DNA of 42,574 nucleotides from a virus (taxonomy: Duplodnaviria > Heunggongvirae > Uroviricota > Caudoviricetes): IMG/VR virus record IMGVR_UViG_2675903468_000002, positions 1 through 42,574 of that record, one strand, 5' to 3'. How positions within the stretch are numbered: position 1 is the first letter of the stretch; every line of letters starts with the position of its first letter. The translations under genes were made by a program, and so were the position numbers. The notes below the pieces were generated by a model that had not been told where the DNA came from, made no database searches, and saw nothing but the letters and a program-made list of their open reading frames with translations. Positions 1 through 42,574 of the stretch are shown here, in pieces.

Positions 1-1875
1 GCCAGACGGAACGGTATCTGATGGCCACGGGATTGGTGCGCCAGGCGGATAAAACTGCTCTGATGGCGTATAGAGTGAATAAACTGTACCGTCCGTTAAC
101 CCTTCCGGCTTATTAGCAGAATATGCTGGTGACGTATGAATCGTCACGCTGGCATTACTGGTATAATCCCATTGAATATTTACACCAGTCGCATAATTTC
201 CGATTGCAACGTAAATATCGTAAGTATCACCAGATGTATTAACCCAGGCAAAATTTGTAAACCCTGTCAATGTGCGCTGCCATAAAGCACCAGTAATCCC
301 CTTCGGATTACCATTACCTGCACGTAAAACAAGTTCAGATATACCTGCCTGTTGAGGTGACCCCACGTTAAATCCAGCGCCACCAATCAACGTAATTGAA
401 ACAACAGAACTCGCCTGTGGCATGGTTACCGTTGCTAATTTGAACCAACCAGCACCACCGCTGAATGACATTGTTGTTGAGTTAAGCGTACCAATATCTT
501 TCGGCGTCAGTGTTATATCCGCTGAAAGCGCCTTACCATTCACCTTACGGGCAGAAGGTACCCGACCATTCGCATTGTCATTAGCTGCTTTCACTGCTTT
601 CGGTGTCGCAGCAAGCGTTTCAGATGTGCTGTTGGTTGCACTACTGAGCTGGACAATTCCTTTTTGTGCTGTCGTAGCGTCCTGTGCGGTGTATTTCCCG
701 TTAGCCAGGTCATACGCGGCCTTAACGGCTTTTGGCGTTGCCGCCTGTGACTCGGAAGTGCTGTTGGTCGCACTGCTGAGCTGTACTACCCCCTTTTTCG
801 TCGTGCTCGCATCCTCAAGCGCCACGGCGGATGCAATATCCTCTGCACGTTTTGCCGAATTTTCTGCACGTATTGCCGCCGCTTCTGCCGCACTTTTGCT
901 CTGCGATGCTGATACCGCACTTCCCGCAGCCTCTGTCGCCTTCGTGGATGCCGTTGACGCACTCCCCGCCGCCGCTGTTTTTGCGTCTGCCGCGGCAGAG
1001 GCGCTCCGTTCCGCTGCTGTTTCAGATGACCTGGCATTCGTCTCGGACGTTTTTGCCGCCTTCGCGGAATTTCCTGCCGCTGTTGCCGAGGAAGCTGCGC
1101 TACTGGCGCTCGAGGATGCGTTCGTTTCTGATGATTTTGCCGCCTCTTTTGAAGCCGCCGCATCCCGGGCTGAGGTGGCAGCTTCTGACGCTTTCGTAGT
1201 CGCGGTGGATGCAGAAGTGGCTGCTGATTGTTGTGACGCTGCAGCATTCGTTTCTGACGTTTTCGCGGCACTGGCACTGGTAGCTGCCGCGCTTTTTGAG
1301 GACTCTGCAGCGGCAGCACTTTTTTCCGCTTCAGTGGCCTTTGTTGATGCCGTTCCTGCGCTGGAAGTCGCTGACTGAGCCGACGACGCGGCCTGTCCGG
1401 CTGACGTGCTGGCTGCGCGTGCTGAGCCTGCAGCATCAGTCGCATGGGTTGCCGCCTCACGGGCTGATGTGCTGGCATCACTGGCTGACTTCTTCGCGGC
1501 TGCCGTGTTCTGTGCCACCACGGACGCGTTACGCGCCACCTCTTCCACCATCAGCTCAAAACGGCGCAGTGCCTCCGGACGGGCATCATCCTCCGTCATG
1601 GCACCGAGAAAATCATTCAGCGTACCGGGTCGGGAATCTTCATACACTGTGATGGTCCCGGCATGTGACGGCGGGAATCCTTCCACCAACAGAATAACGC
1701 TGTACTGACCGTACTCAACGTCCATACTGTAACGCCCGGCTTCATCCGGATTTTCAGATGCCAGCGTGTTCACCACCACCGTGGTACTGTTACGTTTTGC
1801 TTTCAGCTGGATTGTGCAGTTCTGTACCGGTTTTCCTGTGCCGTCTTTCAGTACACCTGAAATTTTTACTGCCAT
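1..1875 (-). CDS. stf: Side tail fiber protein, partial (3' end lies beyond window start)
   Basis: Minus-strand frame from ATG at 1875 translates MAVKISGVLKDGTGKPVQNCTIQLKAKRNSTTVVVNTLASENPDEAGRYSMDVEYGQYSV..., with Ala/Ser-rich repeats and the paired KKGVVQLSSATNSTSE / QKGIVQLSSATNSTSE motifs as in lambda Stf; open to position 1. Absent from the ORF track because it has no stop in the window. Confidence 0.85.
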   Translation of the reverse strand, partial: MAVKISGVLKDGTGKPVQNCTIQLKAKRNSTTVVVNTLASENPDEAGRYSMDVEYGQYSVILLVEGFPPSHAGTITVYEDSRPGTLNDFLGAMTEDDARPEALRRFELMVEEVARNASVVAQNTAAAKKSASDASTSAREAATHATDAAGSARAASTSAGQAASSAQSATSSAGTASTKATEAEKSAAAAESSKSAAATSASAAKTSETNAAASQQSAATSASTATTKASEAATSARDAAASKEAAKSSETNASSSASSAASSATAAGNSAKAAKTSETNARSSETAAERSASAAADAKTAAAGSASTASTKATEAAGSAVSASQSKSAAEAAAIRAENSAKRAEDIASAVALEDASTTKKGVVQLSSATNSTSESQAATPKAVKAAYDLANGKYTAQDATTAQKGIVQLSSATNSTSETLAATPKAVKAANDNANGRVPSARKVNGKALSADITLTPKDIGTLNSTTMSFSGGAGWFKLATVTMPQASSVVSITLIGGAGFNVGSPQQAGISELVLRAGNGNPKGITGALWQRTLTGFTNFAWVNTSGDTYDIYVAIGNYATGVNIQWDYTSNASVTIHTSPAYSANKPEGLTDGTVYSLYTPSEQFYPPGAPIPWPSDTVPSG

Positions 1876-1882
1876 ATTCACC

Positions 1883-1913
1883 CCACAAAAAAGCCCGCCT
1901 GAACCGGCGGGCT
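1883..1913 (-). terminator. Intrinsic terminator between lom and stf
   Basis: 8-bp stem AGCCCGCC/GGCGGGCT with 6-nt loop, followed on the minus strand by TTTTTTGTGGGG. Confidence 0.55.
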
Positions 1914-1939
1914 GTCATAACACTGTGTTACCTGGCTAA

Positions 1940-2539
1940 TCAGAATTTATAACCAACACCCACGATGAACCCGTCAGTGCGCCAGTCACCACTGCCGGAG
2001 CCTTCATAAGCGACATCAATGGCCACGGATTCGGTCGGGTTAAACTGCACGCCAGCTCCCCACGCCAGAGACGTGTTGCTGTGGCGACCGTCATCACTTC
2101 CGGTCAGCACATCGTGCTTTTTCCCCTTGTTGTCAGTTACGCGGAGATAATCCCCGGAGAAAGTCGACACACGGCTGTAAGCCACACCCGCCATCGCATA
2201 CGCGCTGAACCATTCATTCACGCGCACAGACGGCCCCGCCATTACGCTGAACCAGCGGTTACGAACGGAATCTTCATGCCAGCGGGTATCGCTGTAACGG
2301 GTAATCTGGCGATTCTTGTCTCCTGCATAGCTGAACGACGTCACCATCCCCAGTGTGTCCGTAAACTCATAACGGTATTTCACGTTAATCCCGTTCAGAT
2401 CATCACTGCCGGGAACGTTCGTCCGGGCATGAAGATACCCCGCGCTCAGCGTGGACTGATGTTCAGACGCCCATGCAGGCGCACCGGATACGGCCAGACA
2501 AATGGCTGCGGACAAAATGGCGGCATAAAGTTTACGCAT
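1940..2539 (-). CDS. lom: Outer membrane protein Lom (Ail/Lom family)
   Basis: 199 aa with signal peptide [24 protein letters not shown] and beta-barrel-like alternating pattern; position between J and stf as in lambda. Confidence 0.9.
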
Positions 2540-2605
2540 AATTACCTCTCGCTTTTCTGCAATAAAAAAGGCGTCATTTCTGACGCCCGTTCTGGGTTAT
2601 AAAAT

Positions 2606-6007
<3,402 letters not shown>

Positions 6008-6063
6008 TCACGCTCCATAAACGACAAAACCGCCCGGAGGCGGTTTCACATAAACGTTTTTCA

Positions 6064-6705
6064 TCAGCGACCAATCACCACAACCTGACCACCATCCCCT
6101 TCGTCTGCCGTGCTGATCTCCTGAGAGACCACCCGCGACCCCACGCGCATTTCACCGTACAGAACGGGCAGAACATTGCCCTGGGCAACCATATTATCCA
6201 GTGAAGAAAAATAGGTGTTCTGTTTGCCGTTATCCGTTGTCTGTGTGCGGGGGGTTTTGGGTTTAGGGGCCAGCATCTGTGCAACACCGCCAAGCGTCAT
6301 ACTGGCACCGAGAGAAAACAGCAGATTACTCGCCATAATTCCTACCCCCGGCATCCATATAGCAACCGCCATAACAGCCGCCCCCAGCACAGCCTGAAAC
6401 ACACCGCCACTTTTGGCTCCTGCCAGACGCGGCACGATGTGGATCACAGCACCATTTGCCAGCGGTTCATTAAGACGGGCTGATAATTCGTTTTCACCTG
6501 TATCACGCCCGGCAATCCGTATCTGATACCAGCCATCGCTCAGTTTCTGACGAAACGCCGGGAGCTGTGTGGCCAGCGCCCGGATGGCTTCAGCCCCCGT
6601 TTTCACACGAAGGTCGATGCGGCGGCCAAATCGTTGCAAATCCCCGTAAAGGCAGATGCGTGCCATGCCCGGTGACGCCAGAGGGAGTGTGTGCGTCGCT
6701 GCCAT
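6064..6705 (-). CDS. I: Tail assembly protein I
   Basis: 213 aa starting MAATHTLPLASPGMARICLYGDLQRFGRRIDLRVKTGAEAIRALATQLPAFRQKLSDGWYQ, matching lambda gpI. Confidence 0.9.
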   Translation of the reverse strand: MAATHTLPLASPGMARICLYGDLQRFGRRIDLRVKTGAEAIRALATQLPAFRQKLSDGWYQIRIAGRDTGENELSARLNEPLANGAVIHIVPRLAGAKSGGVFQAVLGAAVMAVAIWMPGVGIMASNLLFSLGASMTLGGVAQMLAPKPKTPRTQTTDNGKQNTYFSSLDNMVAQGNVLPVLYGEMRVGSRVVSQEISTADEGDGGQVVVIGR

Positions 6706-7346
6706 TTGTCGGTGTACCTCTCTCGTTTACTCAGTTGTTCAGGAATATGGTGCAGCAGCTCGCCGTCACCACAGTAAATGGCAGCATGATTCGGCACCGA
6801 TGAACCAAAGCTGCACAGCAGCACGTCGCCAGGCTGCGCCTCTGTCAGTGCGACACGGTAAAAACCCGTTGCCTCCATATTGTCAAGATAGAGATTCTGA
6901 CCGTGACGCCACCAGTCATCCTCGCGATGAAAATCCGGCATCTCAATCCCCGCCAGATGATAAGCATCCCGGAACAGCGTGTAACAGTCCGTCACCCCGT
7001 GCTCAAAGCGACGCCCGGTGAGATGCGGCACACAGCGGAACTTGTGAATCGCCCCCCGGCAGACCAGCCACCACGGCAAATCACTCTGCACCTGCAGCCG
7101 CCGGTCAGCCTCACTCAGCCAGGGCAGACCACCGGGATGACTGTGGACCAGTGCCACAATCTCACCCTGCATCTCTGCCTGCAGCCAGTCCTCCGGAGCC
7201 ATCCGGAAATAACCCTCCGGCTCACCGGAAATATTCATGCAGGGAAAATATCTTTCCCCCTCCGGCGTGCTTACCACGAAGCCGCACGACTCCGCTGGCG
7301 CACATCGCCGGGCGTGCGCCAGAATCGCTGATTCAGTCTCTGTCAT
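6603..7346 (-). CDS. K: Tail tip assembly protein K (JAB/MPN plus NlpC/P60-like)
   Basis: Lambda gpK-like sequence (HSHPGG...SEADRRLQ motif). Start placed at ATG 7346, 5 nt after the L stop; the ORF track's longer ORF to 7421 would overlap L. Confidence 0.8.
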   Translation of the reverse strand: MTETESAILAHARRCAPAESCGFVVSTPEGERYFPCMNISGEPEGYFRMAPEDWLQAEMQGEIVALVHSHPGGLPWLSEADRRLQVQSDLPWWLVCRGAIHKFRCVPHLTGRRFEHGVTDCYTLFRDAYHLAGIEMPDFHREDDWWRHGQNLYLDNMEATGFYRVALTEAQPGDVLLCSFGSSVPNHAAIYCGDGELLHHIPEQLSKRERYTDKWQRRTHSLWRHRAWHASAFTGICNDLAAASTFV

Positions 7347-7350
7347 GGAT

Positions 7351-8049
7351 TTACTGCGAAAGTTTATTGATGGAAAGGAAACCGCCAAAGTTACCGACGT
7401 TATGACGTGACTTACAGCCACTCAGGCATTTACTGCATTTATCCTTCGTGATATCAGACGTCGGCTCGTCATATTCATCCGCGACAGCCGGACCGTGATA
7501 ACCGCACTCATCACCGCGATAGGTCCAGGTACAGGTGTTGGCCAGCATGGTACGTCCCGGGAAAACCGCACCGTCTGTCTCCGCTGGCGAGGCCAGAACA
7601 AACGTTGCCGTCACCGCCGTCAGATCGCTGCACTGTTCAATACGCCAGTAACTGATCACCTCCTGTTCCGGATCGGCTTCACTGTTTCCATTGGTAAAAT
7701 TCACCGCATCCAGAAAACGGGCGTAAACCTTACGCCGGATCACCGTTCCGCCAGCCAGACTCTGTAAATCCTCCACCATCCCGGTAACCATCCCGTACAG
7801 ATTGGACACCGTCAGGGTGGGGCGGGCGCTGCTTCCCTTGCCTTTCATTTCAAACCCTGCTCCCTGAACAGGATACACCTCATATTTCCGGCCCTGCCAG
7901 GTGACGGCCTCCCCCTTCTCGTTAGGCTCATTACTGAAAAAATAACGCTCCCCGCCAATCTCTGTCAGATCAATTTCCCAGAGTACCAGACTGGCAGACT
8001 GCTCCGTACGGGTACATTCATTCAGTGTTTCCTGCCGGATATCCTGCAT
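7351..8049 (-). CDS. L: Minor tail protein L
   Basis: 232 aa, MQDIRQETLNECTRTEQSASLVLWEIDLTEIGGERYFF..., near-identical to recalled lambda gpL including the C-terminal CSKCLSGCK motif. Confidence 0.95.
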   Translation of the reverse strand: MQDIRQETLNECTRTEQSASLVLWEIDLTEIGGERYFFSNEPNEKGEAVTWQGRKYEVYPVQGAGFEMKGKGSSARPTLTVSNLYGMVTGMVEDLQSLAGGTVIRRKVYARFLDAVNFTNGNSEADPEQEVISYWRIEQCSDLTAVTATFVLASPAETDGAVFPGRTMLANTCTWTYRGDECGYHGPAVADEYDEPTSDITKDKCSKCLSGCKSRHNVGNFGGFLSINKLSQ

Positions 8050-8058
8050 CCGTCCTCC

Positions 8059-8391
8059 TCATACCACGACCTGTTCAAAATTTGCGGTTACCGTGACCCA
8101 CAGCGCCCCCACACTGGACGACCATTTACGGCAGACCACCCGGACAGGTGTCCAGCCATAAGGCGGTATCCACTGAAACGCCCTGACCCCACCGTGCCGG
8201 GCCAGAAACGCTTCCAGCGCCTGATGCTCCCCTTTACGGACACGGATCGTGACACTGTACGTTGGCAACAGAGAATTCAGTCCTGCCGGACGACGCTGTT
8301 CATAACCATCGCCCAGTTTAACTGTCACCACTTTTGGCTCTGAATCCACCTTCATATCCGGACGGACTTTCCAGCTAAATATCTCCATCAC
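8059..8391 (-). CDS. M: Minor tail protein M
   Basis: 110 aa; size and position between H and L as in lambda. Confidence 0.85.
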   Translation of the reverse strand: MMEIFSWKVRPDMKVDSEPKVVTVKLGDGYEQRRPAGLNSLLPTYSVTIRVRKGEHQALEAFLARHGGVRAFQWIPPYGWTPVRVVCRKWSSSVGALWVTVTANFEQVVV

Positions 8392-11300
8392 CGGTATACT
8401 CCGCTTAACTGCCCGCCATCACGGGACTGTTGTTGCATAAAATCTGCTGCAGCCCTTTTCCCCAGGTTGTAAACCGCCTGCATGGCTTCCGGCCCAATCT
8501 GTCCGTTCTGGCCATCATTATTGATCTCGATGTTGTACTGCGGCGCAAACATCACCATCCCCGAACCACAGGTCGCTGCCACAACACCCAGCTTACCGTC
8601 AGCCCCCCTGCGCAAGGGCAGGATAGCCTCAGGCCCCGCTTCACCCATCACCCCCGCGCCTTTTGCAAAAGCAAAAAACGTCGGACGGTTAACCACCGTG
8701 CCACTGTAGCGACTCAAATCAGCAGACTGATAAACACCACCTTCTGCATTGGTTTTCACATCACCGAAATCAAACCCCATCACACTGCCAATCCCTTTGA
8801 CAGCCTTCATCATGGTTGCCTGCGCCAGAATTTTTGCCATATCTGACAGCACGGATGAGGTAAAAGATTTGAAATTCAGTTTACCTGTCGTGCAGAACGT
8901 CGCCAGCCCGTTGCCCATGCTGCTGAACGCGGTATTAAACAACTGCTCAGCGGTACCCGCCGCGTTATCCGCATCCTCTGTAAAATTCTGAAAAGCCCGC
9001 ATGGCACCGTTTTTCCAGTCTGCCTGCATCAGTTCCTGTTCCTGCCAGTAACGTCTGTTTTCGTTCAGTTGCCGGTTAAGACTGTCTGTCAGCGTCTGCT
9101 CAGCATTCCGGTATTCATCTGTGCCATATGTTCCTTTCTGCTTACTGTCACGCTCCAGCTGTTCCCGCTGCTGCTGATATTTTTGTTGCAGACTGAACTG
9201 TGCCTGGTATCGCTGACGCTGTTTATCCCCCATCCCTGTCGTGGCGATATCCAGGTCATGTTGCTGACGCAGAGCCCGCTCCTCTTCCGCCAGCTGGCTG
9301 GCAAGCTGAATGGATTTTTTCTTCAAATCATTCAGCGCCGTCTGCTTCTGCAGCTCCTGCTGTTTTGCATCCAGCAGCGTCAGTGCCTGAATCAGCTCAT
9401 CCTTGTGAGCCAGCACACTTTTTTCATCTGCTGTCAGTTTCTTACCGGCCAAATCGCTGATACGCTGCTGAAGGGCCAGAAGCTGTTTATGCGCTTCTGT
9501 CATCCTTTCAGTAGCCATGCCAGCTGACTGTCTGGCGGCGGCAATCTGTCCCTCCACCTGTGCCTGTTGCTGGCTGTACTGCAGTAATAACCGGGTGGCC
9601 TCATCATTACGGGTGGCAGGCGTTTTTTTCTTAATGGCTTTTTCGTAACGTTCATTTTCACGCTGTATCGCTGCGTCCCTGACCGCCTGATCGGCGTACT
9701 GCATGGCATTAATACGCGCAATTTCACGCTGATGTCGTGCTGCTTCCGTTTCGTTCATCCGGTTCAGCGCGGCATTTTCAGCATTCCGGCGTTTCTGCTG
9801 CTCCTGATAATTTCGCTCAGCCTGCTCTTTTGCATCCTGCAAATCCTGCTGGCGTTTTCGCTCTTGCAGCGCATCCAGTTGTTGCTGATCGTATTCCACC
9901 GTGGTGGACGCCTTAGTCCACGGAAATTTCTTCGCCCGCTGAATTTTTTCCTGCAGCGACGCAATCTGCGCATCAAGGGAATCTTCCCGACCAATGTTCA
10001 TGGCCGCATCCCAGAACTGCTTCCACCAGTCAGACAAGGTTTGCAGCGTACTGCCCAGCGCATTGAGGTTATTATCAATATCCGACGTACGTTTACCGGT
10101 TTCCTCTGCCAGTGCAGACATGGCTATCCGGGCGGCGTCACTGGTGCGCCCCTGCTCTCCGAGCACACGGATCTGTTCAAGCTGGGTGGCTGTCAGAAAA
10201 TGCAGTTCATCATCCAGCGCCTTCGCAGCACTGACCGGATCATCCTTCAGCCGTTTAAACTGACTGATGGTGTCACTGACAGACTGCCCTACCGAGCGTT
10301 CCATCTGTGCGGCAGCTTTCGCCACCATACCAATATCGTTACCGTGAAATGCACCGCTCCCCACTACCTGCGCCAGTGACCCCGCCATGGCATGTTGCGT
10401 GATGCCATTACCGGAAAGATTTTTACTGAGCGCCCGCAACTGCCCGGCTGTCACACCGGCATAGTGTCCGGTGAGCTCAAGCTGCCGGTTAAAGGCTTCG
10501 CCTTCTTCCTGCCCCTCCATCCAGGCTTTACCCAGACCAATAACCGCAGCAGTGATCCCTCCGATAACTCCCCCCACCGCCAGGCCTTTCGGCGTCATTA
10601 ATTTATCAATCCAGCCGGCACGGTTAGCCAGGGTGATCCCGGAGCCACGAAGCGCACCGAAATTACCTCGCGCCAGCTCACCAATCATGACCCCCAGCTC
10701 CCGACGGGCTGCCGCACTTTTCAGTCCCAGCGAATGTGTGGTGTTTCCGGCTTTCTCCATTTTACGGATGTACACCTCCGCGGCACTGCTGCACCCAAGT
10801 TGTGCCGCCTTTGCCCGAAGCAGTTCCGTCGTGGTCATTTTCTGGCGACTTGTCTGTTCTTTCAGCTGACGAATAAATGCGGTTTTCTGGCGGGTGGCCG
10901 TTTCCTCTGCCTGTGTCAGAACGCGGGTTTTCGCTGTCACCTCAGAAATCAGGGCCAGATAATCCTGCTGAGCAATCCCGCCACTGTTTCTGGCCTGTCG
11001 GATCTGCTGCTGAATACGCTGTAACTCCTGCAGCCCCGCACTGGCCTGTTTTACGCTGTCGATCTGACGATAAAATGCGGCAGCCATCTTATCCTGCGCC
11101 GCAGCCAGCGCAGCCGCCTGAACCTGCTCCTCCCGCATCTGACGACTCAGGGCCTCCATCCGCAGGCGCGCCCTTTCCACATCTTCCGCCAGCGAAACAT
11201 GCCCCTGCGCATGCTTCACCACGGCCTGAGTCTGTATCACCGTCGCGCTGGCAGCCTGTTTCTGACTTTCCTCAAACCGTTTCATACGGGCTTCGGCCCG

Positions 11301-11411
11301 CTCCGCCTCCCTTGCTGTACCATTCAGCAGATTTTTTACACGCGGAAGCTGCTCTTTAAAATCGGCGGTATCAATGCTTAAATCAATGACAAGGTCAGCA
11401 ATCTGGTCCAA
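8388..11411 (-). CDS. H: Tail tape measure protein H
   Basis: 1007-aa coiled-coil-rich ORF between the G/T region and M; lambda H position. Confidence 0.9.
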   Translation of the reverse strand: MDQIADLVIDLSIDTADFKEQLPRVKNLLNGTAREAERAEARMKRFEESQKQAASATVIQTQAVVKHAQGHVSLAEDVERARLRMEALSRQMREEQVQAAALAAAQDKMAAAFYRQIDSVKQASAGLQELQRIQQQIRQARNSGGIAQQDYLALISEVTAKTRVLTQAEETATRQKTAFIRQLKEQTSRQKMTTTELLRAKAAQLGCSSAAEVYIRKMEKAGNTTHSLGLKSAAARRELGVMIGELARGNFGALRGSGITLANRAGWIDKLMTPKGLAVGGVIGGITAAVIGLGKAWMEGQEEGEAFNRQLELTGHYAGVTAGQLRALSKNLSGNGITQHAMAGSLAQVVGSGAFHGNDIGMVAKAAAQMERSVGQSVSDTISQFKRLKDDPVSAAKALDDELHFLTATQLEQIRVLGEQGRTSDAARIAMSALAEETGKRTSDIDNNLNALGSTLQTLSDWWKQFWDAAMNIGREDSLDAQIASLQEKIQRAKKFPWTKASTTVEYDQQQLDALQERKRQQDLQDAKEQAERNYQEQQKRRNAENAALNRMNETEAARHQREIARINAMQYADQAVRDAAIQRENERYEKAIKKKTPATRNDEATRLLLQYSQQQAQVEGQIAAARQSAGMATERMTEAHKQLLALQQRISDLAGKKLTADEKSVLAHKDELIQALTLLDAKQQELQKQTALNDLKKKSIQLASQLAEEERALRQQHDLDIATTGMGDKQRQRYQAQFSLQQKYQQQREQLERDSKQKGTYGTDEYRNAEQTLTDSLNRQLNENRRYWQEQELMQADWKNGAMRAFQNFTEDADNAAGTAEQLFNTAFSSMGNGLATFCTTGKLNFKSFTSSVLSDMAKILAQATMMKAVKGIGSVMGFDFGDVKTNAEGGVYQSADLSRYSGTVVNRPTFFAFAKGAGVMGEAGPEAILPLRRGADGKLGVVAATCGSGMVMFAPQYNIEINNDGQNGQIGPEAMQAVYNLGKRAAADFMQQQSRDGGQLSGVYR

Positions 11412-11709
11412 ATCTCATTCCTCCCGATATACCTTCCCCCAGATGCATCAGCTCTTCATCCGTGCGTTCAGGGATCACCCTGTCATCCGTAACCAGACTG
11501 AAATCATCCGCCGGAATACGTTCACCGGACACCATCTGAACCATCAGCGACTTCAGTGTGGAAATCTGTGCATCCAGCCAGATATCCCCGAAACTCTGCT
11601 TCCGGAAGAAATCCCCCCATTCGCCCAGTTCTGACGCTGACATTTCTGATAACATCCGCCGCCAGTCTGCCCGCCGGAACTCACGGGCAAGCTGCATCAC
11701 AAACTGCAT
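11395..11709 (-). CDS. T: Tail assembly chaperone T segment (expressed as G-T fusion by -1 frameshift)
   Basis: ORF in -1 frame relative to G, directly downstream; ends ...GGMRFGPDC, resembling lambda gpT GGVRFGPDG; frame opens inside the 3' end of G. Confidence 0.65.
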   Translation of the reverse strand: MQFVMQLAREFRRADWRRMLSEMSASELGEWGDFFRKQSFGDIWLDAQISTLKSLMVQMVSGERIPADDFSLVTDDRVIPERTDEELMHLGEGISGGMRFGPDC

Positions 11710-11717
11710 CTCCCGCG

Positions 11718-12107
11718 TCAGGACTTTTCCGGTGTCAGGGGAACCTGTTCACCGTTCTGAACATCACCGGTGGAGACCGGCATACCACTCAGGGATAAAA
11801 CCAGACTGCCCCCGTCGCCAAGCGCGTCATAAGACCAGGTGTTTTTTACATCCTCATTCAGCGCATCCACATCCTGTGACGGGTCCGTATTCCACATTGA
11901 CCTGGAAACCAGCCAGGCATTGATATCCATCCCCATACGCAGAAATTCAATCTGACGATCCGCCACCGGCATGGCATCATCCAGGGCGTCAAACTCAGCT
12001 GTCCGTTTCTGGACAAACGCCAGATACTCCACCCGCTGAAGTCCGGATAATTCCGTCAGTACCACAGACTGATTACCGTAGTTAAATGTGTCCTGTTTCA
12101 GAAACAT
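11718..12107 (-). CDS. G: Tail assembly chaperone G
   Basis: Start at internal Met MFLKQDTFNYGNQSVVLTELSGLQRVEYLAF, similar to lambda gpG MFLKTESFEHNGVTVTLSELSALQRIEHLAL. Confidence 0.8.
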   Translation of the reverse strand: MFLKQDTFNYGNQSVVLTELSGLQRVEYLAFVQKRTAEFDALDDAMPVADRQIEFLRMGMDINAWLVSRSMWNTDPSQDVDALNEDVKNTWSYDALGDGGSLVLSLSGMPVSTGDVQNGEQVPLTPEKS

Positions 12108-12163
12108 GTCCCCTCCGTAAACAAAAAACCCCGGCATACCGGGGTAAAAAACAGACTGCCAGG

Positions 12164-12904
12164 TTAATCACCATTAACGGTAATACCGGCCACAGCAACC
12201 TGCGCACCACCCGCAGTCATCCCCACAATCGAGGTGCTGCCCGCTTTCACACCTTTCACCGTGGCCACCATGCCACTCAGCGTAACCGTGGCGATATCAG
12301 GAGATGATGACGCCACACTCACCGTTTTATCAGATGCATCTTCCGGTACTGTGCTAAATGTCAGCGTCGTCGTTGCCCCCACTCTGACACTGGCGGAAAC
12401 CGGCATTACTGTCAGCCCGGTCACCCCCACAATTTCAGTCCCCTCCTCAGCCAGATACGGACGCCCCACACCGCTGATTTTAACCGTACGGGTCATCACA
12501 TCTTTTGACGTAATGGTTTTACCCAGCGAACTCAGCCAGCCGCGGAACACATCAACGGTACCGTTAGGGTATTTAATGCGGAATGCACGAACTTCACCGG
12601 AATCAAACAACTGAATCAGTTTTTTCTGTCCGCTGTCACCCGGACGCCAGGCCAGCGTCGCGGATGTATCACCAACAGATTTTTGCCCCTGAGTTGTCGT
12701 TTTCCAGTCAGCATTTTCATCATCGAGATAATCGTCATCTTCCGCATCTGCAGTCATTTCCCCCGGCTGCAGATCCTTCACCATCGCGAGGCGCAGCCAG
12801 TCCGTATCTGACAAAGGATTCGCAAATGCGTCGCCCTTGCCGGTATACATCCAGAACGTCGTCCCCGCCCCTTTCATTTTTTCAAGTGGATTCGGTGTCG
12901 TCAT
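12164..12904 (-). CDS. V: Major tail protein V
   Basis: Start at Met MTTPNPLEKMKGAGTTFWMYTGKGDAFANPLSD, close to lambda gpV; C-terminal Ig-like segment. Confidence 0.9.
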   Translation of the reverse strand: MTTPNPLEKMKGAGTTFWMYTGKGDAFANPLSDTDWLRLAMVKDLQPGEMTADAEDDDYLDDENADWKTTTQGQKSVGDTSATLAWRPGDSGQKKLIQLFDSGEVRAFRIKYPNGTVDVFRGWLSSLGKTITSKDVMTRTVKISGVGRPYLAEEGTEIVGVTGLTVMPVSASVRVGATTTLTFSTVPEDASDKTVSVASSSPDIATVTLSGMVATVKGVKAGSTSIVGMTAGGAQVAVAGITVNGD

Positions 12905-12914
12905 TTCCCACCCC

Positions 12915-13316
12915 TTAATTTGTATATGTGATTTGATACGTGATTTCCGCCATCGCCCATGTTGCCATATCGTTATCACGCTGATAGTTAAATCCCCGTG
13001 GGATCATGGTATCGATAAGGCCGTAAAGCGCCGGAATATCCTCCAGTGCCGGGTAAATAATGTTGTCCATCCACGTATCCAGATCAGAATCCGGTGCCTG
13101 TGCACGGATAAAGACGGCGACATGCAGAACTGCCAGCCAGTCATCCTCATCCGTCATTTTTCCGGTGTACTGTGCATCACTCAGCCACACCGCCACAGCA
13201 GGCAGCTCCTGCGCATCAATAAAGGCAGGAAGGCCGTCAAACAGGACGGTCTTCTCCCCGCACGTCGTTTTCAGGCGCGACAATACGGCCTGACGAATTT
13301 GTGTGTGTCGGTTCAT
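12915..13316 (-). CDS. U: Tail terminator protein U
   Basis: 133 aa, lambda gpU-like (FDGLPAFIDAQELPAVAVWLSDAQYTG). Confidence 0.9.
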   Translation of the reverse strand: MNRHTQIRQAVLSRLKTTCGEKTVLFDGLPAFIDAQELPAVAVWLSDAQYTGKMTDEDDWLAVLHVAVFIRAQAPDSDLDTWMDNIIYPALEDIPALYGLIDTMIPRGFNYQRDNDMATWAMAEITYQITYTN

Positions 13317-13891
13317 AGGTTCAGATATGACCTCAGTTGTTGTTTCAGGGCATACCCCAGCTGTTTCGGCATCTCGTTATCAATGACGCTTTTACGGGCA
13401 TCCTCAAATGCCTGTGTCAGCGGACCGGACAGCGGAATTTTCACCACATCAATGGGGTAACGATTTTTGCCGTCAATACGCCGCATCACATGCCAGCGAC
13501 CGTTCGCCAGTTGCTGGACAAAGGCATTCCGGAAAAGATATTTTCCCACTTTCAGCACACTGCCACGGTAATGTAACCTGCCACCACGCCGGGTCATTCT
13601 GACCTGTGCAGCCCCCAGCTTAATGGCGGGCAGATTGCCCCGGTTAACGCGGATCCTGGCCGTCATTTTTCCTGACGGACTGGCTTTAAACACCCGGACA
13701 CGCTGACGTACCAGTTTCAGGGGGATCCCCTTCACCTGGTTATCACCGGCTACGGTATCGCGGGCAACCTGTCGGGTAGCCTGAGAAATGGCTTTCTGTG
13801 CCACACGATTTATTGCCCAGGCGCTGGCCTGTGGCACCATACGGGTATCAAGGATGTCCAGATTACGGATGGCGTTTTCAAGACCTTTCAT
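13313..13891 (-). CDS. Z: Tail completion protein Z
   Basis: Start at internal Met MKGLENAIRNLD; NGRWHVMRRIDGKNRYPIDVVKIP matches lambda gpZ. Confidence 0.85.
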   Translation of the reverse strand: MKGLENAIRNLDILDTRMVPQASAWAINRVAQKAISQATRQVARDTVAGDNQVKGIPLKLVRQRVRVFKASPSGKMTARIRVNRGNLPAIKLGAAQVRMTRRGGRLHYRGSVLKVGKYLFRNAFVQQLANGRWHVMRRIDGKNRYPIDVVKIPLSGPLTQAFEDARKSVIDNEMPKQLGYALKQQLRSYLNL

Positions 13892-14252
13892 AATATCGCC
13901 CCGTACTGATATCACCCCGGGAACTGTCACACCGTTGCAGGCGGATATAACAGCATCCCCCGTCGTCCGGAGTAATGCGATCCACCCGAAAAAGATCCCC
14001 ACCAACCTCCAGCGTATCCAGACGGCGCAGTCCCGTAATATCTGCTGTTTTCACAAACAAAGACGGTGAAGAATCTTCAAACCGTACTCCTCCGGCAACG
14101 AACGAAATTTTTTCAGGATCATCAAAAACACCCCTGAGTGTTTTTCCTTCAAGCTGACCGGACGTAATTACCGCCGTAATCCCCATATGACAAAGAATGA
14201 CCTCGTCAGCCATGGCGACGGCGGCATCAAACGGATTATCGAAATCTGCCAC
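13878..14252 (-). CDS. FII: Head-tail connector protein FII
   Basis: MADFDNPFDAAVAMADEVI..., matching lambda gpFII MADFDNLFDAAIARADETI. Confidence 0.9.
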   Translation of the reverse strand: MADFDNPFDAAVAMADEVILCHMGITAVITSGQLEGKTLRGVFDDPEKISFVAGGVRFEDSSPSLFVKTADITGLRRLDTLEVGGDLFRVDRITPDDGGCCYIRLQRCDSSRGDISTGRYYERS

Positions 14253-14265
14253 CTTTCCCCCACAT

Positions 14266-14646
14266 TCAACACATTTTCACGAGGCCACTTTCTACCATGC
14301 TGGCTGCCACCACGGCAGATACACGAAACACTTCTCCCGGACGTACAAATGCCACGGGGTTATCCCGTGTGGCGTGGAGTGCATTGACATGTAACATCAC
14401 CACAGCTTTGACCATGACCATATCCACAGAATTTCGGTTCTCACTCTCCCCACGTTCGGATCGTGTTTCGTTTTTTTGTTGTGGTTCTTCATCATCCTTA
14501 TACAGGCCGTCTGAACCATCACTTAATTCTTCTTCCCACTCCGCCAGACGTTGTTCAAGATCAGCTTTAGAGCCTGAAATATCGGCATCGCGCCCGAGTA
14601 CTGCCGCCAGCTCCTGAAGACGCGCTGTTATTTCTTCTTTTGTCAT
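14266..14646 (-). CDS. FI: DNA packaging protein FI
   Basis: Start at internal Met MTKEEITARLQELAAVLGRD; C-terminal LHVNALHATRDNPVAFVRPGEVFRVSAVVAASMVESGL matches lambda gpFI. Confidence 0.85.
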   Translation of the reverse strand: MTKEEITARLQELAAVLGRDADISGSKADLEQRLAEWEEELSDGSDGLYKDDEEPQQKNETRSERGESENRNSVDMVMVKAVVMLHVNALHATRDNPVAFVRPGEVFRVSAVVAASMVESGLVKMC

Positions 14647-14696
14647 CACATCTCTCCTGTGCGATAAAGAAAAAGGCGGGAATATCCCGCCTGACC

Positions 14697-15725
14697 TTAT
14701 TTCACCTGAACTACCACAAACGCGTCCGGATCCGGCAACACCATCAACGGCGCAGACTGCGTCATGGTATATTCGCACCCCGGGTCCCCCACCTCTAACC
14801 AGTGTTTCGGATAACGAATTGCAGAGGTGATCCCTTCACTCAGCGCCTGGTTATCCTGGATTGCGCCATAACAACGGACACCCTCCACCTGAGTGTTTCC
14901 AAGAATCAGTGTGCCTTCCGGCAGATAACGCTGCTCATCCCCGTTTTCATCAACATACGTTGTTTTCGCCACCATGATGGCCAGATCACCGTAATAACCT
15001 TTAAAAGAAACCACGGAACCCAGATCTTTCAGCGCGGTTTCCAGTTCAGATTTTGAGCCACGGCGGGTATCCAGTTTTTCACGAAACAGCTTAAAACCGT
15101 TCAGCATACGCCAGACAGTACCGTCCATAATCGCAATATTGATGGTACCGGAAGCAAAATCGCAGTACGCATCCAGATCATGCGTCGGATCAAAGGTGTC
15201 AGCATTCTGTTTTGACCATTCGCGTCCCCCTGCCTGCGTAATGTTATTGGCGGCAGAACGACCAAAATCCACTTCCACCGTCTCAAACTGTTCACCGCTC
15301 ATGGTGTACTTACCCTGCAGAACAGCGCTGACCGCCTGCATTTCTTCCACCTGCACAATCGCTTGCTCTTCCTGTTTCAGGTTGTCAGTCAGAATACGCA
15401 GGCGACGGTAGGCCGGGTCATTAAGACGGGCCGGATCTTCCCCCGGAAGACGCTCCACCGCCTGCTGATAATCCAGCCGGTGTTTTGGTTTAACATAGCC
15501 GGGGCGTAACACGCGGGTTTCACCACCACGACTGCGCAGTACCTTACCTGACACAACCGGAGACACATATGCCGCAACCGGTGTTTTTCCGGTGATTTTA
15601 TCCAGCATCACTTCCTGAGTATGGAAAGTGACCGTACGACGAAAAAACAGCTCCAGAAACAGCGCACGGAATTTCACTTTCTGCTCGGTGTAGCCGAGCA
15701 ACTGACGCGTGGTAAATAACCCCAT
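14697..15725 (-). CDS. E: Major capsid protein E
   Basis: Start at MGLFTTRQLLGYTEQKVKF with AAGGA RBS; strong match to lambda gpE (PGYVKPKH, VEEMQAVSAVL, MIQSAPLM-like motifs). Confidence 0.95.
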   Translation of the reverse strand: MGLFTTRQLLGYTEQKVKFRALFLELFFRRTVTFHTQEVMLDKITGKTPVAAYVSPVVSGKVLRSRGGETRVLRPGYVKPKHRLDYQQAVERLPGEDPARLNDPAYRRLRILTDNLKQEEQAIVQVEEMQAVSAVLQGKYTMSGEQFETVEVDFGRSAANNITQAGGREWSKQNADTFDPTHDLDAYCDFASGTINIAIMDGTVWRMLNGFKLFREKLDTRRGSKSELETALKDLGSVVSFKGYYGDLAIMVAKTTYVDENGDEQRYLPEGTLILGNTQVEGVRCYGAIQDNQALSEGITSAIRYPKHWLEVGDPGCEYTMTQSAPLMVLPDPDAFVVVQVK

Positions 15726-15794
15726 AATTGACTTTCCTTTAAAAACACAAACGGGCCGCATCACGACCCGTTTTTTCAGTTAATCACTTCACCA

Positions 15795-16130
15795 TCAGGC
15801 GTGGCTGATGGCACTTCCCACAAACGCGTTGGCTTTTTTCACCGCATCCACCGAATCCGGCCAGACCAGCGATTCGGTGGCAAACGTACCGCTTTTGTAG
15901 TACGTCAGTGTGGGCTCGGTCCCGGCCAGCGCCAGTACCAGCACCCCCACAGCCGTTCCGGCTTTCTGACCATCCCATGCCACCAGTTTTCCGCTGGCGT
16001 CATCCAGCATCAGTGGCGTCAGTGAAGGCGTGGCAACACTGATACCACTGGTACCTGTTGCGGTATATACCGGATCGCTTCCGGCAAAAATGCGCCCGTC
16101 CGCGCGCTTTTCTGTGGTGGTTTTAATCAT
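15795..16130 (-). CDS. D: Head decoration protein D
   Basis: Start MIKTTTEKRADG with AGGAGA RBS; TPLMLDDASGKLVAWDG and YYKSGTFA match lambda gpD. Confidence 0.9.
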   Translation of the reverse strand: MIKTTTEKRADGRIFAGSDPVYTATGTSGISVATPSLTPLMLDDASGKLVAWDGQKAGTAVGVLVLALAGTEPTLTYYKSGTFATESLVWPDSVDAVKKANAFVGSAISHA

Positions 16131-16170
16131 TTTCTCAGTCTCCTGATTTATCTGAATCACGGATCCCCGC

Positions 16171-17787
16171 TTACGGCATACTCATCAGCAGTTCTTCTTC
16201 CCCGTTCCCGGCAGTTCCGCCACCGGAAACGGCACTGGCGGCATGCTGTGCCATGAAGCGCTCAAAAAGTGTTACCTGTGACGGTTGCGATACTGATGGC
16301 GCAGCTGCCAGCAGCGTTTTCGCCTGCTCCACTGTCATTCCAGGTTGTTCAGCCAGCGCCTGTGCCAGTTTTTCGCGTCCTTTTGCTTCCGGCAACGCAA
16401 TAATTTGATCGCCGGTACTTGCCGTACCGGTTGCCGGTGCCGCTACCAGTAGCATTTTCGCCTGTTCCACCGTCATTCCCGGCTGTTCAGCCAGCGCCTG
16501 TGCGAGTTGTTCACGCCCTTTTGCTTCCGGAAGTGCCATAATCTGCTCGCCGGTACTTGCCGCACCGGAAACCGGTGCCGCTGCCAGTAACGTTTTCGCC
16601 TGCTCCACCGTCATTCCCGGCTGTTCAGCCAGCGTCCGTGCCAGTTGTTCACGCCCTTTTGCTTCCAGAAGTGCCATAATCTGATCGCCTGTGCTGTCAG
16701 TACCGGCAACCGGTGCTGCCGCCAGTAATGTTTTTGCCTGCTCAACTGACATTCCCTGCTGACCTGCCAGCATCTGCGCCAGTTTTTCGCGTCCTTTCGC
16801 CTCCTGACAATTCAGGATCCCCATCACGCGCTGATTTTCCTGGGACACCGCTTCAGCAACGGTGAGATTTTTTGTTGTCATCGTATTCTCCTGTGTAACA
16901 GAGTCGTTCAGAGCAGAAACCATTACATCAACGGCATCTGCAGCATTAATCAGTTGATCAGCCAGGCCTATATCAATGCCTGCCTGACCGTCATAAACGG
17001 CAGCCTCGGTATTCATCACCGCCTCTGAACTCAGCCCCGTATAAAGCGCCACCTTGTCGACAAACATCCGGCGGGCCTCATCAATACGGCGCTGAAAATC
17101 CGCACGCACACCTGTCGGCAACGCCTGAATACTGTTGCCGTCAACCTTGTGCTGCCCGGAGTAAATCAGCGTGATATCCACGCCTTCCTGTGCCAGTTGT
17201 TTCTCGTAACTGGTGTGCGCCATCATCACACCAATCGAACCAATTTTTGCCGTCTGCGTGACCAGCCGACGCGTACAGGCCGCCGCCAGCAACATGGCGG
17301 CTGAACAGGCCATGTCATTACACAGCGCCCACACGGGCTTCTGTTCCCGCAGACGGTAAATCATGTCAGCACAGTCAAACGCCCCGGCAGCCTGACCACC
17401 CGGACTGTCGATATCCAGTAAAATGCCGCGTACATCCGGGTCGTTCACCGCTGACTTAAGACGGGCAGTCAGACCGTCATAACCGGTCATACCGGAATAT
17501 GGCCGCAGGGTACCCATTTTATGTACCAACGTGCCGCTCACCGGCAGAATGGCAATACCATTTTTCACCTGGTAACTCTTTACCGGACGCGGACCACCAG
17601 TCATATAATCGGTAACCGCCAGCTGCATACCATCGGCATCAAGCTGAACGGCCTGCTGCGGAACGGCAAGGCTGCCCGCCCCCATCTCCTTACCCAGTGC
17701 GCAAAAGAAAACCCGCGCATAGGCGGGTTCCAGTAAAAGCGGCTCATTAAATGCCATCGCGGCAATATGTGATAAATTACAGCGCAT
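16171..17787 (-). CDS. C: Head maturation protease C with nested scaffold (Nu3-like) region carrying tandem repeats
   Basis: 538 aa; N-terminal HIAAMAFNEPLLLEPAYARVFFCAL and S49-protease region match lambda gpC; C-terminal part has four ~41-aa repeats. Confidence 0.9.
   Translation of the reverse strand: MRCNLSHIAAMAFNEPLLLEPAYARVFFCALGKEMGAGSLAVPQQAVQLDADGMQLAVTDYMTGGPRPVKSYQVKNGIAILPVSGTLVHKMGTLRPYSGMTGYDGLTARLKSAVNDPDVRGILLDIDSPGGQAAGAFDCADMIYRLREQKPVWALCNDMACSAAMLLAAACTRRLVTQTAKIGSIGVMMAHTSYEKQLAQEGVDITLIYSGQHKVDGNSIQALPTGVRADFQRRIDEARRMFVDKVALYTGLSSEAVMNTEAAVYDGQAGIDIGLADQLINAADAVDVMVSALNDSVTQENTMTTKNLTVAEAVSQENQRVMGILNCQEAKGREKLAQMLAGQQGMSVEQAKTLLAAAPVAGTDSTGDQIMALLEAKGREQLARTLAEQPGMTVEQAKTLLAAAPVSGAASTGEQIMALPEAKGREQLAQALAEQPGMTVEQAKMLLVAAPATGTASTGDQIIALPEAKGREKLAQALAEQPGMTVEQAKTLLAAAPSVSQPSQVTLFERFMAQHAASAVSGGGTAGNGEEELLMSMP
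16290..16790 (-). repeat. About four tandem ~123-bp direct repeats inside the C/Nu3 coding region
   Basis: DNA unit gcctgctccaccgtcattcccggctgttcagccagcgcctgtgc...ttttgcttccgg recurs at ~16321, ~16450, ~16573 and ~16696, encoding repeated EAKGREQLAQALAEQPGMTVEQAKTLLAAAP. Confidence 0.7.
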
Positions 17788-19348
17788 CGCCTTTTTCTCC
17801 CGTTGTCTGTCGGATCTGCTGTTGAAACGCGTCCTTTATCCAGACCGGACGCGGAAGACCGGCAGCCTGTCGCTCCTGAGTTTCCCGTAGCTGCTGGCGG
17901 AAAATCTCCTGATAGTCATCCCCCATCAGGGCCAGCTCTTTCTCGTATGTACTCAGGCCGCCTTCAATGCGCATCACCGCTTCCTGCACTTCCTTAAGGC
18001 CATCAATCGCCATACGACCGGCACCAATCCACTCGGCACGGCACCACCCGGAACGGGCCTCCCAGAATGAGAAACGGGATTTCGGCGGACGGATCACACC
18101 ACGAATAAGGGCTTCCTCCAGCCAGCAGGCAAACATCTGTGACGCCAGGCGACTGGCCACAAATTTTCGTTTTCCCATAAAATACCGCCACGACTCATTG
18201 GCGGATGCCCTGGCACTGGAATAACTGACCTGTGAATAATCCCGGGAAAGCTGCTCATACGACACACCCAGTCCGGCAGCAATGTAACGTAACAGCGCCT
18301 TTTCCAGTTCAGAAAAACCATTATCCGCATTCTGAGCTGTCTGCAGATTCAGTGAATCTCCCGGGTAAAGATGCGGAATACGGACCCCGCCCAGTTTTAC
18401 CGTATTGGTGGCGTAATAACGCGCGTAGCCTTTCATGATGGTGTTCAGGGGATTTTTACCTCCATCTCCCACCCCGGCGATATATTCAAACGCTTTTTCC
18501 GAATCCAGTGTGGATTCAATCGTGGCGGCATACATGGCGCGAACCACCGCCGACTGCAGTTGCGTGGCCTGCAGTGTGTCGAGCATCTTGAGACGCTCCA
18601 TTACAGAATAAAACTGGTTGGCCCCGCGGGTCTGCCCGTCTTCCTGTGGCTGAAACACATGGATCATTCCCGGTCGTCCGGAAGGCAGTGTTGCCGTAAT
18701 TCGTGTCCATTTACTGACACCGTAGCCGGGCCAGTCATCATCCTGAACATGGTAGGCCAGCGCTTTTCCGTGTCGGTTTATTTCCACCCCGGCACGCATA
18801 AAACGATCGCCGGTACCATAACCGGGTGTACTGACACGCTTCGGGCTGATGGTTTTGAATTTCGTCCGGAATAATGACGTGGATTCCGCATCCCATACGG
18901 GCTGGACAAAAATTTCACCGTTAAACGTATGGACCCCCACCCCTTCACGAATGAATTCGGTAAACGAACGACGCCCTTCCACATCCATCGTACCAAACAC
19001 CGGATCGCAGTATTCCATCCACGCCGCCTCAACATCTTCAATAAAAGCATGTGAATCTGCTTCCGACATCCCCAGCCAGCGCCAGTTGGGACGGTAACTC
19101 AGACGAAACATGTGCCCGACAATATGATCCTTATGAATTTCCACTGCATTCGATGCAATACCGTTGTTACGGACCAGCTCATCCGCGCGGGCGTTACCCA
19201 GATGAATGGAAGGTAAGAGCGCCACGTCGGCACTTTCCGGTGCAGGCAGCCATTCTGCCATTTGCCCACCGAACCCGGAACCACCACCAGAATATCCCAT
19301 GCTTTGCCGTAAAGGCTGCCCATGAATATCCACCAGTTCCCCGTTCAC
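17777..19348 (-). CDS. B: Portal protein B
   Basis: 523 aa; GYSGGGSGFGGQ, LVRNNG, GANQFYSVMERLKMLDTLQ match lambda gpB. Confidence 0.95.
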   Translation of the reverse strand: MNGELVDIHGQPLRQSMGYSGGGSGFGGQMAEWLPAPESADVALLPSIHLGNARADELVRNNGIASNAVEIHKDHIVGHMFRLSYRPNWRWLGMSEADSHAFIEDVEAAWMEYCDPVFGTMDVEGRRSFTEFIREGVGVHTFNGEIFVQPVWDAESTSLFRTKFKTISPKRVSTPGYGTGDRFMRAGVEINRHGKALAYHVQDDDWPGYGVSKWTRITATLPSGRPGMIHVFQPQEDGQTRGANQFYSVMERLKMLDTLQATQLQSAVVRAMYAATIESTLDSEKAFEYIAGVGDGGKNPLNTIMKGYARYYATNTVKLGGVRIPHLYPGDSLNLQTAQNADNGFSELEKALLRYIAAGLGVSYEQLSRDYSQVSYSSARASANESWRYFMGKRKFVASRLASQMFACWLEEALIRGVIRPPKSRFSFWEARSGWCRAEWIGAGRMAIDGLKEVQEAVMRIEGGLSTYEKELALMGDDYQEIFRQQLRETQERQAAGLPRPVWIKDAFQQQIRQTTGEKGDAL

Positions 19349-19557
19349 AGCCCCACTCCTGCCGGGCCACGACGCCGTCCGGATACACCCAGCGCACTTT
19401 CCAGCTCTTCAATATACTGACGCAGTTCACCAATTGTCGCCCGCGAATACTGAACCTGACGCCCGTCCTTGCTGACGGAAACCACAGCACGTCCGATCAT
19501 CAGTTCATGTAACGCCCGGCGGGCATCGCATAGCATTTCATGCGTATAAATCATCAC
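19345..19557 (-). CDS. W: Head-tail joining protein W
   Basis: 70 aa; ARRALHELMIGRAVVSVSKDGRQVQY...RRRGPAGV matches lambda gpW. Confidence 0.85.
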   Translation of the reverse strand: MMIYTHEMLCDARRALHELMIGRAVVSVSKDGRQVQYSRATIGELRQYIEELESALGVSGRRRGPAGVGL

Positions 19558-21477
19558 TTATCCTCCACTCAGAGCAGCCGCGATTTCTTCAATAGTCATT
19601 TCATCGTCGTCCTGTTCATCTCTTCTGGCGCGGGCCAGTGCATCCAGATCCAGTTGCCACCGCTGAACGGAAATGCGCAGCGCTGCATAGGCATACACCA
19701 GACAGTCCAGAGCTTCATTACGCCGTTTTCTGGCATCCCACTGGAGTTTCACCCGCCCGTTCACAACTTTTTCAACCAGCTCTTCTGCCACGAGTTGTTT
19801 AGCTTCAACATCAGAAAAAATGTCCGGGTTATCCGGAAAACGGAAGGTATACGGTGCGACTTCACTGGCAGATACCACCGGCAGGGCAAAACGCGCATAC
19901 AGCATTTCCTTGACGGTATCGGAACCCACCTCACACAAAAACACCCCACGCTGGTTTCGCTTTTTTGGCATGGTGATCACCGGCTTGCCGTACACCGACG
20001 CCCCTTTGATGGGGAGCACAAAAAAAGTGCCGTGTTTTCTGGATCGCTGATACACAATGTCCTGGTCAATACCACCGGTATCCCAGCAGACGCGGGAAAT
20101 GGAAATTTCAGTGCCATCTGCATGACGGTATTTTTTCCGGATCACGGCATCAACGCGTTTAAGGGTGTCCTCATCTTCCGGTCTCCCCATGATGATCTGC
20201 TTGTCAATCAGAAAAGCTTCTTCGCCAGGAGCCCAGCCCCAGACATAAATCTCATAACGGTTTTTCTGAGAGTCGATCCCTGCGGTCAGGTAAACCACCC
20301 GCAGGGGAACCTGCGCATCATAGTGGCAGACTTTTTCCAGCAATAACTCAAAGCTCAGTTTTTCTGCCACAGCCTCTTCATAAGGCTCCCCCAGCGTGGT
20401 GTTAATGAACGTCTTGACGCCATTCGGATCCTTCAGTGCATCAAGCCAGTCATAAACAATCTGTACCCAGGTGGTGAACGGGCTGTATGCCGTCCAGATG
20501 TGGTACGAGATTGAGCGCGGTGGCGGGATTTCCTCATCACCGGCGCTGTAAAATGTCAGACCGTCACGCGTCCACATCCCGGTATTGTCACAAATCCACC
20601 GCCCGTCGGTCTGGTCAAGTTCCGACTGACGGATCGCGCAGCCATTATGTTCACACAGGTAATACACCGTCTCCGGCTTGCCCTTCTCCCATTTCAGGCC
20701 AAAGGTTGTCGCATCATCGCCAAACTTCAGATACTGGGCTTCACCACAATGAGGGCATGGCACATAAAACCGCATAAAATGTGCAGATTCGTTCGCGGCT
20801 TTTTCAATCTGGCAAAAACCTTTAATTTTGGGCGTTGAGCCGCGTATGGATTTAGGCCATACCGAACCTTCGATACGCTTATCGCCAAGCAGAGTTGGTG
20901 AACCTTCTTTTTCCACATCCGGTTCAAACGAGGAGAGTTCGTCATAGCAGACCACATCCACAGATTTTTCACGGTAGTTTTTGGCAGCAGCTCCGCCCAG
21001 ACACCAGAATCCCACACCGGAGGAGAAACGTTTCAGGGTAAGCGTGTTGTCCCGATGTTTTCTGCCAAACCACGGAGCCAGCTCCAGTAATACAGGAACG
21101 TCTCTTATCGTTGGTTCGACATGGGATTTCATAAAATCTTCTGCCGCAGAATCTGTCGGCTGAAAAAGCAGGCTGTTACGGGATTTGTGTTCAATAAAAT
21201 AAGCCTCCACCCCCAACAGCATTTTGGTGTAACCAACACGCGCCGATTTAATCAGATTAACGGTGCGGATCCGGTCATTCCCCATGCTGTTCATGATGGC
21301 AACCTGAAACGGCAGTGTTTCCCATTGCCCGGGAGTATATGAAGACTCTTTTGGCAGATAATAATGCTGATCAGCCCACTGAACTGTCGTCAGTGGTACC
21401 GGAATATTGAGAGATACAAGCCCTGTTGCTATCGCACCGGCTGCATTAGCTGCCTTCTGTGCGTCTGAAATCATCAA
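19558..21477 (-). CDS. A: Terminase large subunit A
   Basis: 639 aa; [39 protein letters not shown] and the rest match lambda gpA along the whole length. Confidence 0.95.
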
Positions 21478-21994
21478 TCCACCCGCCTACGTTCTCACCA
21501 GCTTTAGCTGCAACGTTGGAGGCTTTTGCGATTTCAGTTTTCACCACATCAAGGTGTGACGGTGAAATATCCGGATATTTACGCTGTAATGTCAGCGGCA
21601 CACGTACAAGTATCCCCGAAATCTCCTGTGCCACACGTTGCAGAATGAAGGTAAACAATTCCGTTTCCAGTACCAGCCCTTCTTCGCGGGCATTTTTCAG
21701 TTCCTGTGCATCAGCCTGTGCTTTTGTGAGTCGGTAGCGCTCATAGTCAATGGTGCCGGGTTGTAAATCTGATTCCGCAGCCGCACGCAAATCCTCGGTC
21801 TCTTTGCGGAGTTTTTCGTTTTCAATATCGGCTTCGCGCTGCGCATACCACTGAATTGCCATGGCGGTATCAAATACAGATTCAACCCCCTTACTACCAC
21901 CAGAGACACAAGAGAGCCCCTGAGACTGCCAGCGTTCAATCGTTCGTGGATCCACGTTGAAAATTTCCGCGAGCTTCTTTTTATTAACCTTCAT
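21446..21994 (-). CDS. Nu1: Terminase small subunit Nu1
   Basis: Start [26 protein letters not shown]; strongly similar to lambda Nu1 MEVNKKQLADIFGASIRTIQNWQEQG, including the ADIENEKLR and [27 protein letters not shown] blocks. Confidence 0.9.
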
Positions 21995-22017
21995 AAAACA
22001 TTTCCATATCAAATGCA

Positions 22018-22200
22018 GGGTCCGACATGGAAGTGCTCAAAAACGTCTTTTTCGGGCACTTTCATGTCGGACCTTTTACGGATGTGATTGATGAAAAAAC
22101 AATGAGTTATACACGAGAAGTACCGACACGCTTTTTCCCGAAAAATTTTCATAAATAGCGAAAATCCGCGCCGCTGCCGCCCCGTGGCAGGCCACCCCAC
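22018..22200 (-). other. cos site (cosN plus cosB-like region) of lambda type
   Basis: Minus strand reads CTGCCACG-GGGCGGCAGCGG-CGCGGATTTTCGCTATTTATGAAAATTTTTCGG, versus recalled lambda TTACG-GGGCGGCGACCT-CGCGGGTTTTCGCTATTTATGAAAATTTTCCGG; an 18-bp inverted repeat lies at 22018-22073. Confidence 0.65.
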
Positions 22201-22859
22201 CGGAAGGACCCGCACAAATGAGAGCGTTTATCATTAACATTTACAGATAAGATGACGTACATCATTGAAACGCCATTCAGCCATATACCGGCAGCATTCG
22301 TAGTTGCACTCCGTAACTCTGCGACTAAGGTTAAAAACATGGCCCTCTTTTGCCACCGGCAAATCTTCAATGGATTTCCCCTGCCGGTTTTTTATTTTCG
22401 TCGATGCATAACATTGCATTTACATCAATAGCGGCTATTGTCATTAGTATGTTGCATCAATGCATGGGTGGTATTGGCGGTCTTCGCCGGCCGGTTCTGT
22501 GTAGCTGCTCCCTGTGACCGGTTTTTTATTTCTCACATTACAGCAGCCCCTTAGAGTGAAGGGCTGCTGTAATGCCTGTTACTCACGAATCAAACGAGCA
22601 TGCTGACCACTCATTTCAATGCGTAAGTATTGTGGCTTGCCGTCAATCAACGCGGTGGTTAACTTGTCACCTGTAGGTTTCCACATAATTTTCTCCTGTT
22701 TTAATGCCCCTTGCCGCCAGGCAGTTGATCAAAGTTCATCTTGATTCGGCAAGATTTAGAATGAATAAGATAAAATTGGCACACGCAGCAGAATTTCATG
22801 CTTTCCGGACGCCGGCGCATCCTTCATTTTTCAGCAAAATATTCTGCCATTTCAGTCGT

Positions 22860-23042
22860 TCAGTTATGCATACACTGTCGGACACCATTGACAATTTCAC
22901 AGACCTGAGAGGCAGCATCCAAAAGCTGACGCGCCCTATCCAGGCTGACGCATCCCGACAATAAAAAAGGCACCAGTATCGCTACCAGTGCCCATTTCGC
23001 CGCCGTTCGCGGCATTCTGTGTGTCCAGTGTTTTCGCGTCAT
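22860..23042 (-). CDS. Small putative lipoprotein (function unknown; possible lysis-associated or cargo gene)
   Basis: Candidate start MTRKHW (or MPRTAAK at 23015); classic lipoprotein signal KWALVAILVPFLLSGC followed by a ~29-aa mature part with two Cys; weak RBS. Confidence 0.4.
   Translation of the reverse strand: MTRKHWTHRMPRTAAKWALVAILVPFLLSGCVSLDRARQLLDAASQVCEIVNGVRQCMHN
22960..22992 (-). terminator. Terminator-like hairpin embedded in the lipoprotein signal-peptide coding region
   Basis: Minus strand GGCACUGGUA-GCGA-UACUGGUGCC (10-bp stem with two G-U pairs, GNRA-type loop) followed by UUUUUUAUUG. Confidence 0.45.
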
Positions 23043-23180
23043 ATCACCACTCACGATTTCAGAGCAACAATCAACTTTGCCATCCCATACAGCATCGGAG
23101 ACACGGCGATGCCAACCGCCACCCACTTAATGGCAAAAGCCACCGCCCGGATAAGGCAGAGATTCGCCGGATTTTCTGTC

Positions 23181-23333
23181 TTATCTACAAACATATGCTA
23201 TCGCTGCAACCGCGAAACCAATTGCCCCGATCATTGCCGATAATGCAAGAATAATTCCGGCAATATTTGCTGCTTTAGGTGTCATACTGCCCCCTATACT
23301 CAGAAAGGTTTTATTGTTATCCTTTACTTGCAT
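23181..23333 (-). CDS. Small single-pass membrane protein (~50 aa), function unknown
   Basis: MQVKDNNKTFLSIGGSMTPKAANIAGIILALSAMIGAIGFAVAAIAYVCR; GGAGA RBS 6 nt upstream; below the ORF-track length cutoff. Confidence 0.4.
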   Translation of the reverse strand: MQVKDNNKTFLSIGGSMTPKAANIAGIILALSAMIGAIGFAVAAIAYVCR

Positions 23334-23379
23334 GAATTATCTCCATGTCTGATATGCGTTTCTGATTTTGCCAAAATAC

Positions 23380-23418
23380 AACCCCGGACTGTTCCAGCAG
23401 CCGGGGTTTTGTTTTTTG
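23380..23418. terminator. Hairpin with flanking T-runs between the endolysin and the small membrane gene
   Basis: AACCCCGG-13 nt-CCGGGGTT followed by TTGTTTTTTG on plus strand; minus-strand reading gives a weaker GUAUUUUGG tract. Confidence 0.45.
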
Positions 23419-23510
23419 CCACCTGGCACTATTGCCCGAGCCTGCACCCATCGTAGCCCCAGAAAAGAGCCTGCATGAGTTGAGGGTGTTCAGCACTTCA
23501 GTGTCAGTTT

Positions 23511-24056
23511 TTAAACCACCACGCGCTCTTTCATCCAGCCATAGACAAACGACTCATTGGCCTCGCGTTTCTCTGCCAGCTCCAGATAACGCTCGCCCTG
23601 CGTACAGTTCAGGGCTTTCACCAGTACCAGTTCACCATCCCTGCTGCGATTTTTCAGATATGCCCGTAATGCATTAAGAGTACGCGGCCCGATGCGTCCA
23701 TCAGCATCCATATCCGGATAGAGTTTCCCGCGCAGGTTGAAAACGTTCAGCCAGCGCTGAAGCATTCTGGACGCCACAGTTGGCCCCATGTTCACGCCCG
23801 TATCGCACAACTCTGCGGCAATATCAGGAGACAGGTCCTCAACCTGGTCGAATCGTGGTCCGTACCAGTAGTCCGCCTCGAGTATTTCCAGCGCCTGCCC
23901 ACGCGTCAGGTCACGCATATCGCCCTGATAACCGTGTGCACGGGCAACTTTTTCAGTGATGCCCCATTTAGTCGGACCACCTTTATCATCCGGGTGATTG
24001 ACGTAACCGCCCTCTTTTCCCAGAATTTCGTCAAAAATTTCATCTTTCGACTTCAT
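23511..24056 (-). CDS. Endolysin, glycoside hydrolase family 108-like with peptidoglycan-binding C-terminus
   Basis: Start MKSKDEIFDEILGKEGGYVNHPDDKGGPTKWGIT is the characteristic GH108 N-terminus; sits directly downstream of the holin-like genes. The ORF-track start at 24077 is a TTG. Confidence 0.75.
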   Translation of the reverse strand: MKSKDEIFDEILGKEGGYVNHPDDKGGPTKWGITEKVARAHGYQGDMRDLTRGQALEILEADYWYGPRFDQVEDLSPDIAAELCDTGVNMGPTVASRMLQRWLNVFNLRGKLYPDMDADGRIGPRTLNALRAYLKNRSRDGELVLVKALNCTQGERYLELAEKREANESFVYGWMKERVVV

Positions 24057-24057
24057 A

Positions 24058-24336
24058 TCAGCGCCTTCGTAATACAAGGATTTTTGATACGTTCCCGCGT
24101 GCTCGTATCACCAGCACGCAGAACACCAGGTTAATCAGGACGACCAGCCAGTTACCGGGTGGAAAGCGACCACACAGATAACAAAGCGGCGCAAAGGCAT
24201 AAAGCAGCATCAGCAGCCAGGCCAGCCACGACATCAGCGGTTTATGTCTCGACTCACCACGACGATAAAAAAAGAGCGTCAGCACGATAACCGTGCTTAA
24301 CACCACATTCAGTAATCCGGGAAGGTTACTTAACAT
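24058..24336 (-). CDS. Membrane protein with ~3 TM segments between holin and endolysin (possible second holin or antiholin)
   Basis: 92 aa, hydrophobic (LLNVVLSTVIVLTLFF, LAWLLMLLYAFAPLCYL, LVVLINLVFCVLVI); overlaps both neighbours. Confidence 0.45.
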   Translation of the reverse strand: MLSNLPGLLNVVLSTVIVLTLFFYRRGESRHKPLMSWLAWLLMLLYAFAPLCYLCGRFPPGNWLVVLINLVFCVLVIRARGNVSKILVLRRR

Positions 24337-24715
24337 TACCGCCTCCCCCCCGCAGACGGGAGAACAGCCCGGATACCAGCGATGCGATATCCTGCTGGTG
24401 GATGAATGAGAGAATCTTCACCGACACCACCGATACCAGTACCGCGCAAAGCGCGTCGAGAGATGTGCTGTGGAGATTCAGTTTTTCAACCAGGTAAGAC
24501 GCCATCACATCCGCCCCCAGCACGCCAACAATGAACGACACCAGAAAATGCGCTGCCACACGCCAGACAGAAATCTGCTGTGGTATCGTGGCCACAAACA
24601 GCGCCCCTGCGAATGCACCAAACACAATCCCGAAATCCGTTCCGGTAAACAGCCCGAATACCGTCGCCCCACCGAGCGCCGCAGCCGTGCCGGAACCGGA
24701 TAAGGGTTCAGACAT
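24326..24715 (-). CDS. Putative holin
   Basis: Start MSEPLSGSG with AGGAGA RBS; several Gly/Ala-rich TM helices; immediately upstream of the lysis membrane protein and endolysin. Confidence 0.55.
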   Translation of the reverse strand: MSEPLSGSGTAAALGGATVFGLFTGTDFGIVFGAFAGALFVATIPQQISVWRVAAHFLVSFIVGVLGADVMASYLVEKLNLHSTSLDALCAVLVSVVSVKILSFIHQQDIASLVSGLFSRLRGGGGNVK

Positions 24716-24951
24716 ACTTTTTCTCCTGTCAATAAAAAGGGCCACCAGCGGCCCGTAAAAAACACCCTGTCAAAGGTACCCGCAGATGCCTTTTGTTTGG
24801 TGTTATTCATATTTGTGCAGTAAAGGCCAGAGAACGACCATCACCATCGCCACCAGCACGCCATCAGCCAGCACCGACATCAGCCGTCCGGTAAAATCCA
24901 CTGCCACTACCAGAAACAGCAGGATGGCAGCCAGCACAAGGCGCGCACTTT

Positions 24952-25377
24952 TCACAGGTACTGCTCCAGCGGCAACTGCAGCGCCTGCGCAATTTTCTTG
25001 AGCTGTGCTTCTTCATCCGGACCAATGCCATCCTGGTCTGCAATATCCAGACACAGGCACAGCACATCAACCGCTTCGGCGGTTCCTGCCACATCAGCCA
25101 GTTCTCGCAAAGCCTGAGCATTCGCACTACGAGGCGATGCTTCATAACGGGCGCGGATATTCGCGCTCATCTGGGCAATCTCACCGGAGAACGGCGCAAA
25201 GGCAGGAAGTGTTGCAATGGTTTTCTCCAGTACCGCAATTTCTTTCGCGTCACAGGTGTCGTCAGCGTATGCAATGGAATACGCGCCCCAGACGGTCGCC
25301 TCCACCGCGTCGCGGTTCTCCATTTTCTTCACTTCAGTAATAGCCTTACGGGTTTTCTTTTTGAAAATACCAAACAT
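24952..25377 (-). CDS. TerB-like (tellurite-resistance TerB fold) protein
   Basis: Start MFGIFKKKTRKAITEVKKMENRDAVEA; helical acidic protein resembling the TerB domain family, assigned from recalled sequence features only. Confidence 0.4.
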   Translation of the reverse strand: MFGIFKKKTRKAITEVKKMENRDAVEATVWGAYSIAYADDTCDAKEIAVLEKTIATLPAFAPFSGEIAQMSANIRARYEASPRSANAQALRELADVAGTAEAVDVLCLCLDIADQDGIGPDEEAQLKKIAQALQLPLEQYL

Positions 25378-25576
25378 CGTGACTTTTCCTTTTAGTGGGT
25401 GAGCCTCGCCCCGGGATGAGCAGCCCACAGAGAAAGTCACACTGACCATCCCGTAAGCTCCCCCCCCTGAAAGGCTCTGTGGTTTTTTGATGTGCGCCGG
25501 GCGTGGCGCAGATATGAAAAAGGCCACGCACGTGCGCAGCCTGATAATTTTCTGAATCAGCGGAGTGTCAGCTGGT

Positions 25577-26104
25577 TTACCCTTTCACTTCTGAAAGGGA
25601 TTTTTTGCCAAACGTCACTTCATTCATTGACATAAGTATGCTGTCTTTAATGTATTCGCACACTTCATTAATTTTTGCGTTGGTATCCACATGCGAAAAT
25701 GTCCTGGCCTGATAACCATCAACCGAAATCGTCATGTTGTCGCCATCAAGTAACAGAATACTCACTGTAATATTCACACTTACAGACTGGCGGGGATCAT
25801 CATCAACAACCGTATATAAATTAAAAGTAACCCCATCCTGAAAATCTACCTGCAAATCCTCCGGTTTCTCACAACAACTATCATGAGAAAGATAAACATA
25901 GGGATGGGAGTTACCGTCAATATCCAGCCATCGTGGTTTCGGCAATGCCAGTGAGTCTTCATAGGTCTTGACCAGCCTTTTTGCCATATCCCGCAGTCGC
26001 TGGATGTACTCCTGTCTGGCCTCCTGAATTTCAGCCTGCTTTTCCCGAATGTCTGCATATGTGATCACAGTCTCAATTCTCCTGTATACAGAAAAATAAA
26101 CCAT
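25577..26104 (-). CDS. Hypothetical protein (function unknown)
   Basis: ORF whose upstream part (26105-26200) contains a terminator, so start set at ATG 26104; alternative GTG at 26068 has an AGGAGA RBS. Confidence 0.5.
   Translation of the reverse strand: MVYFSVYRRIETVITYADIREKQAEIQEARQEYIQRLRDMAKRLVKTYEDSLALPKPRWLDIDGNSHPYVYLSHDSCCEKPEDLQVDFQDGVTFNLYTVVDDDPRQSVSVNITVSILLLDGDNMTISVDGYQARTFSHVDTNAKINEVCEYIKDSILMSMNEVTFGKKSLSEVKG
25579..25606 (+). terminator. Strong plus-strand intrinsic terminator overlapping the 3' end of a minus-strand gene
   Basis: CCCTTTCA-CTTC-TGAAAGGG followed by ATTTTTTG on plus strand; no U-tract in the minus orientation. Confidence 0.5.
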
Positions 26105-26163
26105 AATAATAGCCAACCGGGAAAAGATGAAAAATGCCATAACAGAACAGGCATTGCGCACGG

Positions 26164-26191
26164 ATAAAAAAATGCCCGTCATGAGACGGGC
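26164..26191 (-). terminator. Intrinsic terminator (minus strand)
   Basis: GCCCGTC-TCAT-GACGGGC followed by ATTTTTTTATCC on minus strand. Confidence 0.6.
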
Positions 26192-26748
26192 CCAAAGCAT
26201 TCATCGTATAAGAATTAGACAGCGTTTAATTGTATGGTTACTACCAGAATGATTCGTCAGCCTGCAACGTAATTCTGACGAATCACAGACCCCGAAACAG
26301 GCAGCGACTCATTCTGATAAAAACCATCCGATGATACACAACGTTAACAATGTAAAAAACAGCACCGAAACTGTAATCAGTCAGATATTACAGAATGAAG
26401 AACGACAAAGGCGCTTGCAAAACCTGTTCTCCGCGAAACTCGCCAGTGCTGAAACGATATGCCTCATTTGTTTACCAGTGCGGGTAGCAGAAATTACCCT
26501 CACACATAAAATGCTGACTTCCGGAATCACACTGCTGACCGGTTATTACTGAATCAACAAACTGATCACCAGGAAGTCAGCACTGACCTTTCCGGTGGTA
26601 TTAACACCCTGTGAACACAAAACGACCACCTTTAGGTCGTCACAAATACTAACAATGATTGTGTGGGCATCAAAAATATATTTGGTGTTCAGTTTTAAAT
26701 ATGTGTATACATCTGTATCAGAAATATACAACTTATATCATCACTGAA

Positions 26749-27795
26749 TTAAAAATCTTTCGTTATTTCTCTGACCGTCTGATTAAAACGTTCCTCTTCC
26801 AGTTCCACGCCAATCGCCCTGCATCCCAGCGACAGTGCCGCTTTTATTGTCGACCCCGACCCCATAAAAAAATCTGCGACCAAATCGCCTGGACGGCTGC
26901 TGGCAGTAATTATCTGACGCAACATATCCGCCGGTTTTTCACAGGGATGCTTACCCGGATAAAACTGCACGGGCTTGTGCGTCCAGACATCCGTATAAGG
27001 AACGACAGCCGATACGGAAAAATAACGCCGCAGTGATTTGTATTCCTCCAGCAGGCTGGCATATTGCCGGTTCAGTTCGCTGTATGTGCTGACCAGCTGG
27101 TGGTGTGGCTGCTCCAGTTCACCGCGCTGGTGTTTTTCTGCCACCACACGTGCAAACAGCGCCTGCAGTTTACTGTAATCGGCCTCATTCGGTAACTGCC
27201 ACTGACTGGTACCAAACCAGTGCGAAGCCATGTTTTTCTTTCCGGTGGCTTCTGCTATCTGTTTTGACGTTATCCCCAGTGATTCGCGCGCATCACGAAA
27301 GTAAGAAATCAGCGGGGCCATGACATGCTGCTTAAGCTCGCGCCCCTTTGCTGCATAACCGTCACTTTTGGGCTGGTATGGCCCCTGATAATGTTCGGCA
27401 AACAGAATGCGCTCTGTTGCCGGGAAATACGCCCGCAGGCTTTCCTTGTTGCACCCATTCCAGCGTCCGGACGGCTTCGCCCAGATAATGTGGTTCAGCA
27501 CATTAAAGCGTTCACGCATCATGATTTCGATATCAGATGCCAGGCGATGACCACAGAACAGGTAGAGACTTCCGGCAGGTTTCAGTACCCGCCAGAACTG
27601 CGCCAGACACTGAGCCAGCCATTTCAGGTAATCATCGTCCCCCTTCCACTGGTTATCCCAGCCCTCGGGCTTCACTTTAAAGTATGGCGGGTCTGTGACT
27701 ATCAGATCGACAGAGTTTTCCGGTAAGGTCCGGATAAATTCCAGGCAATCAGCGTTGATTAACTCACAACTGGATATTTTTACAGTATTAGCCAT
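26749..27795 (-). CDS. DNA methyltransferase (N6-adenine or N4-cytosine, beta-class), apparently orphan
   Basis: 348 aa; motif IV DPPY (LIVTDPPYFKV) near the N-terminus and AdoMet motif I FxGxG (DFFMGSGST) near the C-terminus; no adjacent restriction endonuclease candidate. Confidence 0.85.
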   Translation of the reverse strand: MANTVKISSCELINADCLEFIRTLPENSVDLIVTDPPYFKVKPEGWDNQWKGDDDYLKWLAQCLAQFWRVLKPAGSLYLFCGHRLASDIEIMMRERFNVLNHIIWAKPSGRWNGCNKESLRAYFPATERILFAEHYQGPYQPKSDGYAAKGRELKQHVMAPLISYFRDARESLGITSKQIAEATGKKNMASHWFGTSQWQLPNEADYSKLQALFARVVAEKHQRGELEQPHHQLVSTYSELNRQYASLLEEYKSLRRYFSVSAVVPYTDVWTHKPVQFYPGKHPCEKPADMLRQIITASSRPGDLVADFFMGSGSTIKAALSLGCRAIGVELEEERFNQTVREITKDF

Positions 27796-27945
27796 AGATC
27801 AATAAGCTCTTCTCTGATAGGCTCATACCGCTTTTGCGCAAAGCAGATGGGCCTGAGGTTTGCTTGTGATCCCAACGCATGAGCAGATGGCTGGCAGGTG
27901 CCGCTAACACCCACCAGCCGCCCATTACCACAAATTAAAAAGCCT

Positions 27946-28143
27946 TCACTGAGGAAGGCGTCTGTAACAACCGAACTGATAATCTGCCAGACCCGCCATA
28001 ACAAGCTGGGTCAGTATTAACTGGCAGCGTTCGCGTGAAAGGTAAGTATTCTGCGCAATTTCCCCGACGGTCGCCGGTTCGGTGACGCTTAATTCATTAA
28101 ACACCACTCTGGCGGTTTCGGTCATATCCTGCTGTTTTAGCAT
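27946..28143 (-). CDS. Small putative DNA-binding protein (winged-helix-like), function unknown
   Basis: Internal start MLKQQDMTETARVVFNELSVTEPATVGEIAQNTYLSRERCQLILTQLVMAGLADYQ; 150 bp upstream of the methyltransferase on the same strand. Confidence 0.35.
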   Translation of the reverse strand: MLKQQDMTETARVVFNELSVTEPATVGEIAQNTYLSRERCQLILTQLVMAGLADYQFGCYRRLPQ

Positions 28144-28650
28144 GTCTTTTTCCCTTTTCCGGTTAACGTGACATACCAATAACTCTTGTCGAAAAAGCCA
28201 GCAAGCTGAAAGACCGGTATTCGTAACCACCAGCACGTTTAACGTCCTGTGCCGTTTTTCGGGTACAAAAAACAGCCCGACGGCGGTTTTAAGGAAGGAG
28301 TCGAAGCAACCACTCTTAACATCATAATTGAATTTTTACGTACGTAAACCACAAATACGCCACTCAAATGTTAATGCTCTATAACAAAACCAAACATGCG
28401 AATAACACATATTACACCAAATACATCATTGTTATTTTTCAATGAAAAATGAGTAAATAATGTATTTCATTAATTAAATTCCGCATTACACAAAAATATC
28501 GACAAATTACACCAACGCGCATAAATGAGATCTTGATCATATTATCAATCACTAAATTAAACTTGCCTCTTGAAATAACCACATTGATTAGATGAATATT
28601 TATCGCGCAGTGACATCATTTTTTAAAATAGTTCAAAAAAAGGGTTCGTG

Positions 28651-29760
28651 ATGAAAAAATTAACGGTGGCAATTTCTGCTGTGGCTGCATCAGTATCAGT
28701 ACTGATGGCGATGTCTGCTCAGGCAGCAGAGATTTATAATAAAGACAGCAACAAGTTGGATCTGTACGGAAAAGTTAATGCTAAGCACTACTTCTCCTCT
28801 AACGATGCAAATGATGGCGACACAACTTATGCTCGTCTGGGTTTCAAAGGCGAAACTCAGATCAACGATCAACTGACTGGTTTCGGTCAGTGGGAATATG
28901 AATTCAAAGGAAACCGTACTGAAGAACAGGGAGCAGCCAAAGATAAAACCCGTCTTGCATTTGCAGGGCTTAAATTCGGTGACTACGGCTCCGTCGATTA
29001 CGGTCGTAACTACGGTGTAGCATACGATATCGGTGCATGGACTGACGTTCTGCCAGAATTCGGTGGAGATACTTGGACCCAAACAGATGTATTCATGACT
29101 GGTCGCACCACTGGTGTTGCAACTTATCGTAACAACGACTTCTTTGGTCTGGTTGATGGTCTGAATTTTGCTGCACAGTACCAGGGTAAGAATAATCATG
29201 ATCGTAGTAGCTTAGATAACTACACCAAAGGCAATGGCGATGGTTTTGGTTTCTCTGCGACCTATGAATACGAAGGTTTCGGCATTGGTGCAACGTATGC
29301 GAAATCTGATCGTACCGACACTCAAGTCAAATTGGGTAAACTTCTCCCAGGAGTATTTGCTTCCGGCGAAAATGCAGAAGTCTGGGCTGCAGGTCTGAAA
29401 TACGACGCAAACAACGTTTATCTGGCAACAACCTATTCAGAAACCCAGAATATGACTAAATTCGCAGATTACTTTGTGGCTAATAAAGCACAAAACTTCG
29501 AAGCTGTTGCACAATATCAGTTCGATTTCGGTCTGCGTCCGTCTGTTGCTTATCTGCAATCAAAAGGTAAAGATCTTGGCATTTTTGGTGACCAAGATTT
29601 AGTCAAATATGTTGATGTTGGCGCAACTTATTATTTCAACAAAAATATGTCTACATTCGTTGATTACAAAATCAACCTGCTTGACAAAAATGACTTTACT
29701 AAAGCTCTTGGTGTAAACACTGACGATATCGTTGCTGTAGGTATGGTATACCAGTTCTAA
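28651..29760 (+). CDS. nmpC: Outer membrane porin, NmpC/Lc/OmpC family (phage-encoded)
   Basis: [25 protein letters not shown] signal peptide then [24 protein letters not shown]...ending VGMVYQF; trimeric-porin hallmarks; closely matches recalled DLP12 NmpC; opposite strand to Q and lysis genes as in DLP12. Confidence 0.95.
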
Positions 29761-29777
29761 TCTGGTTAATAAAGGAT

Positions 29778-29829
29778 ATGCTGAGAAGGTTTTATCTTCT
29801 CAGCATATAAGTGGCTCCCTCAAGCCACT
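29778..29829 (+). terminator. Two hairpins immediately 3' of the porin gene
   Basis: 11-bp perfect stem ATGCTGAGAAG/CTTCTCAGCAT (29778-29806) and 7-bp stem AAGTGGC/GCCACTT; weak U-tracts. Confidence 0.4.
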
Positions 29830-29897
29830 TCTTTAAGAAGCATTAGAGCCCTGCTTCTTACTATCTAAACTTTCTGTTATATATTACCCTTTATCTT

Positions 29898-29926
29898 GGG
29901 GGTGTTTTTACGCCCCATTTTTTATT
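29898..29926 (+). terminator. Intrinsic terminator between porin and Q (plus-strand orientation)
   Basis: GGGGGTG-TTTTTA-CGCCCC followed by ATTTTTTATT. Confidence 0.55.
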
Positions 29927-29940
29927 AAAAAATAATCGTA

Positions 29941-30324
29941 TTAATTAAGCTTAGTAACATCAATATCCATCTCTAAGCAAATGTCTAATGCCATTAACAT
30001 ACCTTCGATTATTCCCTCTGCTTTCTGTAACCTTTTCCCGATATACCCATCAGAGCAATTATGCTTCCGCGCCAGCATCATAAACGTCATCCCACCAACA
30101 TAATAATCCACCAGCAAATCATGTAAGCCATTGTTGCTCTTTTTCAGACAGGCCATACATCCACAAATGATCATCGCGTCATCGTCACAGCATTGCGGAC
30201 GAGATCTTACTTTTGAAGGAATTAATCCCTTAAAACCGGCGGCAACGGACGACCAGGTCACATCTTCATGATTATTAGCCGCCCACGCTCCCCAACGCTC
30301 AAGAACCATCTGAATATCACGCAT
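29941..30324 (-). CDS. Q: Late-gene antiterminator Q (phage 82 / DLP12 QuuD type)
   Basis: 127 aa, [24 protein letters not shown]...[18 protein letters not shown]; matches recalled QuuD; located just upstream of the porin, as quuD-nmpC in DLP12. Confidence 0.85.
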
Positions 30325-30581
30325 CAGCGCAGTACCTCCTGCACCAGTTTTTCAAACTTTCCAACTTTGGTTTCCAGCTCTGCCACACAATCCACCAGCT
30401 CATCCACTGCTTTTTGTGCGCGGTGTTTCGCCTGCATCAGTTCCCTGAGCGCTGGCACCATATCCTTACGAATGGCATCTTTTGTTACGCCTGTCTTTTC
30501 CAGTTGTTCCGCCTGTCGTAACATTTCCTGTGCCTGTTTACGTAATTGTTCAGGCGTAAAAGTCATGGTCTGGTTGTTCAA
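30324..30581 (-). CDS. Small helical protein of unknown function
   Basis: 85 aa, charged coiled-coil-like sequence; start overlaps the DnaB stop. Confidence 0.5.
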
Positions 30582-31969
30582 AAGAAACGCTCCATCTTAC
30601 TGCTGTCGGTTCGCTTATTGCTGTATCTGCGCGGCTGGGGCTGCTGCATTGGGGTGGAAAGAATCTGTGCGCTTTCCTGGTCTACGGGCAGAAAATGTCC
30701 GTTATAAAAACGCCGGTAAATCGTCCCCAGAGAACCGTTACGTTGTTTCGTGATATTGATTTCTGCAATGCCTCTGGCCTGCGTATCCGGGTTGTACACT
30801 TCATCCCTGTAAAGCATCAGAATGATGTCTGCATCCGCCTCTATTTCTCCGGAATTTTTCAGGTCTGAGTTCATAGGGCGTTTATTGGGCCTGGACTCCA
30901 CACCACGGGAAAGCTGGCTCAGCGCAATCAACGGAAAACCACCGGATTTTGCCAGGCCTTTAAGCCCCTTTGAGATTTCACCCACGGCAAGGTCATGACG
31001 CCCCGTGGTTCGGGTTTTTATCAGCCCGAGATAATCAACCACCACCAGCGCCGTTTCCGGATGTTTAATCAGGTGATGTTTCGTTGTTGCGCATATCTCA
31101 TCAATGGTCAGGTTCGCCTGGTCCACCATCCAGATATTGCGCCCGGTCATCCGCCCCACTCCTTGTGAGAAACGTGCCCAATCTTCGTCTTCAAAGTGAG
31201 TGACAGATTTCAGGCGTGATACCGGCATTCCTCCAGCCGCAGATACCATGCGTTCACCAATCTGGATGTTCGCCATTTCCATTGTGAACAGAAGAACACC
31301 ATGCCCCTGCTCAGTCACCTTGTCGATGATATCCAGCGCCAGTTCGGTTTTGCCCATTGACGGACGAGCCGCAATAAATACCAGGTCGCCGGGAACCATG
31401 CCACCTGTTTTTGCGTCCAGTTCATCAATACCGGTCATCAACGTCCTGGATTTCTCCAGTCCCTGATTCCGGCATTCAACACGCTCAACCACTTCCGGAA
31501 GCACATCATCAATATGTACCGGCTGAATAGCGCCCTTTTCCGTCGACAATGAGGCCATCATGTTCTGCGCATCCTTCAGAGCATCTTCAGCCGCTTCACA
31601 GGTATGCGCATCACGTAATTTCTGCAGCGCCTCATTCAGCGTTTTTTCTGCATCGCGCAATGCGGCATTGCGCCGCAACGCTGCAACATAGTGCTCCAGT
31701 GAAGACTTCACCCAGGTTTTGCGCCCGGTATCAGTAATCACCGGGGCAAGTTCCGGCATCTCATTACACAACAGCACAGGGTCAATCACGCCTGAAACAC
31801 GGGCCTGTCTGCAGATGCCTGTGTAGATATCCCGATACGCTCGTACAGAAAAAACGTCCGCAGGTAGTGTGGCCAGAATATCCATCACTTCAGGATCTGC
31901 CCCACGCAGAAAGAACGCGCCAATGACAGCGCCTTCCAGGTCATCGTTACGCCAGACTGGTGTTGTCAT
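30578..31969 (-). CDS. Replicative DNA helicase, DnaB family
   Basis: 463 aa; N-terminal DnaB domain, Walker A ARPSMGKTELALD, and RecA-like C-terminal domain. Confidence 0.85.
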   Translation of the reverse strand: MTTPVWRNDDLEGAVIGAFFLRGADPEVMDILATLPADVFSVRAYRDIYTGICRQARVSGVIDPVLLCNEMPELAPVITDTGRKTWVKSSLEHYVAALRRNAALRDAEKTLNEALQKLRDAHTCEAAEDALKDAQNMMASLSTEKGAIQPVHIDDVLPEVVERVECRNQGLEKSRTLMTGIDELDAKTGGMVPGDLVFIAARPSMGKTELALDIIDKVTEQGHGVLLFTMEMANIQIGERMVSAAGGMPVSRLKSVTHFEDEDWARFSQGVGRMTGRNIWMVDQANLTIDEICATTKHHLIKHPETALVVVDYLGLIKTRTTGRHDLAVGEISKGLKGLAKSGGFPLIALSQLSRGVESRPNKRPMNSDLKNSGEIEADADIILMLYRDEVYNPDTQARGIAEINITKQRNGSLGTIYRRFYNGHFLPVDQESAQILSTPMQQPQPRRYSNKRTDSSKMERFF

Positions 31970-32853
31970 GCAGCCACACCTCTGATACGAGAACGGTAGC
32001 TGGGCCAGTTAAACGACAACCAGTTGCGCCCCCCGTCTGTGATCCTGTCGGCAATGCGGGGGCTGATGAACGCCCACAACTCTTCCGGTGAAAGGTTGCT
32101 GATCAGGATGGTGGGCAGGATGCTTTCGTACCGGGCATTGATAATTTCCTGCAAAATAGCCATTTCAGCCGCGCTGCCAAACTGAACGCCGACTTCGTCG
32201 ATGATCAGCAAATCCAATGACGCATAATGCTCAATAACTTCATCCGCTGTTTTTTCGCTGTCATTCCGCCAGCAGTTTTTCACAGCACGGGTAAGGCGCA
32301 TCACATCAGTAATCTCCACACTGGCCAGATGGTTACGGATGATGTGTTTTGCCATAGCCACAGCCAGATGATTTTTTCCGGTACCACAACTGCCTGTCAG
32401 AACAAGACTGGTACCGTTAGCCAGAACATCCTCCCAGCTCTCTGCATAGCGGCGGCAGGCAGCAAGATTTCTGGCTGCATCAGAGTTAATCTCCTGATAG
32501 TTTTCAAACTCACAGTCGCGAAACCTACAGGCAACACCAGCATTCTCAATCAGCACATCAGCTTTCATTGCAACCAGAGTCCGATGTGTCACATCCATTT
32601 CATCCACCAGACACTCCGGACAGCGGGAAATTTTTGAGACAGCGCCCCCCTGCCGATCATCCCACACCAGTATATGCGTACGATATTTACCGTGTTTTTC
32701 GCAGCATCCAACCCCTTCAGATTCCCGGCAGGCGCGGTAAGGCCATGGCTTTTCGCCATTCTGAGCAAATGCAATCTCTGCCCGTAACTCATCCATTCGC
32801 GCCTGTAGTCTTGTTTGTTTCTCACGTTGGTTAATCGTCATCATCGCTGTCAC
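31966..32853 (-). CDS. DnaC/IstB-like AAA+ helicase loader with N-terminal Cys-rich region
   Basis: Walker A GSCGTGKNHLAVA, Walker B LLIIDEVG; Cys cluster CCEKHG...CPEC in N-terminus. Confidence 0.8.
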   Translation of the reverse strand: MTAMMTINQREKQTRLQARMDELRAEIAFAQNGEKPWPYRACRESEGVGCCEKHGKYRTHILVWDDRQGGAVSKISRCPECLVDEMDVTHRTLVAMKADVLIENAGVACRFRDCEFENYQEINSDAARNLAACRRYAESWEDVLANGTSLVLTGSCGTGKNHLAVAMAKHIIRNHLASVEITDVMRLTRAVKNCWRNDSEKTADEVIEHYASLDLLIIDEVGVQFGSAAEMAILQEIINARYESILPTILISNLSPEELWAFISPRIADRITDGGRNWLSFNWPSYRSRIRGVAA

Positions 32854-32854
32854 C

Positions 32855-33847
32855 TCAGAATGTCAGTTTGTCACTGGATTTACCGAATTTGTCAGACATG
32901 GCTCCCAGGCCAGCCAGGACATCGACCTGTCGCTGTCGCCCACCTCCGGGAGCGGCTGGCTGTTGCCAGTAATCTTCGAAGTGACGATCGGGTCCAAAGA
33001 ACGTCGCAGCCTGCTTCACGAACTGTGTGCCGGTATTTCCTGTAGCACGTACCCAGGCGGCATACCGCTTCACACCATCAAGCATGGTCTCCGGTTTTAT
33101 TCCCTCCCTGATACGGGCTTTCCAGGCTTTGAAGGCTGCTGACTTGGAATTACCACCAGCACGTTTGGGATATTCCTGCCAGGCCTGTTCAAATTCCGGT
33201 GAATATTCCTGTCGGGCAGAACGCGCTGGTGCAGACGCGTCAGCGGATGCTCCAATAGTGTTTTTAGTCTCCGTTGTAATCTCTGTAGTAATCTCTGTAT
33301 TTGTATCAACATTCGGCGTATCCCCTGTTCCGTTATGACGTTGGGGGGTGTTCCGTTTTAACGTAATAGCTGTATCGCTGATTGAGTTATTGCTGTTACT
33401 TTCTGGCGAAACAGAAGAAGGTGTGGTGATGGCAGCAATTGCCTGTGGGTTGATCCCGACAAACAAAATATTGCTGCATTTCACCCCGTCTAGCATTTCC
33501 ACCGTACGTAAATCCAGAGTAATAAACCCAGCATCACGAAGACGCTTCAGCGCATCTGCGGTTTCCCTTTTCCCAAAGCCAAACTGTTCAGCAAACGCCT
33601 GATAGCTTCTTTGCAGCTTGTCACCCTGAAAACGCTTGCGATATCCCAGTAAAGCCCCGGTATGCTCATCCCTGACTTCTGTCGGGCGGTACCAGTAAAC
33701 AATCTCTGAAAGCAGCGCAATGGCAGTCGCATCCGGACGACCACTTGGTAGCCGAATATGTTTCCACCAGTTCGCTGGTGTGACATTGCCAGAAATATTG
33801 AGTTGGCCAATAGCCATAACTTCAGGTGTAGGAGCGTAACGGCTCAC
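32855..33847 (-). CDS. Replication initiator (lambda O-like organiser) with internal ori-like repeats
   Basis: 330 aa; GTG start with GGAGG RBS; low-complexity linker TNTEITTEITTETK encoded by DNA direct repeats; position upstream of the helicase loader. Confidence 0.6.
   Translation of the reverse strand: MSRYAPTPEVMAIGQLNISGNVTPANWWKHIRLPSGRPDATAIALLSEIVYWYRPTEVRDEHTGALLGYRKRFQGDKLQRSYQAFAEQFGFGKRETADALKRLRDAGFITLDLRTVEMLDGVKCSNILFVGINPQAIAAITTPSSVSPESNSNNSISDTAITLKRNTPQRHNGTGDTPNVDTNTEITTEITTETKNTIGASADASAPARSARQEYSPEFEQAWQEYPKRAGGNSKSAAFKAWKARIREGIKPETMLDGVKRYAAWVRATGNTGTQFVKQAATFFGPDRHFEDYWQQPAAPGGGRQRQVDVLAGLGAMSDKFGKSSDKLTF
33266..33360. repeat. Iteron-like direct repeats (candidate origin of replication) inside the initiator gene
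   Basis: Tandem GTAATCTCTGTA x2 (33276-33299) with flanking partial copies, plus TGTTCCGTT repeated at ~33326 and ~33349. Confidence 0.4.
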
Positions 33848-34068
33848 ACGGCACCTCCCAGACGCTTAAACATTTTTCCAGACAGAAATACCGCCAGCGG
33901 GTAACTGATGGTGTAGCTACGCCCCTGTAGTTCGCACACGACTTTCTGGCTTTCAGCGTTGACTAGGCAAACCCGCAGAACGTGACCGTTGCTGGTGGCG
34001 AACCACTGCCCCACACGGGGGCAACGGTTGTATCGGTGATACAGGGAATTAACGATGCGGCGAATCAT
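33844..34068 (-). CDS. Small hypothetical protein
   Basis: 74 aa with strong AGGAGG RBS; function unknown. Confidence 0.5.
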   Translation of the reverse strand: MIRRIVNSLYHRYNRCPRVGQWFATSNGHVLRVCLVNAESQKVVCELQGRSYTISYPLAVFLSGKMFKRLGGAV

Positions 34069-34616
34069 GGGTGCGCCTCCTTGTCAGAACCATTAAGTCT
34101 GGAATCAACAAGTGCAGCGCCAAAAACAGCATCTCCTACACGGTCATACAGCTTGCTCGCCAGCGGAGATTCAACGGCCTTAAGCATGGGGTAAAGCTGG
34201 CTTTTCCAGATTTGATGGATTTCACGCAAATGCAGGTATACGCCTCTGGCGTTTCGTGCAACAGCTGACATATCAACCGCGTCAGCACCAGATAAATTCT
34301 TCTCCATCTGGTTAAAGGCGTTGATGTATGCCTCTTTGAACCGGGCTGCACGTTTGCCAGTAAAGCCCATTGCCAGGAACGCGAAGCCATCGCGGGTGAT
34401 TTGATAGCAAGGTAGTTTGCGGCCTGTGCAATCGGTGTAATCACTCACCGAAAAATTGCGGGCAGTGAATGATGCGGAGCATTCAAGCGTGCGGATCTTT
34501 TTCAGTACATCGTCATGACGTTTGGAGAAGAAGTTGGCAACAGCCAGGGATGAAGTAACAGCCTGACCATCAACGATGGCAATTTCAGGTTGAGTGAGGG
34601 TTGGGATCGTAGCCAT
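34065..34616 (-). CDS. Rha-family phage regulatory protein
   Basis: Start MATIPTLTQPEIAIVDGQAVTSSLAVANFFSKRHDDVLKKIR with AAGAGG RBS; Rha-type domain. The ORF-track extension to 34937 starts with TTG and contains a terminator, so it is not used. Confidence 0.7.
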   Translation of the reverse strand: MATIPTLTQPEIAIVDGQAVTSSLAVANFFSKRHDDVLKKIRTLECSASFTARNFSVSDYTDCTGRKLPCYQITRDGFAFLAMGFTGKRAARFKEAYINAFNQMEKNLSGADAVDMSAVARNARGVYLHLREIHQIWKSQLYPMLKAVESPLASKLYDRVGDAVFGAALVDSRLNGSDKEAHP

Positions 34617-34632
34617 GATGGCAGCCTCTTTG

Positions 34633-34658
34633 GTGATTTTAAATAACTCACCACCAAG
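34633..34658 (-). promoter_or_regulatory. Inverted repeat overlapping a candidate promoter just upstream of the Rha gene
   Basis: GGTGA-ttttaaataac-TCACC palindrome within an AT-rich TTATTTAAAAT stretch ~20 nt upstream of the Rha start. Confidence 0.3.
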
Positions 34659-34781
34659 GCTTTCCACGACCTTATTGGTGGTGAGACGTACAGGGGTGGA
34701 AATACCGGTCACCAAAGAACCCGGCCCAACCGAAGTTGGCCCTGCACGCCCCACCATAATTTGGGCGTAATGCTGCTCATG

Positions 34782-34808
34782 ACACAAAAAAACCGCAAGA
34801 GCGCGGTT
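34782..34808 (-). terminator. Intrinsic terminator downstream of the Lar-like gene
   Basis: Minus strand AACCGC-GCUCUU-GCGGUU followed by UUUUUUUGUG. Confidence 0.6.
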
Positions 34809-34933
34809 GTGCGCTTTGGTGAATTCCGGGTTTCCACGCCCGGCACCCGCTTTATAAGGTGCTGGAATAGTGTAACGTCCCGAAATTGCAGAATCAATAT
34901 GTTGGTTGCGGATCATTTTGTACCTACTCGCCG

Positions 34934-35143
34934 TCAATCCGCGTTTTCGCGCTGATTCCAGTCATGAACAGCACGTTCTTTCGAATCAGGGATCTGGTTT
35001 GCGTTACAGCAAGTACATGCGACGTAATAACCATCATCGCCATCCAGAAAATATTTCACCTCAATGAGTTGTACTTCCGGATTTCCGCAGAACGGGCAAG
35101 GTTTCAGATCGACATCACCAGTTACACACGTCTTGGTTTGCAT
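34934..35143 (-). CDS. Small zinc-ribbon protein, Lar-like restriction-alleviation family candidate
   Basis: 69 aa with CPFCG...CTCC cysteine motif; TAATG overlap with the upstream antirepressor gene suggests translational coupling. Confidence 0.5.
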   Translation of the reverse strand: MQTKTCVTGDVDLKPCPFCGNPEVQLIEVKYFLDGDDGYYVACTCCNANQIPDSKERAVHDWNQRENAD

Positions 35144-36003
35144 TATTTGTTCTCCTGTAAAAGATTCGCGAGCTCAGTGTTATGGGTAAACAGCCCATCC
35201 CATGTTTTCTTCATCGGTAGTTCACCGTTCAGATAATGGCGATATAACCAGGCGGCACCTTTTTTCTTCAGGAGTGGTTTGAAAATCTCGCGCATTTCCC
35301 CGTTTTCCTGCTCAACCTGCCCAGAACGCTCAGTCAGGTATTGGTCACGTGCATACGCTTTTACACGCCAGCGCGGATACATAGCCTCCGGACGGTCGTC
35401 ATACAGCCAGTTACGCTCTTCAAGGAACGCATTAATCTGACGAGTGTTTACACCGTTGAGTTGTTTGCAGAACTGCACAGGAGTGATGCCATCGGCGAGA
35501 TGGCTTTCGAGTTTGCTGATGTAGCGAGCCTGACGCTCTGCATACCCGAGAGCAAGGCGTTCGGATTTTTTGGCTTCAATCCACGCTTCAGCAGCAGCGA
35601 TCGGATCGTCAAAGTCTGGAATAGTGTTTGAAGAAGGCGTTGCTTTACGAAAATACGCCTGCTCCATTTTTTCGAAGAACGACCAGGCCTCGTCTGTATC
35701 GACGATTTTTGACATGCGGGCAGCGCCGCGTTCTGTCCAGAGAGTGAGTGAACGCGCATTTCTTCCAACAGAGTGACCAATAGTCACTCTGTCCTTAAAT
35801 GCTTTCAGGGCATCACCAGTTAAAAGAAAATAATGTTTCCCATCTTCAAAGCGCTCAAGATTGCGCGACAGATTTTTACGGATATTAGCTTCATCCGTGC
35901 CATATCCCGCCGCCAGCGTTTCAGTGGTAACTACGCGTACCCCCTGCCACTCAATCACTGGCAGGTTTTCAGGGTTGACTAATTTTTGTTTATTGATCAT
36001 CAT
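35143..36003 (-). CDS. Antirepressor-like protein (ORF6N/Bro-N-type N-terminal domain, KilA-C-like C-terminus)
   Basis: 286 aa; N-terminal LPVIEWQGVRVVTTETLAAGYGTDEANIRKNLSRNLERFEDGKHYF resembles phage antirepressor N-domains. Confidence 0.6.
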   Translation of the reverse strand: MMINKQKLVNPENLPVIEWQGVRVVTTETLAAGYGTDEANIRKNLSRNLERFEDGKHYFLLTGDALKAFKDRVTIGHSVGRNARSLTLWTERGAARMSKIVDTDEAWSFFEKMEQAYFRKATPSSNTIPDFDDPIAAAEAWIEAKKSERLALGYAERQARYISKLESHLADGITPVQFCKQLNGVNTRQINAFLEERNWLYDDRPEAMYPRWRVKAYARDQYLTERSGQVEQENGEMREIFKPLLKKKGAAWLYRHYLNGELPMKKTWDGLFTHNTELANLLQENK

Positions 36004-36078
36004 GAAATCCCCTTACTAATCAGAATAAGTCGGGCTGACGGAGTGCGGCCCGGCTTTTCTTTTTCGTTCAGTAACCGT

Positions 36079-36378
36079 TCATCGCGTGGACATTTCTGAT
36101 GAATCACTCTGCCCATCTTCCGTGCGCGCTAGGCTTGGATTTGAAATTTTGCGTAACGAATCAGGAATTCCATCTTCAGGGTGAGGATAAAGATCTGGCC
36201 TTAAGCCATGTGGCGTGACCTTCCATGCAACTACTTCACATACGCGTAAAACAAAACGAGCAGGAATTGTGTTTTTTGAAAACCACTGATTCACCGCTTG
36301 CGGAGTTACACCAAGGTTTCGTGCAATGGCATTTTGCGCAATTAATGCGCGAAGTACGTCGTAATCATTTCCTTTCAT
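36079..36378 (-). CDS. Cro-like HTH regulator (first gene of the rightward early operon)
   Basis: 99 aa; HTH LRALIAQNAIARNLGVTPQAVNQWF; divergent from the cI-like gene across a 133-bp operator region. Confidence 0.65.
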   Translation of the reverse strand: MKGNDYDVLRALIAQNAIARNLGVTPQAVNQWFSKNTIPARFVLRVCEVVAWKVTPHGLRPDLYPHPEDGIPDSLRKISNPSLARTEDGQSDSSEMSTR

Positions 36379-36511
36379 AGCAAAACACCAATATTAACTT
36401 GATAACACAAGAATATATCAAGATTAAATTAACATGCAAGTTGCAAAAGGATCGAATACACTAAAATCAAGTAAAGATTTATCCTTGTAAAGAAACCCAC
36501 AGGACCTGGTC
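36379..36511. promoter_or_regulatory. Immunity operator/promoter region (OR-like) with divergent promoters
   Basis: Minus-strand promoter TTGCAT-16-TATATT; plus-strand candidate TTGCAA-15-TAAAAT; inverted repeats built on CTTGAT/ATCAAG half-sites (for example CTTGATAACACAAGAATATATCAAG). Confidence 0.5.
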
Positions 36512-37201
36512 ATGAAGAACGTCAAAAACACGGAAAATCGAATAGCCGCGATGCTGAAAGCAAAAGGATGGACTCAGGCTCAACTGGCCCGCAAGTTAGG
36601 TGTGAGTGCGCAATCAGTGCAGTACTGGACAACAGGAAAAACATTTCCACGGAGTGATAAGCTCGCGCATTTATCAGAGATTAGCGGTTATCCACAATCC
36701 TGGTTCTTAGGTGAAGACTCCTCACCAACCTTTTCCTCGCAAGAGAAACACCAGACAAGAACAGATAGCGTCGTGTTTAATGTCCTTGATGTTGAGTTTA
36801 GTTGCGGTGATGGAACTCATGTCCGTGGTGACTTGATAGATGTAGTGCGCTCAATAGAACTTGATCCTGAATATGCCCGACGTCTTGTTGGAAATCGGGC
36901 ATTCAAAAATATAGAAATAGGTAACGCCAGAGGAGACAGTATGGCTCCCACAATCTCACCTGGCGACCTTCTTTTTCTTGATAAGACAGTAACTTATTTT
37001 GATGGCGATGGTATTTATGCATTTTGTTTTGATGGAGAATGCTACGTGAAAAGGCTTCAAAAAATTGGAAGCAAAATCATGGTGTTATCTGATAACCCCA
37101 ATTATCAACCATGGAGCATCGAAAAAGAGGGGTTAGCTCTGCTTTATATCCAGTCTAAAGTGATCTCATCAGTACCATTCAACATAAACAGATTTGGTTA
37201 G
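36512..37201 (+). CDS. cI: CI-type prophage repressor (HTH plus LexA-like S24 autopeptidase domain)
   Basis: 229 aa; HTH GWTQAQLARKLGVSAQSVQYWTTGK; C-terminal S24 domain with GDSMAPTISPGDLLFLDK and downstream Lys. Confidence 0.85.
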   Translation: MKNVKNTENRIAAMLKAKGWTQAQLARKLGVSAQSVQYWTTGKTFPRSDKLAHLSEISGYPQSWFLGEDSSPTFSSQEKHQTRTDSVVFNVLDVEFSCGDGTHVRGDLIDVVRSIELDPEYARRLVGNRAFKNIEIGNARGDSMAPTISPGDLLFLDKTVTYFDGDGIYAFCFDGECYVKRLQKIGSKIMVLSDNPNYQPWSIEKEGLALLYIQSKVISSVPFNINRFG

Positions 37202-37212
37202 TCTTTGATTTT

Positions 37213-37236
37213 AACGGGCTTTGCCCGTTTTTTTCT
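37213..37236 (+). terminator. Intrinsic terminator after the repressor gene
   Basis: AACGGGC-TTT-GCCCGTT followed by TTTTTTT. Confidence 0.7.
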
Positions 37237-37264
37237 GCCTGAAATATACGATATCAATTTTTTC

Positions 37265-37293
37265 TTGACAGCCTATTTCCCAAAGCATAATAT
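37265..37293 (+). promoter_or_regulatory. PL-like early-left promoter with operator-like palindrome
   Basis: TTGACA-17 nt-TAATAT; flanked by ATCAAT and the ATCAATTATAACTTGAT palindrome sharing half-sites with the OR region. Confidence 0.5.
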
Positions 37294-37346
37294 CGCACCA
37301 TCAATTATAACTTGATTTAATTCAATTTAAAATTGTTGGTGGATAT

Positions 37347-37799
37347 ATGAAGACACTAAAAGCAACTCCAGAAACAACTAATTTTATCAACTGCGGCTGT
37401 GTTACGCTTAAGGGCTTAGAACTTGATTCCTTTGCATTAAATATTGCAAATTTGCTAAGTGCTGTACGCACATTCCATCTTCTGGATTGTGCTCGCTCAA
37501 AGGAACTGGGCATTGAGGTAATGGAATTTATCCATGAATATGCTCTATCTGCTGCTTCTCCTGCACAACAAAAACAATCCTTCCCTGAAAGCTGGCTGGT
37601 TAACCTTCGCACCCAACGCGAAGCCTGCGGCTTAACAACAGCCGAACTCGCCAGGCTGCTCGCTCTTGATGAAGAAATCATCATCCAGTGGGAGAGCGGA
37701 GAGTATGAACCAACCATCAGTATGCTTATCCCACTGGCAAATATTCTTGGCTGCGATCCGATGTGGTTATTGACTGGTAGCAATGCTGCAAAGGAGTAA
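37347..37799 (+). CDS. HTH (XRE-type) protein with N-terminal domain of unknown function; first gene of early-left operon
   Basis: 150 aa; C-terminal HTH CGLTTAELARLLALDEEIIIQWESGEYEPT; not Arg-rich and not N-like. Confidence 0.6.
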   Translation: MKTLKATPETTNFINCGCVTLKGLELDSFALNIANLLSAVRTFHLLDCARSKELGIEVMEFIHEYALSAASPAQQKQSFPESWLVNLRTQREACGLTTAELARLLALDEEIIIQWESGEYEPTISMLIPLANILGCDPMWLLTGSNAAKE

Positions 37800-37804
37800 C
37801 AGCA

Positions 37805-37996
37805 GTGAATAGTAATATCCATGACAATTTCGAAGGTATTTGTCTGGCATCGGATTCATTTGCAATAAACATTCATAGTCTGTTGTGCGCTGCGCAAGTT
37901 TTACAGATGTCAAATAATCAGAATGCAAAAACATTAGGTGATGAAATCCTGTCTTTTGCATGTGAATATTCGAAAGCTGCAGTCAAAAAGAATTAG
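37805..37996 (+). CDS. Small protein paralogous to the N-terminal domain of the preceding HTH protein
   Basis: 63 aa; GTG start 8 nt after an AAGGAG RBS that overlaps the upstream stop; shares DSFA-NI, LL, K-LG-E, F--EY pattern with residues ~25-70 of the upstream protein. Confidence 0.5.
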   Translation: MNSNIHDNFEGICLASDSFAINIHSLLCAAQVLQMSNNQNAKTLGDEILSFACEYSKAAVKKN

Positions 37997-38073
37997 CGCA
38001 ATAACAATAAATATTCACTGAATGTTTATTACGGTTTTATCGCCGGGGATTGTTGCAACCTTTATTCGCAGGA

Positions 38074-38187
38074 GATTATGTTATGACTTTCCTGAAACAT
38101 AAGGCATCGTATAAAACTGCCTGCCTCATTGCACAACATGGAGATTCTTATCTTCATATAGCCAACCTGTATTTGCGCAAAGCATAT
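38074..38187 (+). CDS. Very small ORF (37 aa), hypothetical
   Basis: AGGAGA RBS then ATG; MTFLKHKASYKTACLIAQHGDSYLHIANLYLRKAYGR. Confidence 0.3.
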
Positions 38188-38200
38188 GGGAGATAAATAA

Positions 38201-38389
38201 ATGAAAGAAAAACAACAAAACATAACACATAAAAAAGTAAGAGTGTTGCTAACCATTGAAAATGGTGAAGTAATTTACTCAAAACATCTGTTGGATAATG
38301 AATTCGTTGGCTGCATGGATACATTTCTGTGGATGGCAAAAAGAGCTGGCTACACGATTATTCCACCAGCAAAGGAGCAAACATTATGA
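38201..38389 (+). CDS. Small hypothetical protein
   Basis: 62 aa with GGGAGA RBS; AT-rich. Confidence 0.4.
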   Translation: MKEKQQNITHKKVRVLLTIENGEVIYSKHLLDNEFVGCMDTFLWMAKRAGYTIIPPAKEQTL

Positions 38390-38967
38390 ATCATTCAGAG
38401 TTCCGACCAGAAGTTACGCCACATGGCATAAAAATTGGCAATACAACCATTGATTATGTTGAGGCCGTACAGCGGCTTAATGATGGTGAATACGATTATC
38501 CAAACTCACACGGTTTAAGAATCATGCAATGTATTGCAGAAGCCGATGATGCAGGGTTGCTGGGACGATTTTCAGTCGATATGAAGGTTGCTCAGTGGCG
38601 ATGGCTGTATGTGACTACGTTTATAAATGAAGAGGAAGACAAGAACGGTACCGTTGATATCCCTAACGATAACGGAACTACAGATCACGCGGTTATTTAC
38701 AAGGGTAAACATGGTTGCCTGAGTATCTACCCCGGACCACTTCGTATTGCCCTGCAAAACCACGTCGAATGGGGATTTATTGAAAAATATGGCGAAGCTG
38801 AAGGCATGGGGCGAGTTCTGTTTCTCTATCAAAAAATGCTCATCGCAGATCCTGATAATGGTTTCATTATTTCTGCTATGGGGCGCGAAGGGCTTGAACT
38901 CCTTCTGGATGAAATGATGAACGACCTGAATACTCATGGTATGCCAGAAGCGCCAGTGACACATTAA
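38386..38967 (+). CDS. Hypothetical protein (193 aa), no recognisable motif
   Basis: Start MNHSEFRPEVTPHG with AAGGAG RBS overlapping the upstream stop; the longer ORF-track start at 38329 lacks an RBS. Confidence 0.55.
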   Translation: MNHSEFRPEVTPHGIKIGNTTIDYVEAVQRLNDGEYDYPNSHGLRIMQCIAEADDAGLLGRFSVDMKVAQWRWLYVTTFINEEEDKNGTVDIPNDNGTTDHAVIYKGKHGCLSIYPGPLRIALQNHVEWGFIEKYGEAEGMGRVLFLYQKMLIADPDNGFIISAMGREGLELLLDEMMNDLNTHGMPEAPVTH

Positions 38968-39012
38968 ATATTAAGAAGAATATAATTCTTCCATCTTTTA
39001 CCAACCGTTTAT

Positions 39013-39120
39013 ATGAAAAGCAACCGTGAATTAAACAGAGTAAAACTGATTTTAATCCTTGCCACAGTACTGACACTAACTGAAATCATTATTCTCTTTC
39101 TTGCGCTGTCAGTCGGTTAA
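39013..39120 (+). CDS. Small membrane peptide (35 aa), hypothetical
   Basis: MKSNRELNRVKLILILATVLTLTEIIILFLALSVG; single TM helix. Confidence 0.3.
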   Translation: MKSNRELNRVKLILILATVLTLTEIIILFLALSVG

Positions 39121-39143
39121 AAATATCGGGATACCACAGACCA

Positions 39144-39332
39144 ATGAGACTGTATTTCACAATAGTAATTTTACTGGCAATTATCGCATGCATTTACGGA
39201 TTACTCGTTCCGTTCCTTATATCCATGAAGGATACGATAGCAGTTATTTCTGGCTTTGCACTGGCGTTTCTGACCCCGCCCTGCATTTATGCCATTTACA
39301 AGGGTCTTTCTTTCGCTAAGGATAAAAGATGA
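39144..39332 (+). CDS. Small two-TM membrane protein coupled to the SPFH gene
   Basis: 62 aa, MRLYFTIVILLAIIACIYGLLVPFLISM...; stop overlaps the SPFH start (ATGA). Confidence 0.5.
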   Translation: MRLYFTIVILLAIIACIYGLLVPFLISMKDTIAVISGFALAFLTPPCIYAIYKGLSFAKDKR

Positions 39333-40156
39333 AAAAAATTATTTTTGCTTTAGCCATTGTTCTGCCGACTATTGGCCTTGTCGGTTGCGATCGCGTTGAA
39401 CCAGGTAATGTTGGCATCAAGGTAAATAAACTGGGCGACGACAAAGGCGTCGGTGAGGTGGTCGGTGTTGGTCGCTACTGGACTGGCTGGAATACTGAAG
39501 TTTATATCTTCCCCACCTTCAAACAAATGAAGACCTACGATGAACCGTTCAGTTTCCAGATGAGTGACGGTACAACCATCGGCTATCACATTGGCGTGGC
39601 CTACAAAGTTGATCCATCCAAAGTTACCACGGTGTTTCAGACCTACCGCAAAGGCGTGGATGACATTACCGACACTGACCTGCGCCAGAAGATCGCCGAC
39701 GCACTCAACCGACTGGCCAGCAAAATGACCACTGACAAATTTATCGACGGCGGCAAGTCTGAGCTGCTGGATGAAGCTCTTAAAGACATTCAGGCAGAGA
39801 TGACACCTATCGGTATTCAGGTAATGAGCCTCTCATATGTGGGTAAGCCGGAGTACCCGCCAACCGTTATCGACAGCATTAATGCCAAAGTCACGGCAAA
39901 CCAGAAAACCCTGCAGCGCGAGCAGGAAGTCAAGCAACGTGAAGCGGAGGCCAACATGCTACGTGCGGAAGCTGCCGGACAGGCTGATGCCATTCGAACA
40001 AAAGCCCAGGCAGAAGCCGATGCCATTCGTTTACGCGGCGAAGCTCTACGCCAGAACCCAGGCGTCATGGAGCTGGAAGCCATCAACAAGTGGAACGGTA
40101 CACTGCCGCAATACATGACCAGTGGTGCCAATACACCATTTATCCAGATTAAATAA
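39329..40156 (+). CDS. SPFH/band-7 (prohibitin/HflKC-like) domain lipoprotein
   Basis: 275 aa; lipobox LVGC after signal peptide; SPFH-like core followed by Ala/Glu/Arg-rich coiled coil (REQEVKQREAEANMLRAEAAGQADAIRTKAQAEADAIRLRGEA). Confidence 0.7.
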   Translation: MKKIIFALAIVLPTIGLVGCDRVEPGNVGIKVNKLGDDKGVGEVVGVGRYWTGWNTEVYIFPTFKQMKTYDEPFSFQMSDGTTIGYHIGVAYKVDPSKVTTVFQTYRKGVDDITDTDLRQKIADALNRLASKMTTDKFIDGGKSELLDEALKDIQAEMTPIGIQVMSLSYVGKPEYPPTVIDSINAKVTANQKTLQREQEVKQREAEANMLRAEAAGQADAIRTKAQAEADAIRLRGEALRQNPGVMELEAINKWNGTLPQYMTSGANTPFIQIK

Positions 40157-40196
40157 CTTATATGCCCGGCAGGCCGCCGGGCTAAGGGAAATGCAG

Positions 40197-40568
40197 ATGA
40201 ACACCCAGAATACTCAACCGCAAATAATGAACTATGACCCGAATCTGACGTCATGCGGACGCATGGCAAAACAAACCGTTCGATTAACTTTCGGACTATG
40301 GGAATACCGCGAAACATTCGAAGTTACTGTCGGCGGCAATCTGACCGGACTGGATGTTATCAGTTGCGCTATTGAAAGCCTGTACGCAACGCTACCTTAT
40401 GAAGAAGTCGAGGATGAGCGCACAGGGGAAACAGATATCATGGCCACCATTAATATTGGCGAACTGATATGTCAGGATGAAGACCTGTCCGGAGAACTCT
40501 GGCTTGCCGGGATGCTTATCTCAGCAGAAATTATCAGTATTGAACCCGCTACAAACATACGGCTCTGA
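40197..40568 (+). CDS. Hypothetical acidic protein (123 aa)
   Basis: Start chosen at second ATG, 7 nt after AAGGGAA; no recognisable motif. Confidence 0.5.
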   Translation: MNTQNTQPQIMNYDPNLTSCGRMAKQTVRLTFGLWEYRETFEVTVGGNLTGLDVISCAIESLYATLPYEEVEDERTGETDIMATINIGELICQDEDLSGELWLAGMLISAEIISIEPATNIRL

Positions 40569-40599
40569 AGTTCTCACTATTCAGAGAGCAGGAGAAAAA

Positions 40600-40842
40600 A
40601 TGTTTGCTTTGATTAATCAGGGACAACTGTATACCGACAGTGCCGGTTACCCGGTAAAAATTATTCGCTGTATAAATAACACCGTGTTGTACAGAAGAAT
40701 GGATGGGCGAACACAATCGGTAAAAATGAACGATTTTAATGAATCGTTTGAACGGATCGATCACCAGGAATACCGACAAATTCTGGCAGAAACAGAGCAG
40801 GAAGCTCATCTGAAAAAATTACGAGCCATGAAAAGGAAGTAG
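40600..40842 (+). CDS. Small hypothetical protein (80 aa)
   Basis: AGGAGA RBS; MFALINQGQLYTDSAGYPVKIIRC... Confidence 0.5.
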   Translation: MFALINQGQLYTDSAGYPVKIIRCINNTVLYRRMDGRTQSVKMNDFNESFERIDHQEYRQILAETEQEAHLKKLRAMKRK

Positions 40843-40845
40843 CGA

Positions 40846-40992
40846 ATGAATAAAGCGTTTGAGCTATGGGTACGCCAGCGTTACGGCAATCGTTATGACC
40901 TGACGCGAGATGTTGACGGTTTCTACTGCCGTGAAGTTGTGAAACGAATGTTTGAGGTGTGGTGCCACTGCCGTGGGCTGAAAGTTTTATGA
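40846..40992 (+). CDS. Very small ORF (48 aa), hypothetical
   Basis: Starts 4 nt after upstream stop; MNKAFELWVRQRYGNRYDLTRDVDGFYCREVVKRMFEVWCHCRGLKVL. Confidence 0.3.
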   Translation: MNKAFELWVRQRYGNRYDLTRDVDGFYCREVVKRMFEVWCHCRGLKVL

Positions 40993-40999
40993 GGTTGAC

Positions 41000-41254
41000 A
41001 TGCAGACAATCATCTATCAAATAACACCAAGTAAATGGTGTACAGAAAGCACCCTCATTGCTTCGACAGGGCTAAAACCAGGCACCATTGAGCGAGCCAG
41101 GAAAAAATCATGGCTACAGGGGAAAGAATATCGACATTACGCTGTCGATGGAATTCCGAAGAGCAACAGTGAATGCGTATACAACATAGAGGAAATTATG
41201 CGCTGGATCGAAAATCAGAAACAACCAGGTGTTAAAAATGCAAGTTCCGGTTAA
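41000..41254 (+). CDS. xis: Excisionase-like protein
   Basis: 84-aa basic protein immediately upstream of and co-oriented with the integrase; GAGG RBS. Confidence 0.5.
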   Translation: MQTIIYQITPSKWCTESTLIASTGLKPGTIERARKKSWLQGKEYRHYAVDGIPKSNSECVYNIEEIMRWIENQKQPGVKNASSG

Positions 41255-41287
41255 CCTGTTAATGCTCCTGGACGTCTGGGAGGTTTA

Positions 41288-42574
41288 ATGAGTAATACAT
41301 CATACCCAACAGGCGTTGAAAATCATGGCGGATCACTCCGCATATGGTTTCACTATAACGGCAAACGTGTCAGAGAAAACCTCGGTGTTCCTGACACCGC
41401 CAAAAACCGGAAAATCGCAGGTGACCTCCGCACTTCCGTTTGTTTTGCAATCAGAATGGGGAGTTTCGACTATGCAGCACAGTTCCCTGAGTCCCCTAAC
41501 CTGAAACACTTTGGTCTGGGGAAAAGAGAGATAACCATTAAAGCACTTTCGGAAAGATGGCTTGAACTGAAGAAAATAGAGATTTGTGCAAATGCACTTA
41601 ACCGTTACCAGTCAGTAATTAAAAACATGTTGCCAATGTTAGGTGAAAAAAGACTGGTTTCATCTGTAACAAAAGAGGATTTGCTTTTCGTAAGGAGAGA
41701 TCTGTTGACCGGTTATCAAAAGCTTTCTAACGGAAAAATTTCTTCCATAAAAGGACGCTCAGTGGTCACAGTAAACTACTATATGACAACCATAGCTGGA
41801 ATGTTTCAATTTGCAACAGATAATGGTTATACATCAGGAAATCCATTTAACGGTCTGACACCATTAAAAAAGTCCAAGATAGAACCAGATCCCCTCACCC
41901 GTGACGAATTTATTCGTTTTATTGAGGCTTGCCGTCATCAACAAACAAAAAACCTGTGGATTATCGCTGTATACACGGGTATTCGTCACGGGGAGCTGGT
42001 ATCACTGGCCTGGGAAGATATAGACCTTAAAGCGAGGACTATAACCATCCGCCGGAATTATACAAAACTAGGCGAATTCACTCCACCAAAAACTGATGCT
42101 GGTACCGGAAGAACGATTCATCTAGTTCAACCAGCTATTGATGCTCTTAAAAGCCAAGCGGAAATGACCATGCTTGGAAAACAGCATTCTGTAGAGGTAA
42201 AGCAGAGGGAATATGGGAGAAGTACTGTGCATAAATGCACTTTTGTTTTTAGTCCTCAGGTAATAAAACAGCGGCAGTTTTCCGGACCGCACTATAAGGT
42301 TGACTCCATCAGGGAGTCATGGACAAGTATCTTAAAACGCGCAGGTCTGAGACACAGAAAATCGTATCAATCCAGGCATACCTATGCATGCTGGTCACTT
42401 GCCGCAGGAGCTAATCCTAGTTTTATCGCAAGCCAGATGGGCCACACAAACGCACAAATGGTATTCAATGTTTACGGAGCATGGATGAAAGACAACAATC
42501 ACGAACAAATAGAACTTCTTAACAGAAGACTATCTGAAAGTGTCCCATGCATGCCCCATAAGAAAGCGGGGTAA
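41288..42574 (+). CDS. int: Tyrosine-type site-specific integrase
   Basis: 428 aa; catalytic-domain motifs including GIRHGEL (Arg), HxxR-type RHTYACW and the tyrosine in VFNVYGAWM; stop codon is the last 3 nt of the window. Confidence 0.9.
   Translation: MSNTSYPTGVENHGGSLRIWFHYNGKRVRENLGVPDTAKNRKIAGDLRTSVCFAIRMGSFDYAAQFPESPNLKHFGLGKREITIKALSERWLELKKIEICANALNRYQSVIKNMLPMLGEKRLVSSVTKEDLLFVRRDLLTGYQKLSNGKISSIKGRSVVTVNYYMTTIAGMFQFATDNGYTSGNPFNGLTPLKKSKIEPDPLTRDEFIRFIEACRHQQTKNLWIIAVYTGIRHGELVSLAWEDIDLKARTITIRRNYTKLGEFTPPKTDAGTGRTIHLVQPAIDALKSQAEMTMLGKQHSVEVKQREYGRSTVHKCTFVFSPQVIKQRQFSGPHYKVDSIRESWTSILKRAGLRHRKSYQSRHTYACWSLAAGANPSFIASQMGHTNAQMVFNVYGAWMKDNNHEQIELLNRRLSESVPCMPHKKAG

Follow-up and report, generated by a model that had tools for sequence, protein, structure and literature searches.

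Does the segment just upstream of the terminase genes in the window (the whole 42,574-nt stretch of viral DNA analysed here) still serve as a cos site, and what would follow from cohesive-end bases that depart from those of phage lambda? The initial annotation had placed a lambda-type cos at 22018-22200 and had reported a non-canonical sequence at the cohesive-end position. Both the membership of the lambda family and the deviation were borne out, as cosQ, cosN and cosB are all present and the 12 nucleotides in question read GGGCGGCAGCGG rather than lambda GGGCGGCGACCT; the lambda reference used for that comparison is correct (NC_001416 begins GGGCGGCGACCTCGCGGGTTTTCGCTATTTATGAAAATTTT). However, cosB is of the phage 21 type, and the site lies on the minus strand and extends beyond the proposed interval to cosQ at 22211-22205. 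We consider it very probable that a lambda-like prophage, apparently intact and with the packaging specificity of phage 21, uses this locus as its functional cos.

A complete lambda-family cos is found on the minus strand just 5' of the terminase genes (cosQ 22211-22205, cosN 22184-22169, cosB 22133-22017). The minus-strand sequence between 22211 and 21994 contains ...GGGTCCTTCCGGTGGGGTGGCCTGCCACG, GGGCGGCAGCGG and CGCGGATTTTCGCTATTTATGAAAATTTTT... in direct succession; read 5' to 3' from 22215 downwards it is ...GCGGGTCCTTCCGGTGGGGTGGCCTGCCACG GGGCGGCAGCGG CGCGGATTTTCGCTATTTATGAAAATTTTTCGGGAAAAAGCGTGTCGGTACTTCTCG..., running on to the ATG of terS at 21994. The subsites were projected from the phage 21 records OL657228 and M81255, with virion position p corresponding to window position 22183 - p up to position 104; R2 and R1 are each displaced by one virion position, owing to 1 nt inserted relative to phage 21 immediately ahead of R2. 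A MAFFT alignment to the lambda, 21 and cdtI junctions revealed no indel from cosN through R3 relative to phage 21. In the same alignment the packaging-termination subsite cosQ (GGGTCCT, 22205-22211, minus strand) matches the 7-mer annotated as cosQ in phage 21 (OL657228), and its end lies, by counting, 22 nt from the predicted top-strand nick, compared with 23 nt in lambda and 21.

The 16 bp of cosN (22169-22184, minus strand), assigned by aligning them with the left-end sequences of lambda, 21 and cdtI, consist of GGGCGGCAGCGG with a CG on either side. The predicted 12-nt 5' overhang would thus be GGGCGGCAGCGG, at 22182-22171. On the top strand (minus strand of the window) the nick would fall between 22183 and 22182, and on the other strand between 22171 and 22170. 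That the nicks lie at the same positions as in lambda, as the initial annotation assumed, is most likely, given the CG on both sides of the 12-mer, the intact GGGCGG and a cosN-R3 spacing equal to that of phage 21. The overhang differs from the canonical end shared by lambda, 21 and phi80 (GGGCGGCGACCT) at positions 8, 9, 11 and 12, i.e., at 4 of 12 positions and not at 5 as had been counted, and all four differences reside in the cosB-proximal right half of cosN. The rotational symmetry of cosN amounts to 10/16 bp, the same total as in lambda, with the pair G2:C11 lost and C4:G9 gained. The site is a right-half variant of the natural kind: changes are confined to bp 7-12, while the left half GGGCGG and the CG at both nick flanks are kept and cosQ is found upstream at its 22-nt spacing.

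Comparison with named phages places the predicted ends at the same bases. In a blastn search of 50,697 phage records, the sequence from base 1 of the 12-mer rightwards aligns, from base 1 of the 21 genome onwards, with the left end of that phage (82% identity, E = 4e-73), and the left flank corresponds to the right end of phage cdtI, with the alignment stopping at the final base of the cdtI record. The records of both phages start at the base aligned to the predicted overhang start, and that of cdtI ends at the aligned ...CCACG. These data bear on the idea that the site is functional but that the shorter (by 1 bp) cosQ-cosN spacing or the altered symmetry displaces the nicks, so that the overhang has another length or register. 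A spacing of 22 nt instead of 23 nt is seen in all left flanks of the type found here (type B, described below), the symmetric pairs differ from those of lambda even if their total is still 10/16, and the predicted nick positions are only inferred. Nevertheless, the distance from cosN to R3, by which the cosB-proximal nick is positioned in lambda, equals that of phage 21, the CG/G and G/CG steps at both nicks are conserved, and the record of cdtI, a phage that shares this left flank, has its first and last bases precisely at the homologous positions. We therefore regard displaced nicks as very unlikely.

The preferred reading, a functional cos with phage 21 specificity, draws on the structure of cosB and on the neighbouring genes (all features on the minus strand). 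The conserved spacer between cosN and R3, TTTTCGCTATTTATGAAAATTTT, harbours an I2-equivalent, a putative IHF site (22139-22153) projected from I2 of phage 21 (M81255). It is followed by R3 (AAGCGTGTCGGTACTT, 22118-22133, virion positions 50-65), a predicted TerS binding site identical to phage 21 R3 at 15 of 16 nucleotides and at all contact bases (positions 55-63). Between R3 and R2 lies I1 (22097-22111), a predicted site of IHF binding and bending projected from the phage 21 annotations, where, by direct reading, AAACAATGAGTTA on the opposite strand fits 8 of the 9 specified positions of WATCAANNNNTTR. R2 (AAGGTCCGACATGAAA, 22060-22075), inverted with respect to R3 and R1, is identical to the annotated phage 21 R2, and R1 (core CATGTCGGACC, 22017-22032) keeps the core CATGTCGG when aligned with the R1 annotated in phage 21. 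The 18-bp inverted repeat that the initial annotation had pointed out in the cosB-like region does exist, as the core (one mismatch) of two 25-nt arms that are 88% complementary (22019-22043 and 22049-22073), but it is no additional curiosity, as it represents the R2/R1 pair of TerS binding sites annotated in phage 21. A further inverted match pairs R2 with R3.

This cosB, with its R boxes and IHF site, directly precedes terS and terL of the Nu1/gpA type. TerS (182 aa, 21446-21994, minus strand) is of the phage 21 gp1 type (94% identity to 21 gp1 over 182 aa; phrog_57, E = 2e-65), and its residues 17-24, the recognition helix as defined for lambda TerS (PMC9026076), are identical to those of 21 gp1. 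TerL (638 aa, 19558-21474, minus strand) is a homologue of gpA carrying the cosN-nicking nuclease (65% identity to lambda gpA over 625 aa; phrog_15, E = 0), and genes 1-2 share approximately 81% nucleotide identity with phage 21. Since the recognition helix, R3 positions 55-63 and R2 are all identical to those of 21, the predicted packaging specificity is that of phage 21. In lambda-like phages the determinants of this specificity are the R sites within cosB and the recognition helix of TerS (PMC4669245); hence, the earlier suggestion that the altered overhang bears on packaging compatibility is not supported, and, given the 21-type R boxes and TerS helix, cross-packaging by lambda terminase is not expected whatever the overhang (PMC4669245).

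The prophage itself looks intact. TerL, a gpW homologue, portal, protease/scaffold, decoration protein, major capsid protein, tape measure and J are all encoded at full length and match PHROG families strongly, and the annotation of a 98.6%-identical prophage from a bovine E. coli strain shows a complete head-tail module, from which we conclude that the cos site is presumably in use. A cos of the PICI type was ruled out, as R boxes are present and terS, terL and a full morphogenesis module follow directly. On the other side of cos, the approximately 1.3 kb that separate it from the endolysin gene (22215-23510; endolysin 24077-23511, minus strand) contain only short ORFs, among them one of 88 aa (23126-22860, minus strand) with a lipobox-like LLSGC motif, which could encode a Bor- or spanin-like lipoprotein. 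At 22536-22575 a GC-rich hairpin (TTACAGCAGCCC...GGGCTGCTGTAA) is followed by an A/T-rich run on the minus strand; phages cdtI and phiSTEC1575-Stx2k have this hairpin conserved at the corresponding location, flanked by the lysis genes and cos, and it is probably a late-operon terminator or a related structure. A tRNA scan of the window found none.

The overhang allele recurs outside the window. A 40-mer spanning the variant is matched perfectly (100% identity) in 20 of 5,426 complete E. coli genomes, most of them of bovine origin, and the same right half (CAGCGG) is present in 17 IMG/VR contigs that comprise 9 distinct cos sequences, all with a 21-type cosB; the recurrent allele adjoins intact terminase genes. 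Two chromosomes, NZ_CP027255 (EC11) and NZ_CP043825 (RM8082), each carry two separate exact copies of the 40-mer, which implies two co-resident prophages with the same non-canonical end. The allele is neither a sequence error nor a product of decay. We find it very unlikely that cosN of a defective prophage has decayed here, with the four substitutions as lesions that prevent nicking or shift it to a wrong place. It is true that prophages are often defective and that the allele is found in no isolated phage (the 40-mer occurs in 0 of 50,697 GenBank phage records) and in none of the GTDB species-representative genomes, where a scan with the allele and its flanks gave 0 hits. Yet the same 12-mer recurs amid the diverged flanks of those 17 contigs and in 20 complete E. 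coli genomes, and the changes affect only positions 7-12, sparing the flanking CG and the left half that is critical for nicking. The genes for TerS, TerL and the head-tail proteins are also of full length. Moreover, right-half changes in lambda, including C11G, are phenotypically silent (PMC4669245).

A functional site with a naturally variable right half also agrees with how cosN varies across the family. IMG/VR was scanned with patterns anchored on the conserved right flank, and right halves were scored as overhang positions 7-12. The canonical CGACCT accounted for 110-112 of the first 120 sites listed, and positions 7-12 were non-canonical in 10 of these 120 (approximately 8%). A pattern that placed no constraint on the cohesive-end bases listed these 120 loci again together with one G6A site; invariance of positions 1-6 and of the upstream ACG thus holds for 120 of the 121 sites listed. 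The commonest non-canonical right half was AAGGCG (68 contigs), ahead of the window allele CAGCGG; GAGCGT, the right half of phage cdtI, and CAGGCG were each found 3 times, and four right halves were singletons of one contig each. The G6A site (GGGCGACGACCT, IMG/VR locus L216) represents the sole left-half change among the 121 sites listed. The overhang with AAGGCG, GGGCGGAAGGCG, departs from that of lambda at positions 7, 8, 9, 10 and 12 (5 of 12) and occurs both with a lambda-type cosB (e.g., L028, L029 and L095) and with a 21-type cosB (e.g., L007, L049 and L101); it is also paired with TerL essentially identical to that of lambda-type prophages with canonical ends.

The survey provides independent confirmation, from a larger sample, of a functional asymmetry of cosN, whose right half is free to vary whereas its left half is fixed. 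In lambda, mutations of cosN bp 7-12 have a minimal phenotype, and C11G has none, whereas the symmetric G2C costs approximately tenfold; the Feiss laboratory attributes this asymmetry to the anchoring of TerL by cosB-bound TerS (PMC4669245). As the most likely mechanism we propose packaging of the ordinary 21 type: TerS dimers would bind the three R boxes of cosB (R3, R2 and R1) and IHF would bend the DNA at I1, whereupon the anchored TerL would introduce nicks 12 bp apart in cosN at the conserved CG/G and G/CG steps. Virion DNA would then carry the 5' overhang GGGCGGCAGCGG and its complement, and the upstream cosQ would serve termination at the next cos. Right-half nicking would be governed by TerS anchoring and not by base reading, so that the right half may drift or recombine freely.

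The nuclease shows no covariation with the overhang allele. CAGCGG (13, including the window), AAGGCG (2) and GAGCGT (1) all have, beside them, a TerL with at least 99.2% identity to the one in the window, and no substitution among these proteins follows the allele, so that several overhang alleles are served by near-identical TerL proteins. Similarly, lambda-type TerL proteins with an identical 502-517 segment accompany both CGACCT (33) and AAGGCG (34). Covariation of TerL with the overhang was considered and rejected, as the residues matching suppressors of lambda cosN G2C (504, 509 and 515) follow the TerL lineage, not the allele. Across the pooled IMG/VR sample, three elements combine in mosaic fashion to make up cos: the left-flank type, the overhang allele and the cosB type. 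Left flanks are of type A (...TACG, cosQ + 23 nt) or type B (...CCACG, cosQ + 22 nt), and cosB is of the lambda type, the 21 type or one of two others; the window combines type B (minus strand, 22183-22211), CAGCGG and a 21-type cosB. Type B (GGGTCCT and 22 nt ending in CCACG) is also present in phage cdtI and at IMG/VR loci such as L015, L079, L114 and L007. Among the matches listed, it was associated with CGACCT in 0 of 110 canonical sites, and all 41 type-B sites (41/41) were non-canonical. Given that the pooled sample was partly enriched for sites in which position 8 is not G and holds many related isolates, we provisionally treat this association as linkage.

The same pattern could be read as the outcome of selection, either on the allele itself or on groups of alleles. 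According to the first version, the allele is a compatibility or isolation tag that would make chimeric chromosomes less viable when they arise with lambdoid prophages resident in the same cell and carrying other alleles. Several multi-substitution alleles do coexist with few intermediates, type B is never joined to the canonical end among the matches listed, and a mismatch of only 2 nt already has an approximately fourfold viability cost (PMC4669245). Neutral drift and linkage in a functionally tolerant half-site predict the same pattern, however; besides, the alleles are shuffled across cosB and TerL types, and chromosomes are cut from one-genome concatemers, so mixed ends should be rare. 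We consider a selected tag extremely improbable. According to the second version, to which we give hardly more than a slight chance, the end alleles together with the two flank types (cosQ at 22 or 23 nt) form annealing-incompatibility groups of co-resident lambdoid prophages, kept by selection against chimeras; if this were true, the lack of the canonical end in type B would reflect a functional coupling of the cosQ-side sequence and the overhang, beyond linkage.

Returning to a functional, tolerantly varying cosN, several named systems come close to it. Phage 21 shares the order of subsites (cosQ-cosN-I2-R3-I1-R2-R1, followed by gp1/gp2), the cosN-to-R3 spacing, the whole of R2, nearly all of R3 (15/16 nt), and a TerS that is 94% identical overall with an identical recognition helix, but it has the end GGGCGGCGACCT instead of GGGCGGCAGCGG and, like lambda, a flank ...TTACG with cosQ 23 nt from the nick instead of ...CCACG at 22 nt. 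Phages cdtI (AB285204) and phi458, in turn, have an identical right-end flank including cosQ (GGGTCCTTCCGGTGGGGTGGCCTGCCACG), but their end is GGGCGGGAGCGT, beyond which comes unrelated sequence that leads into a different terminase. Lambda shares the cosQ 7-mer, the left half of cosN, the flanking CG, the block in the cosN-R3 spacer and a gpA-like TerL (65%), and differs in 4 of 12 overhang bases, while the R boxes and the TerS helix of the window are 21-type. The overhang of the Salmonella phage Gifsy-1 (GGGCGGCAGCGT) is one base away from the window allele; Gifsy-1 shares the substitutions at 8, 9 and 11 relative to lambda but has T at position 12 (G here), another cosB, the right flank CGCAGGATTTCAC and a lambda-type left flank. 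N15 (GGGCGGCGTCCG, confirmed from sequence) and phiD326 are likewise right-half-only variants with G at position 12, as in the window, but carry just two changes from lambda (9 and 12); N15 moreover has a simple cosB and a distinct packaging specificity. The window allele hence equals that of Gifsy-1 plus the T12G seen in N15.

Right-half variation of cosN is already published (N15, phiD326, Gifsy-1 and mEp213; Feiss laboratory, 2015 and 2017). For N15 and phiD326 the described differences from lambda are at positions 9 and 12, for Gifsy-1 they are at 8, 9 and 11, and cosQ and the flanking CG dinucleotides are conserved across the natural variants (PMC4669245), and mEp213 and LLS have the cohesive end GGGCGGCGCGCT (PMC12315714). 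For phage Ayreon, cos packaging was only predicted in the corresponding paper, without end data. At most the specific allele is new, as it is absent from the phage records and the literature searched. That literature search, with GGGCGGCAGCGG and its complement, GGGCGGAAGGCG and GGGCGGGAGCGT, matched no phage paper, its scope being the literature apart from Vahanian et al. 2017 (Virology 509:140), which is reportedly a dedicated cosN survey and is cited in PMC9026076 and PMC12315714.

Since both chromosome ends derive from the same duplex sequence, any allele is self-compatible, and the sole expected effect of the variant should be a poorer annealing and sealing of chromosomes whose ends come from two alleles. 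Such mixed ends could arise, for example, from recombinant concatemers, from heterologous prophages in tandem or via helper packaging. Cyclisation remains possible with ends mismatched at 2 nt, at the viability cost given above (PMC4669245). Opposite a lambda-type end, the window overhang would present 4 mismatches within the last 5 positions, including the base at the nick, and annealing and ligation should be impaired more than in the 2-nt case of N15 and lambda. By nearest-neighbour estimates, the duplex of GGGCGGCAGCGG is marginally more stable than that of lambda (-19.2 vs -18.2 kcal/mol), and the 7-mer shared with lambda would give approximately -10.2 kcal/mol.

The finding leaves the understanding of packaging unchanged, and the variant overhang is a real but ordinary feature. 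Its practical weight lies in the predicted genome ends, which would be GGGCGGCAGCGG and not those of lambda, in a lineage found mostly in bovine E. coli. This matters for the correct opening of assemblies and for end-based detection tools, and methods that rely on lambda oligonucleotides or on cos ligation would fail on such DNA.

What the first reader, a model, noticed from the sequence alone, without database searches (positions are those of the whole stretch)
22860..24715. Lysis cassette without a recognisable Rz/Rz1 spanin pair
The holin-like gene, a second three-TM membrane protein and a GH108-type endolysin are followed not by an i-spanin (~150 aa, N-terminal TM) with embedded o-spanin, but by a 50-aa single-TM protein and a ~60-aa lipoprotein with a textbook signal (KWALVAILVPFLLSGC). 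No minus-strand ORF of at least 60 aa other than the lipoprotein lies between the endolysin and cos. Either outer-membrane disruption uses a minimal two-piece system or another mechanism, or these are cargo genes.
Basis: partly seen in the sequence, partly recalled or inferred. Interest (0 to 1): 0.55.

Follow-up and report, generated by a model that had tools for sequence, protein, structure and literature searches.

The report
Mini-lipoprotein sits in the spanin slot
This prophage's lysis cassette has no Rz/Rz1 spanin pair; a conserved 60-codon outer-membrane lipoprotein gene starts exactly where Rz starts in related phages, so it is probably an untested, partner-less way of breaking the outer membrane.

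Summary
On the minus strand lie a Phage_holin_8 gene, a Phage_holin_3_7 gene and a GH108/PG_binding_3 endolysin. No Rz/Rz1-like pair exists anywhere in the window.

In about 250 related loci:
- LIPO follows the endolysin, often 6-14 nt away or overlapping it. This holds across two endolysin folds, two holin types and several packaging and virion modules.
- LIPO starts at the same junction (GGTGGTGATATGA) where Rz starts in sister cassettes.
- LIPO is under purifying selection (pN/pS 0.25).
- Intact LIPO never co-occurs with intact Rz/Rz1. Where Rz/Rz1 is present, LIPO carries stop codons.

ORF-A and ORF-B are optional. They also occur in canonical R-Rz cassettes and have no periplasmic domain, so they are not i-spanins.

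Kongari et al. (2018) listed the phiP27 homologue as an "o-spanin". Its proposed i-spanin partner looks spurious.

Best reading (confidence about 0.5): LIPO is the cassette's outer-membrane-disrupting factor and works without a periplasm-spanning partner. No experiment has tested this. I rate it a new variant of a known kind, of moderate to high interest.

The parts
24326..24715 (-). Phage_holin_8 family membrane protein (129 aa from the ATG; the ORF extends to a GTG at 24745). It is the first gene of the lysis cassette.
   Evidence: Pfam PF16931 E 7e-22 and phrog_198 'holin' E 2e-41. PGAP-130 aa homologues 'putative holin'.
24058..24336 (-). Phage_holin_3_7 three-TM protein (92 aa). It overlaps the holin_8 gene by 11 nt.
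   Evidence: Pfam PF05449 E 8e-21 and phrog_217 'holin' E 4e-35.
23511..24056 (-). Endolysin with a GH108 muramidase domain and a PG_binding_3 domain (181 aa from the ATG). It has no signal or SAR sequence.
   Evidence: PF05838 E 1e-26, PF09374 E 1e-26 and phrog_315 E 3e-54. PGAP homologues are 181 aa.
23369..23421 (-). Stable hairpin with flanking A- and U-tracts (terminator-like), between the endolysin and ORF-A.
   Evidence: dG -25.4 kcal/mol, z -4.1 against shuffles; listed in the terminator scan. It would be read through if the late operon is Q-antiterminated (inference).
23181..23333 (-). ORF-A: a 50-aa protein with one Gly/Ala-rich TMD (residues about 22-48). It is an optional accessory gene and not a conserved partner of the lipoprotein.
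   Evidence: phrog_12997 E 2e-8; GGAG 7 nt upstream of the ATG. It was not detected in the 83 related LIPO loci. It occurs with ORF-B47 both in a LIPO cassette (E. coli A19) and in an R...Rz cassette (F8111).
23051..23194 (-). Its ATG lies 11 nt upstream of the ORF-A stop, and its own stop is 8 nt before the LIPO start.
   Evidence: phrog_1115 E 3e-19, phrog_3246 and phrog_4493. The C-terminal 32 residues are identical to the 60-aa homologue in E. coli C5. Homologues lie directly upstream of LIPO or of Rz.
22860..23042 (-). LIPO: a 60-aa prolipoprotein with a 17-residue basic n-region, an h-region and the lipobox LLSG|C31. The mature form is 30 residues (CVSLDRARQLLDAASQVCEIVNGVRQCMHN), is predicted to be an amphipathic helix and has two conserved Cys. 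It occupies the Rz/Rz1 slot.
   Evidence: phrog_7528 full length, E 9e-36. pN/pS 0.25 with Cys31, Cys48 and Cys57 invariant. Junction identical to Rz starts. Synteny. AF2 predicts a helix over residues 12-59 with pLDDT 70. Hydrophobic moment (muH) 0.55, net charge 0.
22579..22686 (-). orf35: a 35-aa soluble ORF with a strong AGGAG Shine-Dalgarno sequence. It follows LIPO in most relatives. Its function is unknown and it is not a membrane protein.
   Evidence: phrog_8025 E 1e-21; present in 70 of 82 loci downstream of LIPO.
22535..22575 (-). Strong hairpin after orf35. It may mark the end of the lysis-region transcript or be a processing site.
   Evidence: dG -29.2 kcal/mol, z -5.6. It has no U-tract.
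22172..22183 (-). cosN-like site (GGGCGGCAGCGG followed by ...TTTTCGCTATTTATGAAAATTTT), which bounds the region.
   Evidence: Read. The resemblance to lambda cosN/cosB is recalled from memory, so it is a lead and not a test. The Nu1 terminase gene begins downstream (PF07471 E 3e-83).

Best explanation
The cassette carries out three-step lysis in which the third step is done by a stand-alone mini-lipoprotein instead of a spanin complex.

1. The two holin-family proteins permeabilise the inner membrane.
2. The signal-less GH108 muramidase escapes and degrades the murein.
3. LIPO weakens or ruptures the outer membrane once the murein is gone.

LIPO would be made as a 60-aa prolipoprotein, lipidated at Cys31, cut by signal peptidase II and sent by Lol to the inner leaflet of the outer membrane (Val at +2, Ser at +3). 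That leaves a 30-residue amphipathic helix with two Cys. It has no periplasm-spanning inner-membrane partner of the Rz kind.

ORF-A and ORF-B are optional small inner-membrane proteins that live in the endolysin-to-spanin gap of both cassette kinds. They may be lysis modulators.

Shown here: gene content, position, junction, linkage, selection and mutual exclusivity with Rz/Rz1. Inferred: lipidation, sorting, late expression and the outer-membrane-disrupting activity itself.
For: 1. Slot identity. The sequence ...GGTGGTGA(T/C)ATGA precedes the Rz start in GER2 and E. coli F8111 and precedes the LIPO start in this window, RM8082, C5, A19 and phiSTEC1575-Stx2k. The first codons (M-N/S/T-R) are shared. 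In 8 loci a reverse-oriented bor-like lipoprotein gene (identified by recalled resemblance to lambda Bor) follows LIPO, as bor follows Rz in lambda.

2. Operon-tight linkage to the endolysin across mosaics.
- 35 of 83 loci have the M15 endolysin stop, 14 nt containing AGGTG, then the LIPO ATG.
- Yersinia kristensenii: GH108 and LIPO overlap by 4 nt.
- Lelliottia: a different holin (phrog_126), GH108, then LIPO overlapping by 20 nt.
- Enterobacter cancerogenus: Phage_holin_3_1, M15_4, 6 nt, then LIPO.
- Downstream modules differ: Nu1, HNH+Terminase_4, DUF1441+GpA, Terminase_2/6, and both siphovirus and myovirus parts.

3. It is a real, constrained gene. pN/pS is 0.25 over 53 unique CDS and all three Cys are invariant. 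It is present in 352 of 5426 complete E. coli genomes.

4. Mutual exclusivity. Across 243 surveyed loci, none has intact LIPO together with a near-full Rz. The three Rz/Rz1-bearing loci with a LIPO remnant (GER2, L185, L252) carry 4 in-frame stops. By contrast, 84 of 86 LIPO-only loci in that survey are intact.

5. No alternative component. No other conserved lipoprotein or N-terminal-TMD ORF occurs in the window or in the loci.

6. phiP27 carries only this cassette. Its record carries a cos-site feature, so it appears to make virions. That it is inducible is my own knowledge and was not checked here.

7. Pinto et al. 2021 (PMC8136144) found the Rz i-spanin in 277 of 279 Stx phages and described the two cluster-C Stx2e phages as having a metallopeptidase endolysin and a classical holin. 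That these two are the Rz-less ones, and that one of them is phiP27, is my inference; the search term 'P27' had no hit in that paper.
Against: - No experiment exists for any family member.
- Thirty residues cannot bridge the periplasm, so the mechanism must differ from membrane fusion by spanins and is unknown.
- The mature peptide is not cationic (net charge 0 to -1), unlike the one known spanin-independent disruptor.
- Some cassettes of this type have neither LIPO nor Rz/Rz1 (Raoultella L096, SerU-LTIIb L092). The LT-II prophages carry a frameshifted LIPO. The gene is therefore dispensable for prophage persistence, and possibly for lysis under some conditions.
- The surveyed loci are related by descent, so the counts are not independent events.
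Confidence: 0.5

Rival explanations
1. Minimal two-component spanin. LIPO is an o-spanin whose inner-membrane partner is one of the neighbouring small TM proteins (ORF-B, ORF-A, or in phiP27 the 64-aa ORF proposed by Kongari et al. 2018). Together they bridge the envelope and fuse the membranes like Rz/Rz1.
For: - Kongari et al. list phiP27 as a 'separated' two-component spanin with 32 + 30 periplasmic residues.
- ORF-B abuts LIPO with a 1-8 nt gap.
- The RM8082-type ORF-B is followed by LIPO in 79 of 80 loci.
- LIPO has conserved periplasmic Cys, as many spanins do.
Against: - ORF-B is absent from 40 of 83 LIPO loci, including phiP27 and the commonest form in which the M15 endolysin is followed after 14 nt by LIPO.
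- Both ORF-B types and ORF-A also precede canonical Rz/Rz1.
- Their single hydrophobic segment reaches the C-terminus, leaving 0-3 residues beyond it. The positively charged N-terminal tail predicts an N-in topology, so there is no periplasmic domain.
- The phiP27 'i-spanin' starts with TTG, has no PHROG hit, and lies antisense to a 90-aa ORF that matches phrog_36812 over its full length. That segment is present in only 2 of 89 loci.
Confidence: 0.12
2. LIPO is not a lysis protein. It is a late-expressed accessory outer-membrane lipoprotein, for example a receptor mask or superinfection-exclusion factor like T5 Llp or Cor, or an envelope-conversion factor like Bor. These phages would simply lack a dedicated outer-membrane disruptor.
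For: - Small phage lipoproteins with disulfides that act on outer-membrane receptors are known (Llp and Cor; my own knowledge).
- About 13% of phages in the 2018 catalogue (91 of 677) have no identifiable spanin.
- Some sister cassettes lack LIPO and LIPO is broken in the LT-II prophages.
- No family library gives it a function.
Against: - It travels with the holin-endolysin module across siphovirus-type and myovirus-type virion modules and at least four packaging systems, not with tail or receptor-binding genes.
- It starts exactly where Rz starts.
- No promoter-like site was found on its strand in 22000-25000, and in most relatives there is no room for one.
- It is pseudogenised where Rz/Rz1 is present and intact where it is absent. 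Redundancy predicts this pattern; an exclusion function does not.
Confidence: 0.22
3. One gene, two products. The conserved signal peptide, or the uncleaved prolipoprotein, stays in the inner membrane and acts as the second component. It would pair with the mature outer-membrane form through the helix and Cys residues, or act like the stable signal peptide of colicin lysis proteins, possibly with activation of host phospholipase PldA.
For: - The signal peptide is better conserved than the mature domain (about 80% against 35% identity between subfamilies).
- The n-region motif R-[KR]-H-W-T-H-R-x-P-R is conserved.
- Mature size and lipobox resemble colicin lysis proteins (my own knowledge).
Against: - pS is also lower in the signal-coding part, so recombination or nucleotide-level constraint may explain part of the conservation.
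- Some copies appear to start at Met10 and lack the motif.
- There is no sequence similarity to Lysis_col or any Pfam family at E up to 10.
- Two 30-residue helices are still short for the periplasm.
Confidence: 0.08
4. LIPO is a decaying remnant or a chance ORF with no function.
For: The ORF is short, some copies are pseudogenes, and many records do not annotate it.
Against: pN/pS is 0.25 and the lipobox and Cys residues are invariant across 53 unique CDS. The gene is conserved at 50-57% protein identity in Enterobacter, Lelliottia and Citrobacter, and at 67-70% in Yersinia, with the same synteny.
Confidence: 0.03

Closest known systems
The 'o-spanin' of phage phiP27 in the spanin catalogue of Kongari et al. 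2018 (BMC Bioinformatics 19:326; singleton family, 'separated' architecture)
   Same: Direct homologue, 83% identical. It has the same position after the endolysin, the same 30-residue helical mature part (83% helix by Jpred in their Table S2; helix in AF2 here), and it was already flagged as the shortest spanin set known.
   Different: - Their call starts at Met10 (51 aa). In 7 of 53 unique CDS Met10 is replaced, and PGAP aa.
- Their i-spanin partner is not conserved and looks spurious.
- The assignment was purely computational.
- Here the gene is shown to be a family present in 352 of 5426 complete E. coli genomes, which stands alone in the Rz slot.
Lambda Rz1 and other o-spanins of two-component spanins
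   Same: A small outer-membrane lipoprotein (60-aa precursor, like Rz1) encoded at the distal end of the lysis cassette. The lipobox is not followed by Asp at +2, and periplasmic Cys residues are conserved.
   Different: - There is no sequence similarity.
- It has no prolines and is predicted helical rather than Pro-rich and unstructured.
- It is not embedded in or overlapped with an i-spanin gene, and no i-spanin exists.
- Thirty mature residues cannot reach an inner-membrane partner across an intact periplasm.
Unimolecular spanin (T1 gp11)
   Same: A single gene with an N-terminal lipoprotein signal that does the outer-membrane step alone.
   Different: LIPO has no C-terminal TMD to anchor in the inner membrane. 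It is about a quarter of the size and is helical rather than beta-rich.
Disruptin (phiKT gp28), the spanin-independent outer-membrane disruptor (bioRxiv 10.1101/515445)
   Same: A short amphipathic helical peptide in a spanin-less phage that is proposed to act directly on the outer membrane.
   Different: gp28 is strongly cationic and has no signal sequence or lipid anchor. LIPO is neutral to slightly acidic and lipid-anchored.
Colicin lysis proteins (bacteriocin release proteins) and entericidin B
   Same: Lipoproteins with a mature part of about 27-33 residues whose expression permeabilises the envelope. In the bacteriocin release proteins the signal peptide is itself functional (my own knowledge). 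Size and amphipathicity are comparable.
   Different: There is no sequence relationship (no Pfam hit at E up to 10). The genetic context is a phage lysis cassette rather than a colicin operon or a chromosomal toxin-antidote pair. Dependence on PldA is unknown.
Lcc6 of Shewanella phage LambdaSo (bioRxiv 10.1101/2024.01.23.576932)
   Same: It is a precedent that a small (65-aa) single-TM protein encoded near lysis genes can be required for lysis at the holin step. This is a possible analogy for ORF-A and ORF-B.
   Different: LambdaSo does have a nested Rz/Rz1 pair.

Membership tests
Two-component spanin (Rz/Rz1 type) | o-spanin: a small outer-membrane lipoprotein (lipobox, no Asp at +2) encoded in the lysis cassette | tested here: met
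   Lipobox LLSG|C31 with Val +2 and Ser +3. The lipobox Cys is invariant in 53 unique CDS. The gene follows the endolysin.
Two-component spanin (Rz/Rz1 type) | i-spanin: a type II inner-membrane protein with an N-terminal TMD and a sizeable, usually coiled-coil, periplasmic domain, whose gene embeds, overlaps or adjoins the o-spanin gene | tested here: not met
   No such ORF in the window or conserved in 83 LIPO loci. ORF-A and ORF-B have no periplasmic domain. The phiP27 candidate is not conserved and lies antisense to a real gene.
Two-component spanin (Rz/Rz1 type) | Combined periplasmic length sufficient to connect the inner and outer membranes | tested here: not met
   Only 30 mature residues. 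The catalogue range is 62-300 residues, and its minimum of 62 is the doubtful phiP27 pair.
Two-component spanin (Rz/Rz1 type) | Sequence membership in the Rz (PF03245 Phage_lysis) or Rz1 families | tested here: not met
   No Pfam, NCBIfam or PADLOC hit. tblastn with Rz and Rz1 gives E >= 0.19.
Two-component spanin (Rz/Rz1 type) | Functional: required for outer-membrane disruption, and complements lambda Rz-am Rz1-am | not testable with these tools
   Needs genetics. Only positional equivalence to Rz and mutual exclusivity with Rz/Rz1 are shown.
Unimolecular spanin (T1 gp11 type) | An N-terminal lipoprotein signal AND a C-terminal transmembrane domain in one polypeptide | tested here: not met
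   The signal is present. The C-terminus (…VRQCMHN) is polar, and the only hydrophobic segment is the signal h-region, residues 14-32.
Disruptin (phiKT gp28 type) | A strongly cationic amphipathic peptide without a signal sequence | tested here: not met
   It is amphipathic (hydrophobic moment, muH, 0.53-0.55), but its net charge is 0 to -1 and it has a lipoprotein signal.
Colicin lysis protein / bacteriocin release protein (Pfam Lysis_col) | Sequence membership and a location in a colicin operon | tested here: not met
   No Pfam hit even at E <= 10. The context is a phage lysis cassette. Only size and lipobox resemble this family.
PHROG family phrog_7528 (unknown function) | Full-length profile match | tested here: met
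   E 9e-36, residues 1-60 against profile positions 1-60 of 60. The family is tiny: 25 representatives at 50% identity among 1.84 billion proteins.
Moron / cargo gene | An autonomous unit with its own promoter and terminator, inserted between modules and not tied to one functional module | tested here: not met
   The only promoter-like site in 22000-25000 is on the opposite strand. In relatives LIPO lies 6-14 nt after, or overlaps, the endolysin gene. It is always linked to a holin-endolysin module.

The most novel reading that the evidence does not exclude
A 30-residue lipid-anchored amphipathic helix is by itself sufficient for the outer-membrane step of phage lysis. That would make it a third class of outer-membrane disruptor beside spanins and cationic disruptins. 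Its unusually conserved signal peptide, or its uncleaved precursor, may supply an inner-membrane-acting second product from the same 60-codon gene.
Probability: 0.35. Interest if true: 0.75.

Novelty: new variant of a known kind. Interest (0 to 1): 0.58.

Why it matters
Outer-membrane disruption is the least understood step of phage lysis. Only spanins and one cationic peptide have experimental support, and about 13% of phages of Gram-negative hosts in the 2018 catalogue (91 of 677) have no identified factor.

This cassette is not rare. LIPO is present in 6.5% of complete E. coli genomes, and the cassette occurs in phages that carry Stx2e, Stx2k and LT-II toxins. Release of toxin and virions from those lysogens depends on how it works.

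If a 30-residue lipoprotein can replace Rz/Rz1, three things follow:
- It would be the smallest known outer-membrane-lysis factor.
- It would give a clean test of whether bridging the periplasm is really needed.
- It would be a compact tool for programmed lysis.

The work also corrects a catalogue entry. The phiP27 'two-component spanin', the shortest on record, very probably has no i-spanin.

Tried and rejected
- Search for a hidden Rz/Rz1. tblastn with lambda, GER2 and PhiR12_2 Rz and with lambda Rz1 against the window found nothing. A lipobox scan of all frames and starts found only LIPO and a Band_7 lipoprotein. A scan for ORFs with an N-terminal TMD found nothing credible. The 207-aa ORF at 25577-26200 looks like 'TMD + coiled coil' only from its longest start. 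Its PHROG profile begins at residue 45 and it is not conserved with the cassette, so I rejected it.
- Pfam (E up to 10), NCBIfam and PADLOC gave nothing for LIPO, ORF-A or ORF-B.
- ORF-A has no tblastn match in the phage collection.
- A profile search of 1.84 billion representatives found only 25 family members. All are 44-85 aa apart from frame-fusion artefacts and low-complexity hits, so no longer relatives exist that could reveal a lost domain.
- ORF-A as a frameshifted N-terminus of ORF-B was considered, because PGAP marks a 'frameshifted' gene in strain C5. That pseudogene turned out to be the unrelated p93 gene, and the ORF-A/ORF-B47 pair recurs intact elsewhere.
- The hairpin after the endolysin was considered as evidence for a separate transcription unit (a moron). 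I rejected it as decisive: most relatives have no such spacer, and late operons are antiterminated.
- A fold search with the AF2 model was not run, because a single helix gives meaningless matches.
- The original phiP27 paper (PMC127862) is not held, and the LT-II prophage literature search was uninformative.


Full report
WHAT IS THERE

The window is a complete lambdoid prophage transcribed mostly on the minus strand. It carries:
- integrase at 41288-42574 and a CI-like repressor at 36512-37201;
- Q antiterminator at 29941-30324;
- Nu1 terminase at 21446-22012;
- a J-type tail tip at 2606-6004 and Lom at 1940-2539.

The lysis region reads, on the minus strand:
- Phage_holin_8 at 24326-24715;
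- Phage_holin_3_7 at 24058-24336;
- a GH108 + PG_binding_3 endolysin at 23511-24056, with no signal or SAR sequence;
- a stable hairpin (dG -25 kcal/mol, z -4.1);
- ORF-A, 50 aa, one Gly/Ala-rich TMD, at 23181-23333;
- ORF-B, 47 aa, hydrophobic over most of its length, at 23051-23194.
- the lipoprotein LIPO at 22860-23042;
- a 35-aa soluble ORF at 22579-22686 and a second hairpin;
- a lambda-like cos site near 22172-22183 (the resemblance is recalled from memory).

IS A SPANIN HIDDEN SOMEWHERE?

No.
- tblastn with three Rz proteins and lambda Rz1 finds nothing in the window (best E 0.19).
- A lipobox scan from every start codon in six frames finds only LIPO and an unrelated Band_7 lipoprotein at 39329-40156.
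- No ORF combines an N-terminal TMD with a periplasmic domain in or near the cassette.
- ORF-A and ORF-B have a single hydrophobic stretch that runs to within 0-3 residues of the C-terminus, so they have no periplasmic domain.

There is a 61-aa ORF at 22234-22419 and two ORFs lie across cos. None of them is Rz-like.

WHAT THE LIPOPROTEIN IS

LIPO matches phrog_7528 (unknown function) end to end (E 9e-36). It matches nothing in Pfam, NCBIfam or PADLOC.

The family is small and restricted to Enterobacterales: E. coli, Salmonella, Citrobacter, Cronobacter, Enterobacter, Lelliottia and Yersinia. It has 25 representatives at 50% identity among 1.84 billion proteins, all of similar length apart from artefacts. 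It is nonetheless common: 352 of 5426 complete E. coli genomes carry it.

It is a real gene. Over 53 unique coding sequences pN/pS is 0.25, and the lipobox Cys31 plus Cys48 and Cys57 never change.

The mature product is 30 residues. It has no proline, a net charge of 0 to -1 and a hydrophobic moment of 0.55. AlphaFold predicts a helix with pLDDT 70. Val at +2 and Ser at +3 predict Lol sorting to the outer membrane, by the established +2 rule.

WHERE IT SITS: THE KEY EVIDENCE

I collected 83 loci found with LIPO as query, 160 loci found with the two ORF-B types as query, and a dozen distant contexts.

(i) LIPO follows an endolysin wherever the contig is long enough to show the upstream region.
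- In 35 of 83 loci the M15 endolysin stop is followed by 14 nt (TAACCAGGTGTGTT) and then the LIPO ATG.
- In Yersinia kristensenii the GH108 gene and LIPO overlap by 4 nt.
- In Lelliottia a different holin (phrog_126) precedes GH108, and LIPO overlaps GH108 by 20 nt.
- In Enterobacter cancerogenus the order is Phage_holin_3_1, M15_4, 6 nt, LIPO.
- Two endolysin folds, two holin types and at least four packaging modules (in siphovirus-like and myovirus-like genomes) all share LIPO at this position.

(ii) LIPO starts at the nucleotide where Rz starts in sister cassettes. The end of ORF-B plus ...GGTGGTGATATGA(A/G)CCG... is followed by Rz in phage GER2 and E. coli F8111. The same sequence is followed by LIPO in this window, RM8082, C5, A19 and phiSTEC1575-Stx2k. 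In eight loci a reverse-oriented bor-like gene follows LIPO, as bor follows Rz in lambda.

(iii) Intact LIPO and intact Rz/Rz1 never co-occur.
- Of 70 loci with a near-full-length Rz, two have a LIPO remnant, and it carries four in-frame stops, as in GER2.
- Of 86 LIPO-only loci in the same survey, 84 are intact.
- One locus (L007) has lambda-like Rz cut at codon 20 and fused into the holin_8 gene, leaving LIPO as the only candidate.

These counts are not independent events, because many loci are close relatives. The pattern is nevertheless what functional redundancy predicts.

THE SMALL MEMBRANE PROTEINS

- ORF-A was not detected in any of the 83 LIPO-query loci. It recurs with the 47-aa ORF-B form in about 100 E. 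coli genomes, both in a LIPO cassette (strain A19) and between R and Rz (strain F8111).
- ORF-B has two types. The C5 type, to which the window's copy belongs, lies between R and Rz in 72 of 80 sampled loci. The RM8082 type lies before LIPO in 79 of 80.
- 40 of 83 LIPO loci have no ORF-B at all, and phiP27 is among them.

They are therefore optional occupants of the endolysin-to-spanin gap, not obligate partners. Their role is unknown. Lcc6 of LambdaSo shows that such small TM proteins can act at the holin step.

WHAT WAS ALREADY KNOWN

Kongari et al. 2018 listed phiP27 as having a 'separated' two-component spanin. It was a singleton family with the shortest periplasmic length in their set: 32 + 30 residues.
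- Their o-spanin is the LIPO homologue (83% identical), called from Met10. In 7 of 53 unique CDS Met10 is replaced, so Met1 must be used there.
- Their i-spanin is a TTG-initiated 64-codon ORF with no PHROG match. It lies antisense to a 90-aa ORF that matches phrog_36812 over its full length, on a segment present in 2 of 89 loci. I regard it as spurious.

Pinto et al. 2021 found the Rz i-spanin family in 277 of 279 Stx phages. They described the two cluster-C Stx2e phages as having a metallopeptidase endolysin and a classical holin. I infer that these two are the Rz-less phages and that one of them is phiP27; the paper's text gave no hit for 'P27'.

No experimental work on this lipoprotein was found.

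HOW IT MOST LIKELY WORKS

Best model, confidence about 0.5:
1. The holins open the inner membrane.
2. The cytoplasmic muramidase removes the murein.
3. LIPO, a lipid-anchored amphipathic helix in the inner leaflet of the outer membrane, possibly oligomerised through its two Cys, destabilises the outer membrane once it is no longer supported by murein.

LIPO cannot work as a spanin in the strict sense, because 30 residues cannot bridge the periplasm and there is no inner-membrane subunit. It also differs from the cationic disruptin gp28, being neutral and lipidated. In size and anchoring it most resembles colicin lysis proteins, but it shares no sequence with them.

Rivals:
- a two-piece system with ORF-B (0.12);
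- a non-lytic late lipoprotein such as a receptor mask (0.22);
- a one-gene, two-product scheme that uses the conserved signal peptide or the precursor (0.08);
- a functionless remnant (0.03).

AN UNEXPLAINED FEATURE

The signal peptide is better conserved than the mature domain. Between subfamilies it is about 80% identical against about 35%. The 17-residue basic n-region carries an invariant H-x-x-H-R-x-P core. Synonymous divergence is also lower there, so recombination or nucleotide-level constraint may contribute.

CAVEATS

- Sister cassettes in Raoultella and in the partial SerU-LTIIb prophage record have neither LIPO nor Rz/Rz1.
- The LT-II prophages carry a frameshifted LIPO.
- The gene is therefore not needed for prophage maintenance, and whether it is needed for lysis is untested.
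- That phiP27 is an infectious phage rests on my own knowledge and on the cos-site feature in its record.

VERDICT

The 'two-piece' pairing is not supported, and 'cargo' is disfavoured for the lipoprotein. The lipoprotein is a conserved, selected component in the Rz slot of a widespread lysis cassette. It is a new variant of the outer-membrane step, previously catalogued only computationally and with a wrong partner. Interest 0.58.

Noticed in passing
window 22860-23042 (codons 1-31 against 32-60); alignment A3: The LIPO signal peptide, including a 17-residue basic n-region with the motif R-[KR]-H-W-T-H-R-x-P-R, is far better conserved between subfamilies than the mature domain (about 80% against 35% identity). 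Both pN and pS are lower in that part. This is unusual for a lipoprotein signal.
   Followed up: partly
L001 (phiP27, NC_003356) 2572-2760 and 2891-3085: The phiP27 record annotates L32 in the wrong frame across the unannotated LIPO gene. The published 'i-spanin' ORF of phiP27 lies antisense to a 90-aa ORF that matches phrog_36812 over its full length.
   Followed up: yes
L006 1784-1830, L091 about 3575-3640, L004 about 2840-2900: The Rz homologues that follow ORF-B in canonical cassettes carry a lipobox-like L-L-[LV]-[GA]-C inside their N-terminal TMD: GER2 has LLLGC, and F8111 and PhiR12_2 have LLVAC. Whether these i-spanins are lipid-modified, or are related to the origin of LIPO, is unknown.
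   Followed up: no
L098-L101 4902-6039 and about 6730-6900: In the LT-II enterotoxin prophages the toxin genes are inserted between the GH108 endolysin and p93-ORF-B-LIPO. LIPO there is inactivated by a frameshift after codon 11 in all four loci, and two of them also lack Cys57. L098 has an additional stop codon in the lipobox, and L099 and L101 have lost Cys57.
   Followed up: partly
window 28648-29760 (+): A prophage-borne general porin gene (Porin_1, E 8e-152). It lies on the opposite strand in a 40% GC island between Q and the DNA methylase.
   Followed up: no
window 39144-39332 (+) and 39329-40156 (+): A 62-aa membrane ORF overlaps the start of a 275-aa Band_7/SPFH lipoprotein (lipobox LVGC) in the early region. 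This may be a moron or a defence pair.
   Followed up: no
window 24803-24955 and 24952-25527 (-): TciB-like DUF3927 and TerB-family genes lie immediately upstream of the holins. They are conserved in that position in many relatives, including Cronobacter and Citrobacter prophages.
   Followed up: no
window 22579-22686 (-) and hairpin 22535-22575: A 35-aa soluble ORF (phrog_8025) with a strong Shine-Dalgarno sequence follows LIPO in 70 of 82 loci. In this window a -29 kcal/mol hairpin follows it. Its function is unknown.
   Followed up: partly
L007 5044-5338: A chimeric cassette in which the first 20 codons of a lambda-like Rz are fused to residue 59 of the holin_8 gene, downstream of a lambda-type R lysozyme. 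This shows recombination between the two cassette kinds.
   Followed up: partly
L094 6567-6770 (Cronobacter): 3' remnants of Rz and Rz1 lie about 1.8 kb downstream of a holin_8/holin_3_7/GH108 cassette, after a DUF6645 insertion. That copy has neither an intact spanin nor LIPO.
   Followed up: partly
window 25577-26200 (-): A 207-aa ORF (phrog_5091) looks like an N-terminal TMD plus a charged helix only if the longest start is used. The profile begins at residue 45, and the gene is not conserved with the cassette.
   Followed up: partly

Follow-up and report, generated by a model that had tools for sequence, protein, structure and literature searches.

The signal peptide of a small lysis-cassette lipoprotein in a lambdoid prophage is best explained by dual use of its codons, which would also carry an intrinsic-terminator-type element within a Q-dependent late operon; we put the probability of this reading slightly below 0.6. 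The 40 nt encoding residues K16 to L28 consist of an A-tract, an 11-bp hairpin with a GNRA loop and a U-tract, which is the anatomy of a Rho-independent terminator. To judge from substitutions among relatives, an RNA layer appears to be selected here in addition to the protein. Selection on both layers would leave the signal peptide nearly frozen in its amino acids as well as in its synonymous bases. The features needed below are given by their position in the window (the whole stretch of DNA that was analyzed, 42,574 nt).

29941-30324, minus: Q antiterminator gene (PF06530, E = 5.5e-52)
24058-24745, minus: two holin genes, Phage_holin_8 (24745-24326) and Phage_holin_3_7 (24336-24058)
23511-24077, minus: GH108/PG_binding_3 endolysin gene (Pfam), upstream gene in the cassette
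23373-23411, both strands: terminator-like palindrome, bidirectional and flanked by A- and U-tracts, just past the endolysin gene
23051-23333, minus: two single-TMD ORFs of 50 and 47 aa, between endolysin and lipoprotein
22860-23042, minus: 60-codon lipoprotein gene (phrog_7528, phiP27-type predicted "o-spanin"), its protein beginning MTRKHWTHRMPRTAAKWALVAILVPFLLSGC
22995-22998, minus: GAAA upstream of the stem (5'-GAAAU), complementary to the U-tract and extending the helix in folds
22968-22993, minus: terminator-type stem-loop GGGCACUGGUA-GCGA-UACUGGUGCCU, 11-bp stem
22979-22982, minus: GNRA tetraloop GCGA, the hairpin loop
22959-22967, minus: U-tract UUUUUAUUG, last base of Pro25 and the codons for Phe26, Leu27 and Leu28
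22950-22961, minus: lipobox L-S-G-C, codons 28-31, Cys31 being the predicted lipidation site

Anatomy and genome setting of the hairpin

The window holds a lambdoid prophage in reverse orientation, with genes for an integrase, a CI-like repressor, a DnaB-like helicase, Q, a porin moron and a DNA methylase, followed by a TerB-like gene, the two holins, the GH108 endolysin, the lipoprotein, Nu1- and gpA-type terminase genes and the structural genes. The presence of Q upstream places the lysis and structural genes in an antitermination-dependent late operon, and the hairpin is located ~6.9 kb into it, between the lysis and packaging genes. Another ORF considered as Q, 25577-26200, had no Pfam match and was discarded in favor of the gene at 29941-30324. 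The original prediction placed the hairpin at the end of the lysis operon. The lipoprotein gene is indeed the last of the lysis cassette, but the hairpin lies inside that gene, and the cassette occupies the middle of a late operon that continues into terminase and structural genes.

On the minus strand, positions 23000-22955 read GCGAAAU-GGGCACUGGUA-GCGA-UACUGGUGCCU-UUUUUAUUGUCGG. Hairpin and U-tract together occupy nt 50-84 (35 bases) of the lipoprotein ORF (23042-22860, minus), that is, codons 17-28, which encode WALVAILVPFLL; the hairpin alone spans nt 50-75, and the U-tract reaches nt 84. The 11-bp stem contains two internal G-U pairs and is closed by a third. The 10-bp stem described originally is correct when this closing pair is left out (22992-22969) and becomes 11 bp (22993-22968) when it is counted; six U residues follow the shorter version, the first of them being the partner in the closing G-U pair of the longer one. 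Apart from this, the minus-strand hairpin with a GCGA loop and a U-tail on signal-peptide codons was confirmed by the sequence, by folding and by a terminator scan that found the site independently (11 pairs, 5 of them G-C, loop of 4).

The predicted folding energy of the 41-nt RNA segment is -16.1 kcal/mol (z = -3.8), a stability equalled by 1 of 200 dinucleotide shuffles, while none of 200 shuffles equalled a longer, 101-nt segment (z = -3.65). Sense (minus-strand) RNA folds at -17.9 kcal/mol versus -9.1 kcal/mol for the antisense (plus-strand) RNA, in which G-U pairs become A-C mismatches and so weaken the fold; the structure is therefore a feature of the sense-strand RNA. Intrinsic terminators combine a G+C stem of ~5-14 bp and a 3-8 nt loop with a U-rich tract directly 3' of the stem on the transcribed strand, at a sense-strand site in a transcription unit. 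The hairpin has such a stem and loop, the U-tract follows it directly, and the strand is shared with the holin, endolysin and terminase genes. A scan of the whole 42.6-kb window returned 19 hairpin-plus-T-tail sites at -10 kcal/mol or below, and among those on the sense strand of the late operon the signal-peptide hairpin ranked second in stability. Rfam had no match at the hairpin, whether the entire window was searched with gathering thresholds or 22600-23600 with E values up to 5.

Several other terminator-like hairpins are present in the late operon, most of them intergenic. Sense-strand hairpins with U-tracts lie just past large structural genes (14692-14674, 12145-12128, 2588-2569 and 1913-1892, minus), which fits lambdoid late operons being rich in intra-operon terminators or stabilizers; further terminator-like hairpins were seen at 25541-25522 and 24754-24739. 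The palindrome behind the endolysin gene (-15.1 kcal/mol on the minus strand, -19.1 kcal/mol on the plus strand) precedes the 50-aa and 47-aa ORFs. These ORFs are absent from the Yersinia arrangement and from others in which the lipoprotein gene abuts the endolysin gene, and the palindrome together with the small-ORF segment looks like an insertion between the two.

Some other genes and RNAs of the prophage and its relatives are recorded here for completeness. The TerB-like gene (24952-25527, minus) lies directly upstream of the holins and recurs in loci L246, L248, L250 and L251. Between Q and the lysis genes, on the opposite strand, there is a full-length Gram-negative porin gene (28648-29760, plus; PF00267, E = 8e-152), which is a moron within the late operon. 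Gathering-level Rfam matches to C4 antisense RNA (RF01695, 83.6 bits) and the isrK Hfq-binding RNA (RF01394, 67 bits) lie side by side at 34674-34862 (minus), in the early/replication region. In locus L256, LT-II-type enterotoxin genes (Enterotoxin_a, LT-IIB; 3432-4575) separate Nu1 from the lipoprotein gene, which makes the gap between lysis cassette and terminase a site of cargo insertion.

The lipoprotein gene and the spanin question

Conservation marks the 60-codon ORF as a true gene for a small lipoprotein, the last gene of a holin-holin-endolysin lysis cassette. Its product matches phrog_7528 over residues 1-60 of 60 (E = 9e-36), a homologue carries a PGAP CDS annotation, and homologues form 116 protein clusters from E. 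coli, Salmonella, Yersinia and Citrobacter; Pfam and NCBIfam have no family that matches it. The ORF is intact, with neither frameshift nor stop, in the ~240 loci that were fetched (80 unique nucleotide sequences). The pN/pS ratio is 0.25, and Fitch parsimony counted 73, 68 and 184 changes at first, second and third codon positions outside the hairpin. The scan of species-representative genomes for lipoprotein loci yielded only 2, and the viral scan with P0123 yielded zero loci.

The N terminus has the layout of a lipoprotein signal peptide: a positively charged n-region (R3, K4, R9, R12, K16), the h-region WALVAILVPFLL and a lipobox, L-S-G-C, of the general form [LVI][ASTVI][GAS]C. Invariant residues include G30, the lipobox cysteine C31, C48 and C57; lipobox position 29 varies (S, V, A or G), so that relatives read L-V/A/G-G-C. 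An N-terminal W-T-H-R motif is also invariant, and H-W-T-H-R nearly so. The codons of the latter (CACTGGACACACAGA; codons 5-9, 23028-23014, minus) likewise show little synonymous change, and they repeat the CACUGG of the 5' arm of the hairpin. We take the first ATG as the start because the second Met is often replaced by Thr, Ile or Val.

In the loci of relatives, the gene invariably comes next after the endolysin gene and shares its strand. Its partners form three holin/endolysin combinations, drawn from Phage_holin_8 and Phage_holin_3_7 with a GH108 or M15 endolysin and Phage_holin_3_1 with M15 or GH108, and it is followed by several unrelated terminase modules. Homology among loci begins ~8 nt before the lipoprotein ATG, placing the gene at a mosaic boundary. 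The endolysin stop often overlaps the lipoprotein start in an ATGA, as in the Yersinia locus, L242 and L254, an arrangement that suggests translational coupling. At the other end, ~75 nt 3' of the lipoprotein stop (22780-22860, minus) accompany the gene across contexts. A G+C hairpin at ~22822-22807 (minus; GGAUGCGCCGGCGUCC), whose sequence differs among relatives, lacks a U-tract and is thus not a canonical terminator; a possible small Cys-rich ORF (MKFCCVCQ...) follows it.

Taken with the synonymous-site constraint on the hairpin described below, this coding conservation bears on the original prediction, which saw in the overlap a direct conflict that would decide whether the gene is real. 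That framing finds no support, because coding and RNA structure are not mutually exclusive: the gene is clearly conserved as coding sequence, and the hairpin carries extra synonymous constraint. The prediction had also allowed that the DNA might be both, and it is this option that the two kinds of conservation fit.

The homologue in phage phiP27 (20706-20861) was named an o-spanin by Kongari et al., 2018 (PMC6139136, supplementary file 5). It belongs to the same protein family and is a 51-codon version of the window ORF. The phiP27-type "o-spanin", described as part of a separated two-component spanin and as a singleton family, is a small lipoprotein adjoining the endolysin, as is the protein studied here. 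Unlike the published phiP27 pairing, however, the window offers no i-spanin candidate, and the mature part of its lipoprotein is only ~30 residues long. The published phiP27 "i-spanin" (20348-20542) has no PHROG match, and on the opposite strand it is overlapped by a 90-aa ORF with a match to phrog_36812 (E = 5e-20), so it looks like an antisense artefact when the frames of phiP27 locus L001 are compared:

2759-3031, minus: 90-aa ORF
2775-2969, plus: published "i-spanin"
3057-3212, plus: lipoprotein region

The product is thus a predicted outer-membrane lipoprotein encoded in a lysis cassette, as an o-spanin would be, but neither the window nor the minimal cassettes have a cognate i-spanin gene adjacent to it, overlapping it or embedding it. 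The neighboring single-TMD ORFs of 47-50 aa have almost no periplasmic tail, and in the minimal cassettes nothing lies between endolysin and lipoprotein. As there is no credible i-spanin partner, we call the product a lysis-cassette lipoprotein and doubt that it belongs to the spanin family. The family may do without an i-spanin and would then be a candidate stand-alone outer-membrane lysis factor. A lysis-cassette lipoprotein that apparently lacks an i-spanin is relevant to the way in which "spanin-less" phages break through the outer membrane. The locus also holds a caution for annotation pipelines: the RefSeq CDS of phiP27 (L32) crosses the hairpin in the wrong frame and misses the lipoprotein ORF.

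Constraint on the hairpin in close and distant relatives

Among the 80 unique sequences, pairwise synonymous diversity was 0.029 in codons 17-26 versus 0.258 elsewhere in the gene, a ninefold drop. Parsimony placed 6 third-position changes over the nine degenerate hairpin sites versus a mean of 4.1 per site elsewhere (resampling p = 2.5e-5; Mann-Whitney p = 9.5e-4), which makes this the lowest contiguous window of the ORF. The conserved island is bounded by the upstream A-tract and the U-tract. Among the codons fixed within it are ATA, which is rare, and GTA and CCT, which are uncommon. The TTT of Phe26 never becomes TTC; the CCT of Pro25 was altered once; and the first 5-6 U of the U-tract are invariant, ORF position 81 being A, U, C or G.

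Substitutions in the stem were almost all pair-preserving transitions (C-G to U-G, A-U to G-U, G-U to G-C or A-U). None of the 47 close sequence variants has lost the stem (99.6% of cells are paired), and the pairs between the upstream GAAA and the U-tract also remained standard; in some relatives pairing of A-tract and U-tract lengthens the helix to 8 + 11 bp (19 bp). Loop variants in close relatives (GCGA, GUGA, GCAA) are all GNRA. When the peptide was randomly recoded with synonymous codons, a terminator-like hairpin of native stability arose in 0.07% of cases with E. coli codon usage (an approximate table) and in 0.4% with uniform usage; a weak hairpin (-8 kcal/mol or below) with a T-rich tail arose in ~20%. 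At the protein level, the h-region is the most conserved stretch of the lipoprotein. The h-region of a signal peptide is usually fast-evolving and the least conserved segment of a secreted protein.

Other sources of constraint were considered and set aside. The antisense ORFs that overlap the region (22704-22964 and 22988-23254, plus) fail to span the hairpin, an ORF in the +1 frame continues into a zone of high synonymous variation, and selection of rare codons for export does not suit a set of fixed codons that also includes the commonest (CTG, GTG, GCG).

An index-free HMMER search yielded 22 cluster representatives, and the DNA of eight distant lineages was compared at the position of the hairpin.

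L261: GGCACUGGUA-ACCU-UACUGGUGCC followed by UUUUUUA
L262: GGGCGCUGGUA-AUGA-UGCUGGUGCCC followed by UUUUUG
L265: GGGCACUCACA-UUAA-UGUUGGUGCCU followed by UUUUUA, with two compensatory pairs (G-C to A-U, U-A to C-G)
L267: 10-bp stem and U-tract retained
L263: U-tract retained, two mismatches in the stem
L258: 7-bp hairpin without an adjacent U-tract, lambdoid context
L256: no hairpin, gene retained, lambdoid context
L254: neither hairpin nor U-tract, h-region unrelated (CVLALFLMMLLPVGC)

Thus L261, L262, L265 and L267 retain hairpin and U-tract while their h-region peptides differ, and in these lineages the native codons beat 97.6-99.8% of synonymous recodings (0.2-2.4% match them). L254 is Mu-like, with GemA and Mor upstream and no Q gene within the stretch read; loss of a terminator is expected where antitermination is absent, a point that comes from this one lineage. 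We claim no support from covariation, since the 47 close variants contain no double-sided changes and the two found in the distant set, both in L265, are not significant against shuffles (57 of 500 do as well).

Alternative explanations and known systems

One alternative is a purely coding account, in which a conserved hydrophobic peptide (an LV...LV repeat and PFLL) happens to produce the hairpin and the RNA has no function of its own. There is something to it: CUGGU...CUGGU can self-pair through G-U, PFLL calls for U-rich codons, a fifth or so of recodings form a weak hairpin with a T-rich tail, close relatives lack compensatory changes, and two relatives keep the gene without the hairpin. 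Yet it leaves the ninefold synonymous drop, the fixation of rare codons and the 0.07-0.4% recoding probability unexplained, the hairpin persists where the peptide has changed, and the h-region would be oddly the most conserved part of the protein, so we regard this account as quite improbable. The opposite extreme, an open frame running across a 3' UTR rather than a gene, has in its favor that the phiP27 annotation omits the ORF and calls another frame, and that no Pfam or NCBIfam family matches; it is scarcely tenable given an ORF intact in ~240 loci with a pN/pS of 0.25 and a third-position excess, the invariant lipobox Cys and two further Cys, the conserved HWTHR, the ATGA overlap and the full-length PHROG match.

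A selected RNA structure that is not a terminator is possible, if unlikely. It could block 3' exonucleases and thereby stabilize the holin-endolysin message upstream, or it could be a processing site (the extended helix of 15-19 bp resembles an RNase III-like substrate) or a means of slowing translation that tunes lipoprotein output or export. Synonymous constraint and strand specificity count equally for it, the U-tract pairs with the A-tract in several relatives (8 + 11 bp), the hairpin of L258 persists without an adjacent U-tract, and other hairpins of the late operon follow genes for abundant proteins, as mRNA stabilizers do. Against it, the U-tract is itself conserved at synonymous sites (TTT never TTC, CCT almost fixed) and kept in L261, L262, L263, L265 and L267, which argues against a pure stabilizer or pause site, as neither needs a U-tract; moreover, every measurable anatomical feature is that of a canonical terminator. 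Near-invariant, non-covarying arms, and the position of the gene at a mosaic boundary where homology begins ~8 nt ahead of the ATG, might suggest an element that acts as DNA, either a palindrome bound by a protein or a conserved joint at which phage modules recombine. We consider it very unlikely: as DNA the palindrome is imperfect, G-U becoming A-C on the other strand; the module boundary is the start codon, not the hairpin; L262 and L265 keep the element with changed sequence; and four-gamete incompatibility is 0.52 across the hairpin (30-90 nt) against 0.44-0.62 within the flanks, so it is pervasive, not enriched at the hairpin, and indicates no special recombination joint.

We therefore return to dual use of the sequence, with the hairpin probably functional as a terminator-type RNA element; termination there we infer from its anatomy alone. 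A polymerase that is not Q-modified, or that has no ribosome close behind it, would terminate at the hairpin or leave a stable, protected 3' end; such polymerases could derive from spurious or lysogen-state transcription from upstream morons, or have become uncoupled from translation. In the presumed ancestral ATGA arrangement the site would lie ~80 nt beyond the endolysin stop codon. A Q-modified late polymerase would read through, possibly aided by a coupled ribosome translating the ORF, allowing the genes for the lipoprotein, packaging and structural proteins to be expressed. A lipoprotein start that overlaps or abuts the endolysin stop leaves no intergenic space, which is probably why the element is intragenic, and the tolerant signal-peptide region would be the first place able to hold a hairpin. 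Counted against this model are the two lambdoid relatives that have weakened or lost the element (L258, L256), and only one lineage serves as its Mu-like control. Recognition of a specific sequence, rather than structure, could also explain why both arms are nearly invariant; the benefit of halting transcription within a lysis gene is not obvious; and a search of the literature gave no published 3'-end data attributable to this lysis module.

The order of events may also have been the reverse, an idea that we hold to be unlikely. The hairpin and U-tract would then be the original 3' terminator of the holin-endolysin unit, with the signal peptide overprinted on it, since Ala, Leu and Val are encoded by codons of the stem, and Phe and Leu by the U-tract. 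The RNA element would now dictate the peptide and act as a Q- and ribosome-gated terminator separating lysis from packaging transcripts.

The element occurs widely in E. coli: 825 of 5,426 complete genomes gave a match to the 571-bp stretch that surrounds the gene, although some of these matches cover only the neighboring 47-aa ORF. An RNA element that freezes the sequence of a signal peptide cautions against reading signal-peptide conservation as protein-level constraint. Because the site is intragenic, synonymous mutations can separate its RNA role from its protein role.

Functional RNA hairpins that overlap coding sequence are familiar from RNA phages, where the MS2 operator hairpin overlaps the replicase start and likewise constrains codon choice. 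Hairpins of the MS2 type are translational operators of RNA phages, whereas the one described here is a terminator-type element in a dsDNA prophage.

Closer in geometry are the attenuators of pyrBI, with its leader pyrL, and of pyrE/rph, in which the terminator hairpin lies within or just after a translated frame and a ribosome coupled to RNA polymerase suppresses the intrinsic terminator by blocking hairpin formation (PMC5021804). The present hairpin (ORF nt 50-75) also lies within a translated ORF near its start. The leader peptide of the pyrBI type is dispensable, whereas here the frame encodes the N terminus of a functional lipoprotein, there is no known metabolic signal, and coupling is only proposed.

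The nearest counterparts are the late terminators of lambdoid phages themselves. Late transcription in these phages requires antitermination (PMC7547250), and terminators within their late operons are often predicted and have been documented, their role being described as unknown and suggested to be partial attenuation or the blocking of spurious transcription (PMC8022706). Lambda tR' and the sites downstream of it, as well as the predicted terminators of P22 and phage L, are likewise sense-strand hairpins with a U-tract downstream of Q, and the same roles have been proposed for them, stopping non-antiterminated transcription or attenuating it partially (PMC8022706, PMC7547250). Those terminators are intergenic, whereas the element in the window lies inside a translated ORF, over an h-region, with purifying selection on synonymous sites; what is new relative to the known intra-operon late terminators is that it is intragenic and dual-coding.

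Follow-up and report, generated by a model that had tools for sequence, protein, structure and literature searches.

How can a prophage safely carry the gene for an enzyme that would harm the cell in which it resides? The question is raised by one region of the window, by which we mean the whole 42,574-nucleotide stretch of phage DNA analysed here. An earlier note had picked out in it an island of cargo genes—a DNA methyltransferase, a small DNA-binding protein, an unassigned protein and a TerB-like protein—between the antiterminator gene Q and the lysis genes. All four are genuine genes and lie on the minus strand (as does every feature below unless stated otherwise) within 24952–28236, bounded by Q (29941–30324) on one side and by holins and an endolysin on the other, but three of the open reading frames, those for the winged-helix (wHTH), TerB and unassigned proteins, had been drawn too long. 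Absent from that account were a DUF3927 gene, a porin gene, a decayed tRNA-Gly and a conserved RNA leader. What the region amounts to is the usual mosaic of late-gene cargo in a phiP27-like E. coli prophage, an island of a known kind built around a close relative of M.EcoGII, and the island itself changes little: it is widespread and already annotated in phiP27- and Stx-type prophages, and the methylase family has been characterised. What the leader adds is a candidate RNA family, one that comparison supports well. Our overall explanation, of which we are moderately confident, is that a Q-dependent late frame carries an anti-restriction methyltransferase of the M.EcoGII clade and that the enzyme is kept off by two layers, one of them this RNA.

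In our reading, a phiP27-like lambdoid prophage has here the promoter-proximal part of its Q-dependent late operon, a fixed frame (Q, slot A, pR'/tR', the wHTH gene, the leader, the methyltransferase gene, slot B, TerB–DUF3927 and the lysis genes) whose cargo modules are exchanged independently. Q, at the upstream border of the late region, is a distant relative of Q21 (PF06530, E 5.5e-52; phrog_79), and the Q21 structures 6P18/6JNX match it at E 6.7e-8. Between Q and the late promoter, slot A holds the gene for an OmpC-like porin (28651–29760, plus strand; PF00267, E 8e-152), an independent moron with AT-rich flanks (GC 0.34–0.40) that runs antisense to the late operon; elsewhere, slot A holds a GIY-YIG nuclease (phiP27), an OB-fold protein (locus L005) or a membrane protein (locus L017).

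At 28262–28348, a promoter-like site and comparison with relatives point to a putative late promoter pR', its initial transcribed sequence and a tR'-type hairpin with a T-run. The site itself (TTTACG-16-TATGAT, 28348–28321) lies upstream of the wHTH gene, and GTTAAGAGTGGTT comes next as the conserved initial transcribed sequence. Relatives have a strong hairpin, but that of the window is weak. The earlier note had credited the small wHTH gene with a promoter-like sequence of its own and found it reminiscent of a controller protein. A promoter-like site is indeed present, but the block around it switches with the Q family: it is conserved with phiP27 and 1720a-02, both of which have the same Q family as the window, and in loci with a PF06323 Q a different sequence replaces it, with a terminator at the same place, so that the promoter-proximal block co-varies with Q and the terminator position and downstream sequence are common to the loci. 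Since this is the behaviour expected of a late promoter/qut site, the gene's “own promoter” is best read as pR' with its terminator, and we infer pR', tR' and Q-dependence from position and comparison only. The stx genes at the equivalent position depend on pR' and Q (PMC7547250; PMC6266700).

Downstream of the methyltransferase gene lie further cargo modules. A decayed tRNA-Gly remnant (about 26476–26555), which aligns to the tRNA-Gly(UCC) of the E. coli C5 prophage, sits in the 680-nt AT-rich region between the methyltransferase gene and the gene that we call X; ARAGORN finds no intact tRNA in the window. The moron in slot B (25521–26191) consists of gene X (25577–26068; phrog_5091) and its own signals, namely an upstream hairpin with a T-run (26174–26191), a promoter-like site (26106–26133) and a downstream hairpin with a T-run (25521–25542). 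Gene X is the source of the unassigned protein, which was given about 175 residues and has 163, from a GTG at 26068 that is preceded by AGGAG and at which conservation begins exactly. Its modelled structure has a non-enzymatic α+β fold that is not nuclease-like and corresponds to no known effector fold; the protein is probably a small protein-binding factor, and its gene is an AT-rich moron at the stx position. In other loci, slot B contains stx2e and tRNAs, RelE-type or HicAB TA pairs, X, or nothing, and an uncharacterised 163-aa family at the stx position here shows how varied the cargo of this slot is, a point that bears on the movement of stx between phages.

The TerB-domain protein (24952–25377), which is indeed present, has 141 residues and not 191; PF05099 matches it at 28.9 bits (cut-off 24.4), over profile positions 60–106 of 118 only, phrog_632 matches at E 2e-63, and PGAP names it a “tellurite resistance TerB family protein.” There are no other ter genes near it, it is not in a terZABCDE operon, and its sole fixed partner is DUF3927, a small hydrophobic protein of 50 aa (24803–24955) that co-occurs with it in nearly all related loci. 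The start codon of DUF3927 and the stop codon of TerB share the sequence GTGA, an overlap that makes translational coupling of the two genes probable. The lysis cassette of two holins and a GH108 endolysin (23511–24745; PF16931, PF05449, PF05838 and PF09374) forms the downstream border.

Partial matches to the region occur in 3800 of 5426 complete E. coli genomes, and the frame is common to phiP27, 1720a-02, PPyecE_EH1910, EC11, C5 and loci in Klebsiella and Salmonella. That a cargo (moron) region lies between Q and the lysis genes was rightly seen, for phiP27 has tRNAs and stx2eAB in the identical frame where the window has X. It is not, however, one island: the parts recombine independently across loci, in combinations that vary freely (the methyltransferase without TerB or X; X–TerB without the methyltransferase), and gene X, TerB–DUF3927 and the porin gene are separate morons.

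The methyltransferase (26749–27795) is an orphan beta-class N6-adenine DNA methyltransferase of the M.EcoGII clade, with 348 residues, a PF01555 match at E 1e-42 (147 bits; cut-off 26.7) and the beta-class motif order of TDPPYF near the N-terminus (residues 34–39) and FFMGSGST near the C-terminus (residues 309–316). Pfam, PHROGs, NCBIfam and PADLOC place no nuclease or restriction partner among its neighbours (wHTH, X, TerB, DUF3927 and porin), in agreement with the earlier description of an orphan enzyme with DPPY and FxGxG motifs. It shares 295 of 345 residues (~86%) with M.EcoGII over the full length, including the TRD (residues ~160–237) and without large gaps, in a comparison with an M.EcoGII sequence that was machine-read from a PDF and has a few errors in it. 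It is 92% identical to L24 of phiP27 and 86% identical to the enzyme of phage 1720a-02, which Murray et al. 2018 (PMC5778455) call “very similar” to M.EcoGII. M.EcoGII is a prophage enzyme that methylates adenine in any context, is toxic when expressed and is silent in the lysogen (PMC5778455); reconstructed ancestors of its clade are also non-site-specific (PMC11551740). We predict that the window enzyme is sequence-non-specific as well, with the caution that a divergence of 14% could change specificity. Most likely, then, it would methylate adenines non-specifically and so shield progeny DNA from many adenine-sensitive restriction systems at once. Of the two roles that had been suggested for it, the protection of phage DNA is the most plausible; altering host epigenetics finds no support, because M.EcoGII, ~86% identical to it, recognises no sequence motif and stays unexpressed in its lysogen (PMC5778455). 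For the same reasons, the methylome of the lysogen against a cured strain, which had been offered as the check, would most likely be blank—probably a false negative that would wrongly “refute” the finding.

What, then, is the small protein encoded before the enzyme? It is a minimal winged helix of 65 aa (27946–28143; phrog_331; “TrmB family” in PGAP), and not the product of the 96-aa GTG frame, given that all distant homologues align from its Met1. Its gene is the first after the putative pR' and a frequent, not obligatory, partner of the methyltransferase gene, which it directly precedes in most loci. One could imagine, as the earlier note did, a C-protein-like controller with its own promoter, timing an orphan methyltransferase with a specific target motif in the lysogen, and the position of the gene, the promoter-like site before it and a modelled fold that DNA-binding regulators match would all suit such a role. 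However, the sole Pfam match is a sub-threshold TrmB winged helix (16.7 bits; cut-off 25.6) and not Xre/HTH_3 (PF01381-like), there are no C-box-like inverted repeats in 27750–28360, and there is no restriction gene, on which grounds we rejected C-protein identity. Moreover, the block upstream of the gene behaves as a Q-specific late promoter, 13 species-level loci have the methyltransferase and leader without the wHTH gene, and M.EcoGII, the closest characterised enzyme, is motif-less and silent in lysogens, all of which makes a controller very unlikely. We are just as sceptical that the methyltransferase, X, TerB and DUF3927 constitute a single system, for defence against phages or for stress, that the prophage would express for the protection of its lysogen. 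Lysogens could express X, which has promoter-like and terminator-like signals of its own and co-occurs with TerB and DUF3927, and relatives carry TA modules in the slot of X, but the modules of the region are found in all the combinations given above, X is without an enzymatic or known effector fold, and PADLOC 2.0 matched only generic MTase_II models, with none for X, TerB, DUF3927 or the porin. The link between TerB and defence that had been proposed finds neither a PADLOC match nor a supporting context.

Between the wHTH and methyltransferase genes lies a spacer (27796–27945) that conservation, covariation and folding identify as a conserved, structured 5' leader of the methyltransferase mRNA, ~150 nt long. 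Across Enterobacterales, its nucleotide identity is 77–83% vs. 59–77% in the flanking coding sequence, its length is fixed at 147–154 nt, and no frame stays open in it. It occurs only directly upstream of the methyltransferase ATG (75 of 104 loci in 855 kb of fetched DNA), and in viral contigs, its core precedes that ATG in 112 of 116 evaluable occurrences; relatives in Xenorhabdus and Photorhabdus have only a shortened leader that keeps helix P1. Rfam 15 contains no match to it at E up to 1 in 9 kb, and a search with the 211-nt leader region alone returned only chance-level miRNA and CRISPR matches (E 2.6–9.5).

The helices begin with P0, a terminator-like hairpin (GCCTTCC-TCAG-TGAAGGC and a T-run; 27942–27959) that a terminator scan placed across the wHTH stop codon and in which four of six pairs have double-sided changes across species. 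Then come P1 (27889–27919, with an outer extension at 27879–27925) and P3/P3a (27820–27853); P4 has no covariation. P5 pairs 27862–27872 with 27797–27807, the 11 nt just 5' of the AUG, and its alternative, P2, occupies 27859–27887. P2 and P5 are mutually exclusive, and there is covariation for both folds; the lineages that support a switch between them are a handful, mainly Proteus and Morganella. In an alignment built without reference to a structure, 85–92% of cells pair (30–48% with the partners slid), and 15–16 pairs show double-sided changes (5–9 in the slid control); none of 500 shuffles reaches the observed covariation, a control that overstates significance because the sequences are related. 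G.U pairs occur only on the sense strand, which has a minimum free energy (MFE) of −72.1 kcal/mol (z = −3.5). In the window, the MFE structure corresponds to the closed conformer, which is favoured by a median of 4.5 kcal/mol across 33 species, and a calculation on the nascent transcript does not favour P2 forming first. The leader is conserved and non-coding, fixed in position and rich in compensatory changes, which are the generic marks of a structured cis-regulatory leader RNA, and it is probably a new, apparently undescribed one.

Given the harm that such an enzyme does to the cell, two layers of control seem to keep it off. In the first, transcription would have to pass two terminator-like hairpins, tR' and then P0, which only a Q-modified RNA polymerase would read through efficiently. 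In the second, the favoured leader fold (the P1 extension plus P5) would pair the 11 nt just upstream of the AUG, a start codon without a Shine–Dalgarno sequence, and the alternative helix P2 would free that segment. The folded leader probably keeps translation of the toxic methyltransferase shut. More tentatively, and on balance we would not count on it, the leader may represent a new bistable cis-regulatory RNA family for M.EcoGII-type methyltransferases across Enterobacterales, closed by P5 and opened on a signal such as the wHTH protein acting like Mu Com, the methylase itself or a ligand (e.g., SAM/SAH). In the case of the methylase, the fold could respond to m6A or to binding, since RNA is both bound and methylated by M.EcoGII.

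If the signal were the wHTH protein, the circuit would resemble com/mom: an RNA-binding winged helix would bind the leader (e.g., P1), flip the closed P5 to the open P2 and enable translation. The arrangement invites the analogy, with a small nucleic-acid-binding protein encoded just upstream of a toxic DNA-modification gene whose start is occluded, covariation for both mutually exclusive folds and a closed default that implies a trigger; the fold of the protein is also similar to those of SelB, Z-alpha and other stand-alone winged helices with RNA or unusual nucleic acids as ligands, and in four contigs in which the methyltransferase has been replaced, the wHTH gene, P0 and P1 have stayed together. 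Yet DNA-binding regulators match this fold equally well, and leaders without a wHTH gene have the same helices, with a similar energy gap of 3.1 vs. 4.5 kcal/mol, and we consider the circuit rather unlikely. More improbable still is that the spacer acts as DNA, whether as an operator, as a “boundary sequence” at which recombination exchanges modules or as a hotspot that contains Chi. It does have palindromes (GCTTTGCGCAAAAGC), a Chi octamer in the P1 5' arm of most Enterobacteriaceae sequences and a module-replacement junction right after P1. However, its substitutions keep pairing rather than sequence, including G.U pairs workable only in sense-strand RNA; the sense strand folds better than the antisense; Proteus keeps the stems and loses Chi; and the window's Chi density is ordinary (12 sites in 42.5 kb). 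The reading that we prefer, a leader that occludes the start, would be a concrete, testable account of the safe carriage of a toxic gene by prophages, and it concerns a widely used reagent, M.EcoGII, for which we found no description of natural regulation in the literature.

How does this locus compare with what is known? Lambdoid morons include the porin genes nmpC of DLP12 and lc of PA-2 and also stx, and the porin gene and gene X resemble such morons in being AT-rich, in having promoter/terminator signals of their own and in being inserted among late-operon genes. The late region of the Stx2e phage phiP27 (L23-L24-tRNAs-stx2eAB; NC_003356) has the order of the window (Q, slot, wHTH, methyltransferase, slot B, holins), with an identical 65-aa wHTH protein, a 92% identical methyltransferase, two shared holin families and, in common, the Q family and the pR'-proximal block. 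The two differ in slot A (GIY-YIG nuclease vs. porin), in slot B (tRNA-Ile, tRNA-Arg and stx2eAB vs. the tRNA relic, gene X, TerB and DUF3927) and in their endolysins. In the Stx1/Stx2a phages, a constitutive late promoter and a close terminator upstream of cargo yield StxS, the pR'-to-tR' transcript (PMC7547250), and a similar short terminated transcript would be expected here in lysogeny; StxS has 258 nt and is processed to 74 nt (PMC7547250), whereas the predicted window transcript has ~55 nt, with no sequence similarity found between the two, a different Q/pR' type and a weak terminator.

M.EcoGII and M.EcoGI, from prophages of E. coli O104:H4 C227-11 (PMC5778455), are, like the window enzyme, beta-class N6-adenine methyltransferases, prophage-borne and orphan; M.EcoGII has 349 aa against 348 and differs at ~14% of residues, and the genomic frame, the upstream wHTH gene and the leader RNA are not described in the published M.EcoGII work (PMC5778455). 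C-protein-controlled restriction–modification systems also encode a small HTH-type protein upstream of a methyltransferase, but the window has no restriction gene, Xre-type HTH or C-boxes, and its pair of genes would sit in a Q-dependent late operon. Similar in design is com-mom of phage Mu: an inhibitory RNA stem sequesters the translation start of a toxic gene for DNA modification, which is expressed only late in the lytic cycle and is immediately preceded by the gene for Com, a small nucleic-acid-binding protein. Neither sequence nor fold relates the two systems, Com having a zinc finger and Mom being no SAM methyltransferase, and the window's leader also exists without a wHTH gene, but in architecture, they would be alike.

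The minus-strand genes at 24952-28236 are late-region cargo of the kind known from phiP27- and Stx-type prophages, with an orphan methylase of the M.EcoGII family among them, and what appears to be new in this region is a leader, predicted to be structured, in front of the methyltransferase gene. Here the phage genes lie on the minus strand, with the replicative helicase and then the Q antiterminator (29941-30324; PF06530, E 5.5e-52) on the upstream side. From Q, the order runs through an OmpC-like porin gene (28651-29760; PF00267, E 8e-152), which lies on the plus strand, opposite to the late genes, a 65-aa winged-helix gene, wHTH (27946-28143, minus), a beta-class DNA methyltransferase gene (26749-27795, minus; PF01555, E 1e-42), the 163-aa gene X (minus, from a GTG start at 26068 with AGGAG in front of it), a 141-aa TerB-domain gene (24952-25377, minus), a 50-aa DUF3927 gene (24803-24955, minus) and the lysis genes, namely two holin genes and then a GH108 endolysin gene. 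An earlier note, made from the sequence alone, had listed four of these genes as a cargo island and had left out DUF3927; gene calls and profile matches find all four where it had put them, and its gene content was right, with the wHTH, TerB and X models drawn too long. The 65-aa wHTH model is the PGAP annotation in a 99.8%-identical E. coli prophage, and its Met1 is the alignment start for all distant homologues. For X, conservation begins exactly at GTG 26068 in 15 homologues, the N-terminal extensions being mutually unrelated.

By DNA searches, the late region of the window is phiP27-type. The Stx2e phage phiP27 itself has the order Q, GIY-YIG nuclease, wHTH, methyltransferase, tRNA-Ile, tRNA-Arg, stx2eA, stx2eB and holins; its 65-aa wHTH protein is identical to that of the window, its methyltransferase is 92% identical, and the two holin families are the same. 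Phage 1720a-02 runs Q-wHTH-methyltransferase-stx2, PPyecE_EH1910 has a RelE/ParE-type TA pair where stx sits and TerB next to it, a Klebsiella prophage has HicAB at the stx position, and in a Salmonella prophage the interval from methyltransferase to holin is empty. The wHTH-methyltransferase pair stands behind four families of Q (PF06530, PF03589, PF06323 and DUF1133/PF06576, the last of which also gives a weak PF06530 match), and the X-TerB-DUF3927 set is seen without the methyltransferase just as the methyltransferase is seen without that set. Because the modules of these relatives occur in differing combinations, the “island” is a frame with two exchange slots and optional modules, and the idea that the region is cargo has held up in this form: a phiP27- and Stx-type late frame with swapped modules. 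Of 5426 complete E. coli genomes, 3800 matched parts of the 4-kb query, and only two the whole arrangement. Slot A, from Q to the putative late promoter, holds the porin in the window and a GIY-YIG nuclease, an OB-fold protein or a membrane protein in relatives; slot B, after the methyltransferase, holds a tRNA relic and X. The porin gene, which is antisense to the late genes in this slot and has AT-rich flanks, is a separate moron, which we take to be comparable to nmpC of DLP12 or lc of PA-2.

The 680-nt intergenic region upstream of X (26069-26748) is 77% identical to its counterpart in the E. coli C5 prophage, which keeps an intact tRNA-Gly(UCC) at the homologous position (L010, 4248-4319); alignment to that tRNA places a decayed tRNA-Gly(UCC) remnant at about 26476-26555 (minus), and ARAGORN reports no tRNA gene in the window. 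The X stretch (gene at 25577-26068) is AT-rich (GC 0.41-0.44 vs 0.52-0.55 in the flanks) and has hairpin-plus-T-run sites on both sides and a promoter-like site upstream, and its predicted layout is that of a classic moron. What, then, might X be? It belongs to phrog_5091 (17 close clusters), and a Pfam scan of 10 representatives gave no significant match. AlphaFold models X (pLDDT 82, pTM 0.76) with a long helix at the N-terminus, a further helix at the C-terminus and an antiparallel sheet. A membrane or TraQ-like protein would need the hydrophobic N-terminus, a stretch that is unconserved and precedes the real start; for a nuclease, or a partner in restriction, the model lacks the fold; and a fragment of a known gene does not fit a family conserved at full length in 109 representatives at 50% identity. 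With low confidence, we regard X as a small factor that binds protein and is expressed by the prophage.

Beyond X, the TerB gene has a narrow Pfam match (28.9 bits vs a threshold of 24.4, with partial profile coverage) and a strong one to phrog_632, and no other ter genes lie near it. Its stop codon overlaps the GTG start of DUF3927 (GTGA, 24952-24955), which suggests a soluble TerB-domain protein translationally coupled with a small hydrophobic DUF3927 partner; nearly all related loci have the two genes together. PADLOC gives no match for TerB or DUF3927, which leaves unsupported the link to phage defence that had been drawn for TerB.

The methyltransferase has the motifs TDPPYF near the N-terminus and FFMGSGST near the C-terminus, and four profile libraries reveal no nuclease-like neighbour, so that its orphan status is borne out. 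It is 86% identical to the 1720a-02 enzyme and agrees with M.EcoGII at 295 of 345 positions without large gaps, the M.EcoGII sequence compared being machine-read from the supplement of PMC11551740 and containing a few errors. M.EcoGII (349 aa), from a prophage of E. coli O104:H4, methylates adenine whatever the surrounding sequence; its expression is deleterious, and the lysogen does not express it (PMC5778455). Reconstructed ancestors of its clade are likewise non-site-specific (PMC11551740). On sequence grounds the window enzyme is assigned to this clade, and we infer that it, too, is non-specific for sequence. The suggestion that it alters the epigenetics of the lysogen is thus probably wrong, since M.EcoGII is silent in lysogens and has no motif, and for the same reasons a methylome of the lysogen against a cured strain would probably yield no new motif. 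In one viral contig (L017), an internal deletion leaves a 162-aa methyltransferase with wHTH, X, TerB and DUF3927 kept; three others (L018, L020 and L024) have the same wHTH/X/TerB pattern and no full-length methyltransferase match. Such losses would be the decay of a toxic gene in some prophages.

The wHTH protein, which the earlier note had likened to a controller with its own promoter, probably is no such thing: it is not an Xre-type C protein, C-box-like repeats were not found, and its model (pLDDT 92) is a minimal winged helix of three helices and two strands with no extra domain. Directly 5' of its gene lies a conserved block consisting of a promoter-like site (28348-28321), an invariant GTTAAGAGTGGTT and a GC hairpin with a T-run. 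At loci with a PF06323 Q, the promoter-proximal sequence differs, with a hairpin and T-run at the same place and a common sequence downstream. A Q-specific pR'/qut/tR' unit should switch in just this Q-linked way, and the proposed private promoter is better taken for the putative phage late promoter, given that the upstream block changes with the Q family. This reading puts the porin between Q and pR' and would put wHTH and the methyltransferase at the head of the late operon; where stx genes occupy this position, they are driven from pR' under Q control (PMC7547250; PMC6266700). The tR'-type hairpin (28262-28292, minus) is clean in phiP27, 1720a-02 and locus L006 and degraded in the window, where the remaining weak stem takes in part of the U-run. 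Not until P0 (27942-27959), which spans the wHTH stop codon, does the window have a well-formed terminator-like hairpin; because P0 comes only after the gene, wHTH might be transcribed in lysogens. About 60 nt directly 5' of the wHTH ATG (GCTTGCTGGCTTTTTCGACAAGAGTTATTGGTATGTCACGTTAACC...; 28144-28205, minus) are nearly invariant across Q families and slot-A contents.

Between the wHTH stop and the methyltransferase ATG lies a spacer of 150 nt (27796-27945, minus) that is 87% conserved among E. coli, Klebsiella and Salmonella. Across 33 distinct Enterobacterales sequences, it is 147-154 nt long (138-142 nt in Proteus and Morganella), and it matches the window at 77-83% of nucleotides, whereas the genes on either side match at 59-77%; the Rosenbergiella values are 0.83 for the spacer, 0.59 for the wHTH gene and 0.71 for the methyltransferase gene. 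Xenorhabdus and Photorhabdus relatives have a shorter leader that keeps the helix P1 (27889-27919 in the window) with new covarying arm sequences. The specificity of this leader rests on two scans, one with an nhmmer profile and one with an exact core. The profile matched the sense strand directly before the methyltransferase ATG at 75 of 104 loci in 855 kb of fetched DNA, and the only match elsewhere was one extra partial copy. That copy, in Trabulsiella (L038, 2015-2082), covers the 5' half, the P1 region, and the genuine leader follows some 900 nt downstream. Loci L029, L032 and L035-L111 have the leader directly upstream of the methyltransferase ATG. In 112 of the 116 evaluable occurrences of the 21-nt P1 core in viral contigs, the methyltransferase ATG follows at +130 to +132; in the four exceptions, foreign AT-rich DNA replaces the methyltransferase and the 3' half of the leader, with the junction just after P1. 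These four contigs (L131, L169, L195 and L214) keep wHTH, P0 and P1 intact, and the replacing DNA encodes an unrelated 237-aa protein.

Several more familiar explanations of this conservation can be considered. A hidden small gene is out, with stops in all three frames in most species and no open reading frame running through the spacer across the 33 sequences. A Chi site does fall in the 5' arm of P1 (at 27911), and another lies just upstream of the wHTH gene (at 28227), among the twelve Chi octamers of the window, nine of them on the minus strand, in the sense of the late operon. The E. coli genome has one such site per 4-5 kb, and we judge the window, at a density close to that figure, to be ordinary; Proteus, moreover, keeps the stem without Chi, and so Chi is not the cause. 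The Pas sRNAs and StxS differ from the leader in both position and sequence, Rfam 15 has no family matching it, and no description of a structured methyltransferase leader was found in Rfam or in the literature searched. The wHTH gene is 5' of the methyltransferase at 59 of the 80 species-level loci fetched (a few contigs being without upstream sequence) and 5' of the leader core in 110 of 114 evaluable occurrences in viral contigs, and it is kept, at only 39-63% identity, in Proteus, Morganella, Xenorhabdus and Photorhabdus. At 13 species-level loci, methyltransferase and leader occur without a detected wHTH homologue; two of these were inspected, and upstream L105 has unrelated ORFs, whereas L038 lacks any small gene. 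A strict dependence of the leader on wHTH is unsupported by the single test made.

How does the leader fold? On a plain MAFFT alignment, RNAalifold gives a long stem-loop and a second domain, with compensatory changes in both. We tested two hand-curated structures by counting pairs against slid partners, the first also against shuffles. With helices P0, P1, P2, P3, P3a and P4, 85.3% of cells pair (30-42% when slid), and double-sided changes occur in 16 pairs vs 5-9 slid and 9.3±1.8 shuffled, a count reached by 0 of 500 shuffles. P4, which adjoins the AUG, showed no covariation and gave way to P5, in which GGAUCACAAGC (27862-27872) would pair with GCUUAUUGAUC (27797-27807). With P0, P1 and its outer extension (27879-27925), P3, P3a and P5, 91.7% of cells pair (32-48% slid), with double-sided changes in 15 pairs vs 5-9 slid. 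For both structures, the sequences are related, and a few lineages supply much of the double-change signal. Pairing in P5 stands at 94%, three of its positions show double changes, and its 3' strand is the 11 nt immediately 5' of the methyltransferase AUG, which has no Shine-Dalgarno sequence. The alternative helix P2 (27859-27887) covaries strongly, one position appearing as C-G, U-A, A-U and U-G, and, as it uses the same strands differently, neither P5 nor the P1 extension can form together with it. G.U pairs in the leader occur in the sense strand only; that strand of the window is predicted to fold as the P5 conformer, at -72.1 kcal/mol (z = -3.5), and the antisense to fold less well.

The closed conformer, that is, the P1 extension with P5, is favoured over the open P2 alternative across species by a median of 4.5 kcal/mol, and it is favoured in truncated “nascent” transcripts as well; from these computed energies, the default state of the leader appears to be off. 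A kinetic trap, in which P2 forms first on the nascent RNA, is unsupported, the P1 extension being favoured in 30 of 33 truncated transcripts. Two mutually exclusive folds, each with covariation behind it, suggest a translational gate on a toxic enzyme, and the closest analogy is probably the com-mom system of phage Mu.

Follow-up and report, generated by a model that had tools for sequence, protein, structure and literature searches.

The tRNA genes ileZ-argN-argO of Sp5, a Stx2a prophage of the Sakai strain, and of 933W lie in the late operon between tR' and stx2AB, downstream of PR'. A methyltransferase gene, of which Sp5 keeps only a 3' remnant, precedes them, and cargo and lysis genes follow. 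In Sp5 a primary start site appears to drive these tRNAs in the lysogen (PMC7547250), and the Sp5 PR', which is the source of StxS, has been mapped by dRNA-seq and Term-seq (PMC7547250). The PR'-tR' 6S RNA of lambda and StxS are non-coding units that run from a promoter to a terminator on the late-gene strand, with read-through expected from Q. Q and its qut site are specific, co-inherited pairs. The late region of such prophages also encodes the Hfq-bound small RNAs AgvB, AsxR, PasA and PasC, which lie downstream of PR' near the TerB, DUF3927 and holin genes and have a terminator with a U-run. Finally, 3'ETS-leuZ of E. coli is reportedly an sRNA that derives from a tRNA spacer. The locus described here shares features with all of these, and below we argue that it belongs with the first.

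The window is a stretch of 42,574 nucleotides from a viral record (IMGVR_UViG_2675903468_000002) and consists of a lambdoid prophage whose late genes lie on the minus strand. Read along that strand, the order is Q (127 aa; PF06530, E = 5.5e-52 in Pfam), an OmpC-like porin gene located on the opposite strand, a 65-aa TrmB-like ORF, a DNA methyltransferase gene (PF01555, E = 1e-42 in Pfam) that ends at 26749, the non-coding gap studied here, a 163-aa ORF (phrog_5091), and then TerB, DUF3927, two holins and a GH108 endolysin. A PADLOC search with two cargo proteins encoded downstream of the gap gave no defence-system match. Across the gap and its flanks the sequence matches the chromosome of E. 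coli EC11, a strain from cow dung, at 100% identity. The features of the region are listed in Table 1.

Table 1. Features in and around the gap, with positions in the window
Feature	Position	Strand	Details
Probable PR'	28267..28348	minus	TTTACG 28348-28343, 16-nt spacer, TATGAT 28326-28321, then GTTAAGAGTGGTTGC
Weakened hairpin and T-run of the PR' block	28286-28267	minus	
Module A	~26565-26760		A/T-rich block, promoter-like site and leader
A/T-rich block, possible UP-like element	26674..26748	minus	between the methyltransferase stop codon and the -35
Sigma-70 promoter-like site	26646..26673	minus	TTGATG 26673-26668, 16-nt spacer, TAGTAT 26651-26646
Predicted transcription start	near 26640	minus	from the putative promoter 26646..26673
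Leader stem-loop 1	26585..26638	minus	outer helix GACCU/AGGUC, inner helix GGUGGU/ACCACC (minimum-free-energy fold)
Leader stem-loop 2	26511..26583	minus	GUGCUGAC...GUCAGCAU
tRNA-Gly(UCC) remnant	26478..26505	minus	degenerate T arm and 3' acceptor strand (from alignment to tRNA-bearing relatives)
Branched middle domain	26352..26451	minus	closing 8-bp helix CAGCACUG/CGGUGCUG, then directly U6 (26359-26354)
Inner hairpin of the middle domain	26393-26371	minus	compensatory changes
Module B	~26162-26320		long hairpin, A/U-rich linker and terminator
Long hairpin	26242..26319	minus	~22 bp, nearly perfect, UAUCAGAAUGAGUCG...CGAAUCAUUCUGGUA
A/U-rich linker	26192..26241	minus	unpaired in the consensus fold
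Motif (C)GAUGAAUG	26206-26198	minus	in the A/U-rich linker, just ahead of the terminator
Intrinsic terminator T1	26166..26191	minus	GCCCGUC-UCAU-GACGGGC 26191-26174, A, then U7 26172-26166
Second terminator	25542-25521		

There is no credible ORF in the gap. The four gap ORFs, of 49-73 aa, have no Pfam match, and alignments show that they are broken in the relatives by indels that are not multiples of three; protein coding was rejected on these grounds. An earlier reading made from the sequence only had likewise found no convincing ORF between the methyltransferase gene and the next gene, and in this it was correct, but the extent that it gave, about 550 bp, was too short. Because the 163-aa product of the downstream ORF spans positions 2-161 of the 164-position phrog_5091 profile, the start of this ORF is most likely the GTG at 26068, which is preceded by an AGGAGA Shine-Dalgarno sequence. 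The annotated start, which overlaps the terminator, is therefore probably wrong, and the non-coding stretch runs from 26069 to 26748.

Partial or full matches to the gap were found in 54 of the 5426 complete E. coli genomes searched, and 14 of these are full-length relatives (70.7-74.7% identity across at least 97% of the query). At the aligned position the full-length relatives have a tRNA-Gly(UCC) gene. Contigs from IMG/VR add further variants of the gap, most of them with tRNA-Gly and one (L028) with tRNA-Arg(UCU) behind the same leader. In the window about 45 nt of tRNA-Gly(UCC) have been deleted, comprising the 5' acceptor strand, the D arm and the anticodon arm, and only a remnant of the gene is left (Table 1). 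ARAGORN finds no tRNA gene in the window, and the Rfam tRNA model RF00005 is absent from the gap even at E values up to 10; at the same position in the relatives this model scores 65, 52, 47 and 36 bits. The tRNA-less form also occurs in three IMG/VR contigs (L026, L016 and L027), which are nearly identical to the window and to each other in this region. Judging from the falling scores, the tRNA is decaying in several lineages and the window is the end state.

Beyond these relatives, the gap has no matches in the INPHARED collection of phage GenBank records in either near or distant mode, and a 22-mer from the A/T-rich block has none in the GTDB species-representative genomes. A scan of the whole window with Rfam at the gathering threshold gave no credible match in the gap. 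When the gap was scanned at E values up to 10, weak matches to RprA, AgvB, RT-5 and a snoRNA appeared, all far below threshold and all resting on the terminator or on A/T-rich sequence. Rfam on nine related loci gave tRNAs and sok only.

The gap is a mosaic of two modules, A and B. Wherever a relative has the tRNA, module A immediately precedes it, also in prophages without the methyltransferase gene. Module B can also stand on its own, with module A absent, ahead of holin genes or TerB. The position of the cassette, on the late-gene strand with PR' or the methyltransferase gene upstream and cargo or lysis genes downstream, is shared by the window and 10 related loci. In E2348/69 PP5 and in EC416, tRNA-Ile and tRNA-Arg are found right behind the methyltransferase gene, and in Sp5 the methyltransferase remnant is followed directly by ileZ-argN-argO. 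On the strength of this shared gene order, the gap is the 'tRNA slot' of a Stx-phage-like late region.

The slot in the late operon is thus the same as that of the Sp5 and 933W tRNA genes, downstream of a homologous PR', and the content differs. Sp5 has three intact tRNAs behind a short leader, just a few tens of bases long, whereas the gap has a leader of about 130 nt, no tRNA, and a trailer of about 300 nt; both of its flanks are structured and it ends in a dedicated strong terminator. There is no sequence similarity between the gap and the Sp5 cassette, and Sakai is not among the 54 genomes listed by distant BLAST. With moderate confidence, we consider the gap to be a terminator-bounded tRNA moron cassette that has its own sigma-70 promoter, sits within a Q-antiterminated late operon and has had its tRNA deleted. 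The order of such a cassette would be an A/T-rich block, a sigma-70 promoter, a leader of about 115 nt (130 nt here), the tRNA, a trailer of about 300 nt and a terminator.

The promoter-like site upstream of the leader agrees with the sigma-70 consensus at 8 of 12 positions and falls below the threshold of the promoter scan. Sites as good as this occur at 1.55 per kb per strand in the window, so the consensus match is no better than chance and is not evidence by itself. The window lineage has TGT before the -10, which is an extended -10 motif. Both hexamers, the GT before and the T after the -10, and the 16-nt spacing are kept in 19 homologous variants, with the exception of one -35 base (TTGATA, in the L010/L019/L023 type). 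The lineages differ at 8 of the 16 spacer bases and downstream of the -10, with the spacing unchanged. A conserved -35/-10 island in diverged sequence is the footprint that would be expected of a working promoter, and points to one indirectly. We infer the promoter from this footprint and not from the strength of its consensus match. The A/T-rich block is nearly invariant across the cassette-bearing homologues, including loci without a methyltransferase gene, and its position and composition make it a possible UP element.

Just past the putative start there is a small terminator-like hairpin with a U-rich tail (26641-26621), which is found in the window lineage only. It was rejected as an early terminator or pause site; it is not conserved, and the relatives pair those bases differently.

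The stem of T1 has seven pairs, six of them G-C, and closes a 4-nt loop. It is kept in all 13 of the homologues compared, with one compensatory pair. Terminator-like sites are enriched in the surrounding region, with 10 found between 25400 and 28700 as against 3.4 +/- 1.7 in shuffled sequences. Where relatives have no cargo genes, about 165 nt separate T1 from the holin genes downstream, and, as in the window, a second terminator comes after T1. The plus strand of the gap has no G+C-rich terminator and only a weak A/T-rich hairpin candidate (26664-26691), on which basis an antisense or convergent sRNA from that strand was rejected.

The predicted RNA is highly structured. The 476 nt from 26640 to 26165 fold with -167.1 kcal/mol, compared with -130.5 +/- 5.5 for shuffled sequences (z = -6.65). 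The plus strand of the same 476 nt reaches only -137.5 kcal/mol; the minus-strand fold therefore contains many G-U pairs, which marks the minus strand as the RNA strand. The consensus fold of the leader (nine sequences) has two stem-loop domains with five pairs changed on both sides. Two pairs in the inner helix of stem-loop 1 are changed on both sides in four of the nine sequences (GGUGG/CCACC vs GACGG/CCGUC). For the outer helix strict covariation was rejected, as the alignment shows a one-base register shift in the window with the structure kept. Stem-loop 2 is lengthened by a lineage-specific insertion of 35 nt (26567-26533), and at the base of its helix a G-C pair has become A-U, a compensated change that is specific to the window lineage. 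In the relatives this hairpin stops 5 nt short of the tRNA.

The closing helix of the branched middle domain pairs in every sequence and is almost invariant. Together with the U6 that follows it, this domain may serve the tRNA transcript as a first, weak terminator, and the U-run might end some transcripts early. In the consensus fold of the trailer (13 distinct homologues) an unpaired linker joins a 22-pair hairpin to the terminator. Over this entire structure 97.8% of cells pair, with two-sided changes at 6 of its 32 pairs; in the 22-bp hairpin, where three of these six lie, the paired share is 96.9%. This hairpin has the duplex length of an RNase III-type site (about 20 bp or more) and is a candidate for processing of that type. 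For both leader and trailer, none of 500 column shuffles and none of the slid-partner controls reaches the covariation score; with so few and such closely related sequences (nine for the leader and 13 for the trailer), shared descent may account for part of the counts. In the linker, the motif (C)GAUGAAUG is kept in every variant type but OkiPb/L006, including prophages without the following ORF. A separate promoter for the trailer was rejected, as both candidates (TTTACA-17-TATCAG and ATTACA-17-TACATT) are weak and indels disrupt them from one lineage to another.

The sequence-only reading had pointed to a sigma-70 promoter on the minus strand, to the strong terminator that we call T1, and to a short terminated unit between them which might be a small RNA, and had suggested folding the region for conserved structure. 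The terminator is there and conserved, and the fold is conserved as well, with compensatory changes in both leader and trailer. The promoter has the hexamers and spacing described, at a chance-level consensus match which conservation lifts above chance. The layout from promoter to terminator also holds, as does the possibility of a stable RNA, but the unit is not a short leader; its predicted length is about 474 nt.

These structures could also belong to a passive spacer. The gap would then have no working promoter and would be transcribed only within the Q-antiterminated transcript from PR'; its hairpins would be processing sites, for example for RNase III at the 22-bp stem, and its terminators would be insulators that keep polymerase which has not been antiterminated from the lysis genes. 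We regard this as a serious possibility, but an unlikely one. A chance-level promoter match would be expected of such a spacer, tandem terminators do stand ahead of the lysis cassette, and the trailer module is also found directly upstream of holin genes without the promoter-leader-tRNA module and without a conserved promoter; the conservation of the -35/-10 island at a fixed spacing amid diverged sequence, however, argues for a promoter that is used, as does the fact that the promoter-leader module travels with the tRNA into unrelated contexts. Additionally, the tRNAs of phage Sp5 appear to be driven by their own primary start site (PMC7547250).

The structure is kept, with compensatory changes, in a lineage that has no tRNA, and the tRNA-less form is present in the three IMG/VR contigs as well as in the window. 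This would fit a cassette that was kept after tRNA loss as one or more sRNA genes, with a fragment of the leader or trailer that acts by base pairing or as a sponge. The analogy of tRNA-spacer sRNAs, and of the prophage Pas and anti-sRNA families, would make the best candidate the 3' piece, made up of the A/U-rich linker with GAUGAAUG and the U7 terminator. The arrangement of this end, single-stranded A/U sequence followed by a terminator with its U-run, is the one usual for Hfq-type RNAs, and Hfq-bound sRNAs are known to concentrate in the late region downstream of PR' (PMC4104026; bioRxiv 10.64898/2026.05.13.724894). The four tRNA-less copies are nearly identical, however, which suggests recent spread rather than long retention, and the compensatory changes may predate the deletion. 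We therefore judge such sRNA genes to be rather improbable.

Comparison with the known RNAs bears on the same question. In the relatives, as in 3'ETS-leuZ, a structured RNA lies downstream of the tRNA in the same transcript and ends at the intrinsic terminator of the operon, and processing of the tRNA by RNase P and RNase E would free the leader and the trailer as separate RNAs. The window differs in that it has no tRNA to direct such processing. The gap shares with AgvB, AsxR, PasA and PasC its location downstream of PR', near the TerB, DUF3927 and holin genes, and a terminator with a U-run. However, AsxR, AgvB (by its conserved position) and PasA are 51-85 nt long and antisense to the late genes, whereas the gap unit is sense and about 474 nt long. 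AgvB and its homologue AsxR, which occupies the same conserved position, are recognized as RNAs of 51-60 nt that are convergent or antisense to the late transcript, and the gap unit differs from them on both counts. No Rfam family reaches its threshold in the gap. Of the AgvB/AsxR models (RF02702, RF02703), that of AgvB reaches 14.6 bits where its gathering score is 56 (E = 6.9), mostly from the terminator, and AsxR does not appear among the Rfam matches at E values up to 10.

The leader contains one stretch of 24 nt (26598-26575) that is identical to PasA at 21 positions. Of 1000 shuffles, 3 do as well, and 2 of 1000 do so against the C5 homologue; the match is confined to this stretch, and we treat it as a lead only. 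Recurring GUGCUG/CAGCAC helices, together with this 24-mer, are a hint that the unit may be connected with the network of Pas sRNAs. PasC gives no signal against the gap, with 362 (EC11) and 331 (C5) of 1000 shuffles scoring as high. Both PasA and PasC are located near TerB and holin genes, and PasA is in a different spacer and antisense to the late genes. That the tRNA-less cassette is a working regulatory RNA gene, with a leader fragment, or a 3' trailer fragment made up of the 22-bp hairpin, the linker with GAUGAAUG and the U7 terminator, serving as an Hfq-associated sRNA or sponge in the lysogen, is less likely still. If it were true, the spacers of phage tRNAs would be a source of new prophage sRNAs.

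The late promoter is probably not in the gap but in an Sp5/DLP12-type block (28348-28321), 1.6 kb upstream of it. The whole block, from 28348 to 28267, is homologous to the PR' region of the Sakai prophage Sp5, which comes right behind Q there, and to the nmpC-essD spacer of DLP12 in E. coli K-12. It lies upstream of the 65-aa ORF and the methyltransferase gene, and the porin gene is located between it and the PF06530 Q gene. DLP12 is arranged alike, with a 127-aa QuuD-type Q, the porin gene nmpC on the opposite strand and then a PR'-type block. Ahead of the 65-aa ORF and behind the Q-position gene, all relatives share a terminator together with a leader about 130 nt long; farther upstream than this the sequence varies with the Q-position gene. 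There is no similarity between the gap and the PR' block of Sp5 or DLP12. Module A co-occurs with the 127-aa PF06530 Q, with a 229-aa 'antitermination protein Q' and with DUF1133, and at one locus there is no annotated Q-type gene within the 5.2 kb examined. Module A is thus found behind at least three Q-position genes and is therefore unlike a Q-specific qut site.

The proposal made from the sequence only, that the gap holds a relocated PR' with its qut site and yields a short terminated RNA like lambda 6S which Q would extend into the lysis genes, drew on a promoter-like site with a terminator downstream on the late-gene strand and on the hairpin with a U-rich tail behind the predicted start in the window lineage, but it is very improbable given that a PR' homologue common to Sp5 and DLP12 and associated with the same PF06530 Q family lies elsewhere, that the gap module occurs with different Q-position genes (once with none annotated nearby) and precedes a tRNA in the relatives, that the hairpin is not conserved, and that the unit is about 474 nt long. 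That proposal had named a late promoter immediately downstream of Q as the alternative, and in substance this is what the PR' block is, with the porin gene in between. The unit of the lambda 6S/StxS type is therefore present in the window as a separate element, and the unit in the gap is not tied to Q and is built around the position of a tRNA.

We return to the tRNA cassette as the preferred explanation. In the lysogen, host RNA polymerase would start near 26640 and stop at T1 (about 26167) to give an RNA of about 474 nt. This RNA would contain the leader hairpins, a remnant hairpin, the branched middle domain and the 22-bp hairpin, and its tail would be A/U-rich and include the terminator. 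T1 and the second terminator would shield the downstream cargo and lysis genes from transcription of the cassette. After induction, Q-modified polymerase from PR' would cross the whole cassette. With the tRNA lost, the cassette may simply be decaying and not be kept for any function.

Late operons that contain a tRNA unit with a promoter of its own are already known, and the gap is a fairly ordinary prophage feature, a degenerate example of that arrangement. The map of the late region of this prophage is corrected by these results, with the late promoter probably placed in the block described above and the gap identified by its gene order as the tRNA slot. In addition, the relatives of the gap define a small and rare family of phage tRNA cassettes, present in 54 of the 5426 complete E. 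coli genomes, with flanks that are unusually long, structured and conserved and are covered by no Rfam model. Within this family the tRNA is seen at every stage of decay, down to complete loss. If the flanks are stable RNAs, they would be a new case of prophage regulatory RNAs that arise from tRNA spacers; if they are not, the locus would represent routine erosion of a phage tRNA cassette.

The late promoter PR' probably lies in a stretch upstream of the methyltransferase gene (see the table), because this stretch is homologous both to the PR' of Sakai Sp5 (the StxS promoter) and to the nmpC-essD spacer of DLP12. The hairpin 3' of PR' is weakened in the window prophage (GGCTG here, GCGGG in relatives) and its DLP12 counterpart is 9 nt longer. 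This suggests that early termination after PR' may be leakier in the window prophage. The OmpC-like porin gene lies on the strand opposite to the late genes, the same placement as that of nmpC in DLP12, and PR' is on its far side, so late transcription need not traverse it. Between PR' and the methyltransferase gene there is a 65-aa ORF that is conserved in all relatives, and a terminator-like hairpin (27959-27942) overlaps its stop codon.

Features in and around the late region and in comparison loci
Feature	Coordinates	Strand	Remarks
C4 antisense RNA and isrK Hfq-binding RNA	window 34674-34862	minus	Rfam
OmpC-like porin gene	window 28648-29760	plus	between Q and PR'
Late promoter PR' (probable)	window 28267-28348	minus	by homology
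65-aa winged-helix-like ORF	window 27942-28143	minus	weak TrmB match; phrog_331
GUGCUG/CAGCAC-type arm sites	window 26575-26598, 26443-26451, 26360-26367; comparison locus L003 5416-5500
Cargo ORF downstream of gap	window 25577-26200	minus	RefSeq 201 aa; longest ORF 207 aa; indicated product 163 aa
Terminator-like hairpin	window 25580-25599	plus	faces minus-strand terminator 25542-25521
Second terminator	window 25542-25521	minus	counterpart of terminator directly 3' of T1 in relatives without cargo
tRNA-Arg(UCU)	L028 (IMG/VR) about 3852-3924		behind same promoter-leader module as window
Methyltransferase 3' remnant and sigma-70 match before ileZ	L045 (Sakai Sp5) about 2105-2225

Both the RefSeq ORF and the longest ORF downstream of the gap overrun T1, the intrinsic terminator of the cassette. 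A phrog_5091 match and an AGGAGA-GTG start indicate instead that the product starts at 26068. This protein was without a match in Pfam or PADLOC. Its gene is flanked by T1 on one side and by the second terminator and the opposing hairpin on the other, and there is a promoter-like site, TTTTCA-16-TATTAT, at 26133-26106 on the minus strand. The locus has the look of an independent cargo gene that was placed between a pair of terminators.

Outside the late region, Rfam matches to C4 antisense RNA (83.6 bits) and, immediately adjoining it, isrK (67 bits) point to a c4-style immunity or anti-repressor region of the P1/P7 type in a prophage with a lambdoid late region.

In Sakai Sp5 only the last ~100 nt remain of the methyltransferase gene homologous to that of the window. 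After this remnant, just upstream of ileZ, there is a good sigma-70 match (TTGCAG-17-TATTAT). Sy et al. (PMC7547250) reported a tRNA promoter, and this match probably corresponds to it. Among related cassettes, tRNA-Arg(UCU) replaces tRNA-Gly(UCC) in one contig, and the tRNA-Gly copies (loci including L005, L006 and L002) score from 65 down to 36 bits, the weakest, in L005, being missed by ARAGORN. Judging from these loci, the cassette exchanges and erodes its tRNA while the flanks are kept.

Finally, both leader stem-loop 2 and the closing helix of the middle domain have helix arms of the GUGCUG/CAGCAC type. The terminator arms and seed of the prophage sRNA PasA (GCCAGCAC/GUGCUGGC) are identical to the leader arms found in relatives. 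The cassette RNAs and PasA could share common building blocks, or have the potential to pair.

Follow-up and report, generated by a model that had tools for sequence, protein, structure and literature searches.

A probable lysogenic-conversion cassette, a PA-2 lc/DLP12 nmpC-type porin gene with an ipeX-like tail, between Q and pR' in a phiP27-like lambdoid prophage of Escherichia coli

The window analysed here (the whole 42,574-nt stretch of DNA, IMG/VR record IMGVR_UViG_2675903468_000002) contains a porin gene on the plus strand, opposite to Q, the holins, the endolysin and the terminase, all of which are encoded on the minus strand. Q, DnaB and DnaC-like genes lie on one side of the porin, and pR', a methylase, the holins, the endolysin and the terminase on the other. 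The antisense orientation relative to the late genes, likened in the initial annotation to that of quuD-nmpC in DLP12, was confirmed. The gene had also been placed between Q and the lysis genes; it does adjoin Q, but is separated from the lysis genes by four others (the 65-aa ORF, the DNA methylase, a 207-aa ORF, and a TerB-like gene). The porin gene, its upstream region and Q comprise the following features:

28349-28650, unstranded: AT-rich spacer flanked by the divergent late promoter (leftward) and porin gene (rightward), 302 bp, 29% GC
28523-28544, plus strand: CRP-like site AAATGAGATCTTGATCATATTA, 18/22 consensus matches by hand count
28562-28650, plus strand: presumed porin promoter and 5' UTR, the 89 bp before the ATG, nearly invariant in six relatives
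28570-28575, plus strand: candidate porin -35 TTGAAA, read by eye
28593-28598, plus strand: candidate weak porin -10 TGAATA, read by eye
28640-28644, plus strand: candidate porin ribosome-binding site AAGGG
28651-29760, plus strand: porin coding sequence, 369 aa (ORF 28648/28651-29760; ORF list, Pfam, homology)
28651-28725, plus strand: porin signal peptide, 25 residues, ending ...SAQA, with the mature protein starting AEIYNK
29941-30324, minus strand: Q antiterminator gene, 127 aa, PF06530 type (Pfam, homology)

In a Pfam search the porin ORF matched PF00267 (Porin_1) over its full length (E=8e-152, profile positions 1-337 of 337). The start codon is the ATG at 28651: six relatives retain it, and the GTG at 28648 is not conserved among them. 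The mature OmpC/OmpK36 chains begin opposite residue 26, and the C-terminus, VYQF, has an aromatic last residue; E-values against solved OmpC/OmpK36 chains were about 1e-133 to 1e-137, with both termini conserved. The protein shares its fold family with the chromosomal OmpC, OmpK36, OmpD and PhoE, aligning with them over the full length, while differing from these general porins in being phage-borne, in its AT-rich setting, and in having an ipeX-like UTR. Expression of the chromosomal general porins is under the control of OmpR and sRNAs. Lc (formerly 'protein 2') of phage PA-2 (GenBank J02580) is 93% identical to the window protein and has the same signal peptide type, the two being distinguished by two indels and about 25 substitutions, mostly in loop regions. 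These differences are grouped at residues 90-101, 182-193, 227-240, 270-274, and 311-312, which are indel-rich (loop) regions in OmpK36/Omp36 alignments. The full-length domain, the signal peptide and the identity to Lc uphold the original reading of a complete Lc/NmpC-type gene, and the homologies assign the product to this type and not to host OmpC.

The base composition of the locus is deviant, with a GC content of 0.425 in the porin coding sequence and 0.29 in the upstream spacer versus 0.505 in the window. The spacer had been described as a very AT-rich region of about 400 bp; its composition is as stated, but its length is 302 bp, and the left ~110 bp of the span then proposed (28240-28348) represent the late promoter and leader on the other strand. 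A scan for sigma-70 consensus promoters (at least 9 of 12 matches) detected no strong site on the plus strand upstream of the porin. Across six relatives, however, the 89-bp block before the ATG is better conserved than the coding sequence itself, being nearly invariant where the latter is only 83-87% identical, which implies selection on expression signals. The CRP-like site lies at about the position of the CAP site annotated in the PA-2 record about 110-130 bp upstream of lc. A search with the 22-mer CRP consensus, allowing up to 3 mismatches, gave no match and the 16-mer core occurred at chance frequency (20 found, 21 expected), so this sequence is a positional hint only. Over about 200 bp the spacer bears no relation to its PA-2 counterpart, and the part at 28356-28558 has no homology to either DLP12 or PA-2; regulation of the porin may therefore differ from theirs.

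These properties bear on whether the cassette is active at all. It is possible, though we consider it rather unlikely, that the intact cassette is transcribed in the lysogen only under certain conditions or not at all, for instance because H-NS acts on the AT-rich spacer, and that it causes no membrane change or exclusion under ordinary conditions. DNA with a GC content as low as the 29% of the spacer is a typical target of H-NS silencing, a consensus porin promoter is lacking, the spacer is not that of PA-2 or DLP12, and NmpC-type genes are described as quiescent in some strains, one paper title applying the word to nmpC of E. coli B. A silent gene accords poorly with the near-invariance of the 89 bp preceding a more variable coding sequence, with the intact ORF, with the preservation of the UTR structure through compensatory changes, and with the detection of the NmpC protein in STEC proteomes (PMC12136435).

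The term moron was applied in the sense of Juhala and Hendrix, namely an additional gene that brings its own promoter and terminator, is missing from the site in relatives and deviates in composition. Its terminator, the conservation of its 5' region and its unusual base composition give the porin unit the anatomy of a moron, in agreement with its first description as such, and phiP27, 933W and ev245 carry other cargo or none at this site.

Downstream of the porin the following features were recognised:

29761-29925, plus strand: porin 3' UTR, ipeX-like RNA, 165 nt (homology, folding)
29776-29808, plus strand: UTR hairpin 1
29809-29830, plus strand: UTR hairpin 2
29834-29860, plus strand: UTR hairpin 3
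29868-29890, plus strand: invariant unpaired 23-nt stretch AACTTTCTGTTATATATTACCCT
29899-29916, plus strand: porin terminator stem GGGGTGT-TTTT-ACGCCCC, followed by ATTTTTT (T-run 29918-29923)

The 165 nt between the porin stop (29760) and the T-run (29923) are untranslated and lie on the same strand as the gene. A 183-nt segment of this region has a folding energy of -60.7 kcal/mol (z = -7.5 versus shuffles), and the structure consists of four helices with 39 pairs, in which 94% of cells are paired versus 44-51% with slid partners; compensatory changes occur in 7 pairs versus 3.1 +/- 1.2 in shuffles. An Rfam search of the UTR matched no family. The UTR is 78-83% identical to those of DLP12 and PA-2 (about 81% for the homologous PA-2 UTR), and from this homology and the literature description it appears to be the counterpart of ipeX. 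According to PMC12197685 and PMC5069750, ipeX belongs to DLP12, is transcribed from the phage porin promoter together with the porin message, and represses ompC and ompF; the former reports that it does not act by simple complementarity. Hairpin 1 of the window is the most divergent among 31 variants, so its activity could differ; compared with PA-2 it has been rewritten via compensatory changes. The analogy drawn earlier with PA-2 is apt, as the UTR that mediates host-porin down-regulation there is conserved in the window. The plus-strand terminator before Q was likewise correctly identified, whereas the two 3' hairpins of the initial annotation are in fact three, and the description of the gene as insulated by terminators is incomplete, the hairpins being part of a conserved, probably regulatory 3' UTR.

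A simpler view of this region, to which we give a low probability, is that the hairpins are a mere bidirectional terminator or insulator between convergent units, with no trans-acting RNA role. On the minus strand, hairpin 1 followed by CCTTTATT scores terminator-like for transcripts leaving Q, and the GC hairpin does so on the plus strand; moreover, hairpins in DNA are symmetric, so that compensatory changes alone do not reveal which strand or function is selected. However, one terminator would be enough, and yet all 60 of the 60 porin loci surveyed carry the UTR with three extra hairpins and the invariant 23-nt stretch, while the homologous UTR of DLP12 and PA-2 is reported, in the papers mentioned above, to repress OmpC and OmpF. 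A weak preference for the plus-strand reading also comes from our own tally of pair types, in which 11 cells hold a G-U pair that the complementary strand would show as an A-C mismatch, versus 4 cells for the reverse. An ipeX-like regulatory tail remains the preferred interpretation of the UTR.

On the other side of the porin, the following late-operon features were found:

28321-28348, minus strand: late promoter pR', by homology to 933W, with the start predicted at ~28314
28348-28343, minus strand: pR' -35 TTTACG
28326-28321, minus strand: pR' -10 TATGAT
Between them, minus strand: 16-bp spacer with the palindrome ACGTACGT, a candidate Q-binding element
28255-28320, minus strand: start of the late leader, with the conserved TAAGAGTGGTT box and then the counterpart of the promoter-proximal hairpin
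28290-28273, minus strand: late-leader proximal hairpin, -7.5 kcal/mol, with a T-run at 28272-28267
28143-27946 (unit 27942-28143), minus strand: 65-aa ORF, the first gene after pR', with a weak TrmB-type match below the Pfam cut-off
27959-27942, minus strand: terminator-like hairpin after the 65-aa ORF, then TTTTTAATTT

The TTTACG-16-TATGAT site at 28348-28321 (minus strand) was found in a promoter scan, and there is a single copy of the 17-mer TTTACGNNCGTAAAAAT in the window versus 0.07 expected. The segment 28355-28255 aligns with the annotated pR' and leader of 933W, including TAAGAGTGGTT and the hairpin with its T-run. In Stx phages the pR' start has been mapped by dRNA-seq 258 nt from tR' (PMC7547250); in Sakai Sp5, the point 258 nt from the tR' T-run falls 7-8 nt past the TATCAT of the homologous promoter. 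The proximal hairpin of the window is degenerate (-7.5 versus -11.6 to -15.2 kcal/mol in DLP12, 933W and phiP27), no unusual structure was detected over the whole late leader (z = -0.24), and the next terminator-like site on the late transcript is that at 27959-27942. In DLP12, 434, PA-2, ev243, 2G7b and Turner the same module is found at the corresponding place, flanked by the porin start and the holin gene. PMC7918800 reports that the DLP12 lysis operon is controlled by Q via its own upstream region. By homology, the late promoter of the window is thus placed 1.6 kb from Q, on the far side of the porin. As a separate observation, the 65-aa ORF and its hairpin are context and lie outside the cassette.

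This location contradicts the earlier proposal that late transcription starts at Q, as in lambda, and reads antisense through the whole porin gene. Such an arrangement, with Q-modified polymerase leaving a promoter directly downstream of Q, now seems very improbable. It has precedents in lambda and 933W, where the 3' end of Q is contiguous with pR' or overlaps it, and the Q-porin intergenic region, which is highly structured on the minus strand as well, could pass for a leader with tR'. However, between Q and the porin stop (29940-29761) the scan revealed no promoter-like site on the minus strand and the segment gave no meaningful alignment with its 933W counterpart, while a complete pR'/leader homologue is present at 28348-28255 and the same layout recurs in DLP12, 434, PA-2 and 60 of the 102 surveyed contigs. 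Two other candidate signals were discarded. The phage-82 pR' features (an extended -10-like pause element and a GCC discriminator) were dropped because the window Q is of the PF06530 type, like those of DLP12 and 933W, and phage 82 Q presumably belongs to a different protein family; a short match of the invariant UTR stretch (minus strand GTAATATATAACAG) to a segment of the 933W leader was judged to be due to chance.

The possibility that the porin is a chromosomal ompC-like gene at the prophage edge can be dismissed, since, despite the name 'ompC: porin OmpC' given by PGAP/RefSeq to the identical gene in strains EC11 and C5, phage genes lie on both sides of it, its score is 684 bits against Lc versus 446 bits against E. 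coli OmpC chains, and it is found in the genomes of free phages.

Comparison with known systems places the locus more precisely. In DLP12 of E. coli K-12 (quuD-nmpC-ipeX-essD) the order and orientation of Q, antisense porin with UTR, pR' and late genes are the same, and Q is 87% identical to those of DLP12/434-type phages; however, the K-12 nmpC gene is split by IS5 and DLP12 is defective, while the window has an intact porin and a full set of late genes. PA-2 has the same porin orientation and a pR'-like motif on the side of the porin away from the Q end, although its record begins ~35 nt inside the 3' end of Q, so that the Q gene itself is absent from it. In PA-2, S-R-Rz follow pR' directly, while in the window, whose backbone is phiP27-like, pR' is followed by the 65-aa ORF, the methylase, other cargo, and a holin/GH108 lysis cassette. 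The Q-pR'-tR' region (StxS) of 933W and Stx phages includes a Q of the same family (75% identical), and the -35, spacer, -10, initial transcribed sequence and first hairpin with T-run are homologous. Unlike in the window, Q of 933W is longer by about 30 aa and overlaps pR' without intervening cargo, and the 258-nt StxS leader with its strong tR' is not conserved past the first ~90 nt in the window. The Stx2e phage phiP27 (NC_003356) shares the replication genes, the stretch that begins at the pR' -10 and includes the 65-aa ORF and the methylase, and the holins (84-92% identical). It differs in having another Q allele (48% identical), another spacer palindrome, a T5orf172/MUG113 nuclease gene in the sense orientation in the Q-pR' interval, and tRNAs with stx2e where the window has other genes.

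The homology to phiP27 ends at about codon 17 of Q (30274) and restarts within the pR' spacer (28337), and the spacer palindrome varies with the Q allele among the few compared, being ACGTACGT in the window, ACGATCGT in 933W and GGAATTCC in phiP27. This pattern suggests that Q and the promoter element are exchanged together, with the palindrome as a candidate Q-binding element.

Taken as a whole, the locus is most probably a lysogenic-conversion cassette of the PA-2 lc/DLP12 nmpC kind with an ipeX-like tail, inserted between Q and pR' in a phiP27-like lambdoid E. coli prophage; a porin with an ipeX-like RNA is an already known kind of element. The cassette would act as one plus-strand unit consisting of the conserved presumed promoter and 5' UTR, the intact general porin gene, and the 165-nt UTR ending in an intrinsic terminator. 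In the interval between Q and pR' (28348-28321, minus strand) it would converge with the early operon, whose last gene is Q, and diverge from the late operon. Once the prophage is induced, RNA polymerase modified by Q is expected to start at ~28314 and move away from the porin, which would avoid any collision between late and porin transcripts; with the cassette between Q and its target promoter, late transcription need not cross the porin. This placement could explain how a strongly expressed antisense gene can reside in a late regulatory region free of transcriptional conflict. The hairpin cluster between the porin and Q stops would end the porin transcript and probably also halts unmodified read-through from Q. 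Early transcripts could still cross the porin in antisense after induction, should the early operon be processively antiterminated.

In the lysogen, the porin mRNA would supply a replacement pore, while the ipeX-like tail would lower OmpC and OmpF post-transcriptionally. PA-2 adsorbs to OmpC; in its lysogens Lc is produced, OmpC disappears and the cells become resistant to PA-2. Over the C-terminal 250 aa, the tail-tip protein J of the window is 89.8% identical to that of phi330; of about 30 porin phages, only 5 are among the closest J matches. Phage phi330 is unable to plate on a delta-ompC host (PMC12502783). The tail tip therefore seems to be of an OmpC-using type, with OmpC as the likely receptor, in which case the porin and ipeX-like RNA would, as in PA-2, deprive the lysogen of the receptor that the phage itself uses (superinfection exclusion) while porin function is kept. 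If the cassette is active, the altered porin set of the lysogen would bear on OmpC-dependent phages, colicins and antibiotic permeability.

The main value of these results lies in correct annotation: the gene labelled ompC in RefSeq is evidently a prophage Lc/NmpC-type conversion gene with an ipeX-like tail, and automated phage maps would put pR' beside Q and not at its predicted distant position. A survey limited to one particular pR' motif covered 120 viral contigs with this motif, including 102 IMG/VR loci with both Q and the motif. The Q-pR' interval was occupied by an antisense porin with ipeX in 60 of these 102 loci, was empty in 24, and contained other cargo in the remaining 18, so that porin with ipeX is the most frequent occupant among contigs with the surveyed motif. 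It is about an even chance that in lambdoid phages with a PF06530-type Q this interval is a general cargo pocket, with Q and the promoter functionally linked across up to ~3 kb and co-exchanged. Such a rule was not found stated in the literature consulted, being implicit for DLP12 in published work on the lysis-operon promoter. DNA in the interval lies outside the late operon, and outside the early one if antisense, so that its expression in the lysogen could leave the lytic programme unaffected; this makes the interval a place to search for other conversion genes. Other occupants found there encode a Blc lipocalin, a CPBP/Rce1-like membrane protease, ORF6N proteins and a nuclease.

The early-right and late genes of the prophage lie on the minus strand in the order replication genes, an 85-aa ORF, Q and then, further left, a 65-aa ORF, a DNA methylase, two holins, a GH108 endolysin, and terminase. 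The features that bear on the position and function of the porin gene are the following:

29941-30324, minus strand: Q (PF06530)
28651-29760, plus strand: porin gene, 369 aa, with a PF00267 match over its full length
28327-28342, minus strand: palindrome region in the spacer of the late promoter pR', candidate Q-binding element (2929-2944 in the 933W locus L002; about 4495-4512 in the phiP27 locus L006)
27942-28143, minus strand: conserved 65-aa ORF, first gene past pR', with a terminator-like hairpin after it and a weak TrmB-type match below the Pfam cut-off
2609-3358, minus strand: C-terminal 250 aa of tail-tip protein J
34674-34761 and 34786-34862, both minus strand: Rfam matches to C4 antisense RNA and isrK

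The initial annotation had recognised an intact NmpC/Lc-type porin gene with a signal peptide and had drawn an analogy with phage PA-2, and both the identification and the analogy hold. Comparison with relatives revealed a conserved start at the ATG at 28651, the signal peptide ends between SAQA and AEIYNK, and the mature protein, with the C-terminus VYQF, aligns end to end with solved OmpC and OmpK36 chains. It is 93% identical to PA-2 Lc, and the differences gather in indel-rich segments that are surface loops in the OmpC/OmpK36 alignments. E. coli EC11 and C5 carry near-identical loci (99.5% and 98.8%, respectively), with the gene annotated as 'ompC', and in two IMG/VR contigs both Q and the porin are 100% identical to those of the window. 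A 167-aa ORF antisense to the porin gene (28696-29199, minus strand), of a kind annotated as a hypothetical protein in some phage records (e.g., CPT_434B_68 of 434B), can most likely be put down to the codon pattern of the porin.

On the minus strand, a promoter scan placed a TTTACG-16-TATGAT site at 28348-28321, and the motif TTTACGNNCGTAAAAAT has a single match in the whole window, where 0.07 would be expected. The segment 28355-28255 aligns with the annotated pR' and leader start of 933W, including the box TAAGAGTGGTT, the first hairpin, and its T-run. In Stx phages, dRNA-seq places the pR' start 258 nt upstream of the 3' end of the leader terminator tR' (PMC7547250). In Sakai Sp5 the tR' T-run is at exactly this distance (258 nt) from a start 7-8 nt past the TATCAT of the homologous promoter, and by homology late transcription in the window would start at about 28314. 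In the segment separating the stop codons of Q and the porin gene, the scan revealed no minus-strand promoter-like site and the alignment no homology to the 933W pR' region. Since the pR'/leader homologue is located at 28348-28255, on the far side of the porin gene, and none lies next to Q, the porin gene and its 3' UTR form a cassette between Q and the promoter that Q targets. Therefore, the antisense late transcription through the porin gene that the initial annotation foresaw for a late start at Q does not arise. DLP12, 434, PA-2, ev243, 2G7b, and Turner likewise carry the pR' module in the stretch from the porin start to the holin gene, and the DLP12 lysis operon is reported to be controlled by phage Q via the operon's own upstream region (PMC7918800). 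In the window, pR' and the porin gene are divergent and separated by a 302 bp spacer with 29% GC. Early transcripts running past Q could possibly enter the porin gene in antisense if processively antiterminated; unmodified ones would meet a minus-strand terminator-like hairpin at 29808-29776, followed by CCTTTATT.

Counterparts of the Q-porin unit (28559-30326) in 434, PA-2, DLP12, mEp332, ev243, and many others share 83-87% identity with it. DLP12 has the same layout (quuD on the plus and nmpC on the minus strand), but its nmpC, unlike the gene in the window, is interrupted by IS5. The remaining phage is phiP27-like, with 92% identity over 33000-30274, 90.6% over 28337-26767, and 84% across the holin genes. 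Homology to phiP27 ends at about codon 17 of Q and restarts within the pR' spacer, and the two Q proteins are only 48% identical. Among the few alleles compared, an 8-bp palindrome in this spacer varies with the Q allele (ACGTACGT in the window, ACGATCGT in 933W, and GGAATTCC in phiP27), as would be expected of a Q-binding element, and it is a candidate for such a role in this Q family (PF06530). The porin cassette is a known element: a new copy, set in a phiP27-like backbone, of the conversion cassette that joins an Lc/NmpC porin to ipeX. We consider the overall account well founded; confidence is greatest for the anatomy and for where pR' lies, and drops for expression, ipeX activity, and receptor exclusion.

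What is mildly new here is only that the Q-pR' interval may serve generally as a cargo pocket, across which Q and the promoter element would be inherited together. The interval is empty in 933W, where Q overlaps pR'; it carries a T5orf172/MUG113 nuclease gene in phiP27 (L006 3250-4479), and an antisense Blc lipocalin gene together with a 2-thiouracil-desulfurase-like/DUF1722 gene in ev245 and IdasGreatGrand (L013 3535-5211 and L014 3534-5210, respectively), with a pR'-like site about 1.9 kb past Q. A survey of 120 IMG/VR contigs with the pR' motif identified an upstream Q in 102, of which 60 carry an antisense porin in the interval, 24 have an empty interval, and 18 have a different occupant there (e.g., an Rce1/CPBP-like membrane protease or ORF6N-domain proteins). 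In the porin contigs the -35 element lies 1.53-1.66 kb past the end of Q, except in one of them, where it lies 2.85 kb past it. Varied cargo was seen, among others, at IMG/VR loci L018, L033, L064, L068, and L129, and further occupants in other phages include a DnaD_N-like protein and a small secreted protein. Directly past Q, in the Q direction, ev245 and IdasGreatGrand have a strong terminator (GCCAGCCTCCCCAAAGGCTGG, then a T-run of 7-8; L013 3370-3530). It resembles the 933W tR' hairpin, though the pR'-like motif is found about 1.9 kb further, and leader and terminator pieces may have changed places around the cargo.

The 165 nt from the porin stop to the T-run comprise three hairpins and a GC-rich terminator hairpin with ATTTTTT, with a predicted fold of -60.7 kcal/mol (z = -7.5). 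All four helices are kept in 8 diverse relatives, in which 94% of cells are paired versus 44-51% with the partners slid; compensatory changes affect 7 of 39 pairs versus 3.1 +/- 1.2 in shuffles, and an unpaired stretch of 23 nt (29868-29890) shows almost no variation. The UTR is present in all 60 porin-bearing contigs, the window's copy being the most divergent of 31 variants. An Rfam search revealed no family matching it. The RNA ipeX was reportedly described first by Castillo-Keller, Vuong and Misra in 2006, as lying past the nmpC stop codon and ahead of the nmpC terminator, and the PA-2 lc transcript is said in the same work to lower OmpC. Later sources assign ipeX, of 167 nt, to DLP12 and describe it as made from the phage porin promoter within the porin transcript, with repression of ompC and ompF (PMC12197685; PMC5069750; PMC7177473). 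The UTR in the window has the position and make-up of ipeX and is its putative counterpart, so the hairpins appear to be more than insulators. What the initial annotation took for insulating terminators is for the most part a conserved and probably regulatory UTR. The 3' hairpins are likely the means by which such prophages alter host porin expression.

On the 5' side, relatives with coding sequences only 83-87% identical vary hardly at all in the 89 bp preceding the porin ATG (28562-28650), which speaks for constraint on expression signals. Two hexamers within this segment, TTGAAA and TGAATA, were read by eye as a possible -35 and a weak -10, respectively; the scan of the upstream region revealed no strong porin promoter. 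A CRP-like 22-mer at 28523-28544, with a core at chance level, occupies about the same place as the CAP site annotated in the PA-2 record, and the spacer further upstream is unrelated to that of PA-2 and DLP12. AT-rich DNA like this spacer is often silenced; NmpC protein has been seen in STEC proteomes.

For the C-terminal 250 aa of J, identity is 99.6% to phages Turner, PhiR30_1, and 2H10, and 99.2% to PhiR29_2; several phages at the 99.6% level carry the porin. Identity is about 90% to many long-tailed Stx phages, including phi330 (89.8%), whose plating is lost on a delta-ompC host and restored by complementation (PMC12502783). Given this likeness to an OmpC-dependent phage, the phage in the window probably adsorbs to OmpC. 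The RNA tail would then lower OmpC while the porin supplies a substitute pore, and lysogens would lose the phage's own receptor at little cost. Receptor removal with a substitute pore is the classical explanation for PA-2.

Downstream of pR', the promoter-proximal leader hairpin (28255-28290, minus strand) is degenerate in the window and EC11, at -7.5 kcal/mol versus -11.6 to -15.2 kcal/mol in DLP12, 933W, and phiP27 (L004 ~6250, L002 2983-3005, and L006 ~4550, respectively). Its T-run can pair instead with a downstream GAAAAAC. If this terminator is leaky, the 65-aa protein, whose phiP27 counterpart is named a TrmB family regulator, could be a constitutive product of pR' in lysogens.

A second cargo slot (24952-26200, minus strand) lies between the methylase and the holins, and its contents differ from those in phiP27: the window has a TerB-like gene, a 207-aa ORF without any Pfam match, and a DUF3927 gene (the last named so in the EC11 annotation), while phiP27 has tRNAs and stx2e (L006 6142-7721). 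In the early region, the matches to C4 antisense RNA (83.6 bits) and the Hfq-binding RNA isrK (67 bits) exceed the Rfam gathering score and adjoin ash/Rha-type genes; this region looks like a P1/P7-like antirepressor-control module within a lambdoid prophage.

Follow-up and report, generated by a model that had tools for sequence, protein, structure and literature searches.

Phage lambda encodes O and P but no helicase. The first-pass annotation contrasted lambda with the virus studied here, which was proposed to encode an initiator, a DnaC/IstB-like AAA+ loader and a full-length DnaB helicase, and this contrast holds. The question raised by the locus is which helicase the loader serves. If the loader and the phage helicase were a closed pair, the prophages carrying them would, once induced, replicate with no need for the DnaB or DnaC of the host.

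Gene order and relatives of the cassette

The window, which is the whole stretch of 42,574 nucleotides analysed, contains exactly three minus-strand ORFs between positions 30578 and 33847 according to its ORF list (Table 1). The three functional assignments were borne out by HMM searches (Pfam and PHROG 270), and the domain identities together with the gene order confirm the predicted series of initiator, DnaC-type loader and DnaB-type helicase. The loader has a GAGG Shine-Dalgarno motif, and its ATG comes 10 nt after the initiator stop codon; the helicase ATG overlaps the loader TGA as ATGA. Overlaps of 4 bp were also found between the stop of the 74-aa ORF and the initiator start and between the helicase stop and the start of the 85-aa ORF. 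Among 80 IMG/VR loci, the 74-aa ORF was upstream in 76, across all four initiator N-domain types, and the 85-aa ORF was downstream in 79. Both ORFs were missing from the cassette relatives in other genera. The window also has a full lambda-like complement of structural, lysis, regulatory and integrase genes, and no phage primase or polymerase gene was found among its annotated parts.

Table 1. Positions of the cassette genes, their neighbours, the initiator domains and the candidate origin in the window.
Feature	Position	Strand	Length	Remark
Initiator	32855-33847	minus	330 aa	PHROG 270 match
DnaC/IstB-type AAA+ loader	31966-32844	minus	292 aa	PF01695 match
DnaB-family helicase	30578-31969	minus	463 aa	DnaB_C and DnaB N-terminal domain
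74-aa ORF, function unassigned	33844..34068	minus	74 aa	PHROG 1153; conserved upstream neighbour of the cassette
85-aa ORF, function unassigned	30324..30581	minus	85 aa	conserved downstream neighbour in E. coli-type cassettes
Initiator N-terminal winged-helix DNA-binding domain (predicted)	about aa 1-135 of initiator			weak wHTH matches at aa 75-113
Initiator low-complexity, repeat-bearing linker	about aa 136-197 of initiator			
Initiator conserved C-terminal domain	aa 198-330 of initiator; 32855-33256			
Candidate origin	33268-33364	minus		two 16-mers and 12-mer array in initiator linker-coding DNA

Over positions 30578-33257, the window was 92.4% identical to phiP27, 94.1% identical to PhiR49_2 and 83-89% identical to Stx1a/Stx2a phages. 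In all of them the gene order is the same, and the helicase, loader and initiator C-domain sequences are 83-94% identical at the nucleotide level, whereas phiP27 and the Stx phages differ from the window in the initiator N-domain and the linker repeats. In phiP27, L17-L19 correspond to these three genes and are arranged alike, and the existing annotation of the relatives reads 'replication protein O / DnaC / DNA helicase'. The cassette is also carried by LC567818.1 (Stx2_14040), which is the Eru7 reference phage (Fagerlund et al., 2022). Eru typing is based on two genes next to cI, and the replication genes were outside the analysis of that scheme (Fagerlund et al., 2022). As judged from these comparisons, the cassette of the window is not new and is one more copy of the already annotated phiP27/Eru7-Stx type.

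The cassette was found in 480 of 5426 complete E. coli genomes (~9%) and sits in inducible phages (phiP27 and Stx1a/Stx2a phages); the group affected includes the widespread Eru7-type Stx2a phages. The helicase gene was directly downstream of the loader gene in all 80 IMG/VR loci of this clade, so that loader and helicase are constantly linked within it. The same order was observed in 18 loci of other genera (Citrobacter, Enterobacter, Serratia, Raoultella, Kosakonia, Rahnella and Yersinia), whose loaders were 45-57% identical to that of the window.

It is highly improbable that the window represents a defective prophage, in which the cassette would be a non-functional remnant or only the loader or the helicase would still be used. 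Such decay is suggested by the disruption of some genomic copies, two of which (L083 and L084) have an IS3-family insertion in place of the initiator, and by the phiP27 loader, which is annotated as shorter (252 aa). However, the three ORFs of the window are all intact with conserved catalytic motifs, its lambda-like gene set is complete, the cassette is carried by the 480 E. coli genomes mentioned above, and it recurs in phages whose genomes were deposited as complete (phiP27, PhiR49_2 and the Stx phages).

The arrangement had been called P22/phi80-style, and this comparison had to be dropped in favor of the layout of phiP27 L17-L19 and the Eru7 Stx phages. P22 possesses initiator gene 18 and DnaB-type helicase gene 12, but no DnaC-like gene. 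Phi80 possesses the initiator gp15 and the lambda-P-like gp14, which showed no similarity to the window loader, and has no helicase. What P22 shares with the window is the lambdoid early-right operon, an origin inside the initiator gene, which in the window is a candidate, and a helicase, gp12, that is 40% identical to the window helicase over its full length. The P22 initiator is a lambda O family member without BLASTP similarity to the window initiator. Lambda O/P and phi80 gp15/gp14 resemble the window cassette in their succession of a two-domain initiator, linker-coding iterons and a helicase-recruiting protein (PMC8022706). Unlike the window loader, however, neither lambda P nor phi80 gp14 belongs to the AAA+ proteins; the helicase they recruit is host DnaB, and neither phage has one of its own.

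Initiator and candidate origin

The initiator matched PHROG 270, 'replication initiation protein', at 8.7e-79, whereas its matches to PHROG 'O-like' families were weak (1.5e-6 and 3.8e-5). It had no Pfam match at E <= 0.01, hence none to Phage_rep_O, and no NCBIfam match. Its BLASTP comparisons with P22 gp18 and phi80 gp15 were not significant, and sequence and profile searches of the PDB yielded nothing significant beyond the weak wHTH matches. Among its relatives, one C-domain carries four different, unrelated N-domains that meet it at a common junction (...IGASADAS...), and the nucleotide similarity of the window to phiP27 and the Stx phages ends at position 33257. The initiator N-domain is exchanged as a module together with the linker repeats. 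The term O-like, which had been applied to this protein, holds for its architecture, i.e., a swappable N-domain, type-specific linker repeats and a separate conserved C-domain, and does not extend to its sequence. Strict co-variation of the initiator C-domain with the helicase system was only partly supported. A window-type N-domain joined to an O-type C-domain was found upstream of a Toprim-DnaB_C primase-helicase, and a similar O-type C-domain in Escherichia phage N7 goes with a loader containing the Cys/His motif.

The origin of lambda, P22 and phage L is located within the initiator gene (PMC8022706), and the P22 and phi80 records annotate the origin or the initiator binding sites there. 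In the window, the linker-coding DNA of the initiator contains two 16-mers (ACGTyAwAACGGAACA) at 33326-33341 and 33349-33364, spaced 23 bp, and after them, at 33268-33299, the 12-mer ACAGAGATTACw in 2.7 copies. The stretch is purine-skewed, with a GC content of 43-44%. At this position, just upstream of the junction, each of the other N-domain types is accompanied by DNA repeats peculiar to it. Moreover, the Serratia and Yersinia orthologues contain related ACGT-containing repeats in variable copy number plus 12-mers, and the copy number differs between close Yersinia relatives. The window's own origin signal is weak. A search of the window with the 16-mer pattern gave 3 matches versus about 1 expected, no further iteron copies were found elsewhere in the window, and several chance arrays at other places in it scored at least as high as the 12-mer array.

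The weakness of this signal, with only two good 16-mers and an unexceptional 12-mer array, would also be compatible with an origin at another site, such as the A/T-rich DNA between cro and cI at 36380-36510, with the linker repeats being a by-product of a low-complexity protein. The GC content indeed drops to 0.28-0.30 at 36350-36500, but an A/T-rich stretch at 36.4 kb is expected of the divergent promoter/operator between the repressor and cro-like genes. A by-product would also fit poorly with different DNA repeats at the same place for each N-domain type, with repeat number varying between close Yersinia relatives, with a recombination junction directly downstream of the repeats and with the equivalent position of the origin in lambda, P22, L and phi80. 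We consider an origin elsewhere to be quite unlikely, and the sequence comparisons point to 33268-33364 as the probable ori, whose iterons the initiator may bind and which it may open.

Helicase and loader

The HMM scores of the cassette proteins were judged to be far beyond chance. In the helicase, DnaB_C matched residues 177-422 at 2.5e-72 (243.8 bits versus a cutoff of 27) and the N-terminal domain PF00772 matched residues 9-86 (24.7 bits versus a cutoff of 23), while residues 34-461 of E. coli DnaB aligned to the protein at 1.4e-64. The Walker A (AARPSMGKT) and Walker B (VVDYLGL) motifs are intact and match those of E. coli DnaB, the SQLSR...RP...DL.NSGEIEADAD motifs are intact as well, and the arginine-finger region SQLSRGVESRPNKRPMNSDLKNSGEIEADAD aligns to the E. 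coli DnaB motif. The earlier description as a full-length DnaB helicase is in agreement with these two domains and intact motifs. The NCBIfam scores were below the equivalog cutoffs for TIGR00665 (311 bits versus 385) and for TIGR03600 phage_DnaB (278 versus 499). By these scores, the protein is a member of the DnaB family and an equivalog of neither cellular DnaB nor TIGR03600 phage_DnaB.

The loader matched PF01695 (IstB/DnaC AAA+) with 58.1 bits versus a cutoff of 24.1. Its AAA+ domain (residues 105-292) contains a Walker A motif (GSCGTGKNHL) and a Walker B motif (LLIIDEVG), of which GTGKNHL and LLIIDEVG align to E. coli DnaC, and the closest fold to the ATPase domain is that of DnaC. The alignment of E. 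coli DnaC to the loader, however, spans DnaC residues 48-242 only, and the NF005931 score (140 bits versus 357) was below the DnaC equivalog cutoff. In addition, host-type DnaCs of other genomes start with MK..L..RLQ..MP, and the loader does not. Its N-terminal domain (residues 1-104, encoded at 32533-32844) consists of a helix, a three-stranded sheet and a helix in the structure model, and no solved fold matched it. A Cys3His domain of 90-100 aa takes the place of the DnaB-binding N-domain of E. coli DnaC. With this replaced N-domain and with loader and helicase scores below the DnaC and DnaB equivalog cutoffs, the phage pair differs from E. coli DnaC-DnaB.

The N-terminal Cys cluster pointed out in the first-pass annotation is real, although not every residue of it is conserved. 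C48, H51, C75 and C78 (292-aa numbering) were invariant across seven diverse loaders, whereas C38 and C47 were not invariant among the relatives. The four conserved residues cluster at a hairpin and a helix start in the structure model, where they probably bind a metal (zinc). The N-domain of B. subtilis DnaI binds the helicase and has a Cys3His metal site (PMC2673437). A Cys3His site in the N-domain of a DnaC/DnaI-type loader is what the window loader has in common with it; in fold and sequence family, its N-domain is not a DnaI-N. When a profile of this clade's N-domain was compared with 1.84 billion representative proteins, 29 matches were obtained, nearly all of which were from the clade itself or were fragments.

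Loaders with the same motif were also found in other modules. Phages of the Escherichia phage N7 type possess an O-type initiator, whose C-terminal domain differs from that of the window, and a loader with the same C/H/G/C/C motif and a DnaC-like AAA+ domain, but no phage helicase. Among N7-like IMG/VR loci, the Cys/His motif was present in 80/80 and a phage helicase in 0/71. Similarly, Vibrio phage Rostov 7 and Ralstonia phage Heva encode a motif-bearing loader with no helicase nearby, while Pseudomonas JBD68-like phages encode a same-motif loader with a phage helicase. Because the modules of N7, Rostov 7 and Heva are without a helicase, the Cys/His N-domain is not diagnostic of a phage-encoded client, and its specificity for a phage helicase was rejected. 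The association seen in a one-genome-per-species scan, in which a helicase adjoined 20/20 Cys/His loaders versus 0/33 host-DnaC-type loaders, resulted from the way the search patterns sampled the loaders.

Proposed initiation mechanism and the client of the loader

With a probability of roughly 0.6, the locus is a self-contained three-component initiation cassette of a lambda-like temperate siphovirus, of the phiP27/Eru7-Stx type. In such a cassette, the N-terminal winged-helix domain of the initiator would bind the type-specific repeats in the linker-coding DNA of its own gene, so that the origin would lie inside the initiator gene like those in lambda O, P22 gene 18 and phi80 gene 15. The purine-skewed 12-mer array next to the repeats would melt, and the initiator C-terminal domain would bring in the phage loader-helicase complex. 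In that complex, the Cys3His N-domain of the loader would bind the helicase at the place of the DnaB-binding domain of E. coli DnaC, and the DnaC-like AAA+ domain would open the helicase hexamer and set it on single-stranded DNA. The helicase would then recruit host DnaG primase and Pol III via its DnaB-type N-terminal domain. P22 gp12, a helicase of the DnaB type, functions together with E. coli DnaG, according to Wickner (1984) as cited in PMC8022706.

Genomic linkage and the overlapping start and stop codons suggest that the loader binds and loads a DnaB-type helicase. The pairwise distances of loader and helicase sub-domains were correlated for every pair (rho 0.81-0.92) and dominated by phylogeny, and this correlation contained no signal of specific loader-helicase co-evolution. 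N7-type loaders work without a phage helicase and presumably act on host DnaB; the window loader might therefore also act on host DnaB, either by loading it at the phage origin, which the loaders of N7-type two-gene modules would have to do, or by sequestering it so that host replication is shut down, while the initiator recruits the phage helicase directly as in P22. Such a division of labor would agree with the invariant C48/H51/G52/C75/C78 residues and DnaC-like AAA+ domains of the N7-like, Rostov 7 and Heva loaders, and with phage 77, whose loader homologue attaches to the helicase of the host (PMC4887207). It would also agree with P22, where gp12-type helicases work without a phage loader, a point that counts against the self-contained cassette. 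However, in every relative with at least 45% identity the helicase follows the loader with overlapping stop and start codons, and the loader is without the N-domain by which E. coli DnaC itself binds DnaB. Moreover, the N7-type loader shares only about 43-44% identity with the window loader, and its N-domain was missed by the profile of this clade's N-domain. A loader acting mainly on host DnaB is thus regarded as unlikely.

For the self-contained cassette, replication independent of host DnaB and DnaC, as had been suggested earlier, is plausible, and we infer that the cassette may also affect host replication. A broader and tentative reading, doubtful at present, is that the CxxH...CxxC N-domain is a third, phage-borne class of helicase-binding domain, which would be distinct from the E. 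coli DnaC N-domain and from DnaI-N. Its client would switch between host DnaB, in N7-type two-gene modules, and a phage DnaB paralogue, in this clade and JBD68-like phages. The window clade would then possess a closed loader-helicase pair, and replication of phiP27-type and Eru7-type Stx2a phages would be independent of host DnaB/DnaC and possibly antagonistic to host replication. A closed pair would matter for toxin-gene amplification and for the question why the host requirements of 'non-lambdoid' Stx phages are not those of lambda.

Bacillus phage SPP1 encodes and requires the initiator G38P, the loader G39P and the helicase G40P (PMC3561973). The window cassette likewise has all three functions, encoded contiguously, and SPP1 is the best functional analogue of such a three-component module, a likeness drawn by function and not by sequence, and it differs in its Gram-positive host and in that the window loader is AAA+. 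G39P is not a DnaC-type AAA+ ATPase. If loader and helicase of the window are a closed pair, the cassette would be a tractable Gram-negative counterpart to SPP1 for studies of the retargeting of a DnaC-type AAA+ loader through an N-domain swap.

Gene content of the replication cassette

ORF calling placed exactly three co-directional ORFs on the minus strand of 30578-33847, and HMM assignment of their products as initiator, loader and helicase bore out the first-pass annotation of this region. The genes are tightly packed, with 10 nt between the initiator stop codon and the loader ATG and an ATGA overlap between the loader TGA and the helicase ATG. Because a GAGG Shine-Dalgarno sequence precedes the loader ATG, the shorter loader product is the likely one; it is also the PGAP prediction for the closest E. 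coli genome. Both ends of the cassette overlap small minus-strand ORFs by 4 bp, a 74-aa ORF upstream (33844-34068, PHROG 1153) and an 85-aa ORF downstream (30324-30581). In E. coli-type IMG/VR loci these ORFs were kept with the cassette whatever the initiator N-domain (76 and 79 of 80 loci, respectively); neither was found in relatives from other genera.

Features of the cassette, linker repeats of the initiator genes and reverse-swap genes
Feature	Position	Strand	Description
DnaB-family helicase	30578-31969	-	463 aa, full-length
DnaC/IstB-type AAA+ loader	ORF 31966-32853, ATG at 32844	-	likely 292 aa
Replication initiator	32855-33847	-	330 aa
16-mers, window type	33326-33341, 33349-33364		ACGTyAwAACGGAACA, two copies, spacing 23 bp
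12-mer, window type	33268-33299		ACAGAGATTACw, 2.7 copies, after the 16-mers
Linker repeats, phiP27 type			GACCCTTCAGAwTCTG, four to five units, plus two AAACATGATCCGCAAG units
Reverse-swap initiator	L136 5001-5996		Logan contigs L136-L138
Reverse-swap primase-helicase	L136 6103-7974		Logan contigs L136-L138

The helicase matched Pfam DnaB_C (2.5e-72) and the DnaB N-terminal domain (24.7 bits vs. a Pfam cutoff of 23). Residues 34-461 of E. coli DnaB aligned with it (1.4e-64), with the Walker A, Walker B and arginine-finger regions conserved. The phage thus carries a full-length DnaB-family helicase of its own, as had been proposed. These motifs are intact, and it is highly improbable that the cassette is a decaying remnant.

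The loader matched Pfam IstB_IS21 (1.2e-15), PHROG 50 "DnaC-like helicase loader" (5.8e-84) and the NCBIfam DnaC model (9e-41, under the equivalog cutoff). Different from E. coli DnaC, it lacks the N-terminal DnaB-binding segment. Its N-terminal ~100 residues were predicted with good confidence to form two long helices with a three-stranded sheet between them. The family and the N-terminal Cys motif reported earlier were confirmed, but in 36 close relatives invariance within the Cys cluster was limited to C48, H51, C75 and C78. Seven diverse loaders, of Escherichia, Vibrio, Ralstonia, Pseudomonas, Serratia and Pantoea, shared the same four invariant residues. This invariance suggests a Cys3His metal site, which would bind zinc. 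Similar to this putative site, the N-domain of B. subtilis DnaI possesses a Cys3His zinc site (PMC2673437). The uncharacterized Cys3His N-terminal domain is one of two modest points emerging from this study.

Lambdoid replication modules were earlier classed as containing a lambda-P-type loader, a DnaC-type loader or a DnaB-type protein, as alternatives (PMC2669165), whereas the window cassette combines the latter two. In P22, gene 18, which encodes an O-like initiator and has the origin annotated within it, is followed directly by gene 12, whose product is a DnaB-type helicase 40% identical to that of the window; no DnaC-like gene was found in the P22 genome. In phi80, gp15 has four binding sites in its own gene, and gp14 is annotated as lambda-P-like and showed no similarity to the window loader. 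Given that P22 lacks the loader and phi80 lacks a helicase, the earlier description of the arrangement as P22/phi80-style was imprecise. Bacillus phage SPP1, which encodes initiator, loader and helicase (PMC3561973), is a functional analogue.

Initiator domains and the candidate origin

No Pfam or NCBIfam match was found for the initiator. It matched PHROG 270 "replication initiation protein" (8.7e-79), and its C-terminal third matched several PHROGs named replication protein, DnaD-like or primosomal. The initiator family profile gave weak winged-helix matches (GntR, AsnC and FadR) at residues 75-113. Among 77 related loci, one C-terminal domain was joined at a common junction (...IGASADASAPARSARQEYSPEFEQAW) to four unrelated N-terminal domains. 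Besides the window and phiP27 types there were two further types, and Pfam HTH_36 or GntR-like matches were seen in some. Each type had its own direct repeats in the linker-coding DNA immediately upstream of the junction, and those of the two remaining types were different again from each other and from the tabulated ones. Serratia and Yersinia orthologues of the window-type N-domain contained identical 12-mers and related ACGT-containing repeats, whose copy number was unequal between two Yersinia species.

Because of this comparative repeat pattern, the origin is probably inside the initiator gene, at ~33268-33364. In the window alone the signal was weak, as only two 16-mers were found and other chance arrays were at least as strong as the 12-mer array. 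An origin outside the initiator gene, which would replace one step of the model below and not the whole, is nevertheless quite unlikely. Lambda, P22 and phage L likewise have iterons in the central part of their initiator genes (PMC8022706), and the linker repeats share this arrangement with lambda O. The designation O-like therefore holds for the arrangement; it did not extend to sequence, since BLASTP detected no similarity to P22 gp18 or phi80 gp15.

The reverse swap was also found. The window-type N-domain was joined to a different O-type C-domain (P0186) upstream of a 623-aa Toprim and AAA_25/DnaB_C primase-helicase, and no DnaC-like gene was present at these loci. This is consistent with the downstream machinery being recruited through the C-domain. 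C-domain and machinery do not match one-to-one: Escherichia phage N7 pairs a similar O-type C-domain with a DnaC-like loader.

Client of the loader and the proposed mechanism

The helicase gene was directly 3' of the loader gene in all 80 IMG/VR loci of the window's clade. The two also adjoined in 18 of 18 loci from other genera (loader identity 45-57%) and in two more distant loci, of Azotobacter and Pseudomonas. Host-type DnaC genes adjoined a helicase gene in 0 of 33 cases. A helicase gene was present at all 34 loci of Pseudomonas JBD68-like phages. In phage N7 (L141 1560-3253), the O-type initiator is followed by a 287-aa loader with the Cys/His motif (~43-44% identical to that of the window) and then by nin genes, without a helicase. 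The motif was present in all 80 N7-like IMG/VR loci (L145-L224); in 71 of them the downstream sequence was long enough to look for a helicase gene, and none had one. Vibrio phage Rostov 7 and Ralstonia phage Heva resemble N7 in this respect. The constant linkage in the window's clade and its absence from host-type DnaC genes had suggested the Cys/His domain as a mark of phage-helicase-specific loaders, a reading ruled out by the N7, Rostov 7 and Heva loaders.

Motif-bearing loaders with and without a phage helicase indicate that the Cys/His N-domain is a general feature of a phage DnaC-like family. This family would serve host DnaB in two-gene modules and a phage DnaB paralog in three-gene modules. 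The second modest point is that some related loaders are accompanied by a phage helicase and others are not. The window loader may likewise target host DnaB, with the phage helicase working loader-free as in P22, but this is unlikely; the phage helicase is favored as its client because the two genes are constantly linked and overlap at their stop and start codons.

In the best-supported model (probability about 0.6), initiator, loader and phage helicase act together at an in-gene origin. The initiator would bind the repeats within its own gene, and its C-domain would recruit the loader-helicase complex. Once the origin is open, the DnaC-type AAA+ loader would place the phage DnaB-type hexamer on it, and the helicase would engage host DnaG and Pol III. 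The DnaG step is modeled on P22 gp12, which acts with DnaG (Wickner, 1984, as cited in PMC8022706). The cassette may be independent of host DnaB and DnaC.

Distribution and prophage context

Megablast found window 30578-33257 (helicase, loader and initiator C-terminal third) in several phages. Escherichia phage PhiR49_2 was 94% identical, phiP27 was 92% identical, and about 20 Stx1a/Stx2a/Stx2d-converting phages ranged over 83-89%; the annotation in these phages is "replication protein O / DnaC / DNA helicase". The phiP27 counterparts are L17 (unknown, HTH), L18 (DnaC-like) and L19 (helicase). Matches included LC567818.1, the reference phage of Eru7, a type that the Eru typing study of Stx phages found particularly widespread. 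That scheme types phages by two genes adjoining cI and explicitly leaves out genes further downstream. Among 5426 RefSeq complete E. coli genomes, 480 had a match and 283 had at least 80% of the cassette (best identity 98%). E. coli prophages and Stx phages commonly carry the cassette, which has been annotated since phiP27 (2002); that of the window is a real but ordinary further copy. Decayed copies in E. coli ECMA0423 and Shigella flexneri SFBU1023 (~3761-4640 of L083 and L084) had an IS3-family transposase at the expected place of the initiator, with loader and helicase intact.

By gene content, the window is a complete lambda-like temperate siphovirus. It contains genes for gpA-type terminase, lambda-family portal, S49 head protease, E-type capsid, tape measure, J tip protein and Lom, as well as lysis genes, a DNA methylase, the Q antiterminator, mutually facing S24-type repressor and cro-like YdaS genes, and a Rac-type integrase at the right end. 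The replication genes belong to the early-right operon, upstream of Q. They are preceded, after the cro-like gene, by an Ash-Rha fusion, a Lar restriction-alleviation homolog and an ORF6N/ANT (ORF6N+KilAC) antirepressor (34065-36003, minus strand). Eru6, Eru7 and Eru9 are defined by a Rha-family protein adjoining cI (Eru typing scheme). An N6/N4 DNA methylase gene (26749-27795, minus strand) is between Q and the lysis genes, and an SPFH/Band 7 protein gene (39329-40156, plus strand) is in the early-left region. The C-terminal half of the S49 peptidase (lambda gpC-like head protease/scaffold; ORF 16171-17787, minus strand) contains 46-aa tandem repeats, encoded by 3.6 copies of a 138-nt unit at 16304-16804 (84% matches, TRF score 638). 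Just downstream of Q (29941-30324) and on the opposite strand, a full-length OmpC/NmpC-like porin gene (28648-29760, plus strand; Porin_1, 8e-152) is in a stretch of ~40% GC vs. ~52% in the surroundings and is probably a moron.
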